Source: an uncultured delta proteobacterium (lineage in GTDB: Bacteria; Desulfobacterota; Syntrophorhabdia; Syntrophorhabdales; WCHB1-27). Taken from it: a stretch of DNA of 64,000 nt. Made by a program: the position numbers and the translations under genes. The stretch covers positions 640,001-704,000 of the forward strand of contig CAWEPK010000008.1 of NCBI GenBank assembly GCA_963810935.1, in the 5' to 3' direction. The notes below the pieces were generated by a model, which saw only the letters and a program-made list of their open reading frames with translations, did not search any database and was not told where the DNA came from. Shown here piece after piece: positions 1 through 64,000 of the stretch; position 1 is the first letter of the stretch; each line of letters opens with the position of its first letter.

Positions 1-519
1 GCGGGCTTCTCACTCGTCTTCATAACGCTCGGCCTCTCATCTTCGATCCTGGGGAGCCTTTTCGCCGCGTACCAGAAGTGGATCATGGTGGTAGGCGGCA
101 TCGTTCTGATCGTCATGGGCCTCAATATGCTCGGCCTGTTCAAGATACCTTTTTTGAACCGGGAAAAGACGGTGCATGTCGAAGGCAAGGCCGGGGGGTT
201 TTTAGGCTCCGTCCTCGTGGGCGTGACATTTTCCCTTGGCTGGACGCCCTGCATAGGGCCCGTGCTCGCCTCCATACTGATTATCTCGGCTACCGGCAAG
301 TCGGTCTGGGGCGGCTTCTATCTGCTCGGCCTCTATTCGCTCGGCCTCGCCATACCTTTTTTTCTAGCGGCTGTTTTTGTAGGACGGCTGATGAACTTCA
401 TGCAGCGGTTCGGCCACATAGTACGCTATGCGTCGATGGCCCTCGGCGTCTTACTCATCGCCCTCGGCCTTTTGCTCGTCACCGGGTTTTTCTCTACGAT
501 TACCAGGTTTTTCGGCTGA
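1..519 (+). CDS. ccdA: Cytochrome c biogenesis protein CcdA/DsbD-like, 5'-truncated by window edge
   Basis: Frame open from base 1; hydrophobic helices, 'GWTPCIGPVLASIL' and 'YSLGLAIPF' motifs. Confidence 0.9.
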   Translation, partial: AGFSLVFITLGLSSSILGSLFAAYQKWIMVVGGIVLIVMGLNMLGLFKIPFLNREKTVHVEGKAGGFLGSVLVGVTFSLGWTPCIGPVLASILIISATGKSVWGGFYLLGLYSLGLAIPFFLAAVFVGRLMNFMQRFGHIVRYASMALGVLLIALGLLLVTGFFSTITRFFG

Positions 520-543
520 CTCCGGCCCCACCCCAATAGAGCA

Positions 544-1440
544 CTATGGTTCTAGCTGGCGCAACTCCAATTCAAATCTGTCGCTGAACTTCTTCATCAC
601 CCTGTGCTCTATCTGCCGCACCCTCTCCCTGGAGATGCGGAACCGCACCCCTATCTGCTGGAGGGTAAAAGGCTCTTCCGCCATGATCCGGTGGTTGAAA
701 ATGAAAAGCTCTTTGTCGTTAAGCAGTGACCTGAACTCGGCCACTTTCTTTTCGAGGATCTCCCTTTTCTCCTTGGTGGCCACCTCTTCTTCTATATTCT
801 CATCCGACTTTATCAGGTCGATAAAGGTTTCCTCGCCTTCGTCGTACAGGGGATACTCCAGGGAGACGTCCGTATAGGAGAGGCGTTTCTCCATGTCCTC
901 GACTTCCGACACTTTGACGTCGAGGGTGTTGGCTATCAATTGGGGCGCCGGAAAGATGCCTTCCGACTCCAGCTTTTTCTTCTCCTTGTTGAGTCTGTAA
1001 AAGAGCTTCCTCTGCCCCTGCGTCGTACCTACCTTGACGATGCTCCACGAATCCATGATGTGCTTAAGTATATACGCCCTTATCCAGAATGAGGCGTACG
1101 TGGAAAAACGTGTGCCTTTGTAAGGGTTGTACTTCCGGACTGCGTGGACGAGGCCGACGTTGCCCTCCTGGATCAGGTCGAGGATGTTCAGATACGAGTT
1201 GTAATATTCGAGGGCTATTTTAACTACCAGCTTGAGGTTCGATACGACGAGCCGCTGCGACGATTCGGGGTCCTTGAAGCGGTGCGCCTTCTCGGCCACT
1301 TCCCGCTCCTCCTCGCGCGACAGGACCTGGTACCTCGATACCTCCGAAAGATACTTCTTCAGCGTATCGAAGGGCAGGACGGACTCTTCCTGCTCTTTTA
1401 CCGGACCCTTTCCGTCCTCGAGAAAAGTCTCTTGGAACAA
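544..1440 (-). CDS. RpoH-like sigma-70 family RNA polymerase sigma factor
   Basis: 'DLIQEGNVGL', 'RFSTYASFWIRA', RpoH-box-like 'VGTTQGQRKLFYRL', region 4 'ISRERVRQIE'. Confidence 0.9.
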   Translation of the reverse strand: MFQETFLEDGKGPVKEQEESVLPFDTLKKYLSEVSRYQVLSREEEREVAEKAHRFKDPESSQRLVVSNLKLVVKIALEYYNSYLNILDLIQEGNVGLVHAVRKYNPYKGTRFSTYASFWIRAYILKHIMDSWSIVKVGTTQGQRKLFYRLNKEKKKLESEGIFPAPQLIANTLDVKVSEVEDMEKRLSYTDVSLEYPLYDEGEETFIDLIKSDENIEEEVATKEKREILEKKVAEFRSLLNDKELFIFNHRIMAEEPFTLQQIGVRFRISRERVRQIEHRVMKKFSDRFELELRQLEP

Positions 1441-1445
1441 AAAGA

Positions 1446-2447
1446 TTACGCCCTTCTTTTTATTTGGATAAGCTCGGCAACGATGCTTACCGCGATCTCT
1501 TGCGGCGTCTCCGCCTGTATGCTAAGGCCGATAGGTGCGTGAACCGCTTCGAGCGCCGCTTCAGGTACGCCCTTCCGCTTCAAGTGGTCATAAATCATCT
1601 TCGTCTTTCGCCTGCTGCCGATCATGCCTATGTAACGTGTAGGCTTTTTCATTGCCTCTTCCAGCACAAGGGCGTCATGCTTATGGCCTCGTGTGAGTAT
1701 GGCGATGTACTCCCTGCCGCTGAATTGAAGCCGGTCGAATACACTCTGGAAGTTATCGACGATGACCTCCTGCGCCTCCGGGAACCTTTCCCGGTTTGCG
1801 AATTCTTCCCGGTCGTCTATGATGGTGACATCAAAATCGGCCAGCGCCGCAATCTTCGATACGAATTGCGAGACGTGACCTGCGCCGAACAGGTAAAGCG
1901 TCGGCGACGATATCACCGGCTCTATAATAAGCCCGTCAGCCACGACAGGCCCTTTCGCTCCGAGGTGCGACCCGACGTGTTCCTTCATCTCCTCCGTCAG
2001 ATCATCCCCGCTTATCAAACCGACCTGTCCAAGCAGGCTTTTCGAGAACGAATCGCTCGTGAACCTTGTTATAATGAAAGCATCCTTGCCCGTCTTTTCA
2101 AGGTCCCTTATCCCGGTATAGAGGTTTTTATAGCGGGGAAGGGCCGGCTCTAAAAAGATATCGACGTTCCCGCCGCATATCATCCCGTCGTCCTCGACGA
2201 GACCGCCGTCCAGCCTGTAGCTCAGCATCCTGGGCTTTTGCGTCTTCGTAACGTTTCTGGCGGCCGTCCAGATCTCTGCCTCAACGCAGCCGCCGCCGAT
2301 GGTGCCGAAGATTCGGCCGTCGTCGCCGATGAACATCTTGGCGCCCTCGTCCCTGGGGGCCGCCCCCAGCTTCTTCACGATCGTGGCGATCGTCCCGCTT
2401 TGTCCTCTGGACAAGTAATCCTCAACAGCCTCATAAACGTCCATCAT
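1446..2447 (-). CDS. xdhC: XdhC/CoxI family molybdenum cofactor insertion chaperone
   Basis: 'GTIGGGCVE', 'MICGG', 'LFGAGHVS', 'YIGMIGSRRK', 'APIGLSIQAETPQEIAVSIVAELI'. Confidence 0.9.
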   Translation of the reverse strand: MMDVYEAVEDYLSRGQSGTIATIVKKLGAAPRDEGAKMFIGDDGRIFGTIGGGCVEAEIWTAARNVTKTQKPRMLSYRLDGGLVEDDGMICGGNVDIFLEPALPRYKNLYTGIRDLEKTGKDAFIITRFTSDSFSKSLLGQVGLISGDDLTEEMKEHVGSHLGAKGPVVADGLIIEPVISSPTLYLFGAGHVSQFVSKIAALADFDVTIIDDREEFANRERFPEAQEVIVDNFQSVFDRLQFSGREYIAILTRGHKHDALVLEEAMKKPTRYIGMIGSRRKTKMIYDHLKRKGVPEAALEAVHAPIGLSIQAETPQEIAVSIVAELIQIKRRA

Positions 2448-2451
2448 CGCC

Positions 2452-3260
2452 TCACTTCGAATGGTTAAAACGATGCATTATCGCTTCCACCACCCCACCC
2501 GCTATCGCCCGGGCCTTCTCCGATATAGTGAAACACTGCCGTCTTTCACCGCGCGCGTCGATATCGCCGACCTTTTCTTTGTCCCATACCCTAATGGGCC
2601 TGATAAGGCCGCGAACCATGCCGTCAATGGAGGCGGCAACAGGTACTTCATCCACATAGAGAATCACGTCGCCCTTCTTCACGCTGTCCCCTATCGATTT
2701 AATGGGCTTCACCAGCCCCGCGCGCGGCGCGCGAAGCACCCTTTCAGCGGCGAACCCGCCGATTGCGCCGGGCACGCCCGTGAAGGGCTCAGCCTCGCCC
2801 CCCCAGATTACCCTGCCCATGTCGTGTCCCCTGTTGCTCTCTACGACTGCGTCCACCCCATCGGGCGCCCTGAAGCCGGGACCGACCCCGATGACGAGCC
2901 TGCCGGGCAGTGCTTTTTCCTTCAGCGGCGGCTTCGCCTTCTTCATCATCGTCGCGTCTATCAGCACATCATAGTCAAAACCTGTTAAGAACGCGGCCGC
3001 TTCATCGACCAGCACCGCTATCGCTTTCCTATCCCAGACAGCGGCGACATCCGATAAATCGTCGATGTGCTCCGCCCTCACGCCCTCAACCGTCATGGAA
3101 CCTTCCCAGACGGCCTCGCAGAAGGCGACCCCCCTGCGCACGGCAAGCGGCTCAGGCGCCTCCGACATCAAAATGGATGTGAAGCCGCATGTGAAAAGCC
3201 TGTGGGCGATGCCTGTAGCCATCTCGCCCGCTCCCATGATCGCTATCTTCAGATTTTTCG
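2452..3260 (-). CDS. yqeB: YqeB (EF2563-type) selenium-dependent molybdenum hydroxylase system protein; start approximate
   Basis: 'GAGEMATGIAHRL', 'AVRRGVAFCEAV', 'IGVGPGF', 'VESNRGHDMGR', 'KVGDIDAR', 'ISEKARAIAGGV'. Confidence 0.85.
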
Positions 3261-3262
3261 TC

Positions 3263-4279
3263 TTAAGCCCCCCTTCCGAAATAACAGTTCGGGAAGTGAC
3301 ATTGGGCGCAGTGCACGCAAAGCCCGCCCGCAGCAAGCGAGCGCACTGAAGCGGCGGTCATTTTCATGCCTGCCATTATCCTGGGCAGCACTATATCGAG
3401 CATCGTGTTCGTCGCGAAATAGACGCACGCTGGCGCCCCCAGTATATAACGGCCACGGAGACGAGCAACGAGGAACATCGCACCCGGAAATACCGGCGCG
3501 CCGTAAGAGATGATCCGCGCACCCGTCGCCTCGACCCCTTCTTTTGTAAGGTCGTCCGGGTCCACGGACAGGCCGCTCGTCGTTATCACGATGTCGGCGC
3601 CTATCCGGAAAAGCTCCTGTATGGCATCCCGTATCAGGCCGACCTCGTCACTGACCACTTTTTTCCCGGCTATCGTAAGGCCGTATCCCCTTAGTTTCTT
3701 CTCGACGCGGGGCGACGCGTCCGTTATCCTACCGGTCGCCACCTCCGTACCCGTCACCACGAGCCCTGCCTTCATCGGAGCAAAAGGCAATACCCTGACC
3801 GGACCTTTTCGCGCCGCTTCCTCCGCTTTCTTCAGGCGGTTTTCGGCGATATAGAGTGGCACGATCCTAGTGGCCGCAACGACGTCTCCCGCCTTCACCG
3901 GGTATTTATCGGGAAGCGTCGTAAAAACGACGTGCTCGATGCTGTTCAGCTCAATGAGGCGGGCCCGGTTGACGTTAAGCAGGCCGTCGACCCTGCTCCT
4001 GATATTGAACCGCCCCTCCTTGGCAGGGACGATCTCCATGGTTTCATCGATGGCGGCCGTTGCTATGCGCTTTCCCGCCTCGTCCTCATGGACCTCCCGC
4101 TCTTTGCCGTCGGTCACGAAGATGTGCCCCTTCCCCATATCGAGGAGCTTCTCCACGTCGGACTTCTTTATGATCCGGCCGCGCCTGAACGTCGCATCTT
4201 TCATCTTGCCTGGAACGATCTCAGTAATGTCGTGGGCGAGTACCAGCCCCACCGCTTCTTCGACTTTAACCTTTTTCAA
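3263..4279 (-). CDS. Molybdopterin-binding protein (MoeA/CinA-like) with C-terminal Cys cluster
   Basis: 'VLAHDITEIVPG', 'GLSVDPDDLT', 'YGAPVFPGAM', C-terminal 'CVHCAQCHFPNCYFG'. Confidence 0.8.
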   Translation of the reverse strand: MKKVKVEEAVGLVLAHDITEIVPGKMKDATFRRGRIIKKSDVEKLLDMGKGHIFVTDGKEREVHEDEAGKRIATAAIDETMEIVPAKEGRFNIRSRVDGLLNVNRARLIELNSIEHVVFTTLPDKYPVKAGDVVAATRIVPLYIAENRLKKAEEAARKGPVRVLPFAPMKAGLVVTGTEVATGRITDASPRVEKKLRGYGLTIAGKKVVSDEVGLIRDAIQELFRIGADIVITTSGLSVDPDDLTKEGVEATGARIISYGAPVFPGAMFLVARLRGRYILGAPACVYFATNTMLDIVLPRIMAGMKMTAASVRSLAAGGLCVHCAQCHFPNCYFGRGA

Positions 4280-4907
4280 CCCTGTAGCCCCTCCTCCTCA
4301 AAAGATCTATATCCTCCTGCGTGTCCAGGTCCAGCACGCTGCCTTCACCGCCCTCCACGAAGAGCGCCTCTTTGCCCGCCGCTGAGACCATATCGCGCAG
4401 ACCCCATTCACCCTCTATCGCCCTCATCGCCTCCAGGTGCCTTTTCACGTCTACCAGCACAGGATGGCCCTTTACGCCCTCGTGCCCGGCTACTATGATC
4501 GAGCCGCCCCCTGACGCGTATGCTTCCAATACCCGGTCGATAGTCTCCGGCAAAAGCAACGGCTTGTCGCCCAGGTGGAGCATCGCGAGGTCAAACGCCT
4601 CGATCACGGGCAGGGCCGCCCTGATAGTGGCCGACATGCCTTCCTGGTGGCGTTCATTATGGACGAACGTGACCGGCAGTCCCGAAAGCTCGTTCTCGAT
4701 CCTTTCCGCCTCGAAGCCTGTCACTACAACAATTTCGTCCACTGCCGCCGTAAAAAGACCTACGGTCTTTTTCACAACGGCTTCTCCGTTCACCCGCACG
4801 CACAACTTATTAAAGCCGAGTCTCTTTGACGAGCCTGCGGCCAGGACAACGGCGACTATTCGCTTTATCGATTGGTCAGGAAAGGTATGGCTGCGGAAGG
4901 CGTTCAT
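4266..4907 (-). CDS. mocA: Molybdenum cofactor nucleotidyltransferase (MocA/YgfJ-like)
   Basis: 'VLAAGSSKRLGFNKL', 'GMSATI', 'LGDKP', 'GHPVL', 'DLDTQED'. Confidence 0.8.
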   Translation of the reverse strand: MNAFRSHTFPDQSIKRIVAVVLAAGSSKRLGFNKLCVRVNGEAVVKKTVGLFTAAVDEIVVVTGFEAERIENELSGLPVTFVHNERHQEGMSATIRAALPVIEAFDLAMLHLGDKPLLLPETIDRVLEAYASGGGSIIVAGHEGVKGHPVLVDVKRHLEAMRAIEGEWGLRDMVSAAGKEALFVEGGEGSVLDLDTQEDIDLLRRRGYRVEKG

Positions 4908-4938
4908 CTCTGGTTGGGGTTGAGCGACCTCGGGTCCG

Positions 4939-5166
4939 TTAATCCGAGCGCGCGCCTTTGGCTGCGCCCGCGTCCGGCCCGATCTGGCGGTTCAGGTCTG
5001 TTATCAGCGCTTCCACGTCTATCCCGTGGACCTCGGCCCCCTGCTCGATGCTTTCGAATAATGCCGCCTGGCAGCCGACGCAGCCGAGCCCGTGCCTCTC
5101 GAAGATCGACACGGTCTCCGGGTACTTCCTAACCACTTCTTCGATGGACATCTTCCTGTTTATCAT
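4939..5166 (-). CDS. DUF1858 / hybrid-cluster-associated redox disulfide domain protein
   Basis: 'KYPETVSIFERHGLGCVGC...ESIEQGAEVHGID'. Confidence 0.85.
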   Translation of the reverse strand: MINRKMSIEEVVRKYPETVSIFERHGLGCVGCQAALFESIEQGAEVHGIDVEALITDLNRQIGPDAGAAKGARSD

Positions 5167-5211
5167 ACCTGCTCCCCGTCCGCTATAACCCCGGCCCCAC
5201 CCGCCGTATAA

Positions 5212-5773
5212 TTAAAACACATCCGCGGAGAAGATGTATATAGCCGTTCCCTTCGACTGCCATGCGTTCGGCGGCAGTCCGGCTTTCAGGCACGTATGCT
5301 TCAGGAACGTCTCCCTGTCCCAGCCGTTCTCCGTCGCGACCTGGGGAAGCAAAAGCCCCGAACCCGAGTCGCCCTGGATATAAATGCCGTGGACGCCCAC
5401 TTCTATCTCGCCCACGTCGCTTATCTTCTTCATCGGCGTCAGGACCGATATCTCGATATCCGTCTGCCGCCATTCGTCAACGTTTAGAGGCATGAAGCGG
5501 GGGTCGTGGAACGCCGCCTCGACCGCCATCCGTTTAACCGTCTCGTCGAGGGGTGCGTAAGCCTTTAGGTAGCCGATGCAGCCCTTCAGCTCGCCCTTGG
5601 TCTTCAGGCAGACAAAGGCCCCCATCTTCTTTTTGAGGGTCTTCGGGACGTCGGGCGCCTCCTCCTGCCTGCCGAGAAGCACGTCTTCAATGGAGTCTCC
5701 GTGCAAGGTCCTTCAGTATCCGCCTCTCCTCGTCGGAGAAATGAAGGTCGGTCCCTGCCTTACGGTCCGCCAC
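5212..5773 (-). CDS. amrA: AmmeMemoRadiSam system protein A (AMMECR1 domain); apparent frameshift near 5700
   Basis: 'GAFVCL...LKGCIG', 'AAFHDPRF', 'EISVLTP', 'LLLPQVA', 'CLKAGL'; N-terminus 'VADRK...EERRILKDLA' lies in the adjacent frame. Confidence 0.85.
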
Positions 5774-5776
5774 TTC

Positions 5777-6617
5777 CTATTTCCCTCCATAGAACGCACA
5801 CGAAACGTAGCCGACGACGCCGCTCATGTCACCCGTTACGTCCCCGGAATTCGCATAGTTAAGCACCTTTGCGCTGGACGCGCCCAGGCCCTGGCATACG
5901 ACCATGGAGGCCAGTATCGCGCCTGCGCCGCATGCCTCGTATTTCTCATGCGTCACGCCCTCGGCCAGCCCCTTGAGGTCGAACCGCTCGATCATCTCTA
6001 TCCCCGCCTTGTCGAGCGTTACAGCTATCCCATAGGCATAGTAATGGGAAAGGTCCGTGCTCCCTATTACTAGGTATTCCCCTTCCCTGCCCTTGATCGT
6101 CTCGCAAATCGAGCTCTCCGAGCTCCATGGAGCCGTACGGGTCCTGGGCGGACCCCATGATGAGGGGCACTATCCTGAAGCCTTGGGGGAGGACGGTCTG
6201 GAGGAAAGGTATCTGGACCTCTATGGAGTGCTCGCCACGGTGCATCTTGGCATCTGCGTGGACCAGGTCGCCCGCTTTAACGAGCGCGTCCGCGAGGTCC
6301 TCGTCGATGTCCACCAGGCCGAGGGGCGTCTTATAGGCCCCCGTATCCTGCACGGCTGCGCCTATAAAGAATGAGCGGTGGCTCGGCGCGAGGATGATGA
6401 CCGTATCGTAACGGCGCCCGGCAACGGCCTTGTAGCCGTAAGCCGCCGTCGGACCGGAGTACATATATCCCGCGTGCGGAGATAAAAGCCCCCGGATATC
6501 TCCCGGTATATCCGCCGGGCGGACCTTGCTCAGATACGTCTCGATATCGGATTTCAACACGTCGGGGTTGCGGGGATAAAACGTGCCGGCGACTGAAGGC
6601 TCTCTGATCTCACCCAT
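5777..6617 (-). CDS. amrB: AmmeMemoRadiSam system protein B (MEMO1 family); apparent frameshift near 6110
   Basis: 'REPSVAGTFYP', 'SPHAGYMYSG', 'EHSIEVQIPFLQ'; C-terminus 'EACGAG...YANSGDVTGD...VVGY' in another frame. Confidence 0.85.
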
Positions 6618-6789
6618 TCTAAGCGTACCGTCCTTTGGCTTATTATAACATAATTATAAATTAACTCAGGTAGAAGAAATTGCGCGGTATGCTTCGCGGT
6701 TATGTGGTAGGCTACCGGCAGGGCAAAGGTATGTCAGGCGACGCATTGCACAGGCTTGAGGAAGTATCCGGCAGGGGCGCCGGGACGGC

Positions 6790-9063
6790 TTGTTCGTAGC
6801 CGCAGTCCTCGCCTTTTGCGGAGGCATCTACCTGGAGGCGCTTTACGGCGCACGCCTGGCGCTCATTCTTACGGCCGCCATTATATCGATGGCGATCCTG
6901 CCGTTTGCGCTAAAATCCGCTAAGATATTCGCCCTCCTGCTCCTGGCCGGCTTCATGTTCTGCGGCGGAGCGCGGCTCGCCTTTATCGACGCACGACAAG
7001 GGGCGCCTGACGAGAACGGAGACAAACAGGTCTACGAGGGCACTGTTGTGGAAAGCTCTTCCCGCCTCAAGGTGCTCGCCCTTACCGGTCCCGACCGCCT
7101 GGCAGGGATGCGCGTAGTATTTTTCTCCGGCGTCGACCTCCCCCTCTCCCAGAACGTCAGGGTTTTCGGGACGATCAGGGCCATCGTGCCCGGTTTTCAA
7201 AACCCCGGCAGCCTCTCCTGGAAATGGGTAAAGCGGTTCGAAGGGATCTCTTACGAAGTTAAAGGCAACCTGCTCTCATCGGCGCCGGGCAGGGACCCCG
7301 TTGCATCGCTCCGGCGCTACTTCAAGGAAAACATAGAGAGATCGGGAGCGCAGAGCACCGAAATACTCAAGGCGCTGACCATAGGCGACAGGACCGCCGT
7401 CACAACTGCGCAGAATGAATTATTCCTCCACACGGGCACGTCGCATATCCTCGCCATCTCGGGCTTCAATGTAGGCATCATATCGGGATTTTTCTTTTTC
7501 CTCGCAAGGGCGGGCTTCCGGCTGATAAGACGCTTCCGCATGTCCGGGAGGGACCGGAGATATGCCGCCCTAATCACGATACCCTTCCCCTTCGTTTTCA
7601 TGCTCGTGGCAGGCGCCGGTGTTTCCGTGATCCGGGCGGCGATCATGATCGCAGTCTTCATGCTCGCCGTCTTCATGGAGCGCGAAAAGGACTTTTACAA
7701 TACCGCGGCCCTGGCTGCCCTCGTCATTCTGCTCGTTTACCCCCATTCGCTCATGACGCCCTCCTTCCAGCTTACCTTCCTGAGCCTTCTCTTTATCGTT
7801 ATGGTCATGCGAAGGCTTATGCCGTTCCTGGTCCGTATAAAGAACAGGGTCGCCCTCTGGTCCCTCTCGACCGTCCTATCTACGGCGGCCGCCACGCTCG
7901 GCACGGCCCCGATAGTGCTCTACTATTTTTATGGGATCAACCCATTCTCCATACTGCACAACCTCGTGACGGTACCGCTCATGGGCGTTTGCGCCACCGT
8001 GCTCGGCCTCGTCGGCATGATTACGCCATACGGATGGCCCCTGCTCCTTCCGGCAGGGAAGATCGCCGGGATAAACCTTGCCCTGCTTCACCGGCTCGAT
8101 TTCGGATACCTTTACCCGCTTATAAGACCCACGCTTTCGGAGATGGCCCTTTATTACGCGATCCTCATCGCCCTCATCCATCTGCATAAACGGTTCGTGC
8201 CCGCTCTCCTTCTCTGCGTCCTGGTCCCCCTATCGGCCCTCCAGGCTTACGCGGACTATCGGGAGCGGTTCAACACCGACCTCGGCATCTTCTTTATCGA
8301 CGTAGGCCAGGGGAATGCAGCGCTGATAGAAGGACCGGGGGGCTTCAGGGCCTTAGTCGACGGCGGCGGCTTCCCCGATTCCGATTTCGATATGGGCAGG
8401 CAGGTGATAACACCCTTTCTGCTTTACCGGAAGATACGGACCGTCGATTACGTCATCAATACGCACCCGCACGCGGACCACATAGGCGGACTTGCGTACG
8501 TGATGCGCAATTTCAATGTCTCCCGGCTCGTCGCGGGCGGCCTTTATCCCCTGGAGCGGAAATCGCGCGATCTGATCGAGGCCGCTCGTTCCAGGGGAGT
8601 GCAGTGCCTTGTATGGAAAAAGGGAGACGCCATAACGACCGGCGCTTTTACGATAGACGTGCTCCATCCGGACGGCCCCGTCTTATGGGACGACCCGAAT
8701 AACAGCGCCCTGGTGCTGAAAATCCGTTACGGGCAGACCTCGTTCCTGCTGCCCGCAGATATAGGAAGCGACGTGGAGAAATGGATGGTGGCGTCCGGCC
8801 TCCCCTTAAGGTCCGACGTCCTGGAGGTCCCGCATCACGGCAGCGCCAATTCGAGCAGCTTTGCGTTCATTGCCGCAGTCAGGCCGACGCTCGCAGTAGT
8901 CAGCGCCCGCCCCGGCCGGATACTCCGCCTGCCGAGCCCTGCGGCGCTCAGCCGGTACAAGGCCCTTTCGATACCCGTCTTGCAGACGGACATGCAGGGC
9001 TGCGTCGAGGTCCGTACCGACGGCCGCCGCATCACGTGGCGGACGTACGGGGAGAAATGGTAA
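6790..9063 (+). CDS. comEC: DNA internalization competence protein ComEC/Rec2
   Basis: 'HILAISGFNVG', 'SFQLTF', metallo-beta-lactamase domain 'IDVGQG', 'THPHADHIGG', 'NNSALVL', 'PHHGS'. Confidence 0.93.
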   Translation: MFVAAVLAFCGGIYLEALYGARLALILTAAIISMAILPFALKSAKIFALLLLAGFMFCGGARLAFIDARQGAPDENGDKQVYEGTVVESSSRLKVLALTGPDRLAGMRVVFFSGVDLPLSQNVRVFGTIRAIVPGFQNPGSLSWKWVKRFEGISYEVKGNLLSSAPGRDPVASLRRYFKENIERSGAQSTEILKALTIGDRTAVTTAQNELFLHTGTSHILAISGFNVGIISGFFFFLARAGFRLIRRFRMSGRDRRYAALITIPFPFVFMLVAGAGVSVIRAAIMIAVFMLAVFMEREKDFYNTAALAALVILLVYPHSLMTPSFQLTFLSLLFIVMVMRRLMPFLVRIKNRVALWSLSTVLSTAAATLGTAPIVLYYFYGINPFSILHNLVTVPLMGVCATVLGLVGMITPYGWPLLLPAGKIAGINLALLHRLDFGYLYPLIRPTLSEMALYYAILIALIHLHKRFVPALLLCVLVPLSALQAYADYRERFNTDLGIFFIDVGQGNAALIEGPGGFRALVDGGGFPDSDFDMGRQVITPFLLYRKIRTVDYVINTHPHADHIGGLAYVMRNFNVSRLVAGGLYPLERKSRDLIEAARSRGVQCLVWKKGDAITTGAFTIDVLHPDGPVLWDDPNNSALVLKIRYGQTSFLLPADIGSDVEKWMVASGLPLRSDVLEVPHHGSANSSSFAFIAAVRPTLAVVSARPGRILRLPSPAALSRYKALSIPVLQTDMQGCVEVRTDGRRITWRTYGEKW

Positions 9064-9096
9064 AGGCGGAAGAGTACGACAGAGGCAAGAGAAAAG

Positions 9097-9215
9097 AGGC
9101 GCACCCCACGGGCTAAACGGGATCTATGTCCCAACGGTCTCTCGGACCGTGCCGTTCATGACGGCTGGTGGTCACCCGAAGGCGCCACAATTGCCTTTGA
9201 TGTGGGGTGCCGCCT
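9097..9215 (-). ncRNA. Candidate structured small RNA (~119 nt, multi-branch junction); family unknown
   Basis: 5'/3' closing helix AGGC-G-GCACCCCAC/GTGGGGTGC-GCCT; four internal hairpins including a cUUCGg loop; followed by a U-rich tail and preceded by a sigma70-like promoter. Confidence 0.55.
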
Positions 9216-9222
9216 GGATATG

Positions 9223-9251
9223 AATTTACATCCAGGCATTGAAATTTGCAA
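9223..9251 (-). promoter_or_regulatory. Sigma70-like promoter for the candidate sRNA, overlapped by an inverted repeat (9212-9237)
   Basis: Minus strand TTGCAA-N17-TAAATT; gcctggat..atccaggc palindrome spans the -10 box and start site. Confidence 0.5.
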
Positions 9252-9287
9252 GGGATAATCTTGTCGCGAGCGCCGCAGCACCCGTCT

Positions 9288-9989
9288 CTATAGCGGCTTG
9301 TTCACGAAGACTATGGACGGGGTAACCAGGACACTTTCGAACCTGGACTCCCTTTCCGACTTGCCCCCGAATTTCTTCTTTGTCACGTTGGAGGCGGCCT
9401 GCTCGTCCACGAGCTGCTTGATAAAGCCTACCATGCCGTAGTTATGGCCCCGCTCCGGGACCTTCAGCTTCAGTTTGGGCGCCAGCCACGAGCGGAAGAA
9501 ACCTCGCTTCGAATATGAGCCGAGGTCCAACTCCCGGCCGTCCGGCCAGTCGTCCAGGTAGCCCGTGCACCAATCCTCGATAGCGTAGACCCCGCCCGGC
9601 TTCAGGTGGTTGTCAAACAAATGCCAGAAGGCCGTCTTCGTCAGCTCCCCCAGGTGGGAGGCGTCATCGATAATGATGTCAAACCCTTCCGGGGCAGTCT
9701 CCTCGGCAACCCGCGTCAAAAACGCCGGGTCCGCCTGGCTGCCCTCATAGACCCGGATGCGCTCCTCCGGATTAAACCCAGCCGGCAGGCGGATATCGAT
9801 GCCCACTATCTGCCCTTTCAAGAAGTAATCCCGCCACAGCAGCAGAGACGCCCCCTTTTGGACCCCCAGCTCGAGCAAGACGATCTCCTTTCCGACCCAG
9901 GGCGCAAAAACCTTATCATATGGCCCAAGCAGCCCGCCGCCTATCTTGTCCGAATCATACAGTTTAAGGTCCAACTCCGCGCTTCGCAT
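9288..9989 (-). CDS. Class I SAM-dependent methyltransferase (MycE/TylE-like O-methyltransferase domain)
   Basis: 'LLELGVQKGASL', 'IVGIDI', 'GSQAD', 'FDIIIDDASH', 'LKPGGVYAIED'. Confidence 0.8.
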   Translation of the reverse strand: MRSAELDLKLYDSDKIGGGLLGPYDKVFAPWVGKEIVLLELGVQKGASLLLWRDYFLKGQIVGIDIRLPAGFNPEERIRVYEGSQADPAFLTRVAEETAPEGFDIIIDDASHLGELTKTAFWHLFDNHLKPGGVYAIEDWCTGYLDDWPDGRELDLGSYSKRGFFRSWLAPKLKLKVPERGHNYGMVGFIKQLVDEQAASNVTKKKFGGKSERESRFESVLVTPSIVFVNKPL

Positions 9990-10470
9990 ATCTTCCTTTC
10001 CCTCGTGCCCCTTACATGCGTTTGTATTGCCCGATTATATCCCGCCACCCCGCCGAAGGCAACAGGAATGGGGCACATCACGAGTTAGCCGCGAAGCAGA
10101 CCCGGTAGAACGGTTCGTCGGCAATCGGTCCATTCATGAATGGGGCACGCCACTGTGCCTACAGGCATCGCCGTCCCACCGCTTTCAACGTTACTTGTGG
10201 CAATCAAGCGAACGCCATTCATTTAGAAAAACCGATATCACCTACAAGTGGCGCGTTTGGCCAGTAATGAGGGAAGTAAAGATTGCCGCGCGAAAGCAAA
10301 CAATACCCAGAGCCGGCAGCGTGAGCAATTGAGTGAGGCGGCGCATCCTATTCCTTTTTTGGGTCGGGAGAACCTCCAAGACAAGACGCCTATTCTGTTT
10401 CGTTTTTTGGTTCGTTTTCTCTACACTTGCCGTCTACCCCACCAGCTATCGAAACAGCCTGTTTTTACAA

Positions 10471-11319
10471 CTACTGTTCCAAGGAACTAAATATATTTGA
10501 TTCCCGCATCTTATGGCCGTATTTCTTTAAAATATCGTAAAAAACGTCTCTCTTGAAAGCTGCACACCTCCCATCAATTTGGATATCTTCGATAAACTCA
10601 TCATCGATCTCTATACGAATATCAGAGCTGAATTGGAGTATGTCTTCCTCATTTTCAATACCGGCGTGCTCATTCGAAGGGCTGAATTCGATTATTGCCC
10701 TAACCTCGTTTTCGAAATCATAAGCCCTGTCTTTGTACGACCACGGATGCTCCCAAATAAAGATATTAACCATCTTGCCTACAAGTGCGAATTCTTCCCT
10801 TATCTCTTCGCGCCTTGGTAAACCCTTTGCTCTCAATTGTTTAATTGCTTGTTGGACGTCGGTATTTCTTGTTTCAATCTCCCTTTTTGTTTCTGAATAA
10901 TCGATGTATGTTACATCGATTACGTCGACATAGCCGTCCGGTGAAAACTCACATAATTTATGCGGTTGCGTGGGATAAATTCGCACATAATTCTTTAATG
11001 CGGCGCTCAGTTTTTCTCTTGTGGTTTGAATTAGGAATGAGTCAGAATCCTTTGAATAAAGTGACCACATTGCAGCCGAGCTTGGGTTTTTTGTCCAGCA
11101 TGATATGTATGACGATGCCGACTTGCCCGTTATGTTAACATCCGGAAAAAATCTCCTGGGCAGCAGGGTAAATCGTTTTTCCAGTTCGTCTAGAACAAAA
11201 CCGTACCCCTCGTTCTTGTCATTAAATCGAGTTGCCTGACTCATACGCAGGCGCTTGTCCTTAAGCAAAGTATATAGGTCAAAGAAGCTTACGAACCGAA
11301 AGATGTCTTCTCCGCTCAT
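10471..11319 (-). CDS. DUF2971-like hypothetical protein, AT-rich
   Basis: 'FNDKNEG', 'YISCWT...AMWSLYS', 'KDRAYDFENEVR' match the DUF2971 pattern. Confidence 0.65.
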   Translation of the reverse strand: MSGEDIFRFVSFFDLYTLLKDKRLRMSQATRFNDKNEGYGFVLDELEKRFTLLPRRFFPDVNITGKSASSYISCWTKNPSSAAMWSLYSKDSDSFLIQTTREKLSAALKNYVRIYPTQPHKLCEFSPDGYVDVIDVTYIDYSETKREIETRNTDVQQAIKQLRAKGLPRREEIREEFALVGKMVNIFIWEHPWSYKDRAYDFENEVRAIIEFSPSNEHAGIENEEDILQFSSDIRIEIDDEFIEDIQIDGRCAAFKRDVFYDILKKYGHKMRESNIFSSLEQ

Positions 11320-11397
11320 ACTGCCTCCATAGGGATGGGACAGGGCTCAAATCTTTATTCTTGACATAAGGCCCGTGGTCACAGCGCGACGAGAGCG

Positions 11398-12533
11398 TTA
11401 GGAACCATTGAAGGCCACGGATTCAAACAGTCCGTCGGGAGCTTTTCGCGTCAGAACAAGAACATGGCCAAAGCCAAGCGTTCCATGAGTGGCCCAGCAA
11501 TACTCGAAAAGAAGGATATCTTCAATCCCGTCGCCGTTGAAATCTGCTCGTGCAACTTCGATGAGTTGGTGTCCCATGCCTTCAGGCTCAGCGACCTGTA
11601 GAAGGTTTTGGCGCAGTTTAGTAATCACGATAGTGCCGTCAGATACCCTACTTTGATAAGTAGCCGTCAGGTCCTCCTCGGGAATATCTTCGCCAAGGTG
11701 TGGAAACAGCGAAAAGGGCATCAGTTCGAGGTCGACGATTCCGACTCTAGGATTAGCTATAAAGCTGACTTGAGGTGTCGTCGCAGCTTCTAGCGCTGTA
11801 AGCAAACCGCATTGATGTTCGAAGAATGTCGACATTTTGATGTCAAAGGTCGAGTAGGCGTGGAAACCGGCTTTCATTGCTTCGTTGTATTCACGGCAGG
11901 TCCGAACATGAACGTGCTCGTCCGCGTCTACTAGTTAGGGTGACTCCGTCGATGTGGTCAGTCTGGCCCATGCGAATCGGGCGGTCTCGGAGAAATTCGA
12001 TGTCAGCCTTTGCCACAGCACGTACCTCAGTTGCATCAGCAAACTTCATCCCTTCAAGGAGCGTAAATATATCTTCGGGCTGTTCTGAGTGATCTTCGAG
12101 GATTGCAGCTACTTCTGAAGCTTTCAACTCGCCACGTTCAAGGCATTGCTGAAGAAGAATCAAGGCCTTGCCTCGAATGTTTCGGTTCTCGATGCGCTTG
12201 AGATTTGCTTGCACCTCGGCTTTCTCGGTCGCAGCAATAGAAAGAAAGAACCGAGTATGTGCGGGCTCTAGAACTATTGAACCCTTCTGGAGGTTGGCCC
12301 CAGGGCGACACGGCAAGAGATTTTCGTATCCATAGATGTCAAATTCGCTGGGTAATCCGAGTTCGGCCTTCACGATTTTCAGCCTGTGCCGGGTCTTCGG
12401 CGAGGGTTTCCGGAATAACGTGGTCGATGTGAAAACTACTCACATCGAGAGGCTCTCTCGTATAAGCGCACTTCTTCTCGTGTGCCAGCCAAATGGCTTC
12501 TCGTTGAGATGCGCTGAACTTCTGGCTCGACAT
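11398..12533 (-). CDS. HNH endonuclease-domain protein; two apparent frameshifts (~12380, ~11900)
   Basis: 'REAIWLAHEKKCAY...HIDHVIP' then 'ENLLPCRPGANLQKG'; three consecutive ORF fragments read as one protein. Confidence 0.65.
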
Positions 12534-12985
12534 AGGACGCGTGCTCCCTGACCTGCTTATCACGTTAGGTGTTACTCTGTTACATTCAACTTTTTCACAC
12601 AACCCGCCCTTTCTCTTGCTTGGTCTTACCTATTATCATTACCGCCCGTACTCTTCAACGTCAAGAAGTATTGCTTGGGTAGCGACTTCAGGAAGTACGG
12701 TTGCCCTCCGCCTGCTTTGTCGCACTTACCTGGTACATTTTGAAAGAATTGACCCAGAATGTCCGGTTGAGTTTCTGATTGTTCTGCCCTTTCGCCGTGC
12801 TTCAAGGCGTACATCCAACTGCGAAGTTGGCAACTATCCGGTTGGGAACTATAGAAAAAGGCAGCCGAAAACTGACCTACGCTGAAAAGAAAACCCACCA
12901 ACTCAACATCAACCCGCGCCTTCGCGAAGAGCGGCAAGTATGGTTATGCAGATTTGGATGAGCGCGAGCCCTCTTTTGCGTTTGC

Positions 12986-13040
12986 GAGGGGGGGAGGCTC
13001 CATGCGGCCGGGGCCGCTGGAGGGGGGCGCTGAGCCCCAG
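12986..13040 (-). repeat. Dispersed palindromic repeat, copy A
   Basis: Minus strand ggggctcagcgcccccctcca-hairpin-ggagcctccc. Confidence 0.75.
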
Positions 13041-13073
13041 GAATGTGCGCCCCAGACTTGCCGCTCTCCCTAT

Positions 13074-13398
13074 CTATCCCCGTTTTAGTTGTTGCAGCAT
13101 CCGGCGGTCGTGGAACGCCCTCCCCTCGAAGCTCTGTAGGGGCGTCACCTGCCATTCCAGGACCGGCCATAAAGGCAGGGCACGCATTATCTGGTCGAGC
13201 CTCTTCGTTGGACGCGGCGTCTATGATGAACGCTATGGCGCGCTCCGATACCGGTACCCCTCCCGCCAGTATCTTGTTCTCCTGTTGCAGCTTAGCGAGG
13301 GCTTCGAAACCGGGCAGGATGTAATCCTCCATCAACTCTATCATATCTTCGGGCACCGTCAGGGCCGGCCCTCCGCTTCCGATAACCAGGTAGTTCAT
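13074..13398 (-). CDS. Small muconolactone-isomerase/YciI-like protein; apparent frameshift near 13201
   Basis: 'KILAGGVPVSERAIAFIIDAASNEE' continues in another frame as 'LDQIMRALPLWPVLEWQVTPLQSF'. Confidence 0.55.
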
Positions 13399-13599
13399 GA
13401 TGTGCCCTCCTGCACGGAATATACAACGCCTCCGGCCGCGTGTAAAGCGTTTACCGGCCTGAACGAACCGCGCCGGTTCTTTAGGCCCGCCATATAGCTA
13501 CCACATCGCGGGTGAATATGTTATATTGGAATCAGTTTCACGGGTGAAGGCACACCCGTCCCCGAACCGATGTTTTTTATATAAATAGAGGAGAAAGGC

Positions 13600-15072
13600 A
13601 TGAACGAACAGTATATTGAGGAAGGTCTTACCTTTGACGATCTTCTTCTTGTCCCGTCCTTCAGCCAGGTGATGCCTTTCGAGGTCGAGGTATCGACGCT
13701 CCTTACCCCCGCAATAAAGCTCAATATCCCCCTGATAAGCGCAGCCATGGATACGGTGACCGAATCGAAGACGGCCATCTGCATGGCCCAGGAAGGGGGG
13801 TTAGGCATAATCCACAGGAACATGGGCATAAAGGAGCAGGTCCAGGAAGTCGAGCAGGTGAAAAAGTCCGAAAGCGGCATGATCGTCGACCCGATAACGA
13901 TCTCGCCGGACCAGCATATCAAGGACGCCCTCGACTTGATGGCGCGCTACCGCATCTCGGGCATCCCCGTCACGAAGGGCAGGAAGCTGGTAGGCATTAT
14001 AACCAACAGGGACCTCAGGTTCGAGACGAACCTGGAGCAGAAGGTCTCCGATGTTATGACCAAGGATAACCTCGTCACAGTGGACGAGACCAAGGGGACC
14101 AGCCTTGAAGAATCGAAAAAAATACTCCACGAGCACAGGATAGAGAAGCTCCTGGTGGTCGATTCCGAGTACAACCTGAAGGGCCTTATTACGATAAAGG
14201 ACATCGAAAAGGTCATAAAATACCCTTCCGCCTGCAAGGATTCCTTGGGAAGGCTGCGGGTGGGGGCGGCGGTCGGCGTCGGCCCGGACAGGGACGCCAG
14301 GGTCGATGCCCTGGCTAAGGCCGGCTGTGATGTCATCATCATCGACACGGCCCACGGCCATTCGAAGAACGTTATCGATTCCGTGACCGATATCAGAAGG
14401 AATTTCAAGAACATACAGTTAGTCGCAGGCAACGTGGCCACTGAAGACGGGTGCCGGGCTCTGATCGAAGCGGGCTGCGACGCAGTGAAGGTGGGCGTAG
14501 GGCCGGGCTCCATCTGCACCACGAGGATCGTTGCAGGCGTAGGAGTGCCCCAGATTACGGCCATCATGGAGGTGACCAAGGCAGCCCGGAAAAAGGGCGT
14601 GCCGGTCATCGCAGACGGAGGCGTCAAGTACTCGGGCGACGTGGCGAAGGCGATAGCGGCCGGGGGCGACGTAGTCATGATAGGCAACCTCTTTGCAGGC
14701 ACGGACGAGACCCCCGGCGAGATGGTGCTCTACCAGGGTCGCACATACAAGATGTACCGGGGCATGGGGTCGCTCGACGCCATGAAAGAGGGCCGGACGA
14801 AGGACCGTTATTCGATCGCCGAGAACGAAGTAGAATCAAAGATCGTACCCGAGGGCATAGAAGGGCGCGTGCCTTACAGGGGGTCGCTTTCCTTCACCCT
14901 CCACCAGCTCATAGGCGGCCTGAGGGCCGGCATGGGGTATCTGGGCTGCCACAGCCTCGAAGAGTTGCATAAGAACGCCAGGTTCCTACGGATAACGAAC
15001 GCAGGTCTGAGAGAAAGCCACGTCCATGACGTGATGATAACCAAAGAGGCGCCCAACTACAGGATCGAGTAA
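13600..15072 (+). CDS. guaB: IMP dehydrogenase
   Basis: '[10 protein letters not shown]', CBS pair, catalytic 'GPGSICTTR', 'YRGMGS'. Confidence 0.98.
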
Positions 15073-15088
15073 GGGATAAGGCCCGCCA

Positions 15089-16642
15089 ATGACCTACGGC
15101 GACTACCATCAGGAAATAGTAATCATCCTCGACTTCGGCTCGCAGTACACGCAGCTTATTGCAAGGCGCGTGCGCGAGTTGGGCGTTTACTGCGAGATCG
15201 TGCCTTTCAACACGAGCATAGAAAAGATAAGGTCTGCCAAACCCGTCGGGATTATACTTTCGGGCGGCCCCAGGAGCGTCAACGAAGAGGACGCGCCTAT
15301 CTGCGACGAGGCTGTTTTCCGCCTGGGCGCGCCCCTGCTCGGCATCTGCTACGGAATACAACTGATCGCCAAAATGCACGGCGGCGAGGTCCAGAGGTCG
15401 GAAAAGAGGGAATACGGCCGCGCCCACATTTACAGGGACGGCTCAAGTCCGCTCCTCGACGGCATCGAGGACGAGGACACCATCTGGATGAGCCACGGGG
15501 ACGCGATCATGCGGATGCCCCCCGGCTATACCGCCCTGGCCCACTCCGAGAACTCGCCGTATGCGGCCATCGGCAACGAAGCCGCGCAGGTCTACGGAGT
15601 CCAGTTCCACCCCGAGGTGCACCATACGCCGAAGGGGAAGGTCATACTGAAGAATTTTCTTTATACGATCTGCAAGGCGAAGGGGTTATTCTCCGCCGCC
15701 TCGTTCATAGAGATGACCACCCGGAAGATAAGGGAGGAAGTGGACGGCGGGAAGGTCGTCTGCGCGCTTTCGGGCGGCGTCGATTCATCGGTCGTAGCCA
15801 CCCTCCTCCATAAGGCGATAGGCGATAAGCTCACCTGTGTATTCGTAAATAACGGCGTCCTGAGGAAGAACGAAGGGCAGGAGGTGCTCGACTTATTCAA
15901 GGACCGCCTGCACCTGAACCTCAAATACGTGGACAGCTCGGACAGGTTCCTCGCGGCCCTCAAAGGCGTGAGAGACCCCGAAAGAAAGCGGAAGATCATA
16001 GGCAGGCTTTTCATAAAGGTCTTTGAAGAAGAGGCCCGCTCCTTAGGCGATGTGCGATACCTGGCGCAGGGGACACTCTACCCGGACGTCATCGAAAGCG
16101 TCTCCTTTAAAGGGCCCTCCGCGACCATCAAGAGCCACCATAACGTCGGCGGCCTTCCCAAGCGGATGCATCTCAAGCTCATAGAGCCGCTGCGCGAGCT
16201 GTTCAAGGACGAGGTGCGCGTCGTCGGCCGTGAGCTGGGCCTGCCCCCATACGTCGTGCAGAGGCAGCCCTTCCCCGGTCCCGGCCTGGCCATACGCATG
16301 ATCGGCGACGTGACGGCCGAAAGGGTCGCCATGCTCCAGGAGGCGGACCACATCATTCGTGACGAAATCGAAAGGAAGGCGGATTTCGGCCACGTATGGC
16401 AGTCTTTCGCCATACTGATCCCCATCAAGACGGTCGGCGTCATGGGGGACGAGCGTACATACGCGAACGTGGTAGCCCTGCGCGCTGTCGAGAGCCAGGA
16501 CGGCATGACGGCCGACTGGGCAAGGTTGCCATATGAAGTGCTCGACCTTATCTCCCGCCGCATTATCAACGAGGTCCCCGGCGTCAACCGGGTAGTCCTC
16601 GACATATCCTCCAAGCCGCCTAGCACTATAGAGTGGGAGTAG
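15089..16642 (+). CDS. guaA: GMP synthase (glutamine-hydrolyzing)
   Basis: '[14 protein letters not shown]', 'GICYG', 'QFHPEV', 'SGGVDS', 'KPPSTIEWE'. Confidence 0.98.
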
Positions 16643-16643
16643 G

Positions 16644-19600
16644 TTGAGCGAATTCGTACACCTCCACCTGCATACGCAATTCAGCCTTCTCGACGGCGCC
16701 ATCCGGTTCGAGCCGCTCTTCGCGATGGCCCGCTCCTTTAATATGCCTGCCTGCGCTATTACCGACCACGGCAACATGTTCGGCGTGGTCGATTTCTACT
16801 TTGCCGCCCGCGCGGCAGGGATAAAACCCATAATCGGCTGCGAGGCTTACATAGCGCCGAATGCGCGCACCGATAAGGAACGGCACGAAGACAACGCCTA
16901 CCACGTGGTGCTCCTCGCAGAAAACAACGCCGGTTACGCGAACCTGATGAAGCTCATCAGCATCGCCCACATGGAAGGCTTTTACTACGTGCCGCGCATC
17001 GACAAGGAGATACTGCGCAGGTACAACGAAGGGCTGATCTGCATGACGGCATGTCTGAAAGGCCAGGTGCCCCAGGCGATTCTCCGGAGCGACGAAAACG
17101 GCGTCAACGCGCAATTGGATGACTACCTCTCCATCTTCGGGCCTGACCGGCTCTTCCTGGAGCTTCAGGACAATGGTATCCCCGAGCAGAAGAAGGTGAA
17201 CGAGGGCCTTATTCGCCTGGCGGACCGGTACAGCCTGCCCCTAATCGCTACGAACGACTGCCATTACCTCAAGCGGCAGGAGGCGCGGGCGCACGAGCTT
17301 CTGCTCTGCATACAGACGGGCAAGAAAATGAGCGACACGGACCGCCTGAAGCTCTCGACGGACGAGTTCTACTTCAAGTCCCCCGATGAGATGACAGCGG
17401 CCTTCGCCGGCTACCCTCAGGCCCTTCGGAACTCGCTTGCCATAGCGGAGAGGTGCAATGTCACCATCGAGACGGGCAAGTACCACTTCCCCAACTTCAG
17501 TCTGCCCGGCGGCATGAGCCCGGAGGAGCACTTCGAAAAGCTCTGTCTGGAGGGCTTCGAAAAGAGGATAGGCTCGATAGCCGCCTCTTACGGCAGTTTC
17601 GACGAGGGGCTGAGCGAGAAGTACAGGAAGCGGCTGGCGTACGAGATCGACGTGATAAAGACGACGGGGTTCGCCAGTTATTTCCTCATCGTCGCAGATT
17701 TTATAGGTTACGCAAAGACAAACGGCATCCCCGTGGGGCCCGGCAGGGGCTCGGCCGCAGGCAGCCTGGTCGCCTACTGCCTCGAAATCACCAACATCGA
17801 CCCTATAAAATACGACCTCCTCTTCGAAAGGTTTCTCAATCCCGAGCGTATAAGCATGCCCGATATCGACGTGGACCTCTGCTTCGAAAAACGGGAGCGC
17901 GTCATCGAATACGTCACCAACAAGTACGGCAAAGACAACGTCGCCCAGATCATCACCTTCGGGACGATGAAATCGAAGGCTGCCGTCAGGGACGTCGGCA
18001 GGGCGCTAGGGGTGCCATACGCCAACGTCGACCAGATCGCCAAGCTCATACCTACAACGCTCGATATCAGCATAGACCAGGCACTCTCCGAAGAGCCCAG
18101 GCTCAGGGAAATGTGCGAGAAGGACGAGACCATCCGCGAGCTTATAGAAAACGCGCAGGTCCTGGAAGGGCTGGCGCGCCACGCATCGACGCACGCGGCC
18201 GGGATCGTAATATCGAAGAAACCCCTCATGGAACACGTGCCCCTCTATCGCGGCCAGAAGGGTGAGACGGTTACGCAATACTCGATGAAGACCATCGAGA
18301 AGATAGGGCTGGTCAAGTTCGACCTCCTCGGCCTCAAGACCCTGACGATCATCGACAACGTCATAAAGATGCTGAAGGCGCAAGGGGTCGATCTCGATAT
18401 CTCGCGCCTCCCCCTGGACGATAAAGAAACGTACCGCCTCCTGGCATCCGGCAACGCGTCCGGTGTCTTCCAGCTTGAAAGCAGGGGCATGAGAGAGCTG
18501 CTTACGCGGCTCAAGCCGTCGCGCTTCGAGGACATCATCGCCCTTGTAGCCCTCTACCGTCCCGGGCCGCTCGGCAGCGGCATGATCGACGATTTCATAA
18601 AGAGGAAGCACAACCCCTCGCTCGTCAGGTTCGAGACGCCGATGCTGAAAGAGGCGCTGGCGGAGACGTACGGCGTCATCGTTTACCAGGAGCAGATCAT
18701 GAAGATCGCCACTTCTCTGGCGAACTTCACGAACAGCGAGGCCGACCAGCTAAGGAAAGCGATAAGCAAGAAGATACCGGAGCAGCTTGAATCATACAAG
18801 GAACAGTTCAAGCAGGGGTGCACAGCAAACGACGTCAAGGCGGAAGTGGCGACGAAGATCTACGACGTCATTCTCAGGTTCGGCCAGTACGGCTTCAACA
18901 AATCGCACAGTGCCGCTTACGCGCTCGTGGCCTACCAGACTGCCTACCTCAAGACCCATCACTACCTGCCGTTCATGGCCGCGATCCTGACGAACGAGGT
19001 GAGCGACACCGACAGCCTGATCCGCTACATCACGGAATGCAGGGAGGGCGGCGTCGTCATCCTGCCGCCGGACGTAAACGAGAGCGCGAAAGCATTCACT
19101 ATAGTGGACGATAAAATCAGGTACGGCCTGCTCGGCATAAAAGGCGTGGGGGAGGCCGCACTCGACAGCATACTGGGGGCCAGAGAGGAGTGCGGGGGCT
19201 TTTCGTCATTCACCCATTTTTGCAGCCTGGTCGATTCGAGGAAGGTCAACAAGAAGGTCGTGGAGTGCCTTATAAAGGCAGGCGCCTTCGACTGCATGGG
19301 CCTGAAGCGCTCCCAGTTGTTCGCTCTCGTACAGGACAAGTGGGACAGGCTTTCCAAGAAGAACGGCAAGAACAGCCTCCAGATGGACATCTTCGGCACC
19401 AACGCGCTCACGCGCCTGGAAGACGAGGTGCCGCAGACAGATGAGCTCGACCACGCAGATATACTCAAAGGTGAAAAGGAGGCGCTCGGCTTCTTCTTCA
19501 GCCAGCATCCACTCTCTGCATACAGCCATATCATCTCGCATATAACACGCTTCGACACGGCCAGCATCAAAGAGACGGATGCGGTCGATGATGTCACGAT

Positions 19601-20077
19601 AGTCGGCATAGTCAACGGATGCAAAGAGATCACGACGAAAAGGGGCGACCGCATGGCCAACATATCCCTCGAAGATACGAAAGGGATTATAGAGACCATC
19701 GTCTTCCCCGACCTTTATTCGAAACAACTCCTCCTGATCAAAAGCGACAAGCCGATTGTTGTAACGGGCACTCTCGAGAGGACCGAGGACGGCACGAGCC
19801 GCATAAGGGCGAAAAATATCACTCCGTTGGAGGATGTACAGAGAGACTGGATAAGATAGTGCGCATCAGGATCGATTGCACTCTATTTAAGAAGGACTAT
19901 CTGAGGACATTGAGGGACATCCTGGCCTCGATCAAGGGTGATTCACAGGTCCTCCTGGAATTCCTCCAGAACGGCGAGAGGAAGGTATTCGATGTCCCCG
20001 GCATGCGCGTTGACGCGTCCAAGGCTGTGACCGTCCAGCGCCATTTCGGCAGGGGACTCGATGTTGAGGTGGCTTAA
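16644..20077 (+). CDS. dnaE: DNA polymerase III alpha subunit; apparent frameshift near 19845
   Basis: PHP 'HLHLHTQFSLLDG', 'GRGSAAGS', 'PDIDVD', 'FNKSH'; last ~75 aa continue in another frame to 20077. Confidence 0.96.
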
Positions 20078-20080
20078 CGG

Positions 20081-21039
20081 ATGAGGCGATATTATCTCGA
20101 TTTCGAGAAGAAGCTGGAACCGCTGGAACGCAGGATAGAAGAGGTAAGGAAGTTCCACGATGCCAAGGACCCGCACTACGCAAGGGATCTAGACCAGCTT
20201 GAGAAGCGGATACTGAAGGCGGAGCAGGAGATATACAGCAACCTGAGCAATTGGCAGCGGTGCCAGCTTTCCCGCCATCTGAACCGGCCCCACATGCTCG
20301 ACTACATAGGCAAACTGTTCACGGATTTCGTAGAGCTCCACGGAGACAGGAGATTTAGGGACGACCCGGCTGTCGTGGCAGGGTTTGCCCGCTTTAACGG
20401 CACGGCCGTAGCTGTGGTTGGACACCAGAAAGGCAACAACGTCGGCGAGATGGCGGAGCGCAATTTCGGTATGGCCAACCCTGAAGGTTACCGGAAATCG
20501 ATGCGGATCATGGAGCTTGCCGAACGATGGCGCAAGCCGCTTCTGACCTTCATCGACACACCCGGCGCCTTCCCCGGCGTAGGGGCCGAGGAACGGGGCC
20601 AGGCCGAAACCATCGCCGCGAGCATCGAGTTTATGTTCTCCCTCTCCGTCCCTGTGATATCGGTTGTGACTGGGGAAGGCGGCAGCGGCGGGGCGCTTGC
20701 GATCGGCGTGGGCAACAGGATCCTCATGATGGAGAACGCGATTTATGCGGTCATCTCACCCGAAGGCTGCGCCGCGATCCTCTGGAGAGACGGCTCCAAG
20801 GGCCCGCTTGCGGCGGACGTGCTCAAGCCGACCGCCCAGGACTTATTTTCACTAGGGTAATAGATGAAATAATACCGGAGCCTTTCGGGGGCGCTCACAG
20901 GGACTGGGAAGCGACTTTCCAGACTGCGGCCGCCGTCATCGAAAGACACCTTCGGGAGCTGCTCGCAATCCCCGGCGAAGAACTCAGGAAACAGCGCTAC
21001 ACCAAATTCAGGAACATGGGGATATTCGAAGAAAGGTAA
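20081..21039 (+). CDS. accA: Acetyl-CoA carboxylase carboxyltransferase alpha; apparent frameshift near 20855
   Basis: 'YLDFEK', 'ELHGDR', 'IDTPGAFPGVGAEERGQ', 'GEGGSGGALA'; C-terminus 'VIDEIIPEPFGGAHRD' in another frame. Confidence 0.95.
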
Positions 21040-21042
21040 CGG

Positions 21043-21114
21043 CAATTATTGGGGCTCCCGTCGCCCCCTCATGAAAAGGAAGAGGCATTTTTGCATTATT
21101 GGGGCTCGCGTCGC
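21043..21114 (+). repeat. Dispersed repeat, copy B (internally deleted) plus a tandem partial copy forming the dsrT 3' end
   Basis: attattggggctcccgtcgccccctcatgaaaaggaagaggcatttt, then attattggggctcgcgtcgc. Confidence 0.75.
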
Positions 21115-21641
21115 TCGCCGCCGCCGACCGCTGCAAGCAGACGCGCAAGTCTCTCCTTTTCGGCCTTCACCTCGTTTATCCTGACCCTCGTGATCTGCTC
21201 TTTGAATTCCATGTAAAGGTCGAACGCCTCCATCATCGCCTCGTCGAGCCTGGCTTCAATCACGCGAAGGGCGCCGGAATCCTCCGCCGATGCGGACCCG
21301 TCCGGCAGCTCTCTGCGGATTTCATCCTTCAAGAGGGGAATAAACGAAAGGGCCTTCGATGGAGGGACGTCCTGCACGGCCAGGATGCGTACGGCATCCC
21401 TCATGGATTCTTTTGTCTCCTTCCCCTCGCGGCCTCCATCGAAAAGATCATTCAGGAGGCGATCTAATGCCTCCGTAAGCGTATGGCCGACGGGGTTCTG
21501 AAAGCGGTCCTGCCCAGCCGACGCCGGCGCACAACTCCACGCCGGACAAACGGCCGCGAAGGCAGCGAGACACCGTTCCCGTATCACCCTGCCCCTCTTG
21601 CGCAGCACCTCTTTCAGCACAACAGCCTCAGCCCCTACCAC
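21096..21641 (-). CDS. dsrT: DsrT (RsbRD N-terminal domain) protein
   Basis: 'DRFQNPVGHT', 'RILAVQDVPPSKALSFI', 'AFDLYMEFKEQI...RINEVK'; located downstream of dsrB. Confidence 0.8.
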   Translation of the reverse strand: MVGAEAVVLKEVLRKRGRVIRERCLAAFAAVCPAWSCAPASAGQDRFQNPVGHTLTEALDRLLNDLFDGGREGKETKESMRDAVRILAVQDVPPSKALSFIPLLKDEIRRELPDGSASAEDSGALRVIEARLDEAMMEAFDLYMEFKEQITRVRINEVKAEKERLARLLAAVGGGERREPQ

Positions 21642-21697
21642 TTAAACTGCGTAGTAGTCCTATAAGTCTCCACCGCGTGTGTAAAGTCGGCAATCAT
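21635..21697 (-). pseudogene. Second, diverged 3' end of dsrB (reads [20 protein letters not shown])
   Basis: 21635-21688 encodes the same 17 residues plus stop as 22426-22479, with 6 synonymous differences. Confidence 0.9.
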
Positions 21698-22340
21698 CTA
21701 CCCCCGGCAAAGCCGGGGGTTTGTTAAAACCGTGAACCGCTCAAAGCGGTTAGTTGTGCGTTAGCTGCCTAAAGGCAGCTATTTGTCCTTCTCAAACAGT
21801 TTCATCTGGTCGAGCCTTCGATCTGTCTCTTCCTGGGCTTGGATGTACGCTCGTATGGCTTGCTCGTCCAACCCTATGGTCGATACGCAATAACCTCTGG
21901 CCCAAAAGCTCTGACCTACGAAGTTGCGTCTCCTGCCGCTCATCCGGGCTATGTAGATCGCGCTCTTCCCTTTGATAAAGCCTACCACCTGGGCAACGGC
22001 ATACTTTGGGGGAACCGAGAGCAACACGTGGACGTGGTCCACTACCAGTTTCCCCTCCAGCACCTCGCTCTCCTTCTGTCGCGCCACTCCTTGATGATGG
22101 GCCCTATCTCCTTCCTGAGCTTTCCGTAGAGCACCTTTTTCCGGTACTTCGGAATCCACACCACATGATACTTGCAATCCCATACCGTATGACATAAGCT
22201 CTGAATATCTTCCACCGAAAGCCTCCTTAACTCTGCCGACCGCCTAAACGGTTCACGGATACAGGAGGCTTTCCTATATATTCCCGGAATTGTCAAACTC
22301 CGGGATTCCCCCGGCAGAGCCGGGGGTTTACCAGAATGAA
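21695..22340 (-). mobile_element. IS200/IS605-family element carrying tnpA only; ends approximate
   Basis: Subterminal hairpins cccccggcaaagccggggg (21701-21719) and cccccggcagagccggggg (22308-22326); inverted ccgtgaaccg motifs near both ends; Y1 transposase gene between. Confidence 0.88.
21779..22215 (-). CDS. tnpA: IS200-type Y1 HUH transposase; apparent frameshift near 22088
   Basis: 'CKYHVVWIPKYRKK', HUH 'DHVHVL', 'IKGKS', 'FWARGY', 'IRAYIQAQ'. Confidence 0.92.
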
Positions 22341-22421
22341 ATTACCGGGGCTATCGTCGCCCCCTCCAGCGGCGAAGCCGCCGGAGCCACCCCCTCATAA
22401 AAAGGAAGAAAGTGCATCATT
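22341..22421 (+). repeat. Dispersed repeat, copy C, directly after the dsrB stop
   Basis: ggggctatcgtcgccccctcca-gcggcgaagccgc-cggagccaccccctcataaaaaggaagaaagtgcat. Confidence 0.8.
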
Positions 22422-22425
22422 CCCC

Positions 22426-23490
22426 CTACCACTTAAACTGCGTGGTAGTCCTGTAAGTCTCCACTGCATGGGTGAAGTCGTCTATGTGCTGCTCGGTGAA
22501 GGGTATCTCGGTCCTTTTGAAGAAGGCCTCCCAGCCTATCCTCTCGATCCACTCGCCCAGTCTCTCGGTCGGCCTGGCGGATGATGCATAGACATCGACT
22601 ATCCTCTTGAGGACGTCCACTACCTCGGGCCACCTGGGAGGGTTATTGGGCAGGTAGGGGACTACCATGCGGGAGAACATCGGGGGCTTTCTGGCATTGG
22701 GCACCTTGCCCCCTGCGTAAATGGCGACACCGTCCGTATCCCCGTCGGCAAGCGGCATGGCCGGGCAGACGGTAAAGCAGTTGGCGCAGTACATGCAGAG
22801 GTCCTCGCGGACAACCACGCTCTTTACGTCAGCATCCGGGTGCCTTCTTATCGCCCCTGTGGGACAGGACTGTATGGTTGTAGGTATCTCGCACTGGGCG
22901 AGCACCCTCTCATGGTCGGGCCGGGGGGGCTTCGTATGTACGCCCACTATGGCAAGGTCGGAGCAGTGGACCGCACCGCACATGTTGATGCAGCAGGCAA
23001 GGGATATCCTTAAGTGGTTCGGGAGCTTCATCTCGGTGAACTGGTCGTAGAAGGCGTCCATGACGGCTTTTACTATGCCTGATGCGTCGGTTGCCGCGCT
23101 GTGGCAGTGGATCCACCCCTGGGTGTGGACTATGTTAGAGATGCACTTGCCCGTCCCGCCTATGGGGAGGCCTAGCTTATGGAGGTCTGCTATGATAGGC
23201 TCCACCTTTGCCTTGTCCGGGGTCATGAACTCTATGTTGTGGCGGCTGGTGAACCGAAGATGGCCGTTGCAGTGCTTATCGGCCACATCGCAGAGGTCCC
23301 TTATGAAGTCTATAGAGACGAGCCTGGGGGAGCCTGCACGGATGGAGTAGACCTCTTGGCCTGATTCCGAGACATGGCGGAGGACGCCCGGCTTTACGAT
23401 CTCGTGGTACTTCCATTTGCCGTAGTTGTCCTTGATCACGTCGGGGAGCATCGTTTTGAAGTCGGGGGGTCCTATATCGGTCTTTCTCAT
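22426..23490 (-). CDS. dsrB: Dissimilatory sulfite reductase beta subunit
   Basis: 'YGKWKYHE', 'FTSRHNIEF', '[17 protein letters not shown]', '[13 protein letters not shown]', '[12 protein letters not shown]', 'PNNPPRWPE'; RBS aaggag. Confidence 0.97.
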
Positions 23491-23500
23491 GGTTGTCTCC

Positions 23501-24661
23501 TTATTTGAAGAACACATAGGGATTGGCTCTCGGTTTATTGACCATCTGGGGCACGGGGGGAAGGTCGACCGCCTTCAGGAACTCCTTCAGGCCGATCCTC
23601 TGTATGGTCTCGGCTACCCTCTCGCGCGTCCTTCCGTGCTCGTCCCACCAGTCCCATATCTTGGCAAGGAGGTCCTTTACTTCCGTATAGGGGGGTTTTA
23701 TCTCCATGAAGGGGACAAGCACCCAGGAGAGGTTGGCGCCTTTTAAGATAGGGGCCTTGCCGCCTATCAGGATGGTTGCCCCTTTGACTATGCCGGGCCT
23801 TAGGGCCTTCGGCATGGTGTTTATGCAGTGCATGCAGCGGACGCAGTCCTCAGGGATGAGCTTTAAGGTAGTACCGTCCCAGTCAAGGGCCTCGGTGGGG
23901 CACTTGCGGACTACGAGGGAGTCTATGTCCAGACCATCCTTCACATAGGTCCTTACCCCTTCCTGGTCTATACGGAGAGAGTCGTGCCAGGCGCCTATGA
24001 TCGTGAAGTCCGCCCTTGCTATGGCGGCAACGCAGTCGTTGGGGCAGCCGGACGCCTTGATCTTGAACTTATAGGGCCAGCGGGGGCGGTGTATCTCGTC
24101 CTGGTAGGTCATGGTGAGGTCGTAGATAAGGTCTAAGGTGTCGATATTGGCATACTCGCACCTGGCCTGGCCTATGCAGCCAGCGGGGGTGCGAAGCGCG
24201 GAGCCGGAGCCGCCCAGGTCGAAGCCTGCTTCGGTCAGCTCGTCGAAGCAGGGCTGGAGGTTCTCCGTGGTGGTGCCCAGGAGGATGACGTCCCCTGTGG
24301 AGCCGTGGAAGTTGGTCATGCCGCTTCCGTACTTCTCCCATATGTCGCAGATCTTCCGGAGGGCGTCCGTTGTGTAGAACCAGCCTGCGGGCTGGTTGAT
24401 CCGCATGGTGTGGAAGGCAGCGGCGAATGGGAAGTCATCGGGCGCATCGCAGTACCTGCCTATTACGCCTCCCCCGTAGCCTGTAACCCCCACTATGCCT
24501 CCATGCTTCCAGTGGGTTACCCGGTCATGATAGGAGCGCTCCTGGATCTTAAGGAGATCTTTTGCCGCGGGGTTCTTCTTTGCAGCCCGCTTCATCTCCT
24601 TAACAAAGCTCGGCCATGGTCCCTTCTCGAGGTCGTCGAGCAGGGGGGTGTCGTCGGTCAT
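23501..24661 (-). CDS. dsrA: Dissimilatory sulfite reductase alpha subunit
   Basis: '[16 protein letters not shown]', '[11 protein letters not shown]', 'FHTMRINQP', siroheme Cys motifs 'CIGQARC' and 'GCPNDC', 'CVRCMHC'. Confidence 0.97.
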
Positions 24662-24772
24662 GGGGTCCTCCTGGGTAGTCGCACGATGAAGCAGCCGTTA
24701 CGGCCTATCTTGTAATTTGTATCATATCGGCTGATTTTGCACAATGCACATGAGAGGCCGGCGGTGTTACAT

Positions 24773-25837
24773 CTATCGCAAAGAACGCGACTCGTTTCGC
24801 ATCGTCTTCAGGAAGCGCAGGAGGGCGATAAAAATGGCGAGTACCAAGGGGCCCAGAACAAACCCCACGAAACCGAAGAACCCGACACCGCCGAGGATGC
24901 CGAACAGGACGACCACGAAGGGTATTTTTGCCCGGCCCCTTGCGAGCCACGGCCGCAAAAGCTGCTCGATGCCGTTTGTGCCGACAACAGATACGGCGAG
25001 GACTATGATCGCGGCCAGTATTCGGCCGGCGATGAAAAGATAGGCGACGACCCCGAGCCAGACGATGGCGGACCCGACCAGCGGGATCAGCGCCGAAAAG
25101 CCGACGGCCAGCGCCACGAGAACGGGGGACGGCACTTTGGCCAGACTGAAAGTTACGAAGGCGAAGAGTGCGTGCCCGACCGGGCTGAATATGGTGCCGT
25201 AAATCGTCGATATAACGACGTCTCTGACAAGCTCCCTGAGCTTCTCCCTGCTTGCGGCCGGAAAAGGTATCTGCTCCAATCCCGCCCTGACAAACTCCGG
25301 GCCTTTCTGGGGAAGAAAAAAGAGAACGATCAGGGTGAGTATGAGGTCTACGATCGAGGTAAGAAAGATGACTGCGTGGCCGGGTATTTGACCCGCGAGC
25401 TTCTGGCCGCCCTTGATAATGTAATCGACGGCCGCCTCCCCTACCCGGCTGTCGCTCAGGCCGAGCATCGAAAGAACGGGATTTACGAACCGGCTCAAGA
25501 AACCCCGGGACGAGCTGCCGGCAAGCAGGTTCTCCTTCTGAAGATAAGCCGTAGCGCTCGCTACCTCATTGACCAGAAGGTACAGGAAGTAGGAAACCGG
25601 GCCGAGGACCAGAAGCAGGATGATTACCAGATTGATGAGCGAGGCGAGGCTTTCATTTCTTACGAGCCTGAGGACCAGAGAATAAAGCGGGTACGAGACA
25701 ATGGCGAGGATGATCGCCCACAGGATCGCGGCAAGGTAGGGCCTGATGATCTCGTAGGAGAGATAGCCGAAGAAAAGCAGGAAAATGCCCAGAACGACGA
25801 ACTGGGACAATGTTTCGTGCGTGTTCTTCCCCGCCAT
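24773..25837 (-). CDS. AI-2E (PerM) family transporter
   Basis: 'PYLAAILWAIILAIVSYPLY', 'LIPLVGSAIVW', 'FGFVGFVLGP'. Confidence 0.85.
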   Translation of the reverse strand: MAGKNTHETLSQFVVLGIFLLFFGYLSYEIIRPYLAAILWAIILAIVSYPLYSLVLRLVRNESLASLINLVIILLLVLGPVSYFLYLLVNEVASATAYLQKENLLAGSSSRGFLSRFVNPVLSMLGLSDSRVGEAAVDYIIKGGQKLAGQIPGHAVIFLTSIVDLILTLIVLFFLPQKGPEFVRAGLEQIPFPAASREKLRELVRDVVISTIYGTIFSPVGHALFAFVTFSLAKVPSPVLVALAVGFSALIPLVGSAIVWLGVVAYLFIAGRILAAIIVLAVSVVGTNGIEQLLRPWLARGRAKIPFVVVLFGILGGVGFFGFVGFVLGPLVLAIFIALLRFLKTMRNESRSLR

Positions 25838-25934
25838 GCCTGCCTTTCCCGCCCGGTTGGAACGCGGCGTAAAAGAAGCCCCGTCCTAGGTCGATAATAG
25901 GCACGCCCATCCTCGCAATCAAGCCCTGCAAATT

Positions 25935-27312
25935 TTAGCTAGGCTGTCCCCATGCCTTTCTTCCGGCGGGCATGAGAAAGAGGACGGGGATCGAGACCAG
26001 GGGCATGAGGCCGAAGGCGATAAAGGCAATCATGAAGCCGAGGGAGGGGCCGGAGCTAAGGTGGAGGATAGCTGTAACGATTGAGATGGCGAGGGCGCCG
26101 CCGATATTCCTGAACATATTCCGGAGTCCGACTATCGTGCCCACCTTCTCAGGCATCAGCTCGATACATGCGTTATTCGAAGCCGGAAACAGCATACCCC
26201 CTCCGAGGCCGTTTATGGCCATGATAATCGACATTGTGCCTATCACCCCCAGCCCCCTTCCCCCGCTCGACGGAAAGAACCCCGGCGCAAGAAGGATTAT
26301 CGTGAGGCCGGTTATGACGCAGCCTATCACCATTGGCCACCGGTAGCCGACCCTTTTCAGAAGAAAGCTCGTTACTGCGGCCGTGGCGGCCATCGCCAGG
26401 GACCGGGGCGTGAGGATCATGCCGCTCATCAATGTAGAGAGCTTATGGACCGATACCGCGTAGAACGGGACGAACGAAAAAAAGCCCATCGTCGTCATTC
26501 CGACGATGAGGTTCGACACGTTCGCCGCAGCGAAGGCCTTCGACTCCAGCAGGGTTGCGTCGATGATCGGCTTTTCCGTGCGTTTCTCCTGTCGAAGGAA
26601 GAGCACCGCGAGCAGGACACTGGCGAAAAAGAGAAGCACCGAAAACAGTACGATGAGGAGCGTAAAGCTCTCGGCAATGAAATTGAGCCCCAGCATAAGC
26701 GCCAGCAGCGACCCGCTCATGAGCGCCACCCCGGCAAGGTCGATCCGGGGCCGCGTAACGGTCACGGATTCTTTGAGCAGCACCATGGTCGAAATAATCA
26801 ATAGAACACCGATAGGGACATTGATATAGAAAATATAGCGCCAGGAATACTGGCTGACGATCCAGCCCCCCAGGTTCGGCCCGACGACGGCCCCTATGCC
26901 GAAGATGCTTGCAAAAAGGCCGATTGCCGCTTCGCGGCCCTCCGGGAAGTGATCGCTCACGATGCCCGAGGCGGTAGGAAGAAAGCAAGCCCCTCCTATG
27001 CCCTGAAGGAGCCTGAAGGCTATAAGAGAATAGATATCGGGCGCAATGCCGCAAAGAAGGGAGTCTGCCTGTGAAGAGCAAGAGGGAAGCGATGAAGAGC
27101 TTCTTGCGGCCGAAGCTGTCGCTCAGATTTCCCGCCAGGGGCATTGTCATCGTGGCGGCGATGAAGTATATCGAGATCGTCCACGCCGACCAGAGGACAT
27201 TGGTATGGAGCTCTTCGGTAAAGTTCGGGAAGGCCACGGCTATCACCGTGGCATCGATAGCGTTCATGAAGATACTCAAGCCCGCAGTAAAGAAGATCAG
27301 GTAATTTCGCAT
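25935..27312 (-). CDS. MFS transporter, DHA2/EmrB-like; apparent frameshift near 27060
   Basis: 'IDATVIAVAFP', 'GNLSDSFGRKK', 'GPNLGGWI...WRYIFYINVPIG'. Confidence 0.85.
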
Positions 27313-27517
27313 TCCGGGAACCCTCAGATCAAGGAAGTCTACTAAATTGTGCCGATAACGGTCAACAGGAAGACAAATGGTCCGGGCAAACATGGATATG
27401 TTATTCTTGGAAATAGGAGACTCCGGCCTGTTGCCTGCAGGCCGGACGGGAACTATGCTGTTGAGAAGGTACGGGTCCATGCACCCATATCGACAAACGG
27501 GATGAAAGGATAGCCAT

Positions 27518-29197
27518 ATGCCCGCCGACAGTGCCCGCCTGGACAGGCTCGTCCAGGCCTTTAGCAGAGACGGCTACGTTGTGGACCGAAGCGCCGGCGT
27601 CGTCGAGCACAACGGCGCCCTGGGCATGAGGGCCGTCCATCGTACCGCCACAACCCACGGGTCCGGCAAACCGAAGTACGCCCTGTACCTGGAAGGCAGT
27701 CATTATGAAATGGGATACCTGCAGGGACTTCTCGCAGAAAAAGAAATCTCCCTTATGACTACCAAATTCAGGGACCAGGTGCTTTTCGACTTTATCCGGT
27801 ACGAAAGCGATATGCCTCCGGGCATGGGGCCGAACGTCATACAGCAGGTGGTCATGGGTATCGTGCAAAGCCTCGCTCTCGCACGAAACTACTATATACC
27901 CGAAGACTACATGAAAGAAATGGAAGGCATCGTAGACGGCTGCACGCAGGCGAACAGCCGGACAGCGGTAAGTAAGGACACCTTGATCTTCCTCAACGTC
28001 GGCATGGATATCCTTCTCTCCATCATCTATTCGGGCAAGCTGCCCGGTCAGTTCAGCGGACGCCTCAACCTGGGGCGCTTGCTGATCCCGATGATGTGCA
28101 ACGCCTTCTCTATTTTCGGGGATGCGGCCGGGGGCGGCCATTTCTTCGGAAGAGATTTCATGTTCCCGACGGCAGGGATATTTCAGGATACGGTTTGCAC
28201 GACGATCTACAAGCCCGGCGGCGGCTGCAATTTTGTGGGAGTGACCGCGCCCGCGTTCATAGGCTGTGTGGCTGCAATGAATATCCAGGGAATAGCATGC
28301 GGCGTAAATATGGCCCCCGCTGCCGCTTGCAATCCGAACGCAACGGGTATGAACTCCCTTCTTATGGTCCGCCACTGCATCGAACACGGCGCGACAGGCG
28401 AGGAGGCGGTGAAGCGCATCGAGGAATCGCCCCGCGGAGTGTCCTGGATCTACGTCATAGCGGACGGTATGCGCGACTGCGCATACGTTCTGGAGACGGT
28501 CTGTTCCGAAGGCAACCTCGATGTCATGAGCTTCCCTCCCCGGAGGCTGACCGACCCCGCCTTGCTGCCCGACCGCGCTTTTATCAAGGAGCACAAAACG
28601 GTTGAGATAAGGGGCGGCGTGGCGGTCCGGAAAAACGATTACGCTTTCGACGAGGCGTATCTCGCCTTCAACAAGGGGCTATGGAAAAATTACCGGAAAA
28701 CCCACCCGGGTACAAAACTCTACCACGATGCCTTTACCACAAAGGGGTATATCAACCGGGCGGACAAGGAGAAGAACTGCCCCGCCACGGCCTATTTCGC
28801 CCCTTTGCGGGTCGGACGCGAGGACGTTGTCATCGCGACCAACCATTTCATCATCCCGGAGATGAGGCTGTGCGGCATGGCGGACTGGGTAACGACAGTC
28901 TTCGGGAACGGGGTGCAGGATTCCCAATGGCGGTATGACGAGCTGAACAGGCAGGTCCTGGACGCAATATCCCGGAAGGGATTCGTAGACGCCGAATCGG
29001 CCGGAGAGCTGATCGACTTTCTCGCTCCTTACCGTAAATTCCCCGATTACTACGCCAACAAAGGAAAGGGCAGGGACGGGGAAATCATCATCGAGGGCAG
29101 CGTCTCTCTCTTCGACTTGAAAGAGAAGAAAGTGAAAAGCCATTACGGCTACTACTGCGACGAATGGGTAGAGCTTACCCTGCCCTCCTATCTATAG
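27518..29197 (+). CDS. C45-family (Ntn-hydrolase) autoproteolytic acyltransferase/peptidase-like protein
   Basis: 'GSHYEMGYLQG', internal nucleophile-like 'MCNAFS', 'GRDFMF', 'AMNIQGIA', 'ATNHF', 'SQWRY'. Confidence 0.7.
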   Translation: MPADSARLDRLVQAFSRDGYVVDRSAGVVEHNGALGMRAVHRTATTHGSGKPKYALYLEGSHYEMGYLQGLLAEKEISLMTTKFRDQVLFDFIRYESDMPPGMGPNVIQQVVMGIVQSLALARNYYIPEDYMKEMEGIVDGCTQANSRTAVSKDTLIFLNVGMDILLSIIYSGKLPGQFSGRLNLGRLLIPMMCNAFSIFGDAAGGGHFFGRDFMFPTAGIFQDTVCTTIYKPGGGCNFVGVTAPAFIGCVAAMNIQGIACGVNMAPAAACNPNATGMNSLLMVRHCIEHGATGEEAVKRIEESPRGVSWIYVIADGMRDCAYVLETVCSEGNLDVMSFPPRRLTDPALLPDRAFIKEHKTVEIRGGVAVRKNDYAFDEAYLAFNKGLWKNYRKTHPGTKLYHDAFTTKGYINRADKEKNCPATAYFAPLRVGREDVVIATNHFIIPEMRLCGMADWVTTVFGNGVQDSQWRYDELNRQVLDAISRKGFVDAESAGELIDFLAPYRKFPDYYANKGKGRDGEIIIEGSVSLFDLKEKKVKSHYGYYCDEWVELTLPSYL

Positions 29198-29310
29198 CCT
29201 AAAATCCCACCCCGTTGCCTATCCGCCGGCCGGGAACTATGTTCTGACAAAAGATGCCGGTAGACAACACCGAAACTGCGGTGATAGCCGACTGCAAAAG
29301 GAGAATAAGC

Positions 29311-29766
29311 ATGGCTTGGACAAGAACACTTATCCTGCTCGCTGTCTTCTGTTCCTTTACAGGGCCTCTATGCGCCGCCGATCCAGCCGACATGGCACAG
29401 CTTCAGTCCGCAAAGAGAAGCTGCGTTGATTGCGATTTATCAGAGGGGAACCTCACCGAATCCGACCTGTCTCAATCCGACCTGCGTGGCGCGGACCTCT
29501 CCGGTGCGAGCCTCGTAAACGCCAACCTCGCCGATACCGACCTCACGGGCGCAGACATGTCCCGCTCGAATCTGACCGGCGCGGACCTGAATTATGCAAA
29601 GTTGGTCGAGGCGGACCTGACGGGTGCAAACCTTCGCGGGGCAGTCCTTATGGGGGCAACGCTGACCGATGCCGTGCTTGAGGACGCCGACCTTTCGGGA
29701 GCGGTCTGGACGGACGGCACCCAATGCAGGAGCGGGTCTATAGGGAAATGCATTGCCCAACCATAG
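29311..29766 (+). CDS. Exported pentapeptide-repeat protein
   Basis: Signal peptide, CxxC, tandem A(D/N)Lxx repeats, C-terminal 'WTDGTQCRSGSIGKC'. Confidence 0.9.
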   Translation: MAWTRTLILLAVFCSFTGPLCAADPADMAQLQSAKRSCVDCDLSEGNLTESDLSQSDLRGADLSGASLVNANLADTDLTGADMSRSNLTGADLNYAKLVEADLTGANLRGAVLMGATLTDAVLEDADLSGAVWTDGTQCRSGSIGKCIAQP

Positions 29767-29794
29767 TGTAGCCGCCGTTCGGGCCCGCTATGGG

Positions 29795-31237
29795 TTATGT
29801 CCCGATCCCGCAGAGTCTTTTCGCTGCCCGCTGCTTCTCTTTCATGTTCTCGTAACGGGAGATCATGATACGCTGCGCCTGGGGAGAACCCGCCCCGTGC
29901 ATCGATTCCGTAAGATACCCGACCGCCGCTGCGCCAAGCGTCATGTTCTCGATAAGCCTCAGTATCCTCATGCGGTCGAGGGTCGGTACGTCGGATTTTC
30001 CCGCGAAATACTTGCTTGCCCACTTGCCGCATTCCGGTGACGTAAAGTCCTTCTCGGACGGCATCGTGACGAGCAACCCCCCGGCGATGTCCTGAGCGAG
30101 GCGGGCGATCTCATAGGGAAACCTGGTGACGTTCTGCTTATGCACGTTGGCGAGGAGTGTGTCTACCGCGTAGGTACCGCTCGGTTCCTTGTGCCCCTCG
30201 GAGGCGCACGCTATGCATCCGCAGTATAGCGTTTCGTTCAAATGGTTCATTTCTATGATCTTGTCCTTAACGTGCGACGCCCTCTCGATCCCGTTGTATT
30301 CCGCGACCGTCTGCGTGGCGCCTATCAGAACGTCTCCCACGCCCACCTTGCACGCGTAACTCTGGCGGTGGTAGGAAGCAAACCTTTCAACCAACTGGCC
30401 CGTGAACTCATGCTCTTTGAACATGAATACGCGCTCCCACGGCACGAAGACATCGTCGAAGACGATAAGCGCCTCGTGCCCCCCGAAGAGCACATTGCCC
30501 GTATCCATGTTGCCGCCTTCCAGTTTTCTCGTGTCGCACGACTGGCGCCCCATGATGAAGGAGACGCCGGACGCGTCGCTCGGAACGGCAAAGGCCACTG
30601 CGTAGTTCTCATCTTCTTTGTCTAAAGCGATAGTGGGCATGACGATGATCTCGTGGGAATTGACGGCCCCCGTTTGGTGGGCCTTGGCGCCCCTTACGAC
30701 AATCCCGTCTTCCCTTTCGGAGACTATTCTGAGGAAAAGGTCCGGGTCTGCCTGTGCGTGCGGCGGCAAAGACCTGTCGCCCTTCGGGTCGGTCATCGCA
30801 CCGTCGCAGGTGAGGTCATTCTCCTGAACGTAGGCGAGGTATTTCCGGAATCGCTGATAATAATCCCTGCCATATTTCGTGTCTATGTTATAGGTCACGA
30901 TGGAAAGCGCGTTGAGTGCGTCCGTGCCGACGCATCTTTGAAAGCAGCACCCCGTTTCACGGCCGAGCAGTCTCCCCATCTTGCTCTTGTTCACCAGGTC
31001 GTCAGTGCCCTGGTGGATATGGGTGAACCTGTTAACTTTCTTTCCGGTCAGATGGGACCGGGCGGTCATAACCGCTTCGAACTCCGGCCGGAGGGCCAAT
31101 TCATACGTCTTAGCCACCGCGTTCATCGAAGGGCGGATGATAGGGTTATCGACGACATTCTCTATCCTCTCGCCGAACATGTAAACAACGAGCTTCAACT
31201 TCCTCAGGCTCTCTTCGTATTCCTGCGGCGTCATCAT
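29795..31237 (-). CDS. abfD: 4-hydroxybutyryl-CoA dehydratase (AbfD/HpaB family, FAD and [4Fe-4S])
   Basis: 'CFQRCVG', 'GAMTDPKGDRS', 'GAKAHQTG', 'YHRQSYACK', 'ESMHGAGSPQAQ'. Confidence 0.88.
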   Translation of the reverse strand: MMTPQEYEESLRKLKLVVYMFGERIENVVDNPIIRPSMNAVAKTYELALRPEFEAVMTARSHLTGKKVNRFTHIHQGTDDLVNKSKMGRLLGRETGCCFQRCVGTDALNALSIVTYNIDTKYGRDYYQRFRKYLAYVQENDLTCDGAMTDPKGDRSLPPHAQADPDLFLRIVSEREDGIVVRGAKAHQTGAVNSHEIIVMPTIALDKEDENYAVAFAVPSDASGVSFIMGRQSCDTRKLEGGNMDTGNVLFGGHEALIVFDDVFVPWERVFMFKEHEFTGQLVERFASYHRQSYACKVGVGDVLIGATQTVAEYNGIERASHVKDKIIEMNHLNETLYCGCIACASEGHKEPSGTYAVDTLLANVHKQNVTRFPYEIARLAQDIAGGLLVTMPSEKDFTSPECGKWASKYFAGKSDVPTLDRMRILRLIENMTLGAAAVGYLTESMHGAGSPQAQRIMISRYENMKEKQRAAKRLCGIGT

Positions 31238-31312
31238 ATGAATGGTCCCCTTCTTTTTTGTGATGAGCTTCCCTTCATTCTATGCGCGACGGACTCTCTG
31301 AACCGAATACGA

Positions 31313-32164
31313 TCATCCCGACGCCTGCGCGCGCAAGAGCCGTGTCTGCGACTCACGTAACGAGCACGATATGTCATGGGCCGTTTCCGATACCAGTTGT
31401 GCGAAGGTTTCGCCGGCTTTTGCGGCTACCCGGCTTTTGGGGGCTGATATGCTGATGGCGGCCACACATTCCCCGTTGGGGCTGAGTATCGGTGCGGCAA
31501 CACAGTAAACCCCGGCAAGGGCCTCCTCGTCATCGACGGCCACCTTGCTGACCCTCACCCTCTCGATCTCGCCAATGAGCGCATCCACCGATCCGATGGA
31601 CCCGCCGTTCCGTTTTTTGAGGCAGTTCTTTTGGCCGTAAATCTGCCGTATATCTTCATTCGTCATGTATGAAAGAAATACCTTGCCGGTCGCTGCACAG
31701 TAACCGGGGAACCGTGCACCGGCCGACGTCGATATACGAAGCATCTCTTCCGATTCCAACCGGTAGATGTAGCGGATTTTATTATATTCGCACACGGCCG
31801 CGTTCACAGTCTCGTTGCACTTCCTGTGGAGGTCCATGAGTAAGGGGACCATGGCGTCGCGCAGATATTTTTCCTTTTTCGAAGCAGTGCCGATTTCCAA
31901 CGTGCGGACACCCAGACCGTACATTTTTGTGCTGTCATCCTGATAGAAGAACCTCCGCGCCTTGAGGGTGCCGAGGATGCGATGAACGGTCCCCTTACTC
32001 ATGTCGAGCTTGCGGCTGATCTCCGTGACGGACAGGCTCCTCCCCTCGCCAAGCTCGAGCTCCAGGATTGACAGCGCCTTTTCGAGCGAAGTCACTGCGT
32101 AGGCGTTTGCCGGGGTCGGCCGCACCTTCGATTTTGTTGATGTCGGTGCCATGTCGGATTTCAT
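31313..32164 (-). CDS. IclR-family regulator (paralog 1)
   Basis: 'SLEKALSILE', HTH 'KGTVHRILGTL', 'ATGKVFLS', 'DDEE...CVAAPI', 'AAISIS'. Confidence 0.92.
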   Translation of the reverse strand: MKSDMAPTSTKSKVRPTPANAYAVTSLEKALSILELELGEGRSLSVTEISRKLDMSKGTVHRILGTLKARRFFYQDDSTKMYGLGVRTLEIGTASKKEKYLRDAMVPLLMDLHRKCNETVNAAVCEYNKIRYIYRLESEEMLRISTSAGARFPGYCAATGKVFLSYMTNEDIRQIYGQKNCLKKRNGGSIGSVDALIGEIERVRVSKVAVDDEEALAGVYCVAAPILSPNGECVAAISISAPKSRVAAKAGETFAQLVSETAHDISCSLRESQTRLLRAQASG

Positions 32165-32191
32165 TGCATGATATACCGCACGCTAAATGGT

Positions 32192-32243
32192 AGTCAAGAA
32201 TAATGTTCTGTATGTTCCAAGTCCAATTTCAATATACGGAACA
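32192..32243 (-). promoter_or_regulatory. Operator/promoter module 1 (drives iclR1-abfD)
   Basis: tgttctgtat-N20-atacggaaca inverted repeat immediately upstream of a TTGACT -35 box. Confidence 0.65.
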
Positions 32244-32322
32244 GTCATTGGGGCTCAGCGCCCCCTCCACGAACAAAGTCCGTGGAGCCTCCCTACTCGG
32301 CGCTGCGCATTCGCTTGCTTTA
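32242..32322 (+). repeat. Dispersed repeat, copy D
   Basis: cagtcattggggctcagcgccccctccacgaacaaagtccgtggagcctccc. Confidence 0.8.
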
Positions 32323-32339
32323 GGTATTCAAACATGGGG

Positions 32340-32415
32340 TGTTCCGCATATTAGAACTCAATATTAAGATGCAGAACCATTTTGCTTGACTTTAATATGC
32401 GGTACGCGTAAAAGG
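32340..32415 (+). promoter_or_regulatory. Operator/promoter module 2
   Basis: tgttccgcatattagaactca...atgcagaacc followed by TTGACTTTAAT; collinear with module 3. Confidence 0.65.
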
Positions 32416-32514
32416 AAACTAGACGTAAAAAGAGAGCCTACAAGACGGCTCTGGCGATATAAGGCAGCGACGGATTCACGTCGAAGCGGTTTAAAACAAT
32501 CAGGAGGACAAATT

Positions 32515-33363
32515 ATGGTCAATCGTAATGCAGGAAAACTACTTCTTGTGCTCGCGGCGGTTCTCTTCTGTCAATGGGTCTTCGCCGGTGCGCTCGCAGC
32601 AGCGGAGCCTGCCAAGATGGTGCAGGCCGGAGCGGTCCTGACCGTAGCCGAATCAAAGAGGCTGATAGCCAAGGCCGTGGCGCAGATGCCGGTCGTCAAG
32701 AATGCCCTTGCGAACGGTATGGTCATTATCATCAAGGGGACGACCAACCGCTACGTGGCGGAGGAGATCACCGGGACTAAGATCGTGCCTGCAGAGTTTG
32801 CGACTGGAAGGATTACCGGGAAAGGGCCCGCATTGCTGCCCAAAGGGAAAACGGCCAACCACATAGTCCTGGAGAAGGGCAAGGTAGTCAATCTCACGCT
32901 TCCTGAGGCCGCCAAGAAGCTGAAAGCGGGCGACGTCGTCATGAAGGGGGCGAATGCCCTGGATTACAAGAACAAGATGGCGGCAGTCGATATCATGGAC
33001 CCGGCAGGTGGAACGACAGGGATCACGATGCCGTACGTGATTGCGCGGAAGGTCAACCTCGTCATTCCGGTCGGCCTTGAGAAGCTGGTCGCGGGAAACA
33101 TAGTCGATATGACCCTGAAGATGCGCGAGCCGATGGAGTCGCTGAGCATGGTTCCGTCCATGTGGCTCCTCACGGGAGACATCGTCACGGAGATCGAGGC
33201 CATTAAAATGCTAACGGGAGCAACCGCCTTCCAGGCGGCCGGAGGTGGTATCGCCGGCGCGGAAGGAGGGGTGTGGCTTGTTATCAGAGGTACCAGGGAC
33301 GAGGTCACGAAAGCTCTCAAGCTGGTTGAGTCGATCAAAGGCGAGCCCCCGTATACGGAATAA
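32515..33363 (+). CDS. Uncharacterized exported protein, paralog of 38535-39377
   Basis: RBS aggagg; Sec-type signal peptide; shares 'ESKRLIAK', 'GTTN', 'KGANALD', 'PVGLEKL', 'TEIEA', 'IKGEP' with the paralog. Confidence 0.8.
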   Translation: MVNRNAGKLLLVLAAVLFCQWVFAGALAAAEPAKMVQAGAVLTVAESKRLIAKAVAQMPVVKNALANGMVIIIKGTTNRYVAEEITGTKIVPAEFATGRITGKGPALLPKGKTANHIVLEKGKVVNLTLPEAAKKLKAGDVVMKGANALDYKNKMAAVDIMDPAGGTTGITMPYVIARKVNLVIPVGLEKLVAGNIVDMTLKMREPMESLSMVPSMWLLTGDIVTEIEAIKMLTGATAFQAAGGGIAGAEGGVWLVIRGTRDEVTKALKLVESIKGEPPYTE

Positions 33364-33393
33364 CTCGCAGCGGCGGACGGCATAATAACAAAT

Positions 33394-33424
33394 GGGGCCC
33401 GTGCCACTGCGGGCCCCTTTCTTT
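33394..33424 (+). terminator. Intrinsic terminator
   Basis: ggggcccg/cgggcccc stem followed by tttcttt. Confidence 0.75.
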
Positions 33425-33511
33425 CCCCACCGAGTGGCAGCGATATTTAATTGCGAAAAAACGGCGGTAGTCCGACGTACCGACGTAATCTTCGCATACC
33501 GCGCCGCAGTG

Positions 33512-33720
33512 TCTCTTCCTCTTCATGAGGGGGTGGCTCCGCCGGCCGGGGCACCCGCCCGACGTAAGGAGGGAAGGGTCGCGTGGAGGTGGTGTTGAAC
33601 CCGATTACTGCCGGAGCGAGTACCGAGCGCCGGCAGTAAAAAGCGAGCGAATGCGAAGCGACGAGCAGGGAGGCTCCGTCCGGCTTTGCCGGTGGAGGGG
33701 GCGCTGAGCCCCAATAACTG
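33512..33720 (-). repeat. Dispersed repeat, copy E (one full copy plus one degenerate tandem copy)
   Basis: Minus strand cagttattggggctcagcgccccctcca-ccggcaaagccgg-acggagcctccc ... ggagccaccccctcatgaagaggaag. Confidence 0.8.
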
Positions 33721-33792
33721 TTCTGTATGTTAGAACTCACTATTACGCATACGGAACATTTTTCTTGACTTTAATTCTCGGCATGGTAAAAA
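33719..33792 (+). promoter_or_regulatory. Operator/promoter module 3 (drives iclR2 and the catabolic operon)
   Basis: tgttctgtat-N20-atacggaaca followed by TTGACT at 33765. Confidence 0.65.
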
Positions 33793-33796
33793 GGAG

Positions 33797-34643
33797 GTGG
33801 CAAAATACGGAACCTTTCAAACGGAGGATTCCACCATCAAACAGGCACAGGCAAAACAAAAGATCCGTCCTAATCCCGTCAAAACGTACCGGGTGACCTC
33901 GCTCGACAAGGCGCTGTCGATCCTGGAGCTTGTTATAAACCGGGGCCGTGACCTCTCCATTACCGAGATCAGCCGCGAGGCTGAGCATGATGAAGGGGAC
34001 GGTCCACCGGGTCCTCAACACCCTCGTGGCTCGAAAATTCGTTCAGCAGAACAGCAAAACAAAAATGTACGGCCTTGGCGTGCGGACGCTGGAAATAGGG
34101 GTAGACTCCAAGAGGGAAAGGTTCCTTCGCATAGCCATGGCCCCCTTCCTGGTGGAGCTTTACGAGACGTGCGGGGAAACGGTGAACGCGGCCGTGTGGG
34201 AATATAACGCCATCCGTTATATCTATCGGCTGGAGTCTGAAGAGCTGCTTCGAATATCGACGACGGCCGGCGCCAGGTTCCCGGGCTATTGTTGCGCAAC
34301 GGGCAAAGTATTGCTGTCGTACTTCAGCAATGAAGATATCCGGCAGATTTACAGCCTGAACAAATCTTTAAAGAAATATACACAAAGCACGATCGCTTCC
34401 GTCGATGAGCTGATCCAGGAAATCGAGAAAGTCAGGGTCAGGAAGGCAGCGGTCGATGATGAAGAGGCGCTGCTGGGGGTTTACTGCATCGCCGCACCGG
34501 TCCTCAATTCCAGGGGGGAATGCGTGGCGGCCATCAGTATTTCAGCCCCGAAAAACCGGGTAACAGCAAATACCAGGGAAATGCTTGCGAAGCTGGTATC
34601 TGAAACAGCCCGGAAAATCTCAAACTCGTTGATCGAGCCTTAG
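33797..34643 (+). CDS. IclR-family regulator (paralog 2); apparent frameshift near 33978
   Basis: 'VTSLDKALSILEL' then 'KGTVHRVLNTL...YIYRLESEELLRIS...ATGKVLLS'. Confidence 0.9.
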
Positions 34644-34678
34644 AGGCGGGACACTACTAAAACTGAGAGGGTATTCGT

Positions 34679-35251
34679 ATGGTAGGTATTCGGTTTCATG
34701 GACGCGGGGGACAGGGAGCCGTAGTCGCTTCAAAGATTTTAGCCCATGCCTATTTCAAGCAGGGACTCTACGTCCAGGCGTTTCCGTCTTTCGGGATGGA
34801 ACGAAAAGGGGCCGCCGTTTCCGCGTTTGTCAGGCTGGACAGCGCGCCCATTGCCGAGCGCGGAGAGATCCGGAACCCATCCGTAGTGATCGTGCTGGAT
34901 TCCACCCTGCTGCGCAAAGTGGATGTGGTCCACGGTGCAAAGCCTGATGCGCTGATCCTGCTCAATTGCAGGAAAACCGAGATCGAGAACCCCATAAATG
35001 GCCCCTTTCGGGTGGCCGGGGTGGACGCCATCAAAATAGCGCTTCAGCATGGGCTGGGCTCGAAGACGGCCCCGGTCATCAACACCGTCATCCTCGGCGC
35101 CTATGCGAGGGTTTCCGGAGACCTTGCACTTCCCAACCTGCTGGACGCGATTGAAAAAGGCGTGCCGGTGAACCCGAAACAGAACATAGCCGCCGCCGAA
35201 GAGGCATATCACTCGGTATTCAGGATATCAGGAGATGTGAATGCAGACTAA
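34679..35251 (+). CDS. 2-oxoacid:ferredoxin oxidoreductase gamma subunit
   Basis: 'RFHGRGGQGAV', 'AFPSFGMERKGA', 'NTVILGA'. Confidence 0.92.
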   Translation: MVGIRFHGRGGQGAVVASKILAHAYFKQGLYVQAFPSFGMERKGAAVSAFVRLDSAPIAERGEIRNPSVVIVLDSTLLRKVDVVHGAKPDALILLNCRKTEIENPINGPFRVAGVDAIKIALQHGLGSKTAPVINTVILGAYARVSGDLALPNLLDAIEKGVPVNPKQNIAAAEEAYHSVFRISGDVNAD

Positions 35252-36443
35252 GATCACCATTCAAAGGTTGTCGGAGCTTCCGACGGCGCCGACCACTATC
35301 GGCACCATGGTGTGGAACGATACCGGAGACTGGCGTTATGTAACACCGGTCGTCGCAGACAAGCTGGCCCCTTGCAGCATAAGCTGCCCGGCGGGCATCC
35401 CGATCCCGCGTTACCTGAACGCGGTGAATCGCGGGGACGTCGGCGTCGCCCTCGCCCTGCTGTTGGCTTATAACCCTTTGCCGGGTCTGACCGGCCGCCT
35501 CTGTTATCACCCCTGCCAGACCAAATGCGTTCGCAAGAAAATCGACAGCGCGATAGCCATACAGAAGATGGAGCAGTTCCTGGGCGATCTCGCGACGGAC
35601 GTTACGATTGAGAAGAGTGAAAAAACAGGTCGGCGGGTTACGGTCATCGGGTCAGGCCCTCTCGGGCTCTCATGCGCGTTCTATCTGAGCTGCCGGGGTT
35701 TCCGGGTCGCTGTACTGGACCCCTCCAACCGGGCGGGTGGTAGGCTCGTCGCCCTTTCACCCGCTAAGATAGAGCCGCAGGTGCTGTCTCGCGAGATCGA
35801 CCGGTTGGTCCGTCTGGCCGATATCAGGCTCGAAACGGGGGCCTCTATCGATTTCGGCAAACCCGGCGAGCTGACGGCGGAGGCGGACCTTGTCATCATG
35901 GACCCGACCGGGCTGCCTGAAGACTTTCGCGCGCTTGCCGGTGCGGTCGCCTGCAATCCCTTTGATGATGATGCCGTTACCGGGGGGGTCGTCTCCGTCG
36001 ATCTGCCGAAGAACCTTGCGCCCTTCAAGGCGCCCATGATCGCGCATTACATTGCCGCCGGCCGTATGCTCGCCCGGAAGGCGTCGGATGGCCTGCTCCA
36101 GGGGAAGTGTGAAGAGCAGGCTGCCGACCAACCCATGCAGCCGGTAAACGTCGAAAGCATAAAGATCGAGCTTCTCCCGGCCTCCGGACCCAGCCCAGCG
36201 AAGGAGACCGGAAAGGATGAAACATGGGGCCGGGAGCGGGCGGCGCTGGAAGCGGAGCGCTGCCTCTCCTGCGGCACCTGCAACCATTGTCTTCTGTGCG
36301 TCTCCTATTGTCCCGACGCGAGCATCCTGACCGACCGGGCGAAAACCACCGTTGCGATCGACCTGGACCACTGCAAGGGGTGCGGCATTTGTGCTTATGA
36401 GTGCCCCCGTGCAGTGATTACGATGGAGGATATGAGCGTATGA
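35241..36443 (+). CDS. Oxidoreductase delta-like subunit fused to GltD-type Fe-S/FAD domains
   Basis: 'TGDWR', 'PCSISCP', 'GRLCYHPCQTKC', 'VIGSGPLG', two C-terminal CxxCxxCxxxCP motifs. Confidence 0.85.
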   Translation: MQTKITIQRLSELPTAPTTIGTMVWNDTGDWRYVTPVVADKLAPCSISCPAGIPIPRYLNAVNRGDVGVALALLLAYNPLPGLTGRLCYHPCQTKCVRKKIDSAIAIQKMEQFLGDLATDVTIEKSEKTGRRVTVIGSGPLGLSCAFYLSCRGFRVAVLDPSNRAGGRLVALSPAKIEPQVLSREIDRLVRLADIRLETGASIDFGKPGELTAEADLVIMDPTGLPEDFRALAGAVACNPFDDDAVTGGVVSVDLPKNLAPFKAPMIAHYIAAGRMLARKASDGLLQGKCEEQAADQPMQPVNVESIKIELLPASGPSPAKETGKDETWGRERAALEAERCLSCGTCNHCLLCVSYCPDASILTDRAKTTVAIDLDHCKGCGICAYECPRAVITMEDMSV

Positions 36444-37603
36444 ATAAAGTCATGATGGGGAACGAGGCCGCCGCCTTGGCCGTAAAACTGGCCCGCGTCG
36501 AGGTGGTCTCGGCATATCCGATCACCCCGCAAACCGTAATCGTCGAGAGCCTTGCCGACATTATCGGCCGAGGCGAGCTTAAAGCCAGGTACATGCCCGT
36601 CGAATCCGAGCACACGGCCATGGCGAGCTGCATGGGCGCGTCGCTGGCGGGCGCCAGGACTTTTACGGCAACCTCCTCGCAGGGGTTGGCCTACATGCAC
36701 GAGATGCTTCATTTTACGGCGGGCGAGCGGGTGCCGGTCGTCATGGTCAACTGCAACCGCGCAATGGCGCCCCCCTGGAACCTGTACTGCGACCACACGG
36801 ATTCGCTGTCCCAGCGCGATACCGGCTGGGTCCAGTATTATTGCGCCGACGTCCAGGACGTGCTCGACTCCGTCTTGATCGCCTATGCGGTTGCCGAGCA
36901 GGCGCTTTTGCCGGTCATGATCAATCAGGACGGGTTTTATCTGACCCATACATCCGAGCCTGTGGATGTGCCGGACCAGGAGGCGGTGGATGCTTTTCTT
37001 CCCTCATTCGAGGCGCCGCTCAAGCTGGATGTGAATAACCCCAAGACCTTCAGTATTGTTTGCGGTTCGGACCTGTACAGCTCCATCAAGTACCGGCGCC
37101 AGGGCGACACCCTTGCGGTGGCAGACCTCTGGGACCGGGAGGCGGAGAAATTCAACAGCCATTTCGGCCGGCTGCACAAGACCGTGGATGCATATCGAAC
37201 GGAGGATGCCGACCTCTGCATCATCAGCATCGGCACGGCCGCCGGCACGGTTCGGCTTGCGGTCGACAGGTTGCGGGAAGAGGGATTGAAGGCCGGCGGC
37301 CTCAGGCTTGCGATGATCAGGCCCTTTCCCGTAGAGGCGTTGCAAAGGGCGCTTGGAAAAGCCGGGCACGTAATCGTCATCGACAGGGATGTCTCTCTCG
37401 GGGCCGAAGGAATCGTAGCCCAGGAGGTGAAGGCGGCCCTTTTCGGGAGCCGGCAGGATGTCAAAGTCACAGGCTTTGTCGCAGGTATCGGCGGGAACGA
37501 TATCACCGTGGATACGCTCACCCCGATGGTGCGGCAGGCGATATCCGGAGACGGGAGCGCAGTCGGGTCAGGGAAATCGCTTTGGACGGAGGTGTTGCCG
37601 TGA
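36440..37603 (+). CDS. 2-oxoacid:ferredoxin oxidoreductase alpha subunit
   Basis: 'GNEAAA', 'AYPITPQT', 'ESEH', 'TATSSQGL', 'IRPFP'. Confidence 0.93.
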   Translation: MNKVMMGNEAAALAVKLARVEVVSAYPITPQTVIVESLADIIGRGELKARYMPVESEHTAMASCMGASLAGARTFTATSSQGLAYMHEMLHFTAGERVPVVMVNCNRAMAPPWNLYCDHTDSLSQRDTGWVQYYCADVQDVLDSVLIAYAVAEQALLPVMINQDGFYLTHTSEPVDVPDQEAVDAFLPSFEAPLKLDVNNPKTFSIVCGSDLYSSIKYRRQGDTLAVADLWDREAEKFNSHFGRLHKTVDAYRTEDADLCIISIGTAAGTVRLAVDRLREEGLKAGGLRLAMIRPFPVEALQRALGKAGHVIVIDRDVSLGAEGIVAQEVKAALFGSRQDVKVTGFVAGIGGNDITVDTLTPMVRQAISGDGSAVGSGKSLWTEVLP

Positions 37604-38490
37604 GCGAGCAAATCCAGGCGAAGAGAGAGCTGGTCACCCCCGGCCACTACGGCTGCCCCGGCTGCGGCGCAACCGTGGCCATGTGGCAAACGTTGCCGGT
37701 GCTGGGCGAGGACACGATCGTTGTGATGACGGCCGGATGCTGGTCGAGCATGATCGGTATTTATCCTTACACCTCCCTGACAGTGCCGCTGGTTTCCGTG
37801 GCCTATGGGGCCGCCGCGTCCGTAGCCGCCGGCATCAAGGCCGGGCTGAGCGTCAAGGGAAACGACCATACGACCGTCATGGCCTTTGCGGGTGACGGCG
37901 GGACCTTCGATATCGGCTTCCAGCCCCTTTCCGGCGTCGCGGAGCGAAACGACGACATACTTTTCATCTGTTACGACAACGAAGCATACATGAACACGGG
38001 CATCCAGCGCTCCTCGGCAACACCGGCCGGCGCCTGGACAACCACCACGCCGGACCCGGTCAGGAAGGGCCAGAGGAAGAAGAACATGATCGAGATCATG
38101 GCGGCGCACCGCGTCCCTTACGCGGCCACCGCCAGCATCGGCGCACCGCAGGACCTGAAAGAGAAGGTTGAAAAAGCAAAAAGCATCAAAGGCACGCGAT
38201 TCATTCATATGTTCGCCTCATGCCCGACGGGTTGGCGGCATGCAGCGGACGTGTCCATCGAGGTAGCCAGGCAAGCCGTGGCCAGCCGCATCTTTCCACT
38301 TTATGAAGTGACCAATGGTGAAGACTGGCGGCTCAGCCCGATGCCTGAGAAGAAAGAAATAGACGCTTATCTGAAGCTCCAGGGCAGGTTTAAGACAATG
38401 ACCGACGAAGAACGCGACCGCCTGCAAATGCAGGTGGATAATGACTGGCAGCGTTTGATTAACAGATGCCAGGCTCCGAATGCGAAATGA
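37600..38490 (+). CDS. 2-oxoacid:ferredoxin oxidoreductase beta (TPP-binding) subunit
   Basis: 'GCPGCG', TPP motif 'GDGGTFDIG...DNEAYMNTG', 'CPTGW'. Confidence 0.93.
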   Translation: MSEQIQAKRELVTPGHYGCPGCGATVAMWQTLPVLGEDTIVVMTAGCWSSMIGIYPYTSLTVPLVSVAYGAAASVAAGIKAGLSVKGNDHTTVMAFAGDGGTFDIGFQPLSGVAERNDDILFICYDNEAYMNTGIQRSSATPAGAWTTTTPDPVRKGQRKKNMIEIMAAHRVPYAATASIGAPQDLKEKVEKAKSIKGTRFIHMFASCPTGWRHAADVSIEVARQAVASRIFPLYEVTNGEDWRLSPMPEKKEIDAYLKLQGRFKTMTDEERDRLQMQVDNDWQRLINRCQAPNAK

Positions 38491-38534
38491 GCCCGGCGTG
38501 CGGTGAGTTTCACTAAAGAATCAAAATTGGAGGC

Positions 38535-39377
38535 ATGAAAATGAAGGCTGCGTTCACACTGATTCCTTCTGAGTCCAGAAGGCTCATTGCAAAGGGCGTT
38601 GCGGCAATGAACGAGATAAAAGCGGCCAGTCAGAGTGGGTACACCATCATTTGCGGCGGCACCACAAACGGATACGTGGCGCAGGAAATATTGGGCGCCG
38701 CCGATATACCTCCTCAAAAATATACGGCCGGCACCATTTGCAACCGGGTGCTATGCACGACCGATATAGATAAGCGGTCCCCCTTCCCCATCATCCTTTT
38801 CAAAGGGGAAAAGGTCAAAAAGACCATCACGGAAGCCCTCAACGATTTTCACATCGAAACCGTCATCATCAAAGGCGCCAATGCTATCGATTCAAAAGGA
38901 AAGGCCGGAATTATCTCATCCGGGTTCGACGGCGGGACGATGGGGGCGACGCTCGGCACCGCCGTGTCGCAGGGACTTAAATACATCGTCCCGGTCGGCC
39001 TGGAAAAATTAGTTCCATCGGTTGAAGAGGCCTGTGCGTGGTCCGGCGCAAAGACCCTTGACTATTCCATGGGCGCTGATTTTGGAATGTTTCTGGTTCC
39101 CAATGCCCTGGTCGTCACCGAGATCGAGGCCCTGAGAATACTGACCGGGGTGGATTCGAGGCATGTCGCCTCCGGCGGGATCGGAAATTGTGCAGGTGCG
39201 GTCGTGATCATCGCGCAAGCTCCGGAAGAAAACGTCAAAAAAGCGATTTCCCTGATCGAAGGCATCAAAGGGGAGCCTATTCTGCCTAATTTCAAAGGGA
39301 CTTGTAAGGCATGTCGTTATAAATGCATTTACGCAGGAAAAGATCAACCCGATCTTCCCGAATGGATGACGGATTGA
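38535..39377 (+). CDS. Uncharacterized cytoplasmic protein with C-terminal CxxCxxxC, paralog of 32515-33363
   Basis: 'ESRRLIAK', 'GTTNG', 'KGANAID', 'PVGLEKL', 'IKGEP', 'CKACRYKC'. Confidence 0.8.
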   Translation: MKMKAAFTLIPSESRRLIAKGVAAMNEIKAASQSGYTIICGGTTNGYVAQEILGAADIPPQKYTAGTICNRVLCTTDIDKRSPFPIILFKGEKVKKTITEALNDFHIETVIIKGANAIDSKGKAGIISSGFDGGTMGATLGTAVSQGLKYIVPVGLEKLVPSVEEACAWSGAKTLDYSMGADFGMFLVPNALVVTEIEALRILTGVDSRHVASGGIGNCAGAVVIIAQAPEENVKKAISLIEGIKGEPILPNFKGTCKACRYKCIYAGKDQPDLPEWMTD

Positions 39378-39474
39378 GGGCGTGAACCAGATACGCTGCG
39401 AGCATAGAGAGAAACGATCATGATAAGACCTTGCGTGTTCCATTAAGCAGTGCAAAAACGGGAGGGGAGAAATC

Positions 39475-40464
39475 ATGCAGAGGAAAATGTTTCTTCGGAC
39501 GGTGTTAAGCGTCAGTTTGGTGGTTTCTTTAATCATGGCCTTCGCAATCCCGGCGGCTCAGGCTGAAGGCAAATTTCCCAACCGGCCCCTGACCATGGTT
39601 TGCCCCTACGGCGCCGGCGGAGGGACAGACGCCGTCGCCAGAATGATCGCGGCCCTGATGGAGCAAGACCTGGGGCAACCCGTCAACGTGGTAAACCGGA
39701 CGGGCGGAGGAGGTGCCGTAGGGTTCACCGCGGGCGCGACCGCCGCTCCCGATGGGTACACCATTACGCTGGCCTCGGGGGACATTGCCATGCTCCACTG
39801 GATGGGGACGACGCAGGTAACGCCTAAGGAGTACAGGGCCGTAGGGCAGTGCAACTTCGATCCGGCATCTGTCAATGTCCGGGCCGATGCACCATGGAAA
39901 ACATTGAAGGAGCTTCAGGAATACGCCAAGGCGAACCCCGGCAAGCTGAAGGCATCCGGGACCGGAAAGGGCGGGTGCTGGGACATCGCACGGGCGGGCT
40001 GGCTGCTTACAGCCGGTCTCTCTCCTGACGCCATTCTCTGGGTCCCAAGCAGCGGGGCTGCTTCCACTCTTCAGGACATGGCGGCGCGCGGCATCCCGAT
40101 GTCTACGTGCAGCCTGGCGGAAGCCCGCGCCATGATCGAAGCCAAGAAGGTCAAATCCCTTGGCGTCATGGCGGACAAGCGGCTTCACATCTTCCCGAAT
40201 GTCCCCACGCTCAAAGAACAGGGTATCAACTGGACCTTCGGCGTGTGGAGAGGGGTCCTGGTCCCTAAAAAAACCCCGGATAATATAGTCGCTATCCTCG
40301 AAAAATCGATGGAGAAGGCGTACAGGAACCCCAAGTACAAGGACTTTATGGACAAGGCCGGCCTGGGCATGGTGTGGAGGTCCGCCGCCGAGTTCGACAA
40401 GTACATGGCCGATGAGGACGCGAGCAACCAGAGGATCATGAAGGCTTCCGGAATGACAAATTAA
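39475..40464 (+). CDS. tctC: Tripartite tricarboxylate transporter binding protein
   Basis: Signal peptide, 'FPNRPLTMVCPYGAGGGTD', 'NRTGGGG', 'PDGYT', 'PNVPTLKEQG'. Confidence 0.92.
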   Translation: MQRKMFLRTVLSVSLVVSLIMAFAIPAAQAEGKFPNRPLTMVCPYGAGGGTDAVARMIAALMEQDLGQPVNVVNRTGGGGAVGFTAGATAAPDGYTITLASGDIAMLHWMGTTQVTPKEYRAVGQCNFDPASVNVRADAPWKTLKELQEYAKANPGKLKASGTGKGGCWDIARAGWLLTAGLSPDAILWVPSSGAASTLQDMAARGIPMSTCSLAEARAMIEAKKVKSLGVMADKRLHIFPNVPTLKEQGINWTFGVWRGVLVPKKTPDNIVAILEKSMEKAYRNPKYKDFMDKAGLGMVWRSAAEFDKYMADEDASNQRIMKASGMTN

Positions 40465-40532
40465 TCGAATCTTTTTCATGGGAAAGCGGTCGGGAAGGTC
40501 CTGATGCGCTTTCCCTGACCCGAGGAACACCA

Positions 40533-41009
40533 ATGGGAAAGAACGACTATATCGGCGCTGGAATTTTCATCGCTCTGGGCGTTTTTATCTGGGCACTCTC
40601 GTTTCAATTCCCGGTCCTGGCGGGCGGCCACCCCGGACCCTCTCTTTTCCCCCGGGTCCTGGGCACCCTCTTCATCGTCTTCTCGTTGATTGTCATCCAT
40701 GAGGGCCGGCAAAAGTCCAAAGCACCGCCTCCTCCCGAAGAGGATGAGGGAGGAAATGTAACAATCATAGGAAAAGAGAATTACTTCAACGCGGTACTGG
40801 TAATCATCCTCATCGCTGCTTTTATTCTCGCGGCCCCGCACTTGGGCTTCATTATTACGGGCGGGGCGGTCCTCATCATACTGATGTGGAAATTACACGT
40901 TAAGCCCGTAAAAGCAGTGATTGTTTCGGCCGTTGTCATCTGCTTCATATATACCGTATTCGCGAAGGGCCTGAGGGTCCCCCTGCCGCGCGGCTTTTTG
41001 GGGTGGTGA
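40533..41009 (+). CDS. tctB: Tripartite tricarboxylate transporter small membrane subunit
   Basis: 'PGPSLFP', 4 TM helices, 'LRVPLPRG'. Confidence 0.9.
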   Translation: MGKNDYIGAGIFIALGVFIWALSFQFPVLAGGHPGPSLFPRVLGTLFIVFSLIVIHEGRQKSKAPPPPEEDEGGNVTIIGKENYFNAVLVIILIAAFILAAPHLGFIITGGAVLIILMWKLHVKPVKAVIVSAVVICFIYTVFAKGLRVPLPRGFLGW

Positions 41010-41068
41010 GAATGGATTTCATGATTCGAAGCGACAACCGGATAACGATCGGGAGGCGCTGAAAAGCC

Positions 41069-42574
41069 ATGGATGCTTTAGTTCACGGAATAGTCATGCT
41101 CCTTACTCCAAAGACCATGTTGACGATAGTCGCCTGTTCCTTTTACGGCCTCTTCGTCGGCTCGATCCCCGGCTTGAGCGCCACGCTGGCGGCCTCCCTG
41201 CTGGTCCCGTTTACTTTTTTTATGGACCCCCTTCCGGCCCTGGTCTCCATCGTGAGCATGTCGGCCATGGCCATCTTTGCGGGCGACATCCCCGCGGCCC
41301 TTATTCGCATCCCGGGAACCCCATCATCCGCCGCCTACACCTACGATTCTTACGCCCTGACGCAGCAAGGGAAATCTCAACTGGTCCTGGGCGCGGACAT
41401 AATGTTTTCCGCTGTCGGCGGTTTGATGGGCGCGGTGGTTTTGATGACCTCGGCGCCGCTTCTGGCCAACGTCGCCATGAATTTCTCGACCTTTGAGTAC
41501 TTCTGGCTCGCTGCCCTGGGGCTCAGTGCTACGGTTATGGTCTCGGCAGACTCGCAGGCGAAAGGCGCCATCGCCATGTGCCTGGGGCTTTTCCTCTCCA
41601 CCATCGGCGTGGACATTACGCTCGGCTATCCCCGTTTCACTTTCGGAAACGTTGACCTTCTGAACGGGGTCTCCTTTATTCCGGCCATGATCGGCGTCTT
41701 CGGGATTTCGGAAGTAATGCGCAACGTCAGCCAAAAGCGGATGGATTTTACGATCCCTAAAGTCCAGACGAAGGGCATTTTTGCAGGCGTCGGACATCTC
41801 TTTAAAAAGTATCAATGGAATATGTGGAGATCCGGGATCATCGGAACGATAATCGGTGTTCTCCCCGGAGCCGGGGCCGATATTGCGGCCTGGATAGCCT
41901 ACGCGGCCTCCAAGAGGGCTTCCAAGGAAAAACACCTGTACGGAAAGGGATCCATCGAGGCGATTGTGGACTCGGGCACGGCGAACAACGCCTGCCTGGC
42001 AGGAGACTGGGTCCCGGCGCTCGTCTTCGGGATCCCGGGGGATTCGATCACGGCCGTCGTTATCGGAGTAATCTTCATGAAGGGGCTTCGCCCGGGGCCG
42101 ATGATCTTCGAGCAACAGCCGGAGATCATATACGGGGTTTACTTCGCCTTTATCGTCGCCAACCTCCTGATGGTCCCCTTCGGCTGGCTGGCGGTAAAGG
42201 TAAGCTCCCAGATGCTCAAAGTCCCCAAGAACGTCCTTATCCCGATAATCCTGATGTTCGCCATAACCGGCGCCTTTGCCATCAACAACGGCGTGTTCGA
42301 CATCGTAACGCTGGGCGTACTGGGCATCGTCGGCTACTTCATGGAAAGGAACGATTATCCGGTGGCCCCAATCGTGCTCGGCCTGGTCCTGGGGCCTATT
42401 CTGGAGCAGAATTTCATGATGAGCATGATCAAAACCGATTGGAACCTGCTCCTCTTCTTCACCCGGCCGATCAGTATGGTTTTAGGAGGCATTACCGTGG
42501 CCATGTGGGGTTTCCCGTTTTTTATGGCCTTTTTGACGAAAGCAAAAACGAAGAATGTCCGTTTGGCGCAGTAA
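41069..42574 (+). CDS. tctA: Tripartite tricarboxylate transporter large membrane subunit
   Basis: 'GSIPGL', 'IPGTPSS', 'LPGAGA', 'ANNA', 'GIPG', 'LGLVLGPILE'. Confidence 0.93.
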   Translation: MDALVHGIVMLLTPKTMLTIVACSFYGLFVGSIPGLSATLAASLLVPFTFFMDPLPALVSIVSMSAMAIFAGDIPAALIRIPGTPSSAAYTYDSYALTQQGKSQLVLGADIMFSAVGGLMGAVVLMTSAPLLANVAMNFSTFEYFWLAALGLSATVMVSADSQAKGAIAMCLGLFLSTIGVDITLGYPRFTFGNVDLLNGVSFIPAMIGVFGISEVMRNVSQKRMDFTIPKVQTKGIFAGVGHLFKKYQWNMWRSGIIGTIIGVLPGAGADIAAWIAYAASKRASKEKHLYGKGSIEAIVDSGTANNACLAGDWVPALVFGIPGDSITAVVIGVIFMKGLRPGPMIFEQQPEIIYGVYFAFIVANLLMVPFGWLAVKVSSQMLKVPKNVLIPIILMFAITGAFAINNGVFDIVTLGVLGIVGYFMERNDYPVAPIVLGLVLGPILEQNFMMSMIKTDWNLLLFFTRPISMVLGGITVAMWGFPFFMAFLTKAKTKNVRLAQ

Positions 42575-42629
42575 TATATACAGTACGAAGAAACCGGGGG
42601 AATCTTCCCCATGAACGAGGAGGGCACAA

Positions 42630-43587
42630 ATGATAACAAAGGCTTTTTTTAAGAAAGCAGTTGTTTTATCGGCCGTCACCCTGCTTCTTTCCGTTCTTTT
42701 ATGCGCCGGCAGTACTTATGCGGCCGATAAGACCTTTGTTCTGGGCAAGTATCCAACACTGAAATTGGGTTTTACATCCCAGAACCTGGCCAAATGGCTT
42801 CCCAACTCCGTAGACAACCTGAAAAAAGTCATCGACTTCGCGAGCCGGAAAGGGTTCTCATTCATAGAGATCCGCGATGCCAATGTCGGCCTCTCATACG
42901 ACGATGCAAAAAAGATCGCCGCATACGCCAAAAAGAAGAAACTCGAAGTGATTTATGCCATGGGCATGGGCGCGCTGGACAGCAATTATTTCGAATTGTT
43001 TGCGAAGGGCCTGGCGAACACGAGACTGTTCGACGGCCCCCGGTTTGTCAGGACTGCCGCCCCCGGAAAAGAGTTTACGGACGATCCCAAGAAGCAGTTC
43101 TGGACTGCGGCGGAATTCTCGCAGCTCGTCAGGAACCTGAACAAGGCCGGCAACACGGCCGCAATGTTCGGCTATGCGCTCTACGTGGAGAACGCCTTCG
43201 ACGGGCTGAAGGGCGACGGCGCAAACACGTTCGGCACGGCCGATCTCTTTGGGCCGAAGGGCGTCAACTCGAATGTCGGCTTACAGACTCGACACCGGCA
43301 ACTTCTTCTGTACCTCCCGCGCGGAGAACACCCCCACAGACGTCAAGACGTTTTTCGAGTCAGCCGTTAAAAGGATGGGGTACACCCACCTGAAGAGTTC
43401 CATCGACAAGAAACCGGCGCAAGTCCTGAATGGCAACGAAGTGCCGTTCGAGACCTTTTTCACCGCGCTTGCAAAGAACGGTAAAGTTTACGTAGCAATC
43501 GAGCTTGCCAATGCCGACACGCTGGAGAACGCGTATCTCAATCACCAGAAGAGCATTGACTATTTGCGTAAGAACTTCTCGAAGTAG
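42630..43587 (+). CDS. Exported xylose-isomerase-like TIM-barrel protein; apparent frameshift near 43287
   Basis: Signal peptide; 'GFSFIEIRD', 'YVEN', then 'LDTGNF', 'YTHLK', 'VAIE' in the shifted frame. Confidence 0.7.
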
Positions 43588-43622
43588 TCGTTCCATCATA
43601 ATTTCCCCCTTTGGGGAGGAGG

Positions 43623-44450
43623 ATGATGCAACTAACGCGGCATCGAACGGACCAGGGCACACGTTGGGCAAAGGACGGTTTTTTTCTGCCGCCGGAGCTC
43701 ACGCTGAGCACACTCCTCGAAAATCAGCGTGAGGCGATGGCGCAACAACTGACGGACCTGCCATGCAATGAGCCGGCCAACGGCGAATTGCTCGCGCCGG
43801 TCGATCCGCTGCACGAAGTGTGGGCGGCGGGCGTCACGTACCTGCGGAGCCTCGATGCGCGCCGCATTGAATCCCAGGTCGCCAATGTTTATGACCGCGT
43901 GTACGAAGCCGAGCGCCCCCAGCTTTTTTTCAAGGCGCCGGGGTGGCGCGTTGTCGGCACCGGCGCACCGATCCGAATCCGGGCCGACAGCCGGTGGAAC
44001 GTACCGGAGCCGGAGCTGGTCATCGTGATCAATCGTCATCGCGAGATCGTCGGCTATTGCGCCGGGAACGATGTCTCGTCGCGCGACATTGAAGGCGAGA
44101 ACCCGCTCTACTTGCAGCAGGCCAAAGTCTACGACGGCTCGTGCAGCCTGGGGCATGGCATCGTGATTTGCGGAGCGCATGAAATCAGCGACGTGCCGAT
44201 TCGGCTGAAAATCGAGCGCGGCGGTGCAACCATGTTCGAGGGCGGGATAACCACCGCAACGATGAAGCGAACGCTGGCGGAGCTGGCGGAATACCTGACC
44301 CGCGAGCTTTATTTTCCGCACGGCGTTTTCCTGATGACGGGGACGTGTCTCGTGCCCGGCAGCGAATTCACATTGCAGCCTGACGATCTCGTTCACATTC
44401 AAGTCGGCCCGTTGACGATCGAGAACCACGTTGCGGATCCGCGCGGGTAA
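43623..44450 (+). CDS. FAH-family protein resembling 2-keto-3-deoxy-pentonate dehydratase (KdaD-type)
   Basis: 'EVWAAGVTY', 'VYEAERPQLFFKA', 'PEPEL', 'NDVSSRDIEGENPLYLQQAKVY', 'LMTGT'. Confidence 0.8.
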   Translation: MMQLTRHRTDQGTRWAKDGFFLPPELTLSTLLENQREAMAQQLTDLPCNEPANGELLAPVDPLHEVWAAGVTYLRSLDARRIESQVANVYDRVYEAERPQLFFKAPGWRVVGTGAPIRIRADSRWNVPEPELVIVINRHREIVGYCAGNDVSSRDIEGENPLYLQQAKVYDGSCSLGHGIVICGAHEISDVPIRLKIERGGATMFEGGITTATMKRTLAELAEYLTRELYFPHGVFLMTGTCLVPGSEFTLQPDDLVHIQVGPLTIENHVADPRG

Positions 44451-44520
44451 TGTGCCTGGGCGGATGAGATAGAATAATTCGGAGGTCACAATGAAAGCGG
44501 GATTGAAGGAGGAGGGAGGA

Positions 44521-45660
44521 ATGACAAACGTAAGGCGCATATTATCGGTTGTTTGCTTATCTGTCATGATCGCGGCAATCGCCGGCATCGGCGTTGCGGC
44601 GGCGGATGATACGATACGGATCGGGTTTACCCCGCCTATCACGGGCGTGCACGCGGCAGGCGGATCGCTACAGGTCAAGTCTATCCAGTTGGCCCTCAAG
44701 GAGATCAATGCAGCCGGCGGGATAAACGGGAAGAAGATAGACCTCCGGATCATCGACAACCAGTCCTCTAACCCCGGCGCACTGGCAGCGCTGCAGAAGG
44801 CCGTGGAACAGGAGAAGGTGCTGGCCCTGGTCGGCTACCTTTACAGCACCCAGGTCTTTGCGACGTCGGACGCCATCAAAAACTATCGCATCCCGGCTAT
44901 CGTCGGCGCCACCAATGTCAACATCACCAGGCAGGGAAACCCCTGGCTGTTCCGCACGCGGCCGGATGACTCCATAGCCGCAAGCGCCATGGTGAAATAC
45001 ATCAAGGAAAACACCAAGCTGACCAGGATCGGACTTCTGCACGATACGGACGCCTTCGGCACCGGCGGTGCAGACCTGGTGGAGAAAGGCGCAAAGGAGC
45101 TGGGGCTGACGATTGTAAGGCGCGAGAAGTGCACGACCGCGACGAAGGACTTTACCGCCGAGCTATTGGCCATGAAGAACGCAGGCGCGCAGGTCCTGAT
45201 CTATTACGGCCACGAAGAAGCTACTGCGTTGCTCCAGCGCCAGATGCGCCAGTTAGGCTCTCCCTTCAAGTTCCTCGGCTCGCCCAGCGCCGCATCGAAA
45301 GACAGCCTGAACCTCGCCAAGGAGGCCGCAGAGGGGATTTGGGCCGTGGTCGACTTCGTGCCGGGGCAGACCGAGGAAAACAGGCGTTATGCCGATGCCT
45401 ACAGGAAGGAGTTCAACCTGGATTATGACAGCTTGAGCGTCTGGACTTATGACGGCCTGAAGATCCTGGCCAACGCCATCAAAAAAGGCGGGGAAGACCG
45501 CGACAAAATCCGCCAGGCCATCCTGGCCACTCAAGGGTATAAGGGCGCCCAGGGCACTTTTTCCTTCACCCCGAACGGCGACGGCCTGACTGAGGTAAGT
45601 GTTGTCCAGATCGAGAAGGGAAAACCGAAGCTCCTGAAGATCATCAACGTGAAGAAATAA
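44521..45660 (+). CDS. LivK/LivJ-type ABC substrate-binding protein
   Basis: Signal peptide, 'INAAGGINGKKI', 'FRTRPDDS', 'YDG', 'FTPNGD'. Confidence 0.9.
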   Translation: MTNVRRILSVVCLSVMIAAIAGIGVAAADDTIRIGFTPPITGVHAAGGSLQVKSIQLALKEINAAGGINGKKIDLRIIDNQSSNPGALAALQKAVEQEKVLALVGYLYSTQVFATSDAIKNYRIPAIVGATNVNITRQGNPWLFRTRPDDSIAASAMVKYIKENTKLTRIGLLHDTDAFGTGGADLVEKGAKELGLTIVRREKCTTATKDFTAELLAMKNAGAQVLIYYGHEEATALLQRQMRQLGSPFKFLGSPSAASKDSLNLAKEAAEGIWAVVDFVPGQTEENRRYADAYRKEFNLDYDSLSVWTYDGLKILANAIKKGGEDRDKIRQAILATQGYKGAQGTFSFTPNGDGLTEVSVVQIEKGKPKLLKIINVKK

Positions 45661-45666
45661 ACTTCT

Positions 45667-45704
45667 CGTGAGCGCCCGGATAGTAATCCATCCGGGCGCT
45701 CACG
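45667..45704 (+). terminator. Perfect 15-bp hairpin after the binding-protein gene (terminator or mRNA stabilizer)
   Basis: cgtgagcgcccggat / atccgggcgctcacg; no U-tract. Confidence 0.6.
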
Positions 45705-45776
45705 GCGGACTTAAAGGGAAAGGGCATTTTGGTGAAGGAGGATATCCCTGTCCCTCACAAAATTGCCCTGCGAAGA

Positions 45777-45870
45777 ATCGAGAAGGGCCGGCCGAAGCTC
45801 CTGAAGATTATCAGCGTGGGAAGGTATTCCGTCCGGCGGCATGGATAGTGCCGGGACCGGGCGCCTCCAG
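45777..45870 (+). pseudogene. Diverged duplicate of the binding-protein gene 3' end and its hairpin
   Basis: Reads IEKGRPKLLKIISV versus IEKGKPKLLKIINV at 45610-45651; remnant ggatagt...ccgggcgc follows. Confidence 0.75.
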
Positions 45871-45883
45871 GGAGGGTTTTTGA

Positions 45884-46765
45884 ATGTTTTGGTCTACAAA
45901 TCTTCAAATGGTAGTCGCAGGTCTGGCTATGGGCTCGATATACGCCCTGGTCGCCCTGGGGTTTGTCCTGATCTTCAATGCAGTCAACGTCGTAAACTTC
46001 GCTCAGGGAGAGTTTGCGATGGTCCCGGCTTTCGTAGCGGTATGGCTGCTGATCAGCCTGAAGATTCCCTTTCCCCTGGCCTGCGTGATCACGGCCGTCT
46101 TCATGGGTGCTTTCGGCATCCTCTTCCAGCGTATCGCTTACTATCCGTTACGGAACCGTAGCTTTCTGCCGGTCATCATCAGCACCATCGGAGTCGGCAT
46201 CTTCCTGAAGAACGGGGCCCAGTTGACGTTCGGCGCGGAGCCGTTGTCGATGCCGCGACCGACCTCTCCGGACGCGGTTAACATGTTAGGGGTCCTCGTG
46301 GACCCCCAGTACATTGTGATTATCATCTGCACCCTGGCACTCCTTGGTTTCCAGTACTTCCTGTTCGAAAAAACATTGCTCGGCAAAAAAATGCTCGCAA
46401 CGGCGCAGGACAAGGAGATGGCCCGGCTTCTGGGCATCAGGGTCGCAACTATGATCGCCATTACCTTTGCCTATAGCTCGATTCTGGGGGCGGCGGCCGG
46501 GATCCTTGTCGGGCCCATTTTCTTCGTGACCAAAGACATGGGAGCCATGATCGGGCTCAAGGCGTTCTGTTCGGCCATTGTCGGAGGATTCGGGAGCATC
46601 CCCGGTGCAGTCCTCGGGGGCATTTTTCTGGGGGTGATTGAGGTGTTCGCTTCTTATTACATCTCCAGCGCCTATCGCGACGCCTTTGCCTTTATGATCC
46701 TGATTCTTGTTCTTCTTCTGCGCCCGCAGGGCTTCTTCGGCGAGAAAATCGCCGAGAAAGCGTAG
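45884..46765 (+). CDS. livH: Branched-chain amino acid-type ABC permease
   Basis: 'GSIYALVALGFVLIF...VNFAQGE', 'GGFGSIPGA', 'RPQGFFG'. Confidence 0.9.
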   Translation: MFWSTNLQMVVAGLAMGSIYALVALGFVLIFNAVNVVNFAQGEFAMVPAFVAVWLLISLKIPFPLACVITAVFMGAFGILFQRIAYYPLRNRSFLPVIISTIGVGIFLKNGAQLTFGAEPLSMPRPTSPDAVNMLGVLVDPQYIVIIICTLALLGFQYFLFEKTLLGKKMLATAQDKEMARLLGIRVATMIAITFAYSSILGAAAGILVGPIFFVTKDMGAMIGLKAFCSAIVGGFGSIPGAVLGGIFLGVIEVFASYYISSAYRDAFAFMILILVLLLRPQGFFGEKIAEKA

Positions 46766-46777
46766 GGGGTGCTAAAG

Positions 46778-48614
46778 ATGAACGCAACCACAAAAAAACT
46801 GCTCATCCCCGTTGTGCTGGTCGTCGCTGTTATTCTCCTTCCCCACGTGGTGACGAGCAGCTACTGGCTGAACCTGATCAACCTCTGCGCCAGCCTTTCG
46901 ATCGCCTGCCTCGGGCTGAACATCGTCCTGGGATACGCCGGGCAGCTATCGCTCGCCCAGGCGGCGTTCTGGGGCGTTGGGGCCTATACCTCGGCCATCC
47001 TCACAACCCATTTCGGCCTGCCCGTTTGGGTGGGTATGTTCGCCGCCTTCTTCGTGGCGGCCTTATTTGGGGTCCTGCTGGGCATCCCCACCCTCAAGCT
47101 CTCCGGCCACTATCTGGCCATGGCGACGATAGGGTTTGGGATCATCTTACAGCTAATATTGGTCAACGAGATCTGGCTTACGAACGGCTCCGACGGGATC
47201 ACCAAGATACCCTCGCCCTCGATAGGCTCCTTCGAGCTTAAGGACCCGGCGGACTTCTTCTACCTGGCGGCCATAGCGCTCATATTCTTTACGTGGGGCG
47301 CCCTCCACCTGGCGGACTCCCGTGTGGGACGGGCAATGCAGGCCATTCGGGAGAATGAAATGGCCGCAGGGACAACGGGCGTGGACACGACCTATTACAA
47401 GGTCGTGGCCTTCTCGCTTTCTGCCGGTTTCGCGGGCTTCGGCGGTTGGCTGTTCGCTCATAGCGGCTCGCATTACATCAGTCCTGATACCTTCTCCTTC
47501 GAGCAGTCGGTAATCATACTGGTTATGGCAGTGCTGGGCGGGAACGGCTCGGCCATCGGCTCCATAGTGGGCGCCACGCTGCTGACGCTGTTGCCGGAGG
47601 TACTGCGGTTCCTGAAAGACTCTTACATGATGTTCTACGCCGCCGGTATCGTGGTCATCATGATTTTTATGCCCAGCGGCATCGCCGGGCTGGTGAAGAA
47701 CATCCCCATCACCATGAGACTGCGGGACTGGTGGCTGTCCGGTTCCACGGCGGCCCGGCAGATTGCGGCAGATATGTCCGCCTCGAACGATGCAGGGCCG
47801 GCCTCCTGTTCCTTTAAAATCGCGGACTGTTCGGGATCGGGCGAGGTACTGCTGACCGTCAAGGCCCTGGCGAAGCACTTTGGCGGGCTCAAGGCGGTGG
47901 ACGGTGTGGACATGCAAGTCCGGCGCGGCGAGATCCAGGCGCTCATCGGACCGAACGGTTCAGGCAAAACGACAATCCTCAATATGCTCAGCGGCCTCTA
48001 TGTCCCTTCCGCCGGGGAGATCATGCTTGAGGGGAAGTCGATTGGCGGGCAGAAACCGCATATCATCACATCCCTCGGCATAGCCCGAACGTACCAGAAC
48101 ATACGGCTGTTCGGAGATCTGACGGTACTTGAGAACCTCCTGATAGGCCAGCATTCCCAATCAAGGTCCGGCCTCGCGTCGAGTATTTTTCAACCACCCT
48201 CGCAAAAGGCGGAAGAGGCCGGCATGCGGACAAAGGCAGTGGAGTCTGCTTAGATTCGTCGGCCTCAGGGGCAAGGAGTTCGCTCAGTCCAGCAGTCTGC
48301 CGTACGGCCAGCAGCGATTGCTGGAGCTGGCGCGCGCGCTGGCCTCGAACCCCAAGCTTCTACTTTTGGACGAGCCGGCAGCCGGCTTGAATGCCGCCGA
48401 AACCGAAAAGCTTGTAGAGCTGCTGTTTAAGATATGTAAAGAGGGCATTACCATATTGCTGGTCGAGCACGACATGAGCCTGGTTATGAATGTCTCCGAC
48501 CATATTACGGTCCTGAACTTCGGAAAAAAGATTGCGGAAGGGCCCGCAGAGGTAGTCGAGAAGAACCAGGAAGTGATCGACGCCTATCTGGGAACGGAGG
48601 TAGGGAATGCTTAA
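46778..48614 (+). CDS. Fused LivM permease-LivG ATPase; apparent frameshift near 48245
   Basis: 'GYAGQLSLAQ', 'GHYLAMAT', Walker A 'GPNGSGKTT'; 'LLLLDEPAAG', 'LVEHDM' in the shifted frame. Confidence 0.88.
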
Positions 48615-49371
48615 GATTCAGGGAATCGAAACCTGGTACGGCGCCATTCAGGCCTTGAAGGGCATCTCGCTCGACGTAAAACAGGGAGAGATCGTGGCCC
48701 TGCTCGGTGCAAACGGCGCCGGCAAGAGCACGACCATCAGGACGATCACCGGCATCCTGAAACCGTCAAAGGGGAAAATCGAGTTTCTGGGCAAGGACAT
48801 CACCGGGATGGATGCAGAGTCGATCGCGAAGATCGGCATCGCCTGCGTTCCGGAGGGGCGGCACATCTTTCCGGGCCTCTCCGTCATGGACAACCTGATG
48901 CTCGGGTCGACGCCGCGCGGGCGCGTATCCCGTGGGGAAATCCGCGAAGGCCTCGACCAGGTTTTCGGGATTTTCCCGATGTTGGGGGAGTTCAAAAATC
49001 GTCCCGGCTGGCAGTTGTCCGGCGGCCAGCAGCAGATGCTCGCCATAGGGCGGGGGCTGATGTCCAAATCGAAGATCCTGCTGCTGGATGAGCCGTCGCT
49101 GGGCCTCGCGCCGGTCCTGGTGCAAGAGGTGTTCAGGGTAATCCAGGAGATTAATAAGACGGGTACGACCATCCTGCTGGTGGAGCAGAACGCCCGGATG
49201 GCCCTTTTGATCGCCAACCGCGGCTTTGTGCTGGAAACGGGCAGGATGATGCTGAACGATACGGCGGCCAACCTGCTGTCGAACGAAGATATGAAAGAAC
49301 ACTACCTGGGCGGCCATGCCCACATCAAAGAGGCGCGCCAGCGCCGGCGCGATGAGAAGGCAGGGGTTTGA
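48607..49371 (+). CDS. livF: ABC ATP-binding protein
   Basis: 'GANGAGKST', 'LSGGQQQMLAIGR', 'LLDEPSLGLAP', 'LVEQNA'. Confidence 0.92.
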   Translation: MLKIQGIETWYGAIQALKGISLDVKQGEIVALLGANGAGKSTTIRTITGILKPSKGKIEFLGKDITGMDAESIAKIGIACVPEGRHIFPGLSVMDNLMLGSTPRGRVSRGEIREGLDQVFGIFPMLGEFKNRPGWQLSGGQQQMLAIGRGLMSKSKILLLDEPSLGLAPVLVQEVFRVIQEINKTGTTILLVEQNARMALLIANRGFVLETGRMMLNDTAANLLSNEDMKEHYLGGHAHIKEARQRRRDEKAGV

Positions 49372-49374
49372 TTG

Positions 49375-50868
49375 ATGGACGTGGTTCGGATCAATGAAAA
49401 GGACCCGGTGGTCGTTGCGCCAACGGGCTTGCGCAAGGGAGAGTCGGTCAATGTTGCCGGGCGGGAAATATCGGTCCTGAACGATATCCCCCCCTGCCAC
49501 AAAATGGCTGTTGAGGACATCACAGCCGGAAGCAGGGTGCTCAAATACGGCTGCCCCTTTGGCGTCGCGACAAAAGATATCCGGCAGGGGCAATGGGTAC
49601 ACACGCATAACGTCCGCACGGAGCTGGAAGGGGTATTATCATACCGCTACGAGCCCCGGCTGGAAGGAGCAAAGGCAGGGGAAGAGGAAGAGCAATATTT
49701 TCAGGGCTATTTGCGCAAAGACAACCAGGCGGGGATAAGGAACTACATCTTTGTCATCCCCACGGTCCAATGCGCGAATGCTACGGCGCAGAAGATCGCC
49801 GACGGGGCCAACATGCTTTTCCCTGCATCCGATTATTTCGACGGCTTCATTGTGCTGCCTCATGCCTATGGTTGTTGCCAGGCAGGAGACGATCTGCTGA
49901 ACACCCAGGAAATTCTGGCCGGCCTGGCGCGCAATCCGAATGCCGGCGGGACGCTTTTCCTGAGCCTTGGTTGTGAAGTAAATGCACCTTCGGTTTTCGG
50001 GCCGGTCCTTGGAGACGTTGACCCCGATGCAGTAAAAATCCTCATCATGCAGGAAGTGGGAGACGAGATTGAAGAGGGGCTCAGACGCTGTGAGGAAATC
50101 TACGAATACGTAAGTGCGTTCCGGCGCACATCCGTCCTGTTTTCCAAACTGGTTGCAGGCGTCAACTGCGGCGGCTCCGACGGCCTGTCGGGGATTACCG
50201 CGAATCCACTGGTGGGTGAGGTGAGCAGTATGATCATCCGCCGGGGCGGCGGTGTGATCATGACAGAGGTCCCCGAGATGTTCGGGGCGGAACAATTTTT
50301 GATGAACCGCGCCCAGGATGAAAAGGTTTACGGCGCGATCGTAAGGATGATAAACGACTACAAGGCATACTTTGAAAGCCACGGTGAATCGGCAACAGGC
50401 AACCTGACTCAGGGCAACCAGGCGGGGGGTCTGACGACGCTGGAAGAAAAATCACTGGGATGCATACAAAAAGGCGGCACGGCCGTCGTGACCGACGTGT
50501 TGCTTTCGGGCCGGCGGTATCGCAAGGCCGGCCTTGTATTGCTAAGCGGCGCGGGCAACGATTTCATCGGGGTCACGCAGCAGATCGCCGCAGGGTGTAA
50601 CCTTATCATATTTACCACCGGACGCGGTACGCCCGGTGGATTCGCCGCCCCGACGTTCCGGATCTCTTCCAATACGCAGCTTTACGAACGGAAGAAGCAC
50701 TGGATCGACTTTGACGCCGGTGTTCTGCTCCACGGGCGCGACATCAAAGAGACGGCGGTTTCCTTATATGACAGGATTGTGAAGACGATCAACGGAGAGT
50801 ACCATACCCGCAATGAAGTGAATAAATACTTCGAGATCGGGATCTTCAAACGGGGCGTCACGATATAG
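49375..50868 (+). CDS. UxaA-family (altronate/galactarate-type) dehydratase, SAF and catalytic domains fused
   Basis: 'HKMA...LKYG', 'VHTHN', 'GIRN', 'HAYGC', 'CGGSDGLSGITANP', 'GGLTTLEEKSLG', 'FTTGRGTP'. Confidence 0.88.
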   Translation: MDVVRINEKDPVVVAPTGLRKGESVNVAGREISVLNDIPPCHKMAVEDITAGSRVLKYGCPFGVATKDIRQGQWVHTHNVRTELEGVLSYRYEPRLEGAKAGEEEEQYFQGYLRKDNQAGIRNYIFVIPTVQCANATAQKIADGANMLFPASDYFDGFIVLPHAYGCCQAGDDLLNTQEILAGLARNPNAGGTLFLSLGCEVNAPSVFGPVLGDVDPDAVKILIMQEVGDEIEEGLRRCEEIYEYVSAFRRTSVLFSKLVAGVNCGGSDGLSGITANPLVGEVSSMIIRRGGGVIMTEVPEMFGAEQFLMNRAQDEKVYGAIVRMINDYKAYFESHGESATGNLTQGNQAGGLTTLEEKSLGCIQKGGTAVVTDVLLSGRRYRKAGLVLLSGAGNDFIGVTQQIAAGCNLIIFTTGRGTPGGFAAPTFRISSNTQLYERKKHWIDFDAGVLLHGRDIKETAVSLYDRIVKTINGEYHTRNEVNKYFEIGIFKRGVTI

Positions 50869-50888
50869 GTTTGAGACCGTGAGGCCAC

Positions 50889-52184
50889 ATGGGCGAAGGT
50901 GACAGGAAGATGGAATCGTTGGATTTAACGCGGTTTGCCTCAGTTGCGATGCCGAGGTTCGTAAAGGTAAGGCAGCACTTTGCGAAAGAACGGGTCGGCG
51001 ATGTTGCAAAAGAAGTCAGCACGCAGTTAGCGCCGCACTTGACCAACCTCCGGGGAAAAAAGATCGCAATCGGGATAGGGAGCCGGGGAATTGCCGATAT
51101 CGGGGCGATAGCCAGGACGCTCGTCGATGAATTAAACAGGGCGGGGGCCGAGCCATTGATAATCCCTACTATGGGCAGTCATGGAGGGGCAACGCCCCAC
51201 GGGCAGATGGAAGTTCTGGCGTCTTACGGGATTACGCCGGAAAGCATGGGCGTGCCGTTTGACGCCTCTATGGAAGCGGAGCGCATCGGGGACCTTGGAC
51301 CGGAGCTTCCCATCTATGTGGCCGAAAGCGCGCTGCAAGCGGACGGCATCGTCGTGATTGCCCGCGTGAAGCCCCATACCGCCTTTCGGGGCGCGATCGA
51401 AAGCGGCGTGGCGAAGATGCTGACAATCGGGATAGGCAAGCAGATCGGGGCCGATTCCATGCACCACCAGGGCTTTGAGCGTTTCGCGGAGATGGTCCCC
51501 AGAATGGCGCAGGCGGTCGTCGAAAAAACCAAAGTGCTGTTCGCCCTGGGTATTGTCGAAAATGCCTACGAGCAAGTTTACAGGATCGAGGCGTTTTCCC
51601 GCGAAGACATCATGGCTATGGAAAAGGAGAAGGCCCTGCTCGAGGAAAGTAAGAGGATTATGGGACGCCTCCTTTTTCCCGAGTTCGATGTACTGGTGAT
51701 AGAAGAGATCGGAAAGGATGTCAGCGGGGACGGCCAGGACCCTAATGTCACGGGCTTATACATAACCGACTGCTGCAGCGGCGGTCCGCAATTTCAAAAA
51801 AGCGTCATATTCGGCTTGTCCGAGGAAACCCACGGTAATGCCTATGGTATGGGTTGCGCAGACGTTATCACACGAGGCCTGTTCGACAGTATAGATTTTA
51901 TCAAGACGTATACCAACGCCCTGACCAGCACGGTCTTGTTGCCGGCAAAAGTACCCATGGTTGCTGAAAGCAAAGAGGACGCGTTGCGTATCGCTCTCAA
52001 GGTCTGTAACCATGTAACCTCCGGGAAGCAGCGGATCGTATGGATCAGGAACACCGTTGCGCTGGATGAAATCGTGATCAGCGACGCCTTGCTGGAAGAG
52101 GCGAAGGCGCATCCCCAAATAGAGGTCCTGACGCAAGCCGCCGATATCGCGTTCCGGCAAGGAGAACCTGTATTTCCCTGGTAG
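50889..52184 (+). CDS. LarA-superfamily (lactate racemase domain) protein
   Basis: 'IGSRGIA', 'PTMGSHGGAT', 'RVKPHTAF', 'ESGVAKM', 'GKDVSGDGQD'. Confidence 0.75.
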   Translation: MGEGDRKMESLDLTRFASVAMPRFVKVRQHFAKERVGDVAKEVSTQLAPHLTNLRGKKIAIGIGSRGIADIGAIARTLVDELNRAGAEPLIIPTMGSHGGATPHGQMEVLASYGITPESMGVPFDASMEAERIGDLGPELPIYVAESALQADGIVVIARVKPHTAFRGAIESGVAKMLTIGIGKQIGADSMHHQGFERFAEMVPRMAQAVVEKTKVLFALGIVENAYEQVYRIEAFSREDIMAMEKEKALLEESKRIMGRLLFPEFDVLVIEEIGKDVSGDGQDPNVTGLYITDCCSGGPQFQKSVIFGLSEETHGNAYGMGCADVITRGLFDSIDFIKTYTNALTSTVLLPAKVPMVAESKEDALRIALKVCNHVTSGKQRIVWIRNTVALDEIVISDALLEEAKAHPQIEVLTQAADIAFRQGEPVFPW

Positions 52185-52200
52185 AAAGGTCGAGTGAAAG

Positions 52201-53576
52201 GTGAGGCGGGCAATCATCGATGATCTGGCCGGCGTGGTGGGCAAGCCCAATCTGCTCACGAGCAAGGAGAACTTGCGGGCCTATTCCTACGACGCCACAC
52301 CTTCGTGGACCGGTGAGGCCGAGGCAGTCGTATTCCCGACAAGCGCACACCAGATATCGGCCATATTAAAGATCGCCAACAGGGAAGCCATACCCGTCAC
52401 TCCCCGAGGCGCAGGGACGAACCTGACCGGCGCGACCATTCCGGTACGGGGCGGCATAGTCCTCTGCACTACCCGCATGAATCGAATCCTGGAGGTGGAC
52501 AGGGAGAACATGAAGGTGGTGGTCGAGCCCGGCGTCGTCCTCCGTGAGCTTAATACGCGGCTCGCCGGTGAAAACCTGTTCTTCCCCCCCGACCCTCAGA
52601 GCCTCAACAGCGCCACCCTGGGCGGTATGATCGCCGAGAACGCCGGGGGGCCGTCGTGCCTGAAATACGGCGTGACCAAACAATACGTGATGGGCCTGGA
52701 AGTGGTGCTGCCTACGGCGGAGATCGTCAATTTAGGGGGCACGACGCTCAACAACGTTGCGGGCTACGACCTCCTCCACCTGATCGTCAGCTCCGAGGGG
52801 ACGCTCGGCGTGATTACGAAGGCGATCCTCAGGGTCATAGCCCTGCCGCCCGCGCGGCAGACAATCCTTATCGCCTACGACGATGTGGCAATAGCCGGGG
52901 AAAACGTCTTCCGCGTACTGGAAAACGGCGTCATCCCAGGGAAAATAGAGCTTATCGATAATTGGATCATTAATAAATTCGAGGACATGATGCATATCGG
53001 CCTGCCCCGCGAGGCTGATGCCGTCCTTTTGTTCGAAGTCGACGGGATGAAGGAGGCGGTGGAACAGGAGACGGCGAAGATCGTCGAGATCGCGCAAAAA
53101 TACGGGGCCCGCGAGGTGAGGGTCGCGAAAGATGAGGATGAAGCCGAGAAGTACTGGATGGGCAGGAAGGCAGGGTTCGCAGCGGTCTACGGAGCGGCCG
53201 CGACCATTGTCGCCGACGACGTAGCCGTACCGCGCGGCCGCATCCCGGACCTAATGAGAAAATGCAAGGAGCTGGCGCACCGCTATAGTCTCGAGATCGC
53301 CGTGCTCGGCCATGCGGGCGACGGAAACTTCCACCCCACTATACTTACCGACGCGAGAGACACAGAGCATTACCAACGTGCAATCAAGGCGATGGATGAA
53401 ATAATTGCCACCGCCGTGGAGTCGGCGGGGTCATTTCCGGCGAGCATGGGATCGGGTTGGAGAAGAGGAAATTCTTCGGAAGAACGGTCCATCCGGTGGC
53501 AGTGAAACTGATGAAACAGATAAAGGCTTTATTCGACCCCCAAGACATCATGAACCCGGGTAAGATATGGGAATAG
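52201..53576 (+). CDS. FAD-linked 2-hydroxyacid dehydrogenase (GlcD-like); apparent frameshift near 53425
   Basis: 'PRGAGT', 'FPPDPQS', 'ENAGG...KYG', 'SEGTLG', 'HAGDGNFHP'; 'GEHGIG...MNPGKIWE' in the shifted frame. Confidence 0.9.
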
Positions 53577-53577
53577 A

Positions 53578-53626
53578 GCAGTTATTGAGGTTCAGCACCC
53601 CTTCATGAAAAGGAAAGTGCATTTTA
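53578..53626 (+). repeat. Dispersed repeat, copy F (short)
   Basis: gcagttattgaggttcagcaccccttcatgaaaaggaaagtgcatttt. Confidence 0.7.
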
Positions 53627-53637
53627 AATCAGGAAGA

Positions 53638-53688
53638 GCGCGCCTGCCGCGAATCGAACGCGGAACCTACGGCTTAGAAGGCCGTTGC
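53638..53688 (-). repeat. Exact 51-bp duplicate of the tRNA-Arg 3' part (att-like)
   Basis: Identical to 53774-53824; covers the anticodon arm through the 3' end. Confidence 0.92.
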
Positions 53689-53689
53689 G

Positions 53690-53770
53690 GCAGTTATTGG
53701 GGCTAGCGTCGCCCCCTCCACGAGCAAAGCTCGCGGAGCCACCCCCTCATAAAAAGGAAAGTGCATTTTA
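53690..53770 (+). repeat. Dispersed repeat, copy G
   Basis: gcagttattggggctagcgtcgccccctcca-cgagcaaagctcg-cggagccaccccctcataaaaaggaaagtgcatttt. Confidence 0.85.
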
Positions 53771-53774
53771 GAAG

Positions 53775-53848
53775 CGCGCCTGCCGCGAATCGAACGCGGA
53801 ACCTACGGCTTAGAAGGCCGTTGCTCTATCCTGTTGAGCTACAGGCGC
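53775..53848 (-). tRNA. tRNA-Arg(UCU), CCA not encoded
   Basis: GCGCCTG/CAGGCGC acceptor stem, TAGCTCA..GGATAGAGC D-arm, ACGGC-CTTCTAA-GCCGT anticodon arm, GTTCGAT T-loop. Confidence 0.96.
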
Positions 53849-54028
53849 ACGCCTAATTATAACTATTTAGGGCGGGCGATTGCAATGGAGGGGTGAGTGC
53901 GGGGAAAAGGGGGGATTTGCGGCTCGTTTATTATGTTCTTGAAAAAAAAGCCAATGAAGGTTATCCTTTACCTTCTTGACGCATACGTATCGCAGGATTA
54001 GTTTTTCCATCAAATACTGAGGTGAAGG

Positions 54029-54121
54029 ATGGGTAGCGTCGTTAAGTGGCGAAAGAAGAAGATGCGGAAGCACAAGTATAGAAAATTAAGAAAAAGGACG
54101 AGGCACCAGAGGAGAAAGTAG
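54029..54121 (+). CDS. 30-aa basic protein, AURKAIP1/COX24 (bS22/mS38-like) family; below the ORF track cutoff
   Basis: MGSVVKWRKKKMRKHKYRKLRKRTRHQRRK with upstream gaggtg RBS. Confidence 0.9.
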   Translation: MGSVVKWRKKKMRKHKYRKLRKRTRHQRRK

Positions 54122-54919
54122 CGACTTCATAATCGCCATATTCTCCGCGTCCATATTGCCCATCTTGGGCGTTTCCATTACACCCCCAAGATGGGCAAAC
54201 CTTTTATCGTTGAGAAGGAAGCGGAAGCAGCCCTCTCCGATACAACCCTTGCCGATGTGCCAGTGCCTGTCCGTGCGGCTGCCTCTCGGGGTCTTCGAGT
54301 CGTTAAGGTGGAAGAACCCGATGCAGCCGGGCCCGCAGCGTGTTTCCATCTCTTCTACGATAGATTCCCACACGTTCGTTCGTCTTACGTCGCGGCCCGA
54401 CTCGAACAGGTGGGCCGTGTCGAGGCAAAAACTTACTCTTTTGCGGTCTCCCACGGCCTTGTGCAGGGCTATCAGCTCAGCTATGCTCTTGCCTATTGCA
54501 CCGCCCTGCCCGGCCGCATTCTCGAGCAGCACCGACACGGGATAGGCGGCAAGCACCTCCCCTACCGCCCTTGCGGCGACGTCGATGCCTTTTTTGACGC
54601 TCTCCCTGGAGCCGCAATGCGCCACAATCGCCTTTATCCCCAGCTCTGCGCATAGACCCGCCTCGTGCATAAAACCGGCTAAATTTCTCGGGTCTTCATC
54701 CGAGCGCGCAATGTTCGGAAGATAGGACAGGTGAGCCACTACGGGCAGGTCGCCAAACAGGCGCGCGAAGGTTTCCCGGTCCGAGTCCTTCCACGATTTC
54801 TCTACCCACGACCGGGGGTTCTTCACGAATATCTGGATTACCTCGCAGCCAAGGCGCACCGCATCCCGGTAGGTTTGTTCGAGGCCTTTCGCAATGGGAA
54901 CGTGGAAGCCTATTTTCAT
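54086..54919 (-). CDS. nfo: Endonuclease IV
   Basis: 'IGFHV', 'QIFVKNPRSW', 'LLENAAGQG', 'CLDTAH', 'HLNDSK', 'DRHWHIG', 'ETP'. Confidence 0.93.
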   Translation of the reverse strand: MKIGFHVPIAKGLEQTYRDAVRLGCEVIQIFVKNPRSWVEKSWKDSDRETFARLFGDLPVVAHLSYLPNIARSDEDPRNLAGFMHEAGLCAELGIKAIVAHCGSRESVKKGIDVAARAVGEVLAAYPVSVLLENAAGQGGAIGKSIAELIALHKAVGDRKRVSFCLDTAHLFESGRDVRRTNVWESIVEEMETRCGPGCIGFFHLNDSKTPRGSRTDRHWHIGKGCIGEGCFRFLLNDKRFAHLGGVMETPKMGNMDAENMAIMKSLLSPLVPRPFS

Positions 54920-54959
54920 GTGCTAAACAGTTCCCTTCCTGCCGACCGGCCGTCGCGCG

Positions 54960-56018
54960 TCATGGCGTACGGTGAACTACAAACGCGCGTCCTTCCCTGC
55001 TTATCCCCGGATATGCGTTGCTGCCGTAAAGAAAGTGGACGGCGTCGAGATCGATAAAATCGAAAGCGCCGCTGCCCGAGGCCATGAAGACGGCCGCGGA
55101 GAGCCCCACCATGGTCTCGATCATGCACCCGACCATCAGCTTCATGCAGTGCCGCCGGGCAAGCTCCAAAATCTGCATCGATTCGCCGATGCCGCTCTTC
55201 GCTACCTTGACGTTTATGCCGTGCCCCAGGCCGTGGTCGGCAACCCTCTGCGCATCGTTTGCGCCCACGACCGATTCGTCGAGAATGATAGGCACGGGCG
55301 ATCTCTCCGTGACATATGCAAGGCCCTCGAAATCGTCCTTGCGCAGCGGCTGCTCGAAAAGCTCTATCTCATAGCGCGCCTTCAAAAGCGCTTCCGCGAA
55401 TGCAAGAAAGCCGTCCCGGCTATACGCCTGATTGCAGTCGATGCGCAGACTAAAGACTGCGGACGTCCTTTTCAGCAGCCCGTAAACGAGGCCGACCGCC
55501 TCTATATCGCGCTCCATTTTGCCGCTCACCTTCAGCTTGTACGCGGTAAAGCCGCTGCGCTCGGCACGCTCCGTCCATTGCGTGAGCTGCGCGTCATGCG
55601 AAAGGACCGGCAGCGTGATGTCCGTCTCGATCCTCTGCGTGTGCCCGCCCCAGTAAAGATGCTCCGTTACTCCCCTTTCTGCGATGGCGGCCCTGAAAAG
55701 CGCGACTTCGAGGCCGGACAAGGTCATCCGGGCGCGCGGGAAATCGGCGTGCAGGCCCGCAGTCAGGGACGCCCAGCCGTCTATCTGCGCGCCTTCGATC
55801 CGGGCGGCTGCATCTTTAAGCACCCGGCATATGGCGCCCACCGTCTCGCTCTTGAATGCCGCACTTGTAGGGACCTCCCCCGCGCCCTCTGCCCCGCTGT
55901 CCGTCGACACGGTAACAAGGACGCTGTGCATCGCGCGTTTCTTTCCAAGGGCTGTCGCGAATGTGGTCTTGAGGGGACGCAGGATCTGTTTGAACTTTAT
56001 TTCTTTAATTGAAGCCAC
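54960..56018 (-). CDS. L-Ala-D/L-Glu dipeptide epimerase (enolase superfamily)
   Basis: 'KLK', 'RIDCNQAY', 'FEQP', 'LDES', 'NVKVAKSG', 'GCMIE', 'DLD'; follows alr. Confidence 0.8.
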   Translation of the reverse strand: MASIKEIKFKQILRPLKTTFATALGKKRAMHSVLVTVSTDSGAEGAGEVPTSAAFKSETVGAICRVLKDAAARIEGAQIDGWASLTAGLHADFPRARMTLSGLEVALFRAAIAERGVTEHLYWGGHTQRIETDITLPVLSHDAQLTQWTERAERSGFTAYKLKVSGKMERDIEAVGLVYGLLKRTSAVFSLRIDCNQAYSRDGFLAFAEALLKARYEIELFEQPLRKDDFEGLAYVTERSPVPIILDESVVGANDAQRVADHGLGHGINVKVAKSGIGESMQILELARRHCMKLMVGCMIETMVGLSAAVFMASGSGAFDFIDLDAVHFLYGSNAYPGISREGRAFVVHRTP

Positions 56019-56078
56019 TACGAAATATTACTCCCGGCCCGGCTGACGATGCAAGCAGCCCCGGCCGTAGGACTCTCT

Positions 56079-57218
56079 TCAACCAACGTAATATCTTTTG
56101 ATGCGCCTGGATATGCCGCAAAGTATTTCGTACGGTATGCTCCCCGTCTCGCCGGCCATCTCGTCGGCCGTTACCGATGCGCCTTCAGAGCTTCCCATAA
56201 GCACGGCCTCCGTGCCTGCCTTCGCAGCAGGCACGTCCGTGATATCGACAAACGTCCAGTCCATGCAGACAAGGCCGAGGACCCGGCAGCGCCGTCCGGC
56301 CACGACCACGCTCCCACGGTTCGAGAGGGCCCTGGGGTAGCCGTGCGCATACCCGACGGGCACGTAGCCGACCCTCGTTTCCTTCTCGGTGACGTGCGTC
56401 CCGCCGTAGCTTAAGGGCGCGCCCGCCGGAAAGGTGCGCACGAAGGCAATCGACGAAGCCCACTTCATGACGGGCGCCAGCCGTATCTTTTTCCTTAAGG
56501 AAGCCCCGGGGTAGCAGCCGTAAAGCATGATGCCCGGCCTTACCATGTTGAAGCGTGCCTCCGGGTAGTTGCAGATTGCGGCGCTGTTGGCCATGTGCCT
56601 GAACGTGGGGTTTATGCCGTTCTCCTCGAAGCGCTTTACGATTTCCGAGAAAAGAGCGACCTGTCCGAGGCCGAATTCGTCCCTCCGCTCGGAAGACGGG
56701 AAGTGGCTCATGAGACCCTCGACCCGTGCAGAGCGCAGGTTGCTCAGCAGCGGCAAAAGGCTCGCTATCTCGCCGGGGGCAAAGCCGAGCCGCCCCATGC
56801 CTGTGTCGATTTTGATGTGAGCCTTCAGGTGTTTTGTTCCTTTGTATGCGGCGATCCGTTCCGCCAGCTCGAAATTGCCCACCGCAACGCTAAGATCGTA
56901 TTCGGCTAGCGCCTCGACCGGCTCCCACGGCATCAGCCCGCCCAGTACGAGGACTGGGGCTTCTATCCCGTTTTCCCTCAGCTCCTTCCCCTCTTCGACA
57001 GTAGCAACACCGAAATAAGGCGCGCCCAGGGACTGGAGCTTCTTGCCGACTTCGACGGCGCCGTGCCCGTAAGCGTCTGCCTTTATAACGCACAGCAGGC
57101 GCGTCTCGGGCTTTGCCAGGGCCCGGATCGCATTATAGTTTTCTGCAAGGGAACGCAGATCGACCGTTATTGCCGTCCGGTGCTGCTGCGCGCCGTTCTC
57201 ATCCGGCATCTCTCTCAC
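56079..57218 (-). CDS. alr: Alanine racemase
   Basis: 'VIKADAYGHG', 'KIDTGMGRLG', 'HMANSAA', 'VRPGIMLYG', 'VCMD', 'IPYEILC'. Confidence 0.96.
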   Translation of the reverse strand: MREMPDENGAQQHRTAITVDLRSLAENYNAIRALAKPETRLLCVIKADAYGHGAVEVGKKLQSLGAPYFGVATVEEGKELRENGIEAPVLVLGGLMPWEPVEALAEYDLSVAVGNFELAERIAAYKGTKHLKAHIKIDTGMGRLGFAPGEIASLLPLLSNLRSARVEGLMSHFPSSERRDEFGLGQVALFSEIVKRFEENGINPTFRHMANSAAICNYPEARFNMVRPGIMLYGCYPGASLRKKIRLAPVMKWASSIAFVRTFPAGAPLSYGGTHVTEKETRVGYVPVGYAHGYPRALSNRGSVVVAGRRCRVLGLVCMDWTFVDITDVPAAKAGTEAVLMGSSEGASVTADEMAGETGSIPYEILCGISRRIKRYYVG

Positions 57219-58514
57219 CTAAATCGCACTCTTGAGTTTTTTGAAAACGCGGCCGTAGATATCGAGCACTTCTTCGAGCACCCCGCCCGTATGGGCCATC
57301 GTGAGAAAGGCAGCCTCGTACTGGCTCGGGGCGAAGAAGACGCCCTCGTCCAGCATCAGTCTGAAGAACGCCGCGTAACGGCGGCTGTCGGAGGCGGAAG
57401 CGGTCTGGTAATCGACCACGTCGCGGTCGCTGAAAAAGCCGGTAAACATCGAAGTGAGGCCGTTTATCGCGTACGGCACACCCGCCTTCGACGCGATACG
57501 GGCAACCTCCGATGAGACGCGCGCAAGCTCGGACTTCAGGCCCTCGTAAGGCATCTCTTCCTTCAACCGCCTGAGCGTGTAGAGACCGGCCCTCACCGCC
57601 ACGGGGTTGCCTGAAAGCGTGCCCGCCTGGTAGACGTCGCCCTGCGGGGCCAGTCTTTCCATCAAGTCGCGCCTGCCGCCGAAGGCGCCGATGGGGAACC
57701 CACCGCCCACGATCTTGCCCAGGCAGGTAAGGTCCGCTTTCACGCCGTACAACTCCTGCGCGCCGCCGTAGGCGACCCTGAAGCCTGTGATCACCTCGTC
57801 GAGCACGAGCAATATGCCGTGCTTGTCGCAGATTTCCCGGACGTCCTGGAGGAAGCCCTTATCAGGGAGGACCACGCCCATGTTCCCCATGACGGGCTCC
57901 ATGATGAGGCACGCTATATCCGCCGCTTTCTCTTTGACGATCCTGCTTACCGTATCTATATGGTTGAACTCGGCCACAAGGGTATGCTTTGCCAGATCGG
58001 ACGGCACGCCCGCGCTGTCCGGCGTACCGAAGGTCGCAAGGCCCGAGCCCGCCTTCACAAGCAGACTGTCCACGTGCCCGTGATAGCACCCCCTGAACTT
58101 GACGACGCCCGCTTTGCCCGTTGCGCCCCTTGCGAGCCTGATGGCGCTCATGGCGGCCTCTGTTCCTGAGCTGGTCAGGCGCAGCATCTCTATCGACGGG
58201 AAGGCGTCGATAATCGCCTCGGCCAGCGCGGGCTCGTACGGATGGCATGCGCCGTAGCTCGTCCCGTCCGCGACGGCCGCCTGTATCTCGGCGGTCAGGC
58301 CGTCGTCCGCGTGCCCAAGGATAATCGCCCCCCACGACGAGACGAAATCAATGTAACGGTTGCCGTCGACGTCGAAAAGATAAGGCCCCTTGGCGTGATC
58401 TACATAGAACGGCTGGGCCCCTACCGACAGGAAGGCGCGAACCGGGCTATTGACGCCGGACGGCAACAGGCAAACAGCTTTCTCGTATAGGTCTTGCGAT
58501 TTGGACCGTGACAT
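57219..58514 (-). CDS. hemL: Glutamate-1-semialdehyde 2,1-aminomutase
   Basis: 'GVNSPVRAF', 'SGTEA', 'GCYHGH', 'DEVITGFR', 'GKIVGGGFP', 'QAGTLSGNP'. Confidence 0.96.
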   Translation of the reverse strand: MSRSKSQDLYEKAVCLLPSGVNSPVRAFLSVGAQPFYVDHAKGPYLFDVDGNRYIDFVSSWGAIILGHADDGLTAEIQAAVADGTSYGACHPYEPALAEAIIDAFPSIEMLRLTSSGTEAAMSAIRLARGATGKAGVVKFRGCYHGHVDSLLVKAGSGLATFGTPDSAGVPSDLAKHTLVAEFNHIDTVSRIVKEKAADIACLIMEPVMGNMGVVLPDKGFLQDVREICDKHGILLVLDEVITGFRVAYGGAQELYGVKADLTCLGKIVGGGFPIGAFGGRRDLMERLAPQGDVYQAGTLSGNPVAVRAGLYTLRRLKEEMPYEGLKSELARVSSEVARIASKAGVPYAINGLTSMFTGFFSDRDVVDYQTASASDSRRYAAFFRLMLDEGVFFAPSQYEAAFLTMAHTGGVLEEVLDIYGRVFKKLKSAI

Positions 58515-58665
58515 TACACTTATTATTCTACGATTGGGCGGTGGTCTCTTTCAAGGGAAATCCGATAAACGCGCACTTCCATCGAAGTCCCCCGGTCGCT
58601 TAAAGAGCCGGACTCGGGTTTCCTGAGGCCATTGTAAACGAGATCATTCAATCCCTCATCCGCTA

Positions 58666-59535
58666 CTATGCGAGGTTGTATTTCTTCGCCCACGTCGTAA
58701 CGTGGATAGGGGTATCGAGGATCTCCGCGCCCGCCTCCGCCAGCGCAGCCTGCTTGCCCGCTACCGTCCCGGCCTCGCCACGCACGATGGCGCCCGCGTG
58801 CCCCATCCGCTTACCCACCGGCGAATGGCGGCCCGCGATATAAGCTGCCACGGGCTTCTTATTGTCCCGGATCAGCGTAGCGACCTGCTCTTCCTGCTCG
58901 CCGCCGACTTCCCCGACGATTATAACCCCGTCCGTATCGGGGTCTTCCTCGAAAAGCTGCAAAATATCGCTCAGGTTCGTCAGCACTACGGGGTCCGCGC
59001 CCATGCCGACCACCGCGCTCTGGCCCACGTCGCTCTCGGACAGGATGCCCGCAAGCTCGTAAGAGAGGGTACCGCTTCTCGAGATAATACCCACGCGCCC
59101 CGCCCTGAAGAGTGAGGCGGGCATGATGCCGATCTTGCCCCTGCCCGGCACGAGTATGCCGGGGGTTGTCGGGCCGAGGGCGAAGACGCCTTTCGCAACC
59201 GCGTAGTCGCGCATCTTAATGACGTCCGCGACCGGGATGTGCTCCGGCACGACGACTATCAGCTTTATCCCCGCGTCGATAGTCTCCAGGAAGGCGTCGA
59301 GCACAAACGGCGCGGGCACGAAGAAGACGGAGGCGTTCGCGCCCGTCTCGGAGACGGCCTCGTCAACGCTGTCGAAGACGGGCAATCCCTCTACGGTAGA
59401 GCCGCCCTTGCCCGGCGTGACGCCGCCAACGATTTTGGTGCCGTAGGCGAGCATCCAGCGCGTCTGCACTGCGCCTATCTTGCCCGTGATGCCCTGCACG
59501 ATCACGCGGGTCAAGTCGTCGATCAATATTCCCAT
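58666..59535 (-). CDS. sucD: Succinyl-CoA synthetase-family alpha subunit
   Basis: 'VQGITG', 'GVTPGKGG', 'SRSGTLSYE', 'GEVGG', phospho-His 'MGHAGA'. Confidence 0.9.
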   Translation of the reverse strand: MGILIDDLTRVIVQGITGKIGAVQTRWMLAYGTKIVGGVTPGKGGSTVEGLPVFDSVDEAVSETGANASVFFVPAPFVLDAFLETIDAGIKLIVVVPEHIPVADVIKMRDYAVAKGVFALGPTTPGILVPGRGKIGIMPASLFRAGRVGIISRSGTLSYELAGILSESDVGQSAVVGMGADPVVLTNLSDILQLFEEDPDTDGVIIVGEVGGEQEEQVATLIRDNKKPVAAYIAGRHSPVGKRMGHAGAIVRGEAGTVAGKQAALAEAGAEILDTPIHVTTWAKKYNLA

Positions 59536-59574
59536 ATCAGACCCTCGATAGATTTTTTACGGATGCGGCCGACC

Positions 59575-60714
59575 TTAACCTGAGCCGACGAGCTGGTACA
59601 GGTGCTCGACGGCATGCTCGGTGGCAGGAGCGGTGACTACGTGGACACCGGCCGACCGGAGGATCTCCCACGTCTCCTCCTGCCGGTTGCCCAAAGCCTT
59701 GGCGACGACCGGGATCTTGAGGTTGTGCTCGTTGATGTAGCGGACAACGCCCCTGGCGCCCTCGTGGATGGGGTTGATGCCTCCGTAGACGTTGATGAAT
59801 ATGCCGCGCAGCCCCGGCTTCATCATGATGAGGTCCATGCACTTGTAGAGAAGGTCGGCCGTTATTCCGCCGCCCGTCTCGAGGAAATTGGCGGGCTTCA
59901 TCTTCTGGGCTATGATGTCCATCGAGGCCATGCCGAGGCCTGCCCCGGAGGAGATAAGGCCGATGTCCCCGTCGAGGTCTACGTAAGTTACGCCTATCTC
60001 CTTGCCTTTGCGCTCGCGCGGATTCTCGATGCGCTCTATCGGGTCTGGCAGGCCCTGGCGCAGGCGCGAAAGGGCCGAGTCGTCGATTTCGAAAACACCG
60101 TCCACCGCAAGCAAGCTGCCGTCGGTAAGCACGGCCAGCGGATTAATCTCGACTATGATCGCCTCGAACCTCGAGAAGACCTTGTAGACCTTCGTAATGA
60201 TTTCGCTGAACCCGGTCATCAGGTGATTGCCGAGGCCGAGCTTCATAAGGAGCGACCGCGCCTGGTACGGGTAGAAATCCCGGCCGGGGTCGATCCGGGC
60301 GGAGGCGATTTTTTCCGGGGCTTTGCGCGCAGTCTCCTCGATATGGACGCCGCCCGCAGTGCTCACTACCACAACGGCCTTCCCAGTATAGCCGTCCACG
60401 GTAATGCCTACGTAAAGCTCCTGTGCGATGTCCGCTTTCTGCGCCACCATTACCTTGCGCACGGGCAACCCGCTGATTTTCGAGGTAAAAATCTCTTTGG
60501 CGATCTTTTCGAGCTCCTTCGGGTCCGAGGCGCTCTTTATCCCGCCCGCGAGCCCCCGGCTGCCTACCAGCACCTGCGCTTTGAGCATTACCGGGTAGCC
60601 TATACGGGAGGCGGCTTCCAGCGCCTCGCTGACCGTAGTCGCAACGCCCCTTTTCGGCGTCGGGATGCCTACCGACTCAAAGATATCGGCGGCCTCGAAC
60701 TCGTGCAATCTCAT
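59575..60714 (-). CDS. sucC: Succinyl-CoA synthetase-family beta subunit
   Basis: 'LHEFEA', 'KAQVLVGSRGLAGG', 'EINPL', 'GAGLGMASMD', 'PANFLETGGG', 'NVYGGI'. Confidence 0.88.
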   Translation of the reverse strand: MRLHEFEAADIFESVGIPTPKRGVATTVSEALEAASRIGYPVMLKAQVLVGSRGLAGGIKSASDPKELEKIAKEIFTSKISGLPVRKVMVAQKADIAQELYVGITVDGYTGKAVVVVSTAGGVHIEETARKAPEKIASARIDPGRDFYPYQARSLLMKLGLGNHLMTGFSEIITKVYKVFSRFEAIIVEINPLAVLTDGSLLAVDGVFEIDDSALSRLRQGLPDPIERIENPRERKGKEIGVTYVDLDGDIGLISSGAGLGMASMDIIAQKMKPANFLETGGGITADLLYKCMDLIMMKPGLRGIFINVYGGINPIHEGARGVVRYINEHNLKIPVVAKALGNRQEETWEILRSAGVHVVTAPATEHAVEHLYQLVGSG

Positions 60715-60984
60715 CGGTTTTTCCCTCACCCGCAAAAGTCGATAATAAACCTATTTGAAACTTGAGTATAAACACGAGCCGTTTGCTTGTCAATATGATT
60801 TTTAATTAAATTTAGAATCAGATCAATGATAACTCCGACCGGGCCGGCCGGAAATGAAAATCAGGGCCAAAAAAGAGGCGGGCAGGGAGGATATGGGCGC
60901 GTGCGGCGCGAATGGCGCACAAAGGGGGCGAATTCTTCACTTTTTATTTTGCTTTTCCGGCCTGTTGTGATATCATCGGACGTG

Positions 60985-61512
60985 ATGAAAGTTCTTGTGA
61001 CGAAAACTCTTCTTGCCGTAGCAATCACGGTCCTTTTGGCCGTACCACAGGTCTACGGCCAGACAAAGGTCGTAACCCTGCTCACGCAGGCGGACATCGA
61101 CCTGGCCGTCGCCCAGGGCAAAGCGCGGGCCGCAGCCAGGACGGTCTGCGAGGGCGGGAAGTGCCGCGAGATGCCTGGTACCTTCTCCGTCATCGAGACG
61201 AAGTATGACAGCGGGCCGGGCATCAAGGTCATAGAGCCGCCGCCGGACGCAGAATACAAGGCGCCCATACGCCTCATCATTAATTTCGTACCCAAGGAAG
61301 GCACTGCGGTAGACGTGAAGACCTTCAGGCTCGAATACCTCAAGTTCGTCTCTATCGATATCACTCGAAGGGTGGCAAACTATGTGGGGCCGGGCGGCGT
61401 AAACGTCGAGAAGGCTGACCTTCCGGCAGGCGACCACAAGCTCAGGATAACTATAAAGGACACCCAGGGCGGAATCAGCCAGCAGGTCTACTCAGTTAAA
61501 ATAGCGAAATAA
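60985..61512 (+). CDS. Hypothetical exported protein
   Basis: Signal peptide; beta-rich C-terminus 'LPAGDHKLRITIKD'; typical codon usage. Confidence 0.7.
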   Translation: MKVLVTKTLLAVAITVLLAVPQVYGQTKVVTLLTQADIDLAVAQGKARAAARTVCEGGKCREMPGTFSVIETKYDSGPGIKVIEPPPDAEYKAPIRLIINFVPKEGTAVDVKTFRLEYLKFVSIDITRRVANYVGPGGVNVEKADLPAGDHKLRITIKDTQGGISQQVYSVKIAK

Positions 61513-61563
61513 CCCGGCCGCTCGCTAATTGACAGCCTACCGTACCGCGAATATATTTCTCTT

Positions 61564-62028
61564 ATGACTTCAGGCGATGTCGTGATTACGCGCTGTCCCG
61601 CGTGCGGGGCTAAGAACCGCATCCCCATCTCCCGGTGGGGGGACCCGAAGGCCGTCTGCGGAAAGTGCAAGGCGTCCCTTCGTCCGACCGCGCTCTATCC
61701 GGACCGGCCGGTCCGCATATCGGACACCGTTTACGCCAGGGAGGTCATCGACTTCGAGGGGCCGGTCCTCGCCGAGTTCTTTTCGCCGCACTGCGGCCAC
61801 TGCGTAAGGCTCGCGCCCGTTATTGACGAGCTTGCCGCACACTACGCGGGACGCGTTAAATTCGTCCTGATCGACATAGAGCACGAGCAGACGGTCGCGT
61901 CGCAGCAGAAGGTCGAGGGCACGCCTACGATGCTCTTCTACAAAAACGGCAGGCTGGTCGACCGGGCAGTAGGCGCGCTGCCCAAAGACGAGTTGGCCCG
62001 CCGCCTCGATTCCCTCATCGCCGCCTGA
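61564..62028 (+). CDS. trxC: Thioredoxin 2 (TrxC)-like protein with N-terminal zinc finger
   Basis: 'CPACGAKNR', 'CGKC', active site 'PHCGHC', 'GALPK'. Confidence 0.8.
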   Translation: MTSGDVVITRCPACGAKNRIPISRWGDPKAVCGKCKASLRPTALYPDRPVRISDTVYAREVIDFEGPVLAEFFSPHCGHCVRLAPVIDELAAHYAGRVKFVLIDIEHEQTVASQQKVEGTPTMLFYKNGRLVDRAVGALPKDELARRLDSLIAA

Positions 62029-62044
62029 AAAGGCATTCCTTTCT

Positions 62045-62377
62045 TTACAGCCCCATATTCGACAGGACGAGGGCGATGGAGTTGACCGTATTGACGAGAC
62101 GGTCGTGGGTGCCCTCGAAGCCGCTTATCGAGGAGCGCAGGCCGGCAAGCGAGATACCGAGCAACTGCTCGTCCTTTCGGTCCCTCGTCGCCTCGTGGAG
62201 GGAGCTGTGCGCGAAGTGCCTGATGCTTTGCGCCTGGTCGGGATGGGTCTTCTCAAATGCGACGATCTCCTCTTCCAACGTTGCGATGAGCTTGAGCAGC
62301 TCGCGCCTGTCCTCTTCACACATCGAGGAAGAGGATTCGATCTTCTCTTCTATGTTCTTCATCGTATCGCGTACCAC
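62045..62377 (-). CDS. DUF4404-like protein
   Basis: C-terminal 'FEGTHDRLVNTVNSIALVLSNMGL'; RBS ggaggt. Confidence 0.7.
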   Translation of the reverse strand: MVRDTMKNIEEKIESSSSMCEEDRRELLKLIATLEEEIVAFEKTHPDQAQSIRHFAHSSLHEATRDRKDEQLLGISLAGLRSSISGFEGTHDRLVNTVNSIALVLSNMGL

Positions 62378-62388
62378 TTTACCTCCCT

Positions 62389-62727
62389 TTAGAAGTCGCC
62401 CAGGGGCCTCGTAATCGCGAAGAAGAACGGCTTGCCCACAAGTTCATGATATACAGGCTTGGTCGTCCCGCTCGGCAGCGTGAAGGGCGTCGCAATGATC
62501 GCCAGGCCGAAGCCCAGTGCGAGCGCCGCCAGACCGGCGGGCCGCCCCACGAGGAGGTCGATCATTATCGCGAACTCATTGGGGTACGCGTAGTCCTTCT
62601 GCGGCGGATACGGCGTGCCCTGCGCCTCCATGAGCCGGGTACTCTCGCTCACCTCGGCAGCCCGCAGTGTCCAGCAGGGAAAGAGCATGGCCAGAAGGAC
62701 TAATCCGCAGACGATCCGTCTTCCCAT
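62389..62727 (-). CDS. Hypothetical membrane protein
   Basis: Signal peptide, 'DLLVGRPAG', 'LVGKPFFFAITRPLGDF'; RBS aaggagg. Confidence 0.7.
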   Translation of the reverse strand: MGRRIVCGLVLLAMLFPCWTLRAAEVSESTRLMEAQGTPYPPQKDYAYPNEFAIMIDLLVGRPAGLAALALGFGLAIIATPFTLPSGTTKPVYHELVGKPFFFAITRPLGDF

Positions 62728-62986
62728 GGGAAACCTCCTTTAGATAAGGAGCCGGCGCGCTATGAAGGCGCCTGCGTCCGTTTGCCCCATCCACGTGCGC
62801 CCCGGATGCCCGTCGCTCGCCTGGCCGCGTCCCAGTAAGCGCTTTCCAGCGCAACCCCCTGCGGCCCAAGAGGAGCGCTGATTGCCCTATATACTAATAA
62901 TATAAGACCTGTTGCCCCTCCCGGTCTAATCTGCTAAACTGGCTTCGGGTCGGCCGCGCCCTTACGTAAGCGACCGACGGCCGGAT

Positions 62987-64000
62987 ATGAAACAGACGTC
63001 GTCCTTTTTATTCCGCTTCGCAGACCCCCTGTACCCGTATGTAAAGGTCTATGCCAGCGGCCGCATGGCCGTTATGGCGTTTTTCGGCTTTTCGTCCGGA
63101 CTGCCCATAGGCCTTACGGGCGTGATGCTCCAGGCGTGGATGGCAGGCTCCGGCATCAACCTGCGGACTATAGGCATCTTTTCCCTGATCGGCGTCCCCT
63201 ATACGGTCAAGTTCCTCTGGTCCCCCTTCATGGACAGGTACATCCCCCTGCGCCTCGGCAGGCGCAGGGGGTGGCTCGTCCCCGTGCAGATCGCGCTCCT
63301 TGGGTCCATTGCCGGGCTCGCCTTCTGCTCGCCCACCGCAAGTCTGACCGCCTTCGGCCTGATCGCGCTCCTCATCGCCTTCAGACTCCGCAACCCAGGA
63401 CATCGCGATAGACGCGTACCGGACGGACCTCCTCTCCGAGGAGGAGAGGGGCGCAGGGGCCGCAGTCTCTGTGACCGCCTGGCGCATCGGCGCACTGATG
63501 TCGGGCGGTGCAGGCCTGATACTTGCCGACCACCTGGGCTTCCGCAACACGTATCTACTTATGGCCGGCCTCATGCTCGTGGGTATCGTGGCCACCCTTT
63601 TCGCGCCCGAGCCGGCCGACTCCGTCAAGGTGCCTAAAAGCATGGGCGAGGCGGTCTGGGGGCCATTCAAGGAATTTTTTGCGCGCGGCGGGGCCGTGAA
63701 GATTCTCGCCGCCGTCATCCTCTACAAGCTGGGTGACGCCTATGCGGAGACCCTCTCCACGGTCTTTCTCCTCAACCTGCATTTCTCGCTGACCGAGGTG
63801 GGGAGCATCAACAAGGTACTTGGGACTATTGCAACGATATGCGGCGCTGCGATTGCCGGGGGCCTCATGGTGCGCCTCGGCCTTTTCCGCTCGCTCATCG
63901 CGTTCGGCTGCCTGCAAATCGCCTCGATCCTCTCATTTATGGTCCTTGCGGTTATCGGCAAAAGCTACGCTTTGATGGCATTTGCCGTGACGTTCGAGAA
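62987..64000 (+). CDS. ampG: AmpG-family muropeptide MFS permease; frameshift near 63385; runs off the window
   Basis: 'GFSSGLP', 'PYTVKFLWSPFMDR', 'GRRRGW'; 'SATQDIAIDAYR', 'LYKLGDA' in the shifted frame. Confidence 0.9.

Follow-up and report, generated by a model that had tools for sequence, protein, structure and literature searches.

The 64,000-nt stretch of DNA analysed here, called the window below, contains on its minus strand a conserved RNA gene that lies outside Rfam. Judged from sequence, fold and conservation the gene is real, and it very likely originates from an insertion sequence (IS). Two of its homologs make up the entire 5' leader of IS110 transposase genes of the IS1111 group, read on the opposite strand, and six copies, the one in the window included, stand alone and are called solo copies below. 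The reading that we are inclined to favour is an antisense RNA of the Asr9/Asr10 kind that descends, as a solo form, from the left end of an IS1111-group element and would most likely repress cognate elements in trans.

The RNA gene and its promoter

An earlier note on this DNA had proposed a promoter, a start site, a closing helix, four hairpins and a pyrimidine tail, and all of these were found again at the same positions on the minus strand (Table 1). The closing helix P1 is formed by 9215-9202 pairing with 9109-9097 (13 bp, one bulge), and the A at 9215 opens the helix. The earlier description of the fold, with its closing helix and four hairpins, stands except that it overlooked a short inner helix, P2 (9195-9193 with 9113-9111), which turns the structure into a five-way junction and is retained in the homologs with a compensatory change. 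The minimum free energy structure of the 119-nt RNA is identical to its centroid structure (-59.6 kcal/mol, z -4.16), and none of 200 shuffled sequences reached the same stability. The two strands of the gene have about equal folding stability.

The promoter was not called by a stock promoter scan, as it scores 8/12 matches and the cut-off is 9/12, while its geometry was observed in 8/8 homologs as compared to 6 of 2000 random windows. The fold measured against shuffles, the promoter geometry and the conservation together bear out the proposal of a stand-alone, promoter-driven, structured RNA, and it is likely, as far as the sequence can tell, that the gene is transcribed from the minus strand. 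At least half of the sampled words were found in four runs, all of them soil metagenomes from one study.

The inverted repeat over the promoter, which the earlier note had compared to an operator, is indeed present, and an equal or better score was obtained in 9 of 400 random windows. The operator role was not supported, because among the solo copies only that of the window has the long repeat in a strong form; weak traces were seen in 2 of the 5 others.

Table 1. Positions of the RNA gene, its parts and its neighbours in the window
Feature	Position	Strand	Remark
-35 hexamer TTGCAA	9246..9251	-	TTG-start hexamer at 17-18 nt spacing in 8/8 homologs
-10 hexamer TAAATT	9223..9228	-	Predicted start 9215; 17-nt spacer to TTGCAA
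Imperfect inverted repeat, 26 bp, spanning the -10 box	9212..9237		11/13 pairs; full length only in the window copy
Structured RNA, 119 nt	9097..9215	-	Closing helix P1, inner helix P2 and four hairpins
P1 5' arm	9202..9215	-	In IS-linked homologs complementary to the Shine-Dalgarno sequence and spacer of the transposase gene
Hairpin H1, bulged A	9168..9188	-	Common to solo and IS-linked copies
Hairpin H2	9151..9165	-	Stem sequence swapped in IS-linked copies, pairing kept
Hairpin H3 (GGUC-C...GA-GACC)	9134..9150	-	Best-conserved core between solo and IS-linked copies
Hairpin H4	9119..9132	-	Present in 6/6 solo copies, 0/2 IS-linked DNA copies
Pyrimidine tail	9085..9096	-	Position of the left subterminal inverted repeat of IS-linked copies, lost here
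Cassette, 222 nt	9060..9281		Absent from both of the nearest relatives, G002 and G001
comEC, convergent neighbour	6790..9063	+	TIGR00361 above cut-off; incidental
233-aa ORF upstream of the RNA gene	9288..9989	-	No family match; incidental

Solo homologs

Five close homologs of the window copy, 77-90% identical, were obtained from 3 of 21 genomes of the same family and from 2 of 97 metagenome pattern matches, the other 95 of which were chance. BLAST gave genuine matches in 3 of 60 relatives. With covariance models the RNA was found in 4 of 22 family genomes, the window's own included, which represent four genera, and in 4 of 96 genomes of the class. Each genome has one copy and each copy lies amid different genes. 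The start codon, the end repeat and the transposase are absent from the window locus and from the five other solo copies. From our own reading of the translations, the neighbours presumably include a HicAB-like pair and a B3/4-like gene, among others. The copy in G021 (L017) has what we take to be an IS21-like element, from L017:1290, inserted in the 3' arm of P1, and the L037 copy adjoins a gene that we read as a broken histidine-kinase gene with an IS66-like fragment.

In all six solo copies a hexamer starting with TTG is followed after 17 nt by TAnnnT, which ends 7-8 nt before the first paired G of the helix. The hexamers and their spacing are kept in 6/6 while the bases of the spacer drift. 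The structure is retained at the identities given above, which answers the question of conservation that had been raised for this RNA. Covariation, which had been proposed as a further check, is weak among the six solo copies alone, where 95.6% of the cells are paired and three pairs are altered on both sides, a number equalled in 37 of 500 shuffles. It is stronger when the IS-linked copy of genome G233 is added, with 10 of 39 pairs altered on both sides and 0 of 500 shuffles reaching this, on an alignment that was fitted by the model.

By eye, most solo copies repeat one module in each of their four hairpins: a UU linker, a stem starting with G, a C, a variable loop, GA and the other side of the stem. 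The same module is seen in three hairpins of the IS-linked copy of G1180, despite its replaced H2 stem sequence.

An antisense ORF of 20-21 codons in four copies was considered as a toxin gene and rejected, since it corresponds to the former reading frame of the transposase; in L110 it meets an early stop, and in the window copy the frame is shifted. A relic of transposase coding in the solo promoters was not significant (110/2000). A search for the empty sites in G014 and G021 gave neighbours that were not syntenic and no boundaries. Three of the solo copies (L015, L017 and L037) have in common a further block of about 40 nt on the upstream side of the -35 box, with scores of 36-40 as compared to 25 for the 99th percentile of the null, and this block, which in L037 borders on the presumed broken histidine-kinase gene, may mark a larger unit.

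The genomic site

The two nearest relatives of the window's genome, G002 and G001, have about 36 nt from comEC to the next gene, with a short spacer motif in common. G002 aligns (94% in both flanking genes) up to 9059 and resumes at 9282, and G001 aligns to 9058 and resumes at 9294. Because both relatives carry the short spacer without the RNA gene, the cassette was most likely gained in the lineage of the window, replacing the spacer, as the alignments suggest. No target duplication was visible at the cassette edges (9060 and 9281) in this comparison. A link to comEC, to which the RNA gene had been noted as convergent, was not supported, as 0 homologs lie beside comEC and the RNA gene is missing from the comEC loci of four relatives. 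The ORF at 9288..9989 on the other side is presumably methyltransferase-like, by our own reading.

Several other features were observed in the window and its genome (G000). On the minus strand at 53639-53712 there is a partial duplicate of the adjacent tRNA-Arg(TCT) gene (53774-53848), identical in its 3' two-thirds, and it could mark an integration site. Three tRNA-Sec genes are located on contigs C4, C6 and C11; the contamination of the genome is 7% and some of them may be foreign. Positions 10255-12684 form a variable island where the alignment with G002 and G001 breaks and which contains ORFs that lack NCBIfam matches. The gene for an AmmeMemoRadiSam protein B at 5777-6617 (minus strand) seems to be split over two frames, the first ORF covering profile positions 1-154 of 270. 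The intergenic region 9990-10230 has a motif of 14-19 nt in direct and inverted copies, mostly kept in G002, and a promoter-like site at 10062-10034.

Other RNA classes and searches

When Rfam 15 was searched over the window, only two tRNA matches reached the gathering threshold. The best score at the RNA locus was 14.9 bits (E 1.8) and nothing below E 1.3 was obtained at the homolog loci, and in this way the Infernal check suggested by the earlier note ended with no family match for the RNA. ARAGORN was blank at the locus, and the tmRNA, 6S and small SRP genes of G000 were found at other sites, which supports the view that the RNA is not a tRNA, tmRNA, SRP or 6S RNA. A bacterial Y RNA was rejected on the grounds that its partner Ro60/TROVE (PF05731) was unmatched in G000, which is 93% complete; the controls gave a signal in 2 of 14. 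The RNA gene is single-copy by BLAST and by three models, so that a REP or MITE element was rejected, and the many copies that would speak against a small RNA were not seen. A riboswitch or cis-acting leader on the minus strand, already thought unlikely, does not agree with the downstream context, which is different in 6/6 solo copies.

No DNA match to the RNA gene was found in the plasmid and phage collections, where the nearest plasmid transposases are at most 43% identical, and no homolog was found in seven viral scans, whose listed matches were inspected. In a pattern scan of genome contigs, 1 of 119 loci among the matches listed was genuine, the G008 copy. The match in G019 (30 nt within an rpoD-like gene), that in G111 (26 nt), and those in G004 and at a second site of G014 (E 0.6 and 0.8) were rejected as chance. 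A BLAST search of G000 for antisense targets gave no match above 17 nt.

Copies in front of IS110 transposase genes

A model of the six solo copies, run against 150 genomes of the phylum, gave one new match, in G233 (42 bits, E 8.6e-6), and a model built without G1180 placed its best match among 19 loci exactly on the leader of G1180 (24.4 bits, E 0.0012); these two are the only IS-linked copies seen as DNA, and the E-values of the models are rough. The match in G233 lies immediately in front of a gene for an IS110 transposase (PF01548 and PF02371) and on the opposite strand. Its P1 5' arm is complementary to the Shine-Dalgarno sequence and spacer of that gene, and the promoter lies within the first 14 codons. 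The second element, G1180, has a transposase that is 58% identical and the same P1, P2, H1, H2 and H3. In the IS-linked copies the closing helix hides the ribosome-binding site of the transposase.

The relation was also visible in proteins. The 120 closest transposases are 57-90% identical, and ten of them have mis-called N-terminal extensions, 8 of which read the same leader and end in the translated P1 arm. Two extensions, P0042 and P0007, match the solo copies L110 and L017 with z values of 14-16 and 5-12, and their matches to the solo copies exceed the shuffles even without the Shine-Dalgarno part; the window copy, which is the most divergent, gave no clear score against the extension peptides (best z 2.6). 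The residues that encode both G233 hexamers are kept in 75 of 113 homologous proteins, which as kin are not independent. Duplexes between solo RNAs and leaders were better than all 60 shuffles in 10/10 pairings, with both IS leaders, and the window copy likewise pairs with both IS-linked leaders better than all shuffles.

The hairpin core is absent from eight other IS-related leaders (L264-L269 and others), transposase searches in two further phyla (135 and 93 genomes) gave no match, and the model had no match at fourteen WOR-3-centred transposase matches. No cognate IS was found in G000, where the resident IS110 copies are 24-35% identical, which implies that the RNA is without a resident target. 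The end motifs of the parent elements had 0 matches in G000 and are absent from the aligned flanks of the solo copies. G000 also has two copies of an unrelated IS110 element (C17:17329 and C17:104717), identical where printed, one of them back to back with a third IS110.

Subterminal inverted repeats and an extended non-coding 3' end give the parent elements the layout described for the IS1111 group in PMC11187229 and PMC11208160. In 8/8 elements 9 nt of the 3' end match the left junction exactly and vary along with the flank, and matches in the leader are at most 5 nt. The RNA is not a bridge RNA, because the guide-bearing RNA sits 3' of the transposase; identity with a bridge RNA or seekRNA was rejected also for the missing variable guide loops. 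Bridge-RNA-like 3' ends were observed at L259, L278 and L264-L269, and two that were scanned had no Rfam match.

When the ends of the G233 element are joined, TTGACA and TAATAT come to stand 17 nt apart, and we infer that an mRNA transcribed from this joined-end promoter would begin with the base that opens the leader helix. Six relatives have leaders of 40-71 nt that keep only the helix burying the Shine-Dalgarno sequence, five of them with compensatory changes compared to G233. The five closest relatives with short leaders lack the tyrosine codon that makes the antisense -10 box in G233.

Origin and possible function

In the intact elements the transposase leader takes up the 110-121 nt that separate the start codon from the left inverted repeat. 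The first codons contain an outward-facing promoter motif, from which the complementary RNA would be transcribed. Since the -10 box is inside the coding region, this RNA would hold the anti-Shine-Dalgarno arm, the complement of the ribosome-binding site, and its pairing should block translation. In one lineage the transposase, the start codon and the inverted repeat appear to have been lost while the promoter and fold were kept and a fourth hairpin was gained, and this lineage is now found at unrelated sites within one bacterial family. Most likely, the solo RNA would be stable, pair in trans with the leaders of incoming cognate elements and damp the transposase. It is because the solo RNAs still pair with both IS leaders that we read them as an antisense brake that outlived its element. 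That the solo RNA represses IS elements is, taken by itself, conceivable from the predicted pairing. It is somewhat unlikely that the host keeps the free-standing RNA for protection in trans against a whole IS1111 subfamily, be it by blocking leaders or by titrating a protein.

The distribution of the solo copies would also suit a functionless or selfish relic, that is, a remnant of a left end or a hitch-hiking non-autonomous module like ssr9/MITEPpu9, with a promoter that still fires and no use for the host. The RNA is patchy in the family (4 of 22 genomes), at a different site in each and gained at the window site; one copy is cut by the presumed IS21-like element, the presumed histidine-kinase gene right ahead of the L037 copy is disrupted, and G000 has no cognate target that was found. 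We consider such a relic unlikely, since the promoter hexamers and spacing are preserved in every solo copy against a background of drifting spacer bases, the stems are kept at 77-90% identity, and a single copy per genome without IS ends is not what a MITE would show.

Another explanation is that the fold matters and not the pairing, so that the RNA would be a protein-binding scaffold or sponge whose hairpin modules are sites for the recombinase or a host regulator, with one more site added in the solo copies. The module in all four hairpins of most solo copies and in three of G1180, the gain of H4, and the long helix that ties up both ends of the RNA, poor for antisense pairing, would agree with this. 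We find it quite unlikely, as the module was noted by eye, no co-occurring partner gene was found, and the mirror structure on the leader strand could be the selected one. That an independent host small RNA was captured by the IS lineage as a leader, or that the resemblance is chance, is highly improbable: the solo copies resemble one another far more than they do either IS copy and have a common hairpin missing from these, but the closing helix overlaps the inverted repeat and ribosome-binding site of the IS and persists, through compensatory changes, in relatives with short leaders that lack the core, and the solo copies occur in one family only while the IS-linked forms are found in at least two separately searched phyla.

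Returning to the antisense brake, its interest lies in the recombinases that it would act on. The IS110/IS1111 bridge recombinases are under development for genome editing, with attention so far on the guide RNA. The present RNA, of a small RNA family absent from Rfam, is a second conserved structured RNA, at the end opposite to the guide RNA in a subfamily of the IS1111 group; the opening codons of the transposase double as its promoter, and its solo lineage has survived the loss of the element. Should the solo RNA repress in trans, the host would be keeping the transposon's own brake, a natural off-switch for bridge recombinases. If the host-protection reading is true, this would be an inherited transposon immunity consisting of RNA only.

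Comparison with known systems

The antisense RNAs that repress insertion sequences include RNA-OUT of IS10 and art200 of IS200, whose folds are simpler. They resemble the present RNA in the predicted repression by covering the translation start of the transposase, a comparison by description only and between different IS families. The bridge RNA or seekRNA of IS110/IS1111 elements (PMC11208160, PMC11187229) is similar in being a structured non-coding RNA in an end of elements from the same family.

The closest systems are those of ISPpu9 and ISPpu10, described in PMC8450116 and PMC12288879. Antisense RNAs and orphan RNA modules of IS110 elements have a precedent there (PMC8450116, PMC12288879), and repression by IS antisense RNAs is stated in PMC8450116. 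Asr9 of ISPpu9 and Asr10 of ISPpu10 are, as in our parent leaders, antisense to a structured leader that buries the ribosome-binding site (PMC8450116, PMC12288879), and their outward promoter is located at the start of the transposase gene as in 2/2 IS-linked copies. In ISPpu9 the -10 box of the antisense promoter lies over the ribosome-binding site, and the effect of Asr9 is to activate translation (PMC8450116). With a length of about 180 nt, Asr9 starts past the ribosome-binding site and belongs to an IS110-group element without subterminal repeats, whereas the RNA described here is 110-124 nt, has IS1111-like parents and would include the anti-Shine-Dalgarno arm, the likeness being one of description and not of sequence. 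Furthermore, the window RNA is, unlike Asr9 and Asr10, not in cis to any transposase. In this it is more similar to Ssr9/MITEPpu9 of ISPpu9, an IS-derived small RNA gene with its own promoter far from any transposase. However, Ssr9 has the sense orientation relative to the leader, occurs in many copies and lies between IS end boxes, while the window RNA is of the antisense type, single-copy and without recognisable ends.

In the literature covered, which fell short of most subscription papers, neither a left-end antisense RNA in IS1111-group elements nor the present RNA family was described; the supplements or database of bioRxiv 10.64898/2026.10.21.760802 may contain the motif. The earlier suggestion of an undescribed class is right in so far as the RNA lies outside Rfam, but it is kin of the left-end leader of IS110/IS1111 elements, for which the Asr9/Asr10 setting is described. 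The kind of RNA, an IS110 antisense RNA, is a known one, and what makes this one notable is its orphan state without a transposase.

What the first reader, a model, noticed from the sequence alone, without database searches (positions are those of the whole stretch)
21635..22479. dsrB has two 3' ends that differ only at synonymous sites
Seen: 21635-21688 and 22426-22479 both encode [17 protein letters not shown] but differ at 6 of 18 codons, all silent third positions (ttt/ttc, aca/acc, cac/cat, gcg/gca, tat/tac, act/acc). The orphan copy overlaps the putative dsrT GTG; between the copies lie only repeat C and the IS200 element. A dead duplicate should mutate at all codon positions, so both ends were under protein-level selection. 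Known analogue: prophage e14 integrates in icd and supplies a replacement 3' end. Inference: an element integrated into dsrB, or a foreign dsrAB allele displaced the native one, which would be a physical scar of dsrAB transfer. Alternatively the ATG-initiated 20-aa ORF is kept to couple dsrT translation or as a DsrB-tail peptide.
Basis: partly seen in the sequence, partly recalled or inferred. Interest (0 to 1): 0.8.

Follow-up and report, generated by a model that had tools for sequence, protein, structure and literature searches.

The report
Hairpin mini-repeat that doubles gene ends
The doubled end of the sulfite-reductase gene dsrB is the footprint of a tiny protein-free hairpin repeat, common in one bacterial family, that sits behind a differently spelled copy of a gene's last codons while the original ending lies just downstream, so the gene stays intact; a later insertion sequence stretched the gap.

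Summary
Real, but not dsr-specific. The tails differ at 6 of 18 codons, all silent. Between them lie an 86-nt hairpin repeat and a 648-bp IS200 that landed later on the repeat's TAATT end and supplies the ATG of the 20-aa ORF. The repeat occurs in 20 of 21 family genomes (Syntrophorhabdales). Its 3' end is directly followed by a copy of upstream DNA at 30 of 117 ends in this genome (0 of 300 random sites), mostly gene tails. Across 52 curated tail pairs, 66 of 85 differences are silent versus 36-48% expected. The downstream tail is the native one: an element-free relative is 95% identical on both sides, so no foreign dsrAB. The upstream tail plus repeat is identical to a second dsrAB copy in this genome. 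Best reading: the repeat travels with a donor allele's gene end, anchored by homology on one side and joined at its fixed 3' end on the other. The enzyme is unidentified. This scan noted similar tail-duplicating hairpins on other DNA (Betaproteobacteria, archaea, unchecked).

The parts
23501..24661 (-). dsrA (386 aa)
   Evidence: NIR_SIR and NIR_SIR_ferr domains; near-identical second copy on contig C10
22426..23517 (-). dsrB (363 aa)
   Evidence: Pfam hits; 99% amino-acid identity to G002
22426..22480 (-). In-frame (upstream) tail U, the replacement copy
   Evidence: 0 differences from the in-frame tail of the C10 paralogue, 5 of 51 from G002
22340..22425 (-). Hairpin mini-repeat with short spacer; ATG-initiated open frame; ends at TAATT
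   Evidence: 162 profile hits at E<=0.1 in the genome; two hairpins; stem pairing 247 of 259 cells against a shuffle maximum of 218; intact IS-free copy on C10
21692..22339 (-). IS200-family insertion sequence inserted 3' of the repeat's TAATT; terminal hairpins; its right end supplies the ATG of the 20-aa ORF
   Evidence: Y1_Tnp; 7 of 7 copies follow TAATT and end in GATGATT; hairpins at z -4.5 and -3.7
21779..22215 (-). tnpA, approximate; the frameshift at 22086 is probably an assembly error
   Evidence: split Y1_Tnp hits; an extra G in contigs of 4 of 4 runs
21690..21691 (-). Last two bases (GC) of the repeat, cut off by the IS
   Evidence: the intact C10 copy reads TAATT-GC-tail
21635..21689 (-). 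Orphan (downstream) tail D, the native dsrB end of this locus
   Evidence: continuous with dsrT and accA in element-free G002, 95.2% over 8983 bp; 3 of 51 differences from G002
21096..21620 (-). dsrT-like gene (RsbRD_N; the DsrT label is recalled); likely start 21620; its last codons come from a repeat remnant
   Evidence: PF14361, E 2.7e-5; alignment with G002
21041..21120 (-). Two truncated copies of the same repeat between dsrT and accA
   Evidence: repeat family D2; also in G002

Best explanation
A non-autonomous hairpin mini-repeat (about 55-140 nt with spacer; fixed 3' end RRTAATTG(C/T), variable 5' side) spreads together with the DNA on its 5' side. SHOWN: the anatomy [gene..tail U, stop][spacer+repeat][tail D, stop][native flank]; D always starts at the repeat's 3' end; D plus flank is ancestral; U and D differ mostly at silent sites; the IS200 came last. 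INFERRED: a donor piece [gene end + spacer + repeat] from another allele or paralogue pairs with the resident gene by homology on its 5' side. Its fixed 3' end is joined, with 1-2 nt of microhomology, to a site 13-133 nt before the resident stop. The donor's ending becomes U and the resident ending is pushed downstream as D. Ordinary recombination and gene conversion then copy the block between alleles and paralogues (here the C8 and C10 dsrAB copies), with D as the right-hand homology arm, and build tandem arrays. Both tails therefore come from the pool of functional alleles, which gives silent differences without current selection on the orphan. SPECULATIVE: the 3' end is cut by an IS200/RAYT-type Y1 tyrosine nuclease acting in trans. 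In-frame joins may be favoured because the repeat's mini-ORF runs through D to the native stop and keeps the next gene translationally coupled, as proposed for MIRUs.
For: Duplication starts at the repeat end in 30 of 117 ends vs 0 of 300 random sites (about 6 of the 30 are repeat-internal tandems), 42 of 137 in relatives and 18 of 67 in metagenome contigs. 66 silent vs 19 replacement differences in 52 pairs, 68 of 85 at third positions; 52:18 without the dsrB pairs; neutral expectation 36-48%. Pairs out of frame with the repeat ORF are also silent in the host frame (7:2). Homology stops within 1-4 nt of the first base of the stop in 20 of 52 pairs, and the stop codon itself often differs. Two opposite-strand cases duplicate a gene HEAD; in the C7 case homology ends at the start codon. 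Empty alleles match D plus flank at dsrB and three or four other genes, and one gene has different junctions in different genomes. One 'replacement' change in an orphan (acyl-CoA dehydrogenase-like tail; name recalled) is found in G003's working allele. The IS200 cuts after TAATT/TGATT, the two commonest repeat ends, and 4 of 7 copies sit on repeat ends though these hold 64 of 2365 TAATT sites (p 2e-5). comEC is present.
Against: 27 of 52 pairs are identical yet often diverge abruptly at the stop, which needs a same-species donor or later U-D conversion. About three quarters of repeat ends (87 of 117) have no detectable duplication. No mobilising enzyme was found: no RT in this 93%-complete genome, only IS200 TnpA among Y1 hits, and no copy of the repeat beside 20 RT and 30 Y1 loci except a related array in one distant genome. 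The repeat end extends 2 nt past TAATT, which does not fit a clean TnpA cut (target GA to GC in 13 of 44). Pairs come from related genomes and are not independent, and loci were chosen towards one subtype. 13 of 62 candidate pairs were dropped by hand as repeat-internal, too short, containing N or disturbed by an indel, and 3 were added by hand. No intermediate was observed.
Confidence: 0.6

Rival explanations
1. Plain insertion with a long, variable target-site duplication (U = D at birth); silent differences arise later because frequent recombination with element-free alleles overwrites U or D up to the element boundary.
For: 27 of 52 pairs are identical. 'Insertion with long target duplication' is described for restriction-modification genes (PMC2853133, passages). 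The dsrAB copies are mosaic, so conversion is active. tRNA 3' ends are duplicated almost exactly.
Against: It does not predict that homology ends inside the stop codon in 20 of 52 pairs, that purely intergenic duplications are rare, or that two genomes share the 5' junction but differ in the 3' junction (L007/L009, L118/L077).
Confidence: 0.22
2. The orphan tail is translated as a fusion with the repeat's mini-ORF and is under purifying selection as a peptide.
For: The GACG subtype has an ATG-led open frame to its 3' end in 25 of 45 copies, vs 4 and 0 of 45 in the other frames. 34 of 45 distinct junctions are in frame vs about 42% expected from target dinucleotides. All dsrB cases were in frame.
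Against: Out-of-frame pairs and gene-head pairs show the same silent bias. The repeat-encoded residues vary freely. The CTGA subtype has a stop in that frame in 68 of 68 copies yet makes duplications (10 of 68). A shared function for tails of unrelated proteins is hard to see. In the window the fusion is cut by the IS.
Confidence: 0.1
3. A foreign dsrAB allele displaced the native one (scar of horizontal dsrAB transfer), or a larger integrative element was lost.
For: U differs from G002 at 5 of 51 sites against a gene-wide 5%. Homology to G002 ends just upstream of dsrA. The genus has multi-copy dsrAB before different genes.
Against: dsrAB and its flank diverge equally from G002 (95.1 vs 95.2%). 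There is no integrase or cargo. The same anatomy occurs at many single-copy housekeeping genes.
Confidence: 0.05
4. Assembly chimera of two strains.
For: Metagenome-assembled genome with 7% contamination and indel errors. No listed contig bridges the IS-orphan junction.
Against: The same junction occurs in C10, twice in G001 and in L414. The IS has canonical ends. A short-read contig matches 22133-23009 exactly.
Confidence: 0.03

Closest known systems
WHO homing elements at yeast FBA1 (PMC7282813, passages seen)
   Same: The element lies downstream of an intact host gene; each event replaces the gene's 3' end with another allele's and pushes the old end downstream; the duplicated tail serves as second homology arm; arrays build up.
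   Different: WHO encodes its own endonuclease, targets one gene and uses about 400-bp fragments in meiosis. This is a bacterial repeat of about 90 nt with no enzyme, found at many genes and tRNAs, with 13-133-nt tails.
Prophage e14 with icd/icdC in E. coli K-12 (PMC13626634, passages seen)
   Same: A working gene and an orphan C-terminal fragment with synonymous differences flank an inserted element.
   Different: e14 is a 15-kb prophage at one attachment site. Here there is no integrase, no cargo and no fixed site.
MIRUs of mycobacteria (PMC12548453 and PMC3184786, passages seen)
   Same: 40-100-bp repeats at tens of copies per genome, with mini-ORFs overlapping neighbouring genes, thought to preserve translational coupling.
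   Different: MIRUs have tetranucleotide direct repeats and insert at start codons; no long gene-tail duplication is described in the passages seen.
REP/BIME with RAYT (PMC2817692, passages seen); REPs as IS targets (PMC3184786)
   Same: Abundant extragenic hairpins with compensatory changes, tandem arrays, targeted by an IS; a Y1 nuclease and rolling-circle amplification are proposed.
   Different: No GTAG/GTGG head was seen at the foot of these hairpins, there is no inverted-pair arrangement around a rayt gene, and no RAYT-like gene was found in this genome.
Homology-facilitated illegitimate recombination and C-terminal displacement in T6SS/Rhs arrays (PMC5361080, passages seen)
   Same: One-sided homologous anchor plus a non-homologous joint that shifts the resident sequence downstream.
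   Different: There the joint is not tied to a repeat end and the cargo is genes. Here the joint is always the repeat's 3' end and the displaced piece is a near-copy.
Insertion with long target duplication of restriction-modification genes (PMC2853133, passages seen)
   Same: Long, variable direct repeats that can overlap gene 3' ends or tRNAs, without a transposase.
   Different: Kilobase gene cargo and a proposed role of the restriction enzyme; no shared element end.

Membership tests
IS200/IS605 (the 648-bp insert only) | Y1 TnpA gene | tested here: met
   PF01797 hits; 7 copies in the genome
IS200/IS605 (the 648-bp insert only) | Subterminal hairpins, insertion 3' of a fixed penta-nucleotide, no target duplication | tested here: met
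   hairpins; TAATT before 7 of 7 copies; the C10 empty site shows no duplication
REP/RAYT | High-copy extragenic palindrome with compensatory changes | tested here: met
REP/RAYT | GT(A/G)G head and a rayt gene flanked by inverted REPs | tested here: not met
   no such head in the copies (by eye); only IS200 TnpA in the own genome (93% complete); no repeat beside 30 Y1 loci bar one related array (30 of more than 150 matches examined)
MITE | Terminal inverted repeats and short fixed target duplication | tested here: not met
   5' side variable, 3' end fixed; duplications 11 to over 100 nt
MIRU-like repeats | Mini-ORF coupled to neighbouring genes | tested here: inconclusive
   open ATG frame in 25 of 45 GACG-type copies; translation not tested
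MIRU-like repeats | Tetranucleotide direct repeat at start codons | tested here: not met
   long duplications at gene ends instead
Integrative elements of e14 type | Integrase gene and fixed att site | tested here: not met
   no ORF but tnpA between the tails; variable junctions at many genes
WHO-type homing elements | Replacement of the host 3' end by another allele's, old end pushed downstream | tested here: met
   D ancestral, U shared with a paralogue, silent differences
WHO-type homing elements | Element-encoded, allele-specific endonuclease | tested here: not met
   an 86-nt repeat with only a 25-30-codon frame
Diversity-generating retroelements | Adenine-specific differences and an RT gene | tested here: not met
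   differences are mostly C/T at third positions; no RT in the own genome
Rfam families (Clostridiales-2 nearest) | Score above the gathering threshold | tested here: not met
   21.4 bits against 58.6
Any of the above | Demonstrated mobility and its enzyme | not testable with these tools
   needs biochemistry or strain-level population data

The most novel reading that the evidence does not exclude
A class of protein-free, flank-guided homing mini-elements: a roughly 90-nt hairpin with a nuclease-defined 3' end that uses whatever gene lies on its 5' side as its targeting arm, swaps that gene's terminal codons for a donor allele's, and keeps the operon translated through its own mini-ORF. With the unchecked similar notes from Betaproteobacteria and archaea, this would be a widespread, overlooked route of small-repeat spread and of gene-end turnover in prokaryotes.
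Probability: 0.35. Interest if true: 0.82.

Novelty: new variant of a known kind. Interest (0 to 1): 0.6.

Why it matters
How small non-coding repeats (REP, MIRU, ERIC types) move is a long-open question. This family leaves an unusually legible footprint: a fixed 3' junction, a duplicated gene end, and empty and filled alleles in close relatives. That makes the mechanism testable. If donor tails really ride along, the repeats continually replace protein C-termini and stop codons of core genes across species. For dsr work the lesson is cautionary: duplicated dsrB tails and multi-copy, converted dsrAB in this genus are not by themselves evidence of dsrAB transfer.

Tried and rejected
Reverse transcriptase in the own genome: none found (93% complete). 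17 of 21 family genomes have one, but the repeat was not beside the 20 RT loci examined (one weak hit at E 0.41). RAYT: not found in the own genome. Phage carriage: 0 exact pattern matches in viral contigs. Rfam: nothing above threshold. Ribosome-dependent mRNA cleavage (RelE-like; recalled) as the source of the codon-phase bias: considered and set aside, because gene heads on the opposite strand are duplicated too. A fixed unit length (95-233 nt, median 132; tail vs rest rho -0.44): not used, because duplications running past the stop can create that correlation. The search for orthologues of the hydrogenase-tail locus found nothing in 5 genomes. Literature searches that found no description of this repeat or of tail-duplicating hairpin repeats in prokaryotes. 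The library lacks most subscription papers, and the repeat alignments in the Geobacter supplements (PMC2996986, passages only) were not opened. Contig depth was not used as copy number. The sequence look-up in earlier findings returned nothing. No protein-structure or complex job was run, as none bore on the question.

Full report
Observation. The two stretches encode the same 17 residues plus TAG and differ at 6 of 18 codons, all silent. Read on the minus strand the locus is: dsrA, dsrB with its in-frame tail U (22426-22480), an 86-nt spacer plus repeat (22340-22425), an IS200 (21692-22339), two leftover repeat bases, the orphan tail D (21635-21689), a dsrT-like gene and accA. Titles of the nearest named dsrB relatives read Syntrophorhabdales or uncultured deltaproteobacteria.

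The IS200 is incidental. All 7 copies in the genome follow TAATT and end in GATGATT, so the ATG of the 20-aa ORF is the IS end. Four of the 7 sit on the 3' end of the repeat, although such ends hold only 64 of 2365 TAATT sites (p 2e-5). The IS-free state exists on contig C10, where a second dsrAB is followed by the same repeat and its own orphan tail.

Which tail is old. G002, the closest relative (DsrB 99%), is syntenic and has no repeat. It aligns at 95.2% over 8983 bp up to the start of D and at 95.1% over dsrAB. So D plus dsrT is native, and dsrAB is no more foreign than its neighbours. D differs from G002 at 3 of 51 sites and U at 5. U, spacer and repeat are identical to the C10 copy over the 361 bp compared. 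The two copies are 98.8% alike overall, with a patch of 3-11 differences per 150 nt inside dsrB, i.e. mosaic by gene conversion. G001 has three near-identical dsrAB copies, in front of dsrT-, dsrC- and dsrD-like genes (labels recalled); one has three stacked tails. G012 and G017, of another genus, have tail duplications with junctions one and five codons further down. Metagenome contig L414 has the window's junction.

The repeat. A profile finds 162 hits at E<=0.1 in this genome. A 3'-end pattern occurs in 20 of 21 other family genomes and 6 of 19 other genomes of the order, with 0 for the reversed control. It has two hairpins. In 37 distinct copies the main stem pairs in 247 of 259 cells, against a shuffle mean of 203 and maximum of 218. 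The 3' end is fixed (RRTAATTG then C/T) and the 5' side is variable. One subtype has an ATG-led frame open to the end in 25 of 45 copies; the other has a stop in that frame in 68 of 68.

The general pattern. DNA starting exactly at the repeat's 3' end matches DNA upstream of the repeat at 30 of 117 ends (0 of 300 random sites; about 6 of the 30 are repeat-internal and some are units of one array). The counts are 42 of 137 in relatives' loci chosen towards the ORF subtype and 18 of 67 in metagenome contigs (80 of at least 120 matches fetched). Most are last codons of same-strand genes; two are tRNA-like 3' ends and two are gene heads on the opposite strand. From 62 candidate coding pairs I dropped 13 and added 3 short-gene pairs by hand, leaving 52. 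Of these, 27 are identical; the rest carry 66 silent and 19 replacement differences (7 of the 19 come from one pair extended past an indel), 68 of 85 at third positions. A neutral orphan beside a constrained gene would give 36-48% silent; the binomial p is 2e-8 at 48%, overstated because genomes are related. Without dsrB the count is 52:18. The join falls after the second base of a host codon in 34 of 45 distinct junctions, against about 42% expected from target dinucleotides. Homology ends 1-4 nt into the stop region in 20 of 52 pairs. Empty alleles in relatives match D and its flank, and the same genes are hit with different junctions in different genomes (the gene names dapF, infA, purH, der and acyl-CoA dehydrogenase are recalled from the sequences, not from a family search).

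Mechanism. Silent differences in the host frame regardless of the repeat's frame, homology that stops where coding sequence stops (tails, and one clear head), and new stop codons and spacers on the U side all fit one model. A donor piece [gene end, spacer, repeat] is anchored by homology at its 5' side and joined at its fixed 3' end into the resident tail; ordinary recombination then spreads and stacks the block. This step is inferred, not shown. A plain long target duplication later overwritten by recombination remains possible, and it explains the identical pairs more simply. The cutter is unknown. The IS200 cleavage words match the repeat's commonest ends, but the repeat end runs two bases further, and neither RT nor RAYT was found in this genome. 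The in-frame excess suggests selection for translational continuity, not necessarily for a peptide.

Reads. A short-read contig matches 22133-23009 without differences, and an IS-free repeat-tail joint is seen in one run (it could be the C10 copy). No listed piece bridges 21692. The three best runs laid share one study and may include the source.

Known kinds. It works like WHO elements and e14/icdC in outcome, like MIRUs in size and mini-ORF, and like REPs in abundance and IS targeting, but it fails a defining feature of each (passages seen). Nine literature searches found no description of it; most subscription papers are outside the library. Earlier notes of this scan report the same kind of footprint with unrelated hairpins in Betaproteobacteria and archaea. 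They gave me the WHO and MIRU leads; I did not check their DNA.

Verdict. Observation confirmed; first reading partly right; a new variant of known kinds. Interest 0.6.

Noticed in passing
window 53628-53848 (-): tRNA-Arg(TCT) followed by the same repeat and a roughly 50-nt copy of the tRNA 3' part, then another repeat start.
   Followed up: partly
G000 C10:306337-308428; G001 C2 and C3 (L032-L034): dsrAB is multi-copy in this genus, with near-identical copies placed before dsrT-, dsrC- and dsrD-like genes (labels recalled), two on one contig in G001; family relatives mostly have dsrAB followed by a dsrD-like gene.
   Followed up: partly
G000 whole genome: No match to the G001 DsrD-like protein by tblastn at E<=1e-3 (genome 93% complete).
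   Followed up: no
window 20854 and 22086: Frameshifts in accA and tnpA are probably assembly errors: contigs of 3 of 4 and 4 of 4 runs carry an extra G.
   Followed up: yes
window 21096-21120: The last codons and stop of the dsrT-like gene are made from a repeat remnant, also in G002.
   Followed up: partly
G000 C5:1455-1805 and C7:103940-104290: Opposite-strand insertions duplicate gene heads; in the ddl-like gene (name recalled) the repeat side appears to supply a new TTG start overlapping the stop of the repeat's antisense frame.
   Followed up: partly
L012, L026, L037: The dsrD-like gene after dsrB has its own tail duplicated around a variant of the repeat in three genomes of another genus.
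   Followed up: partly
L261:50-737 (G029): Tandem array of 99-nt units with a related hairpin core near an IS200 in a more distant family.
   Followed up: no
window 24680: Homology to both G002 and the C10 copy ends just upstream of dsrA, so the dsrAB upstream region differs between all three.
   Followed up: no
window 7375-8187: ComEC-family competence gene.
   Followed up: no
window 32242-32293 and 33514-33720: Further copies of the repeat (stop-containing subtype) without detected duplication.
   Followed up: no
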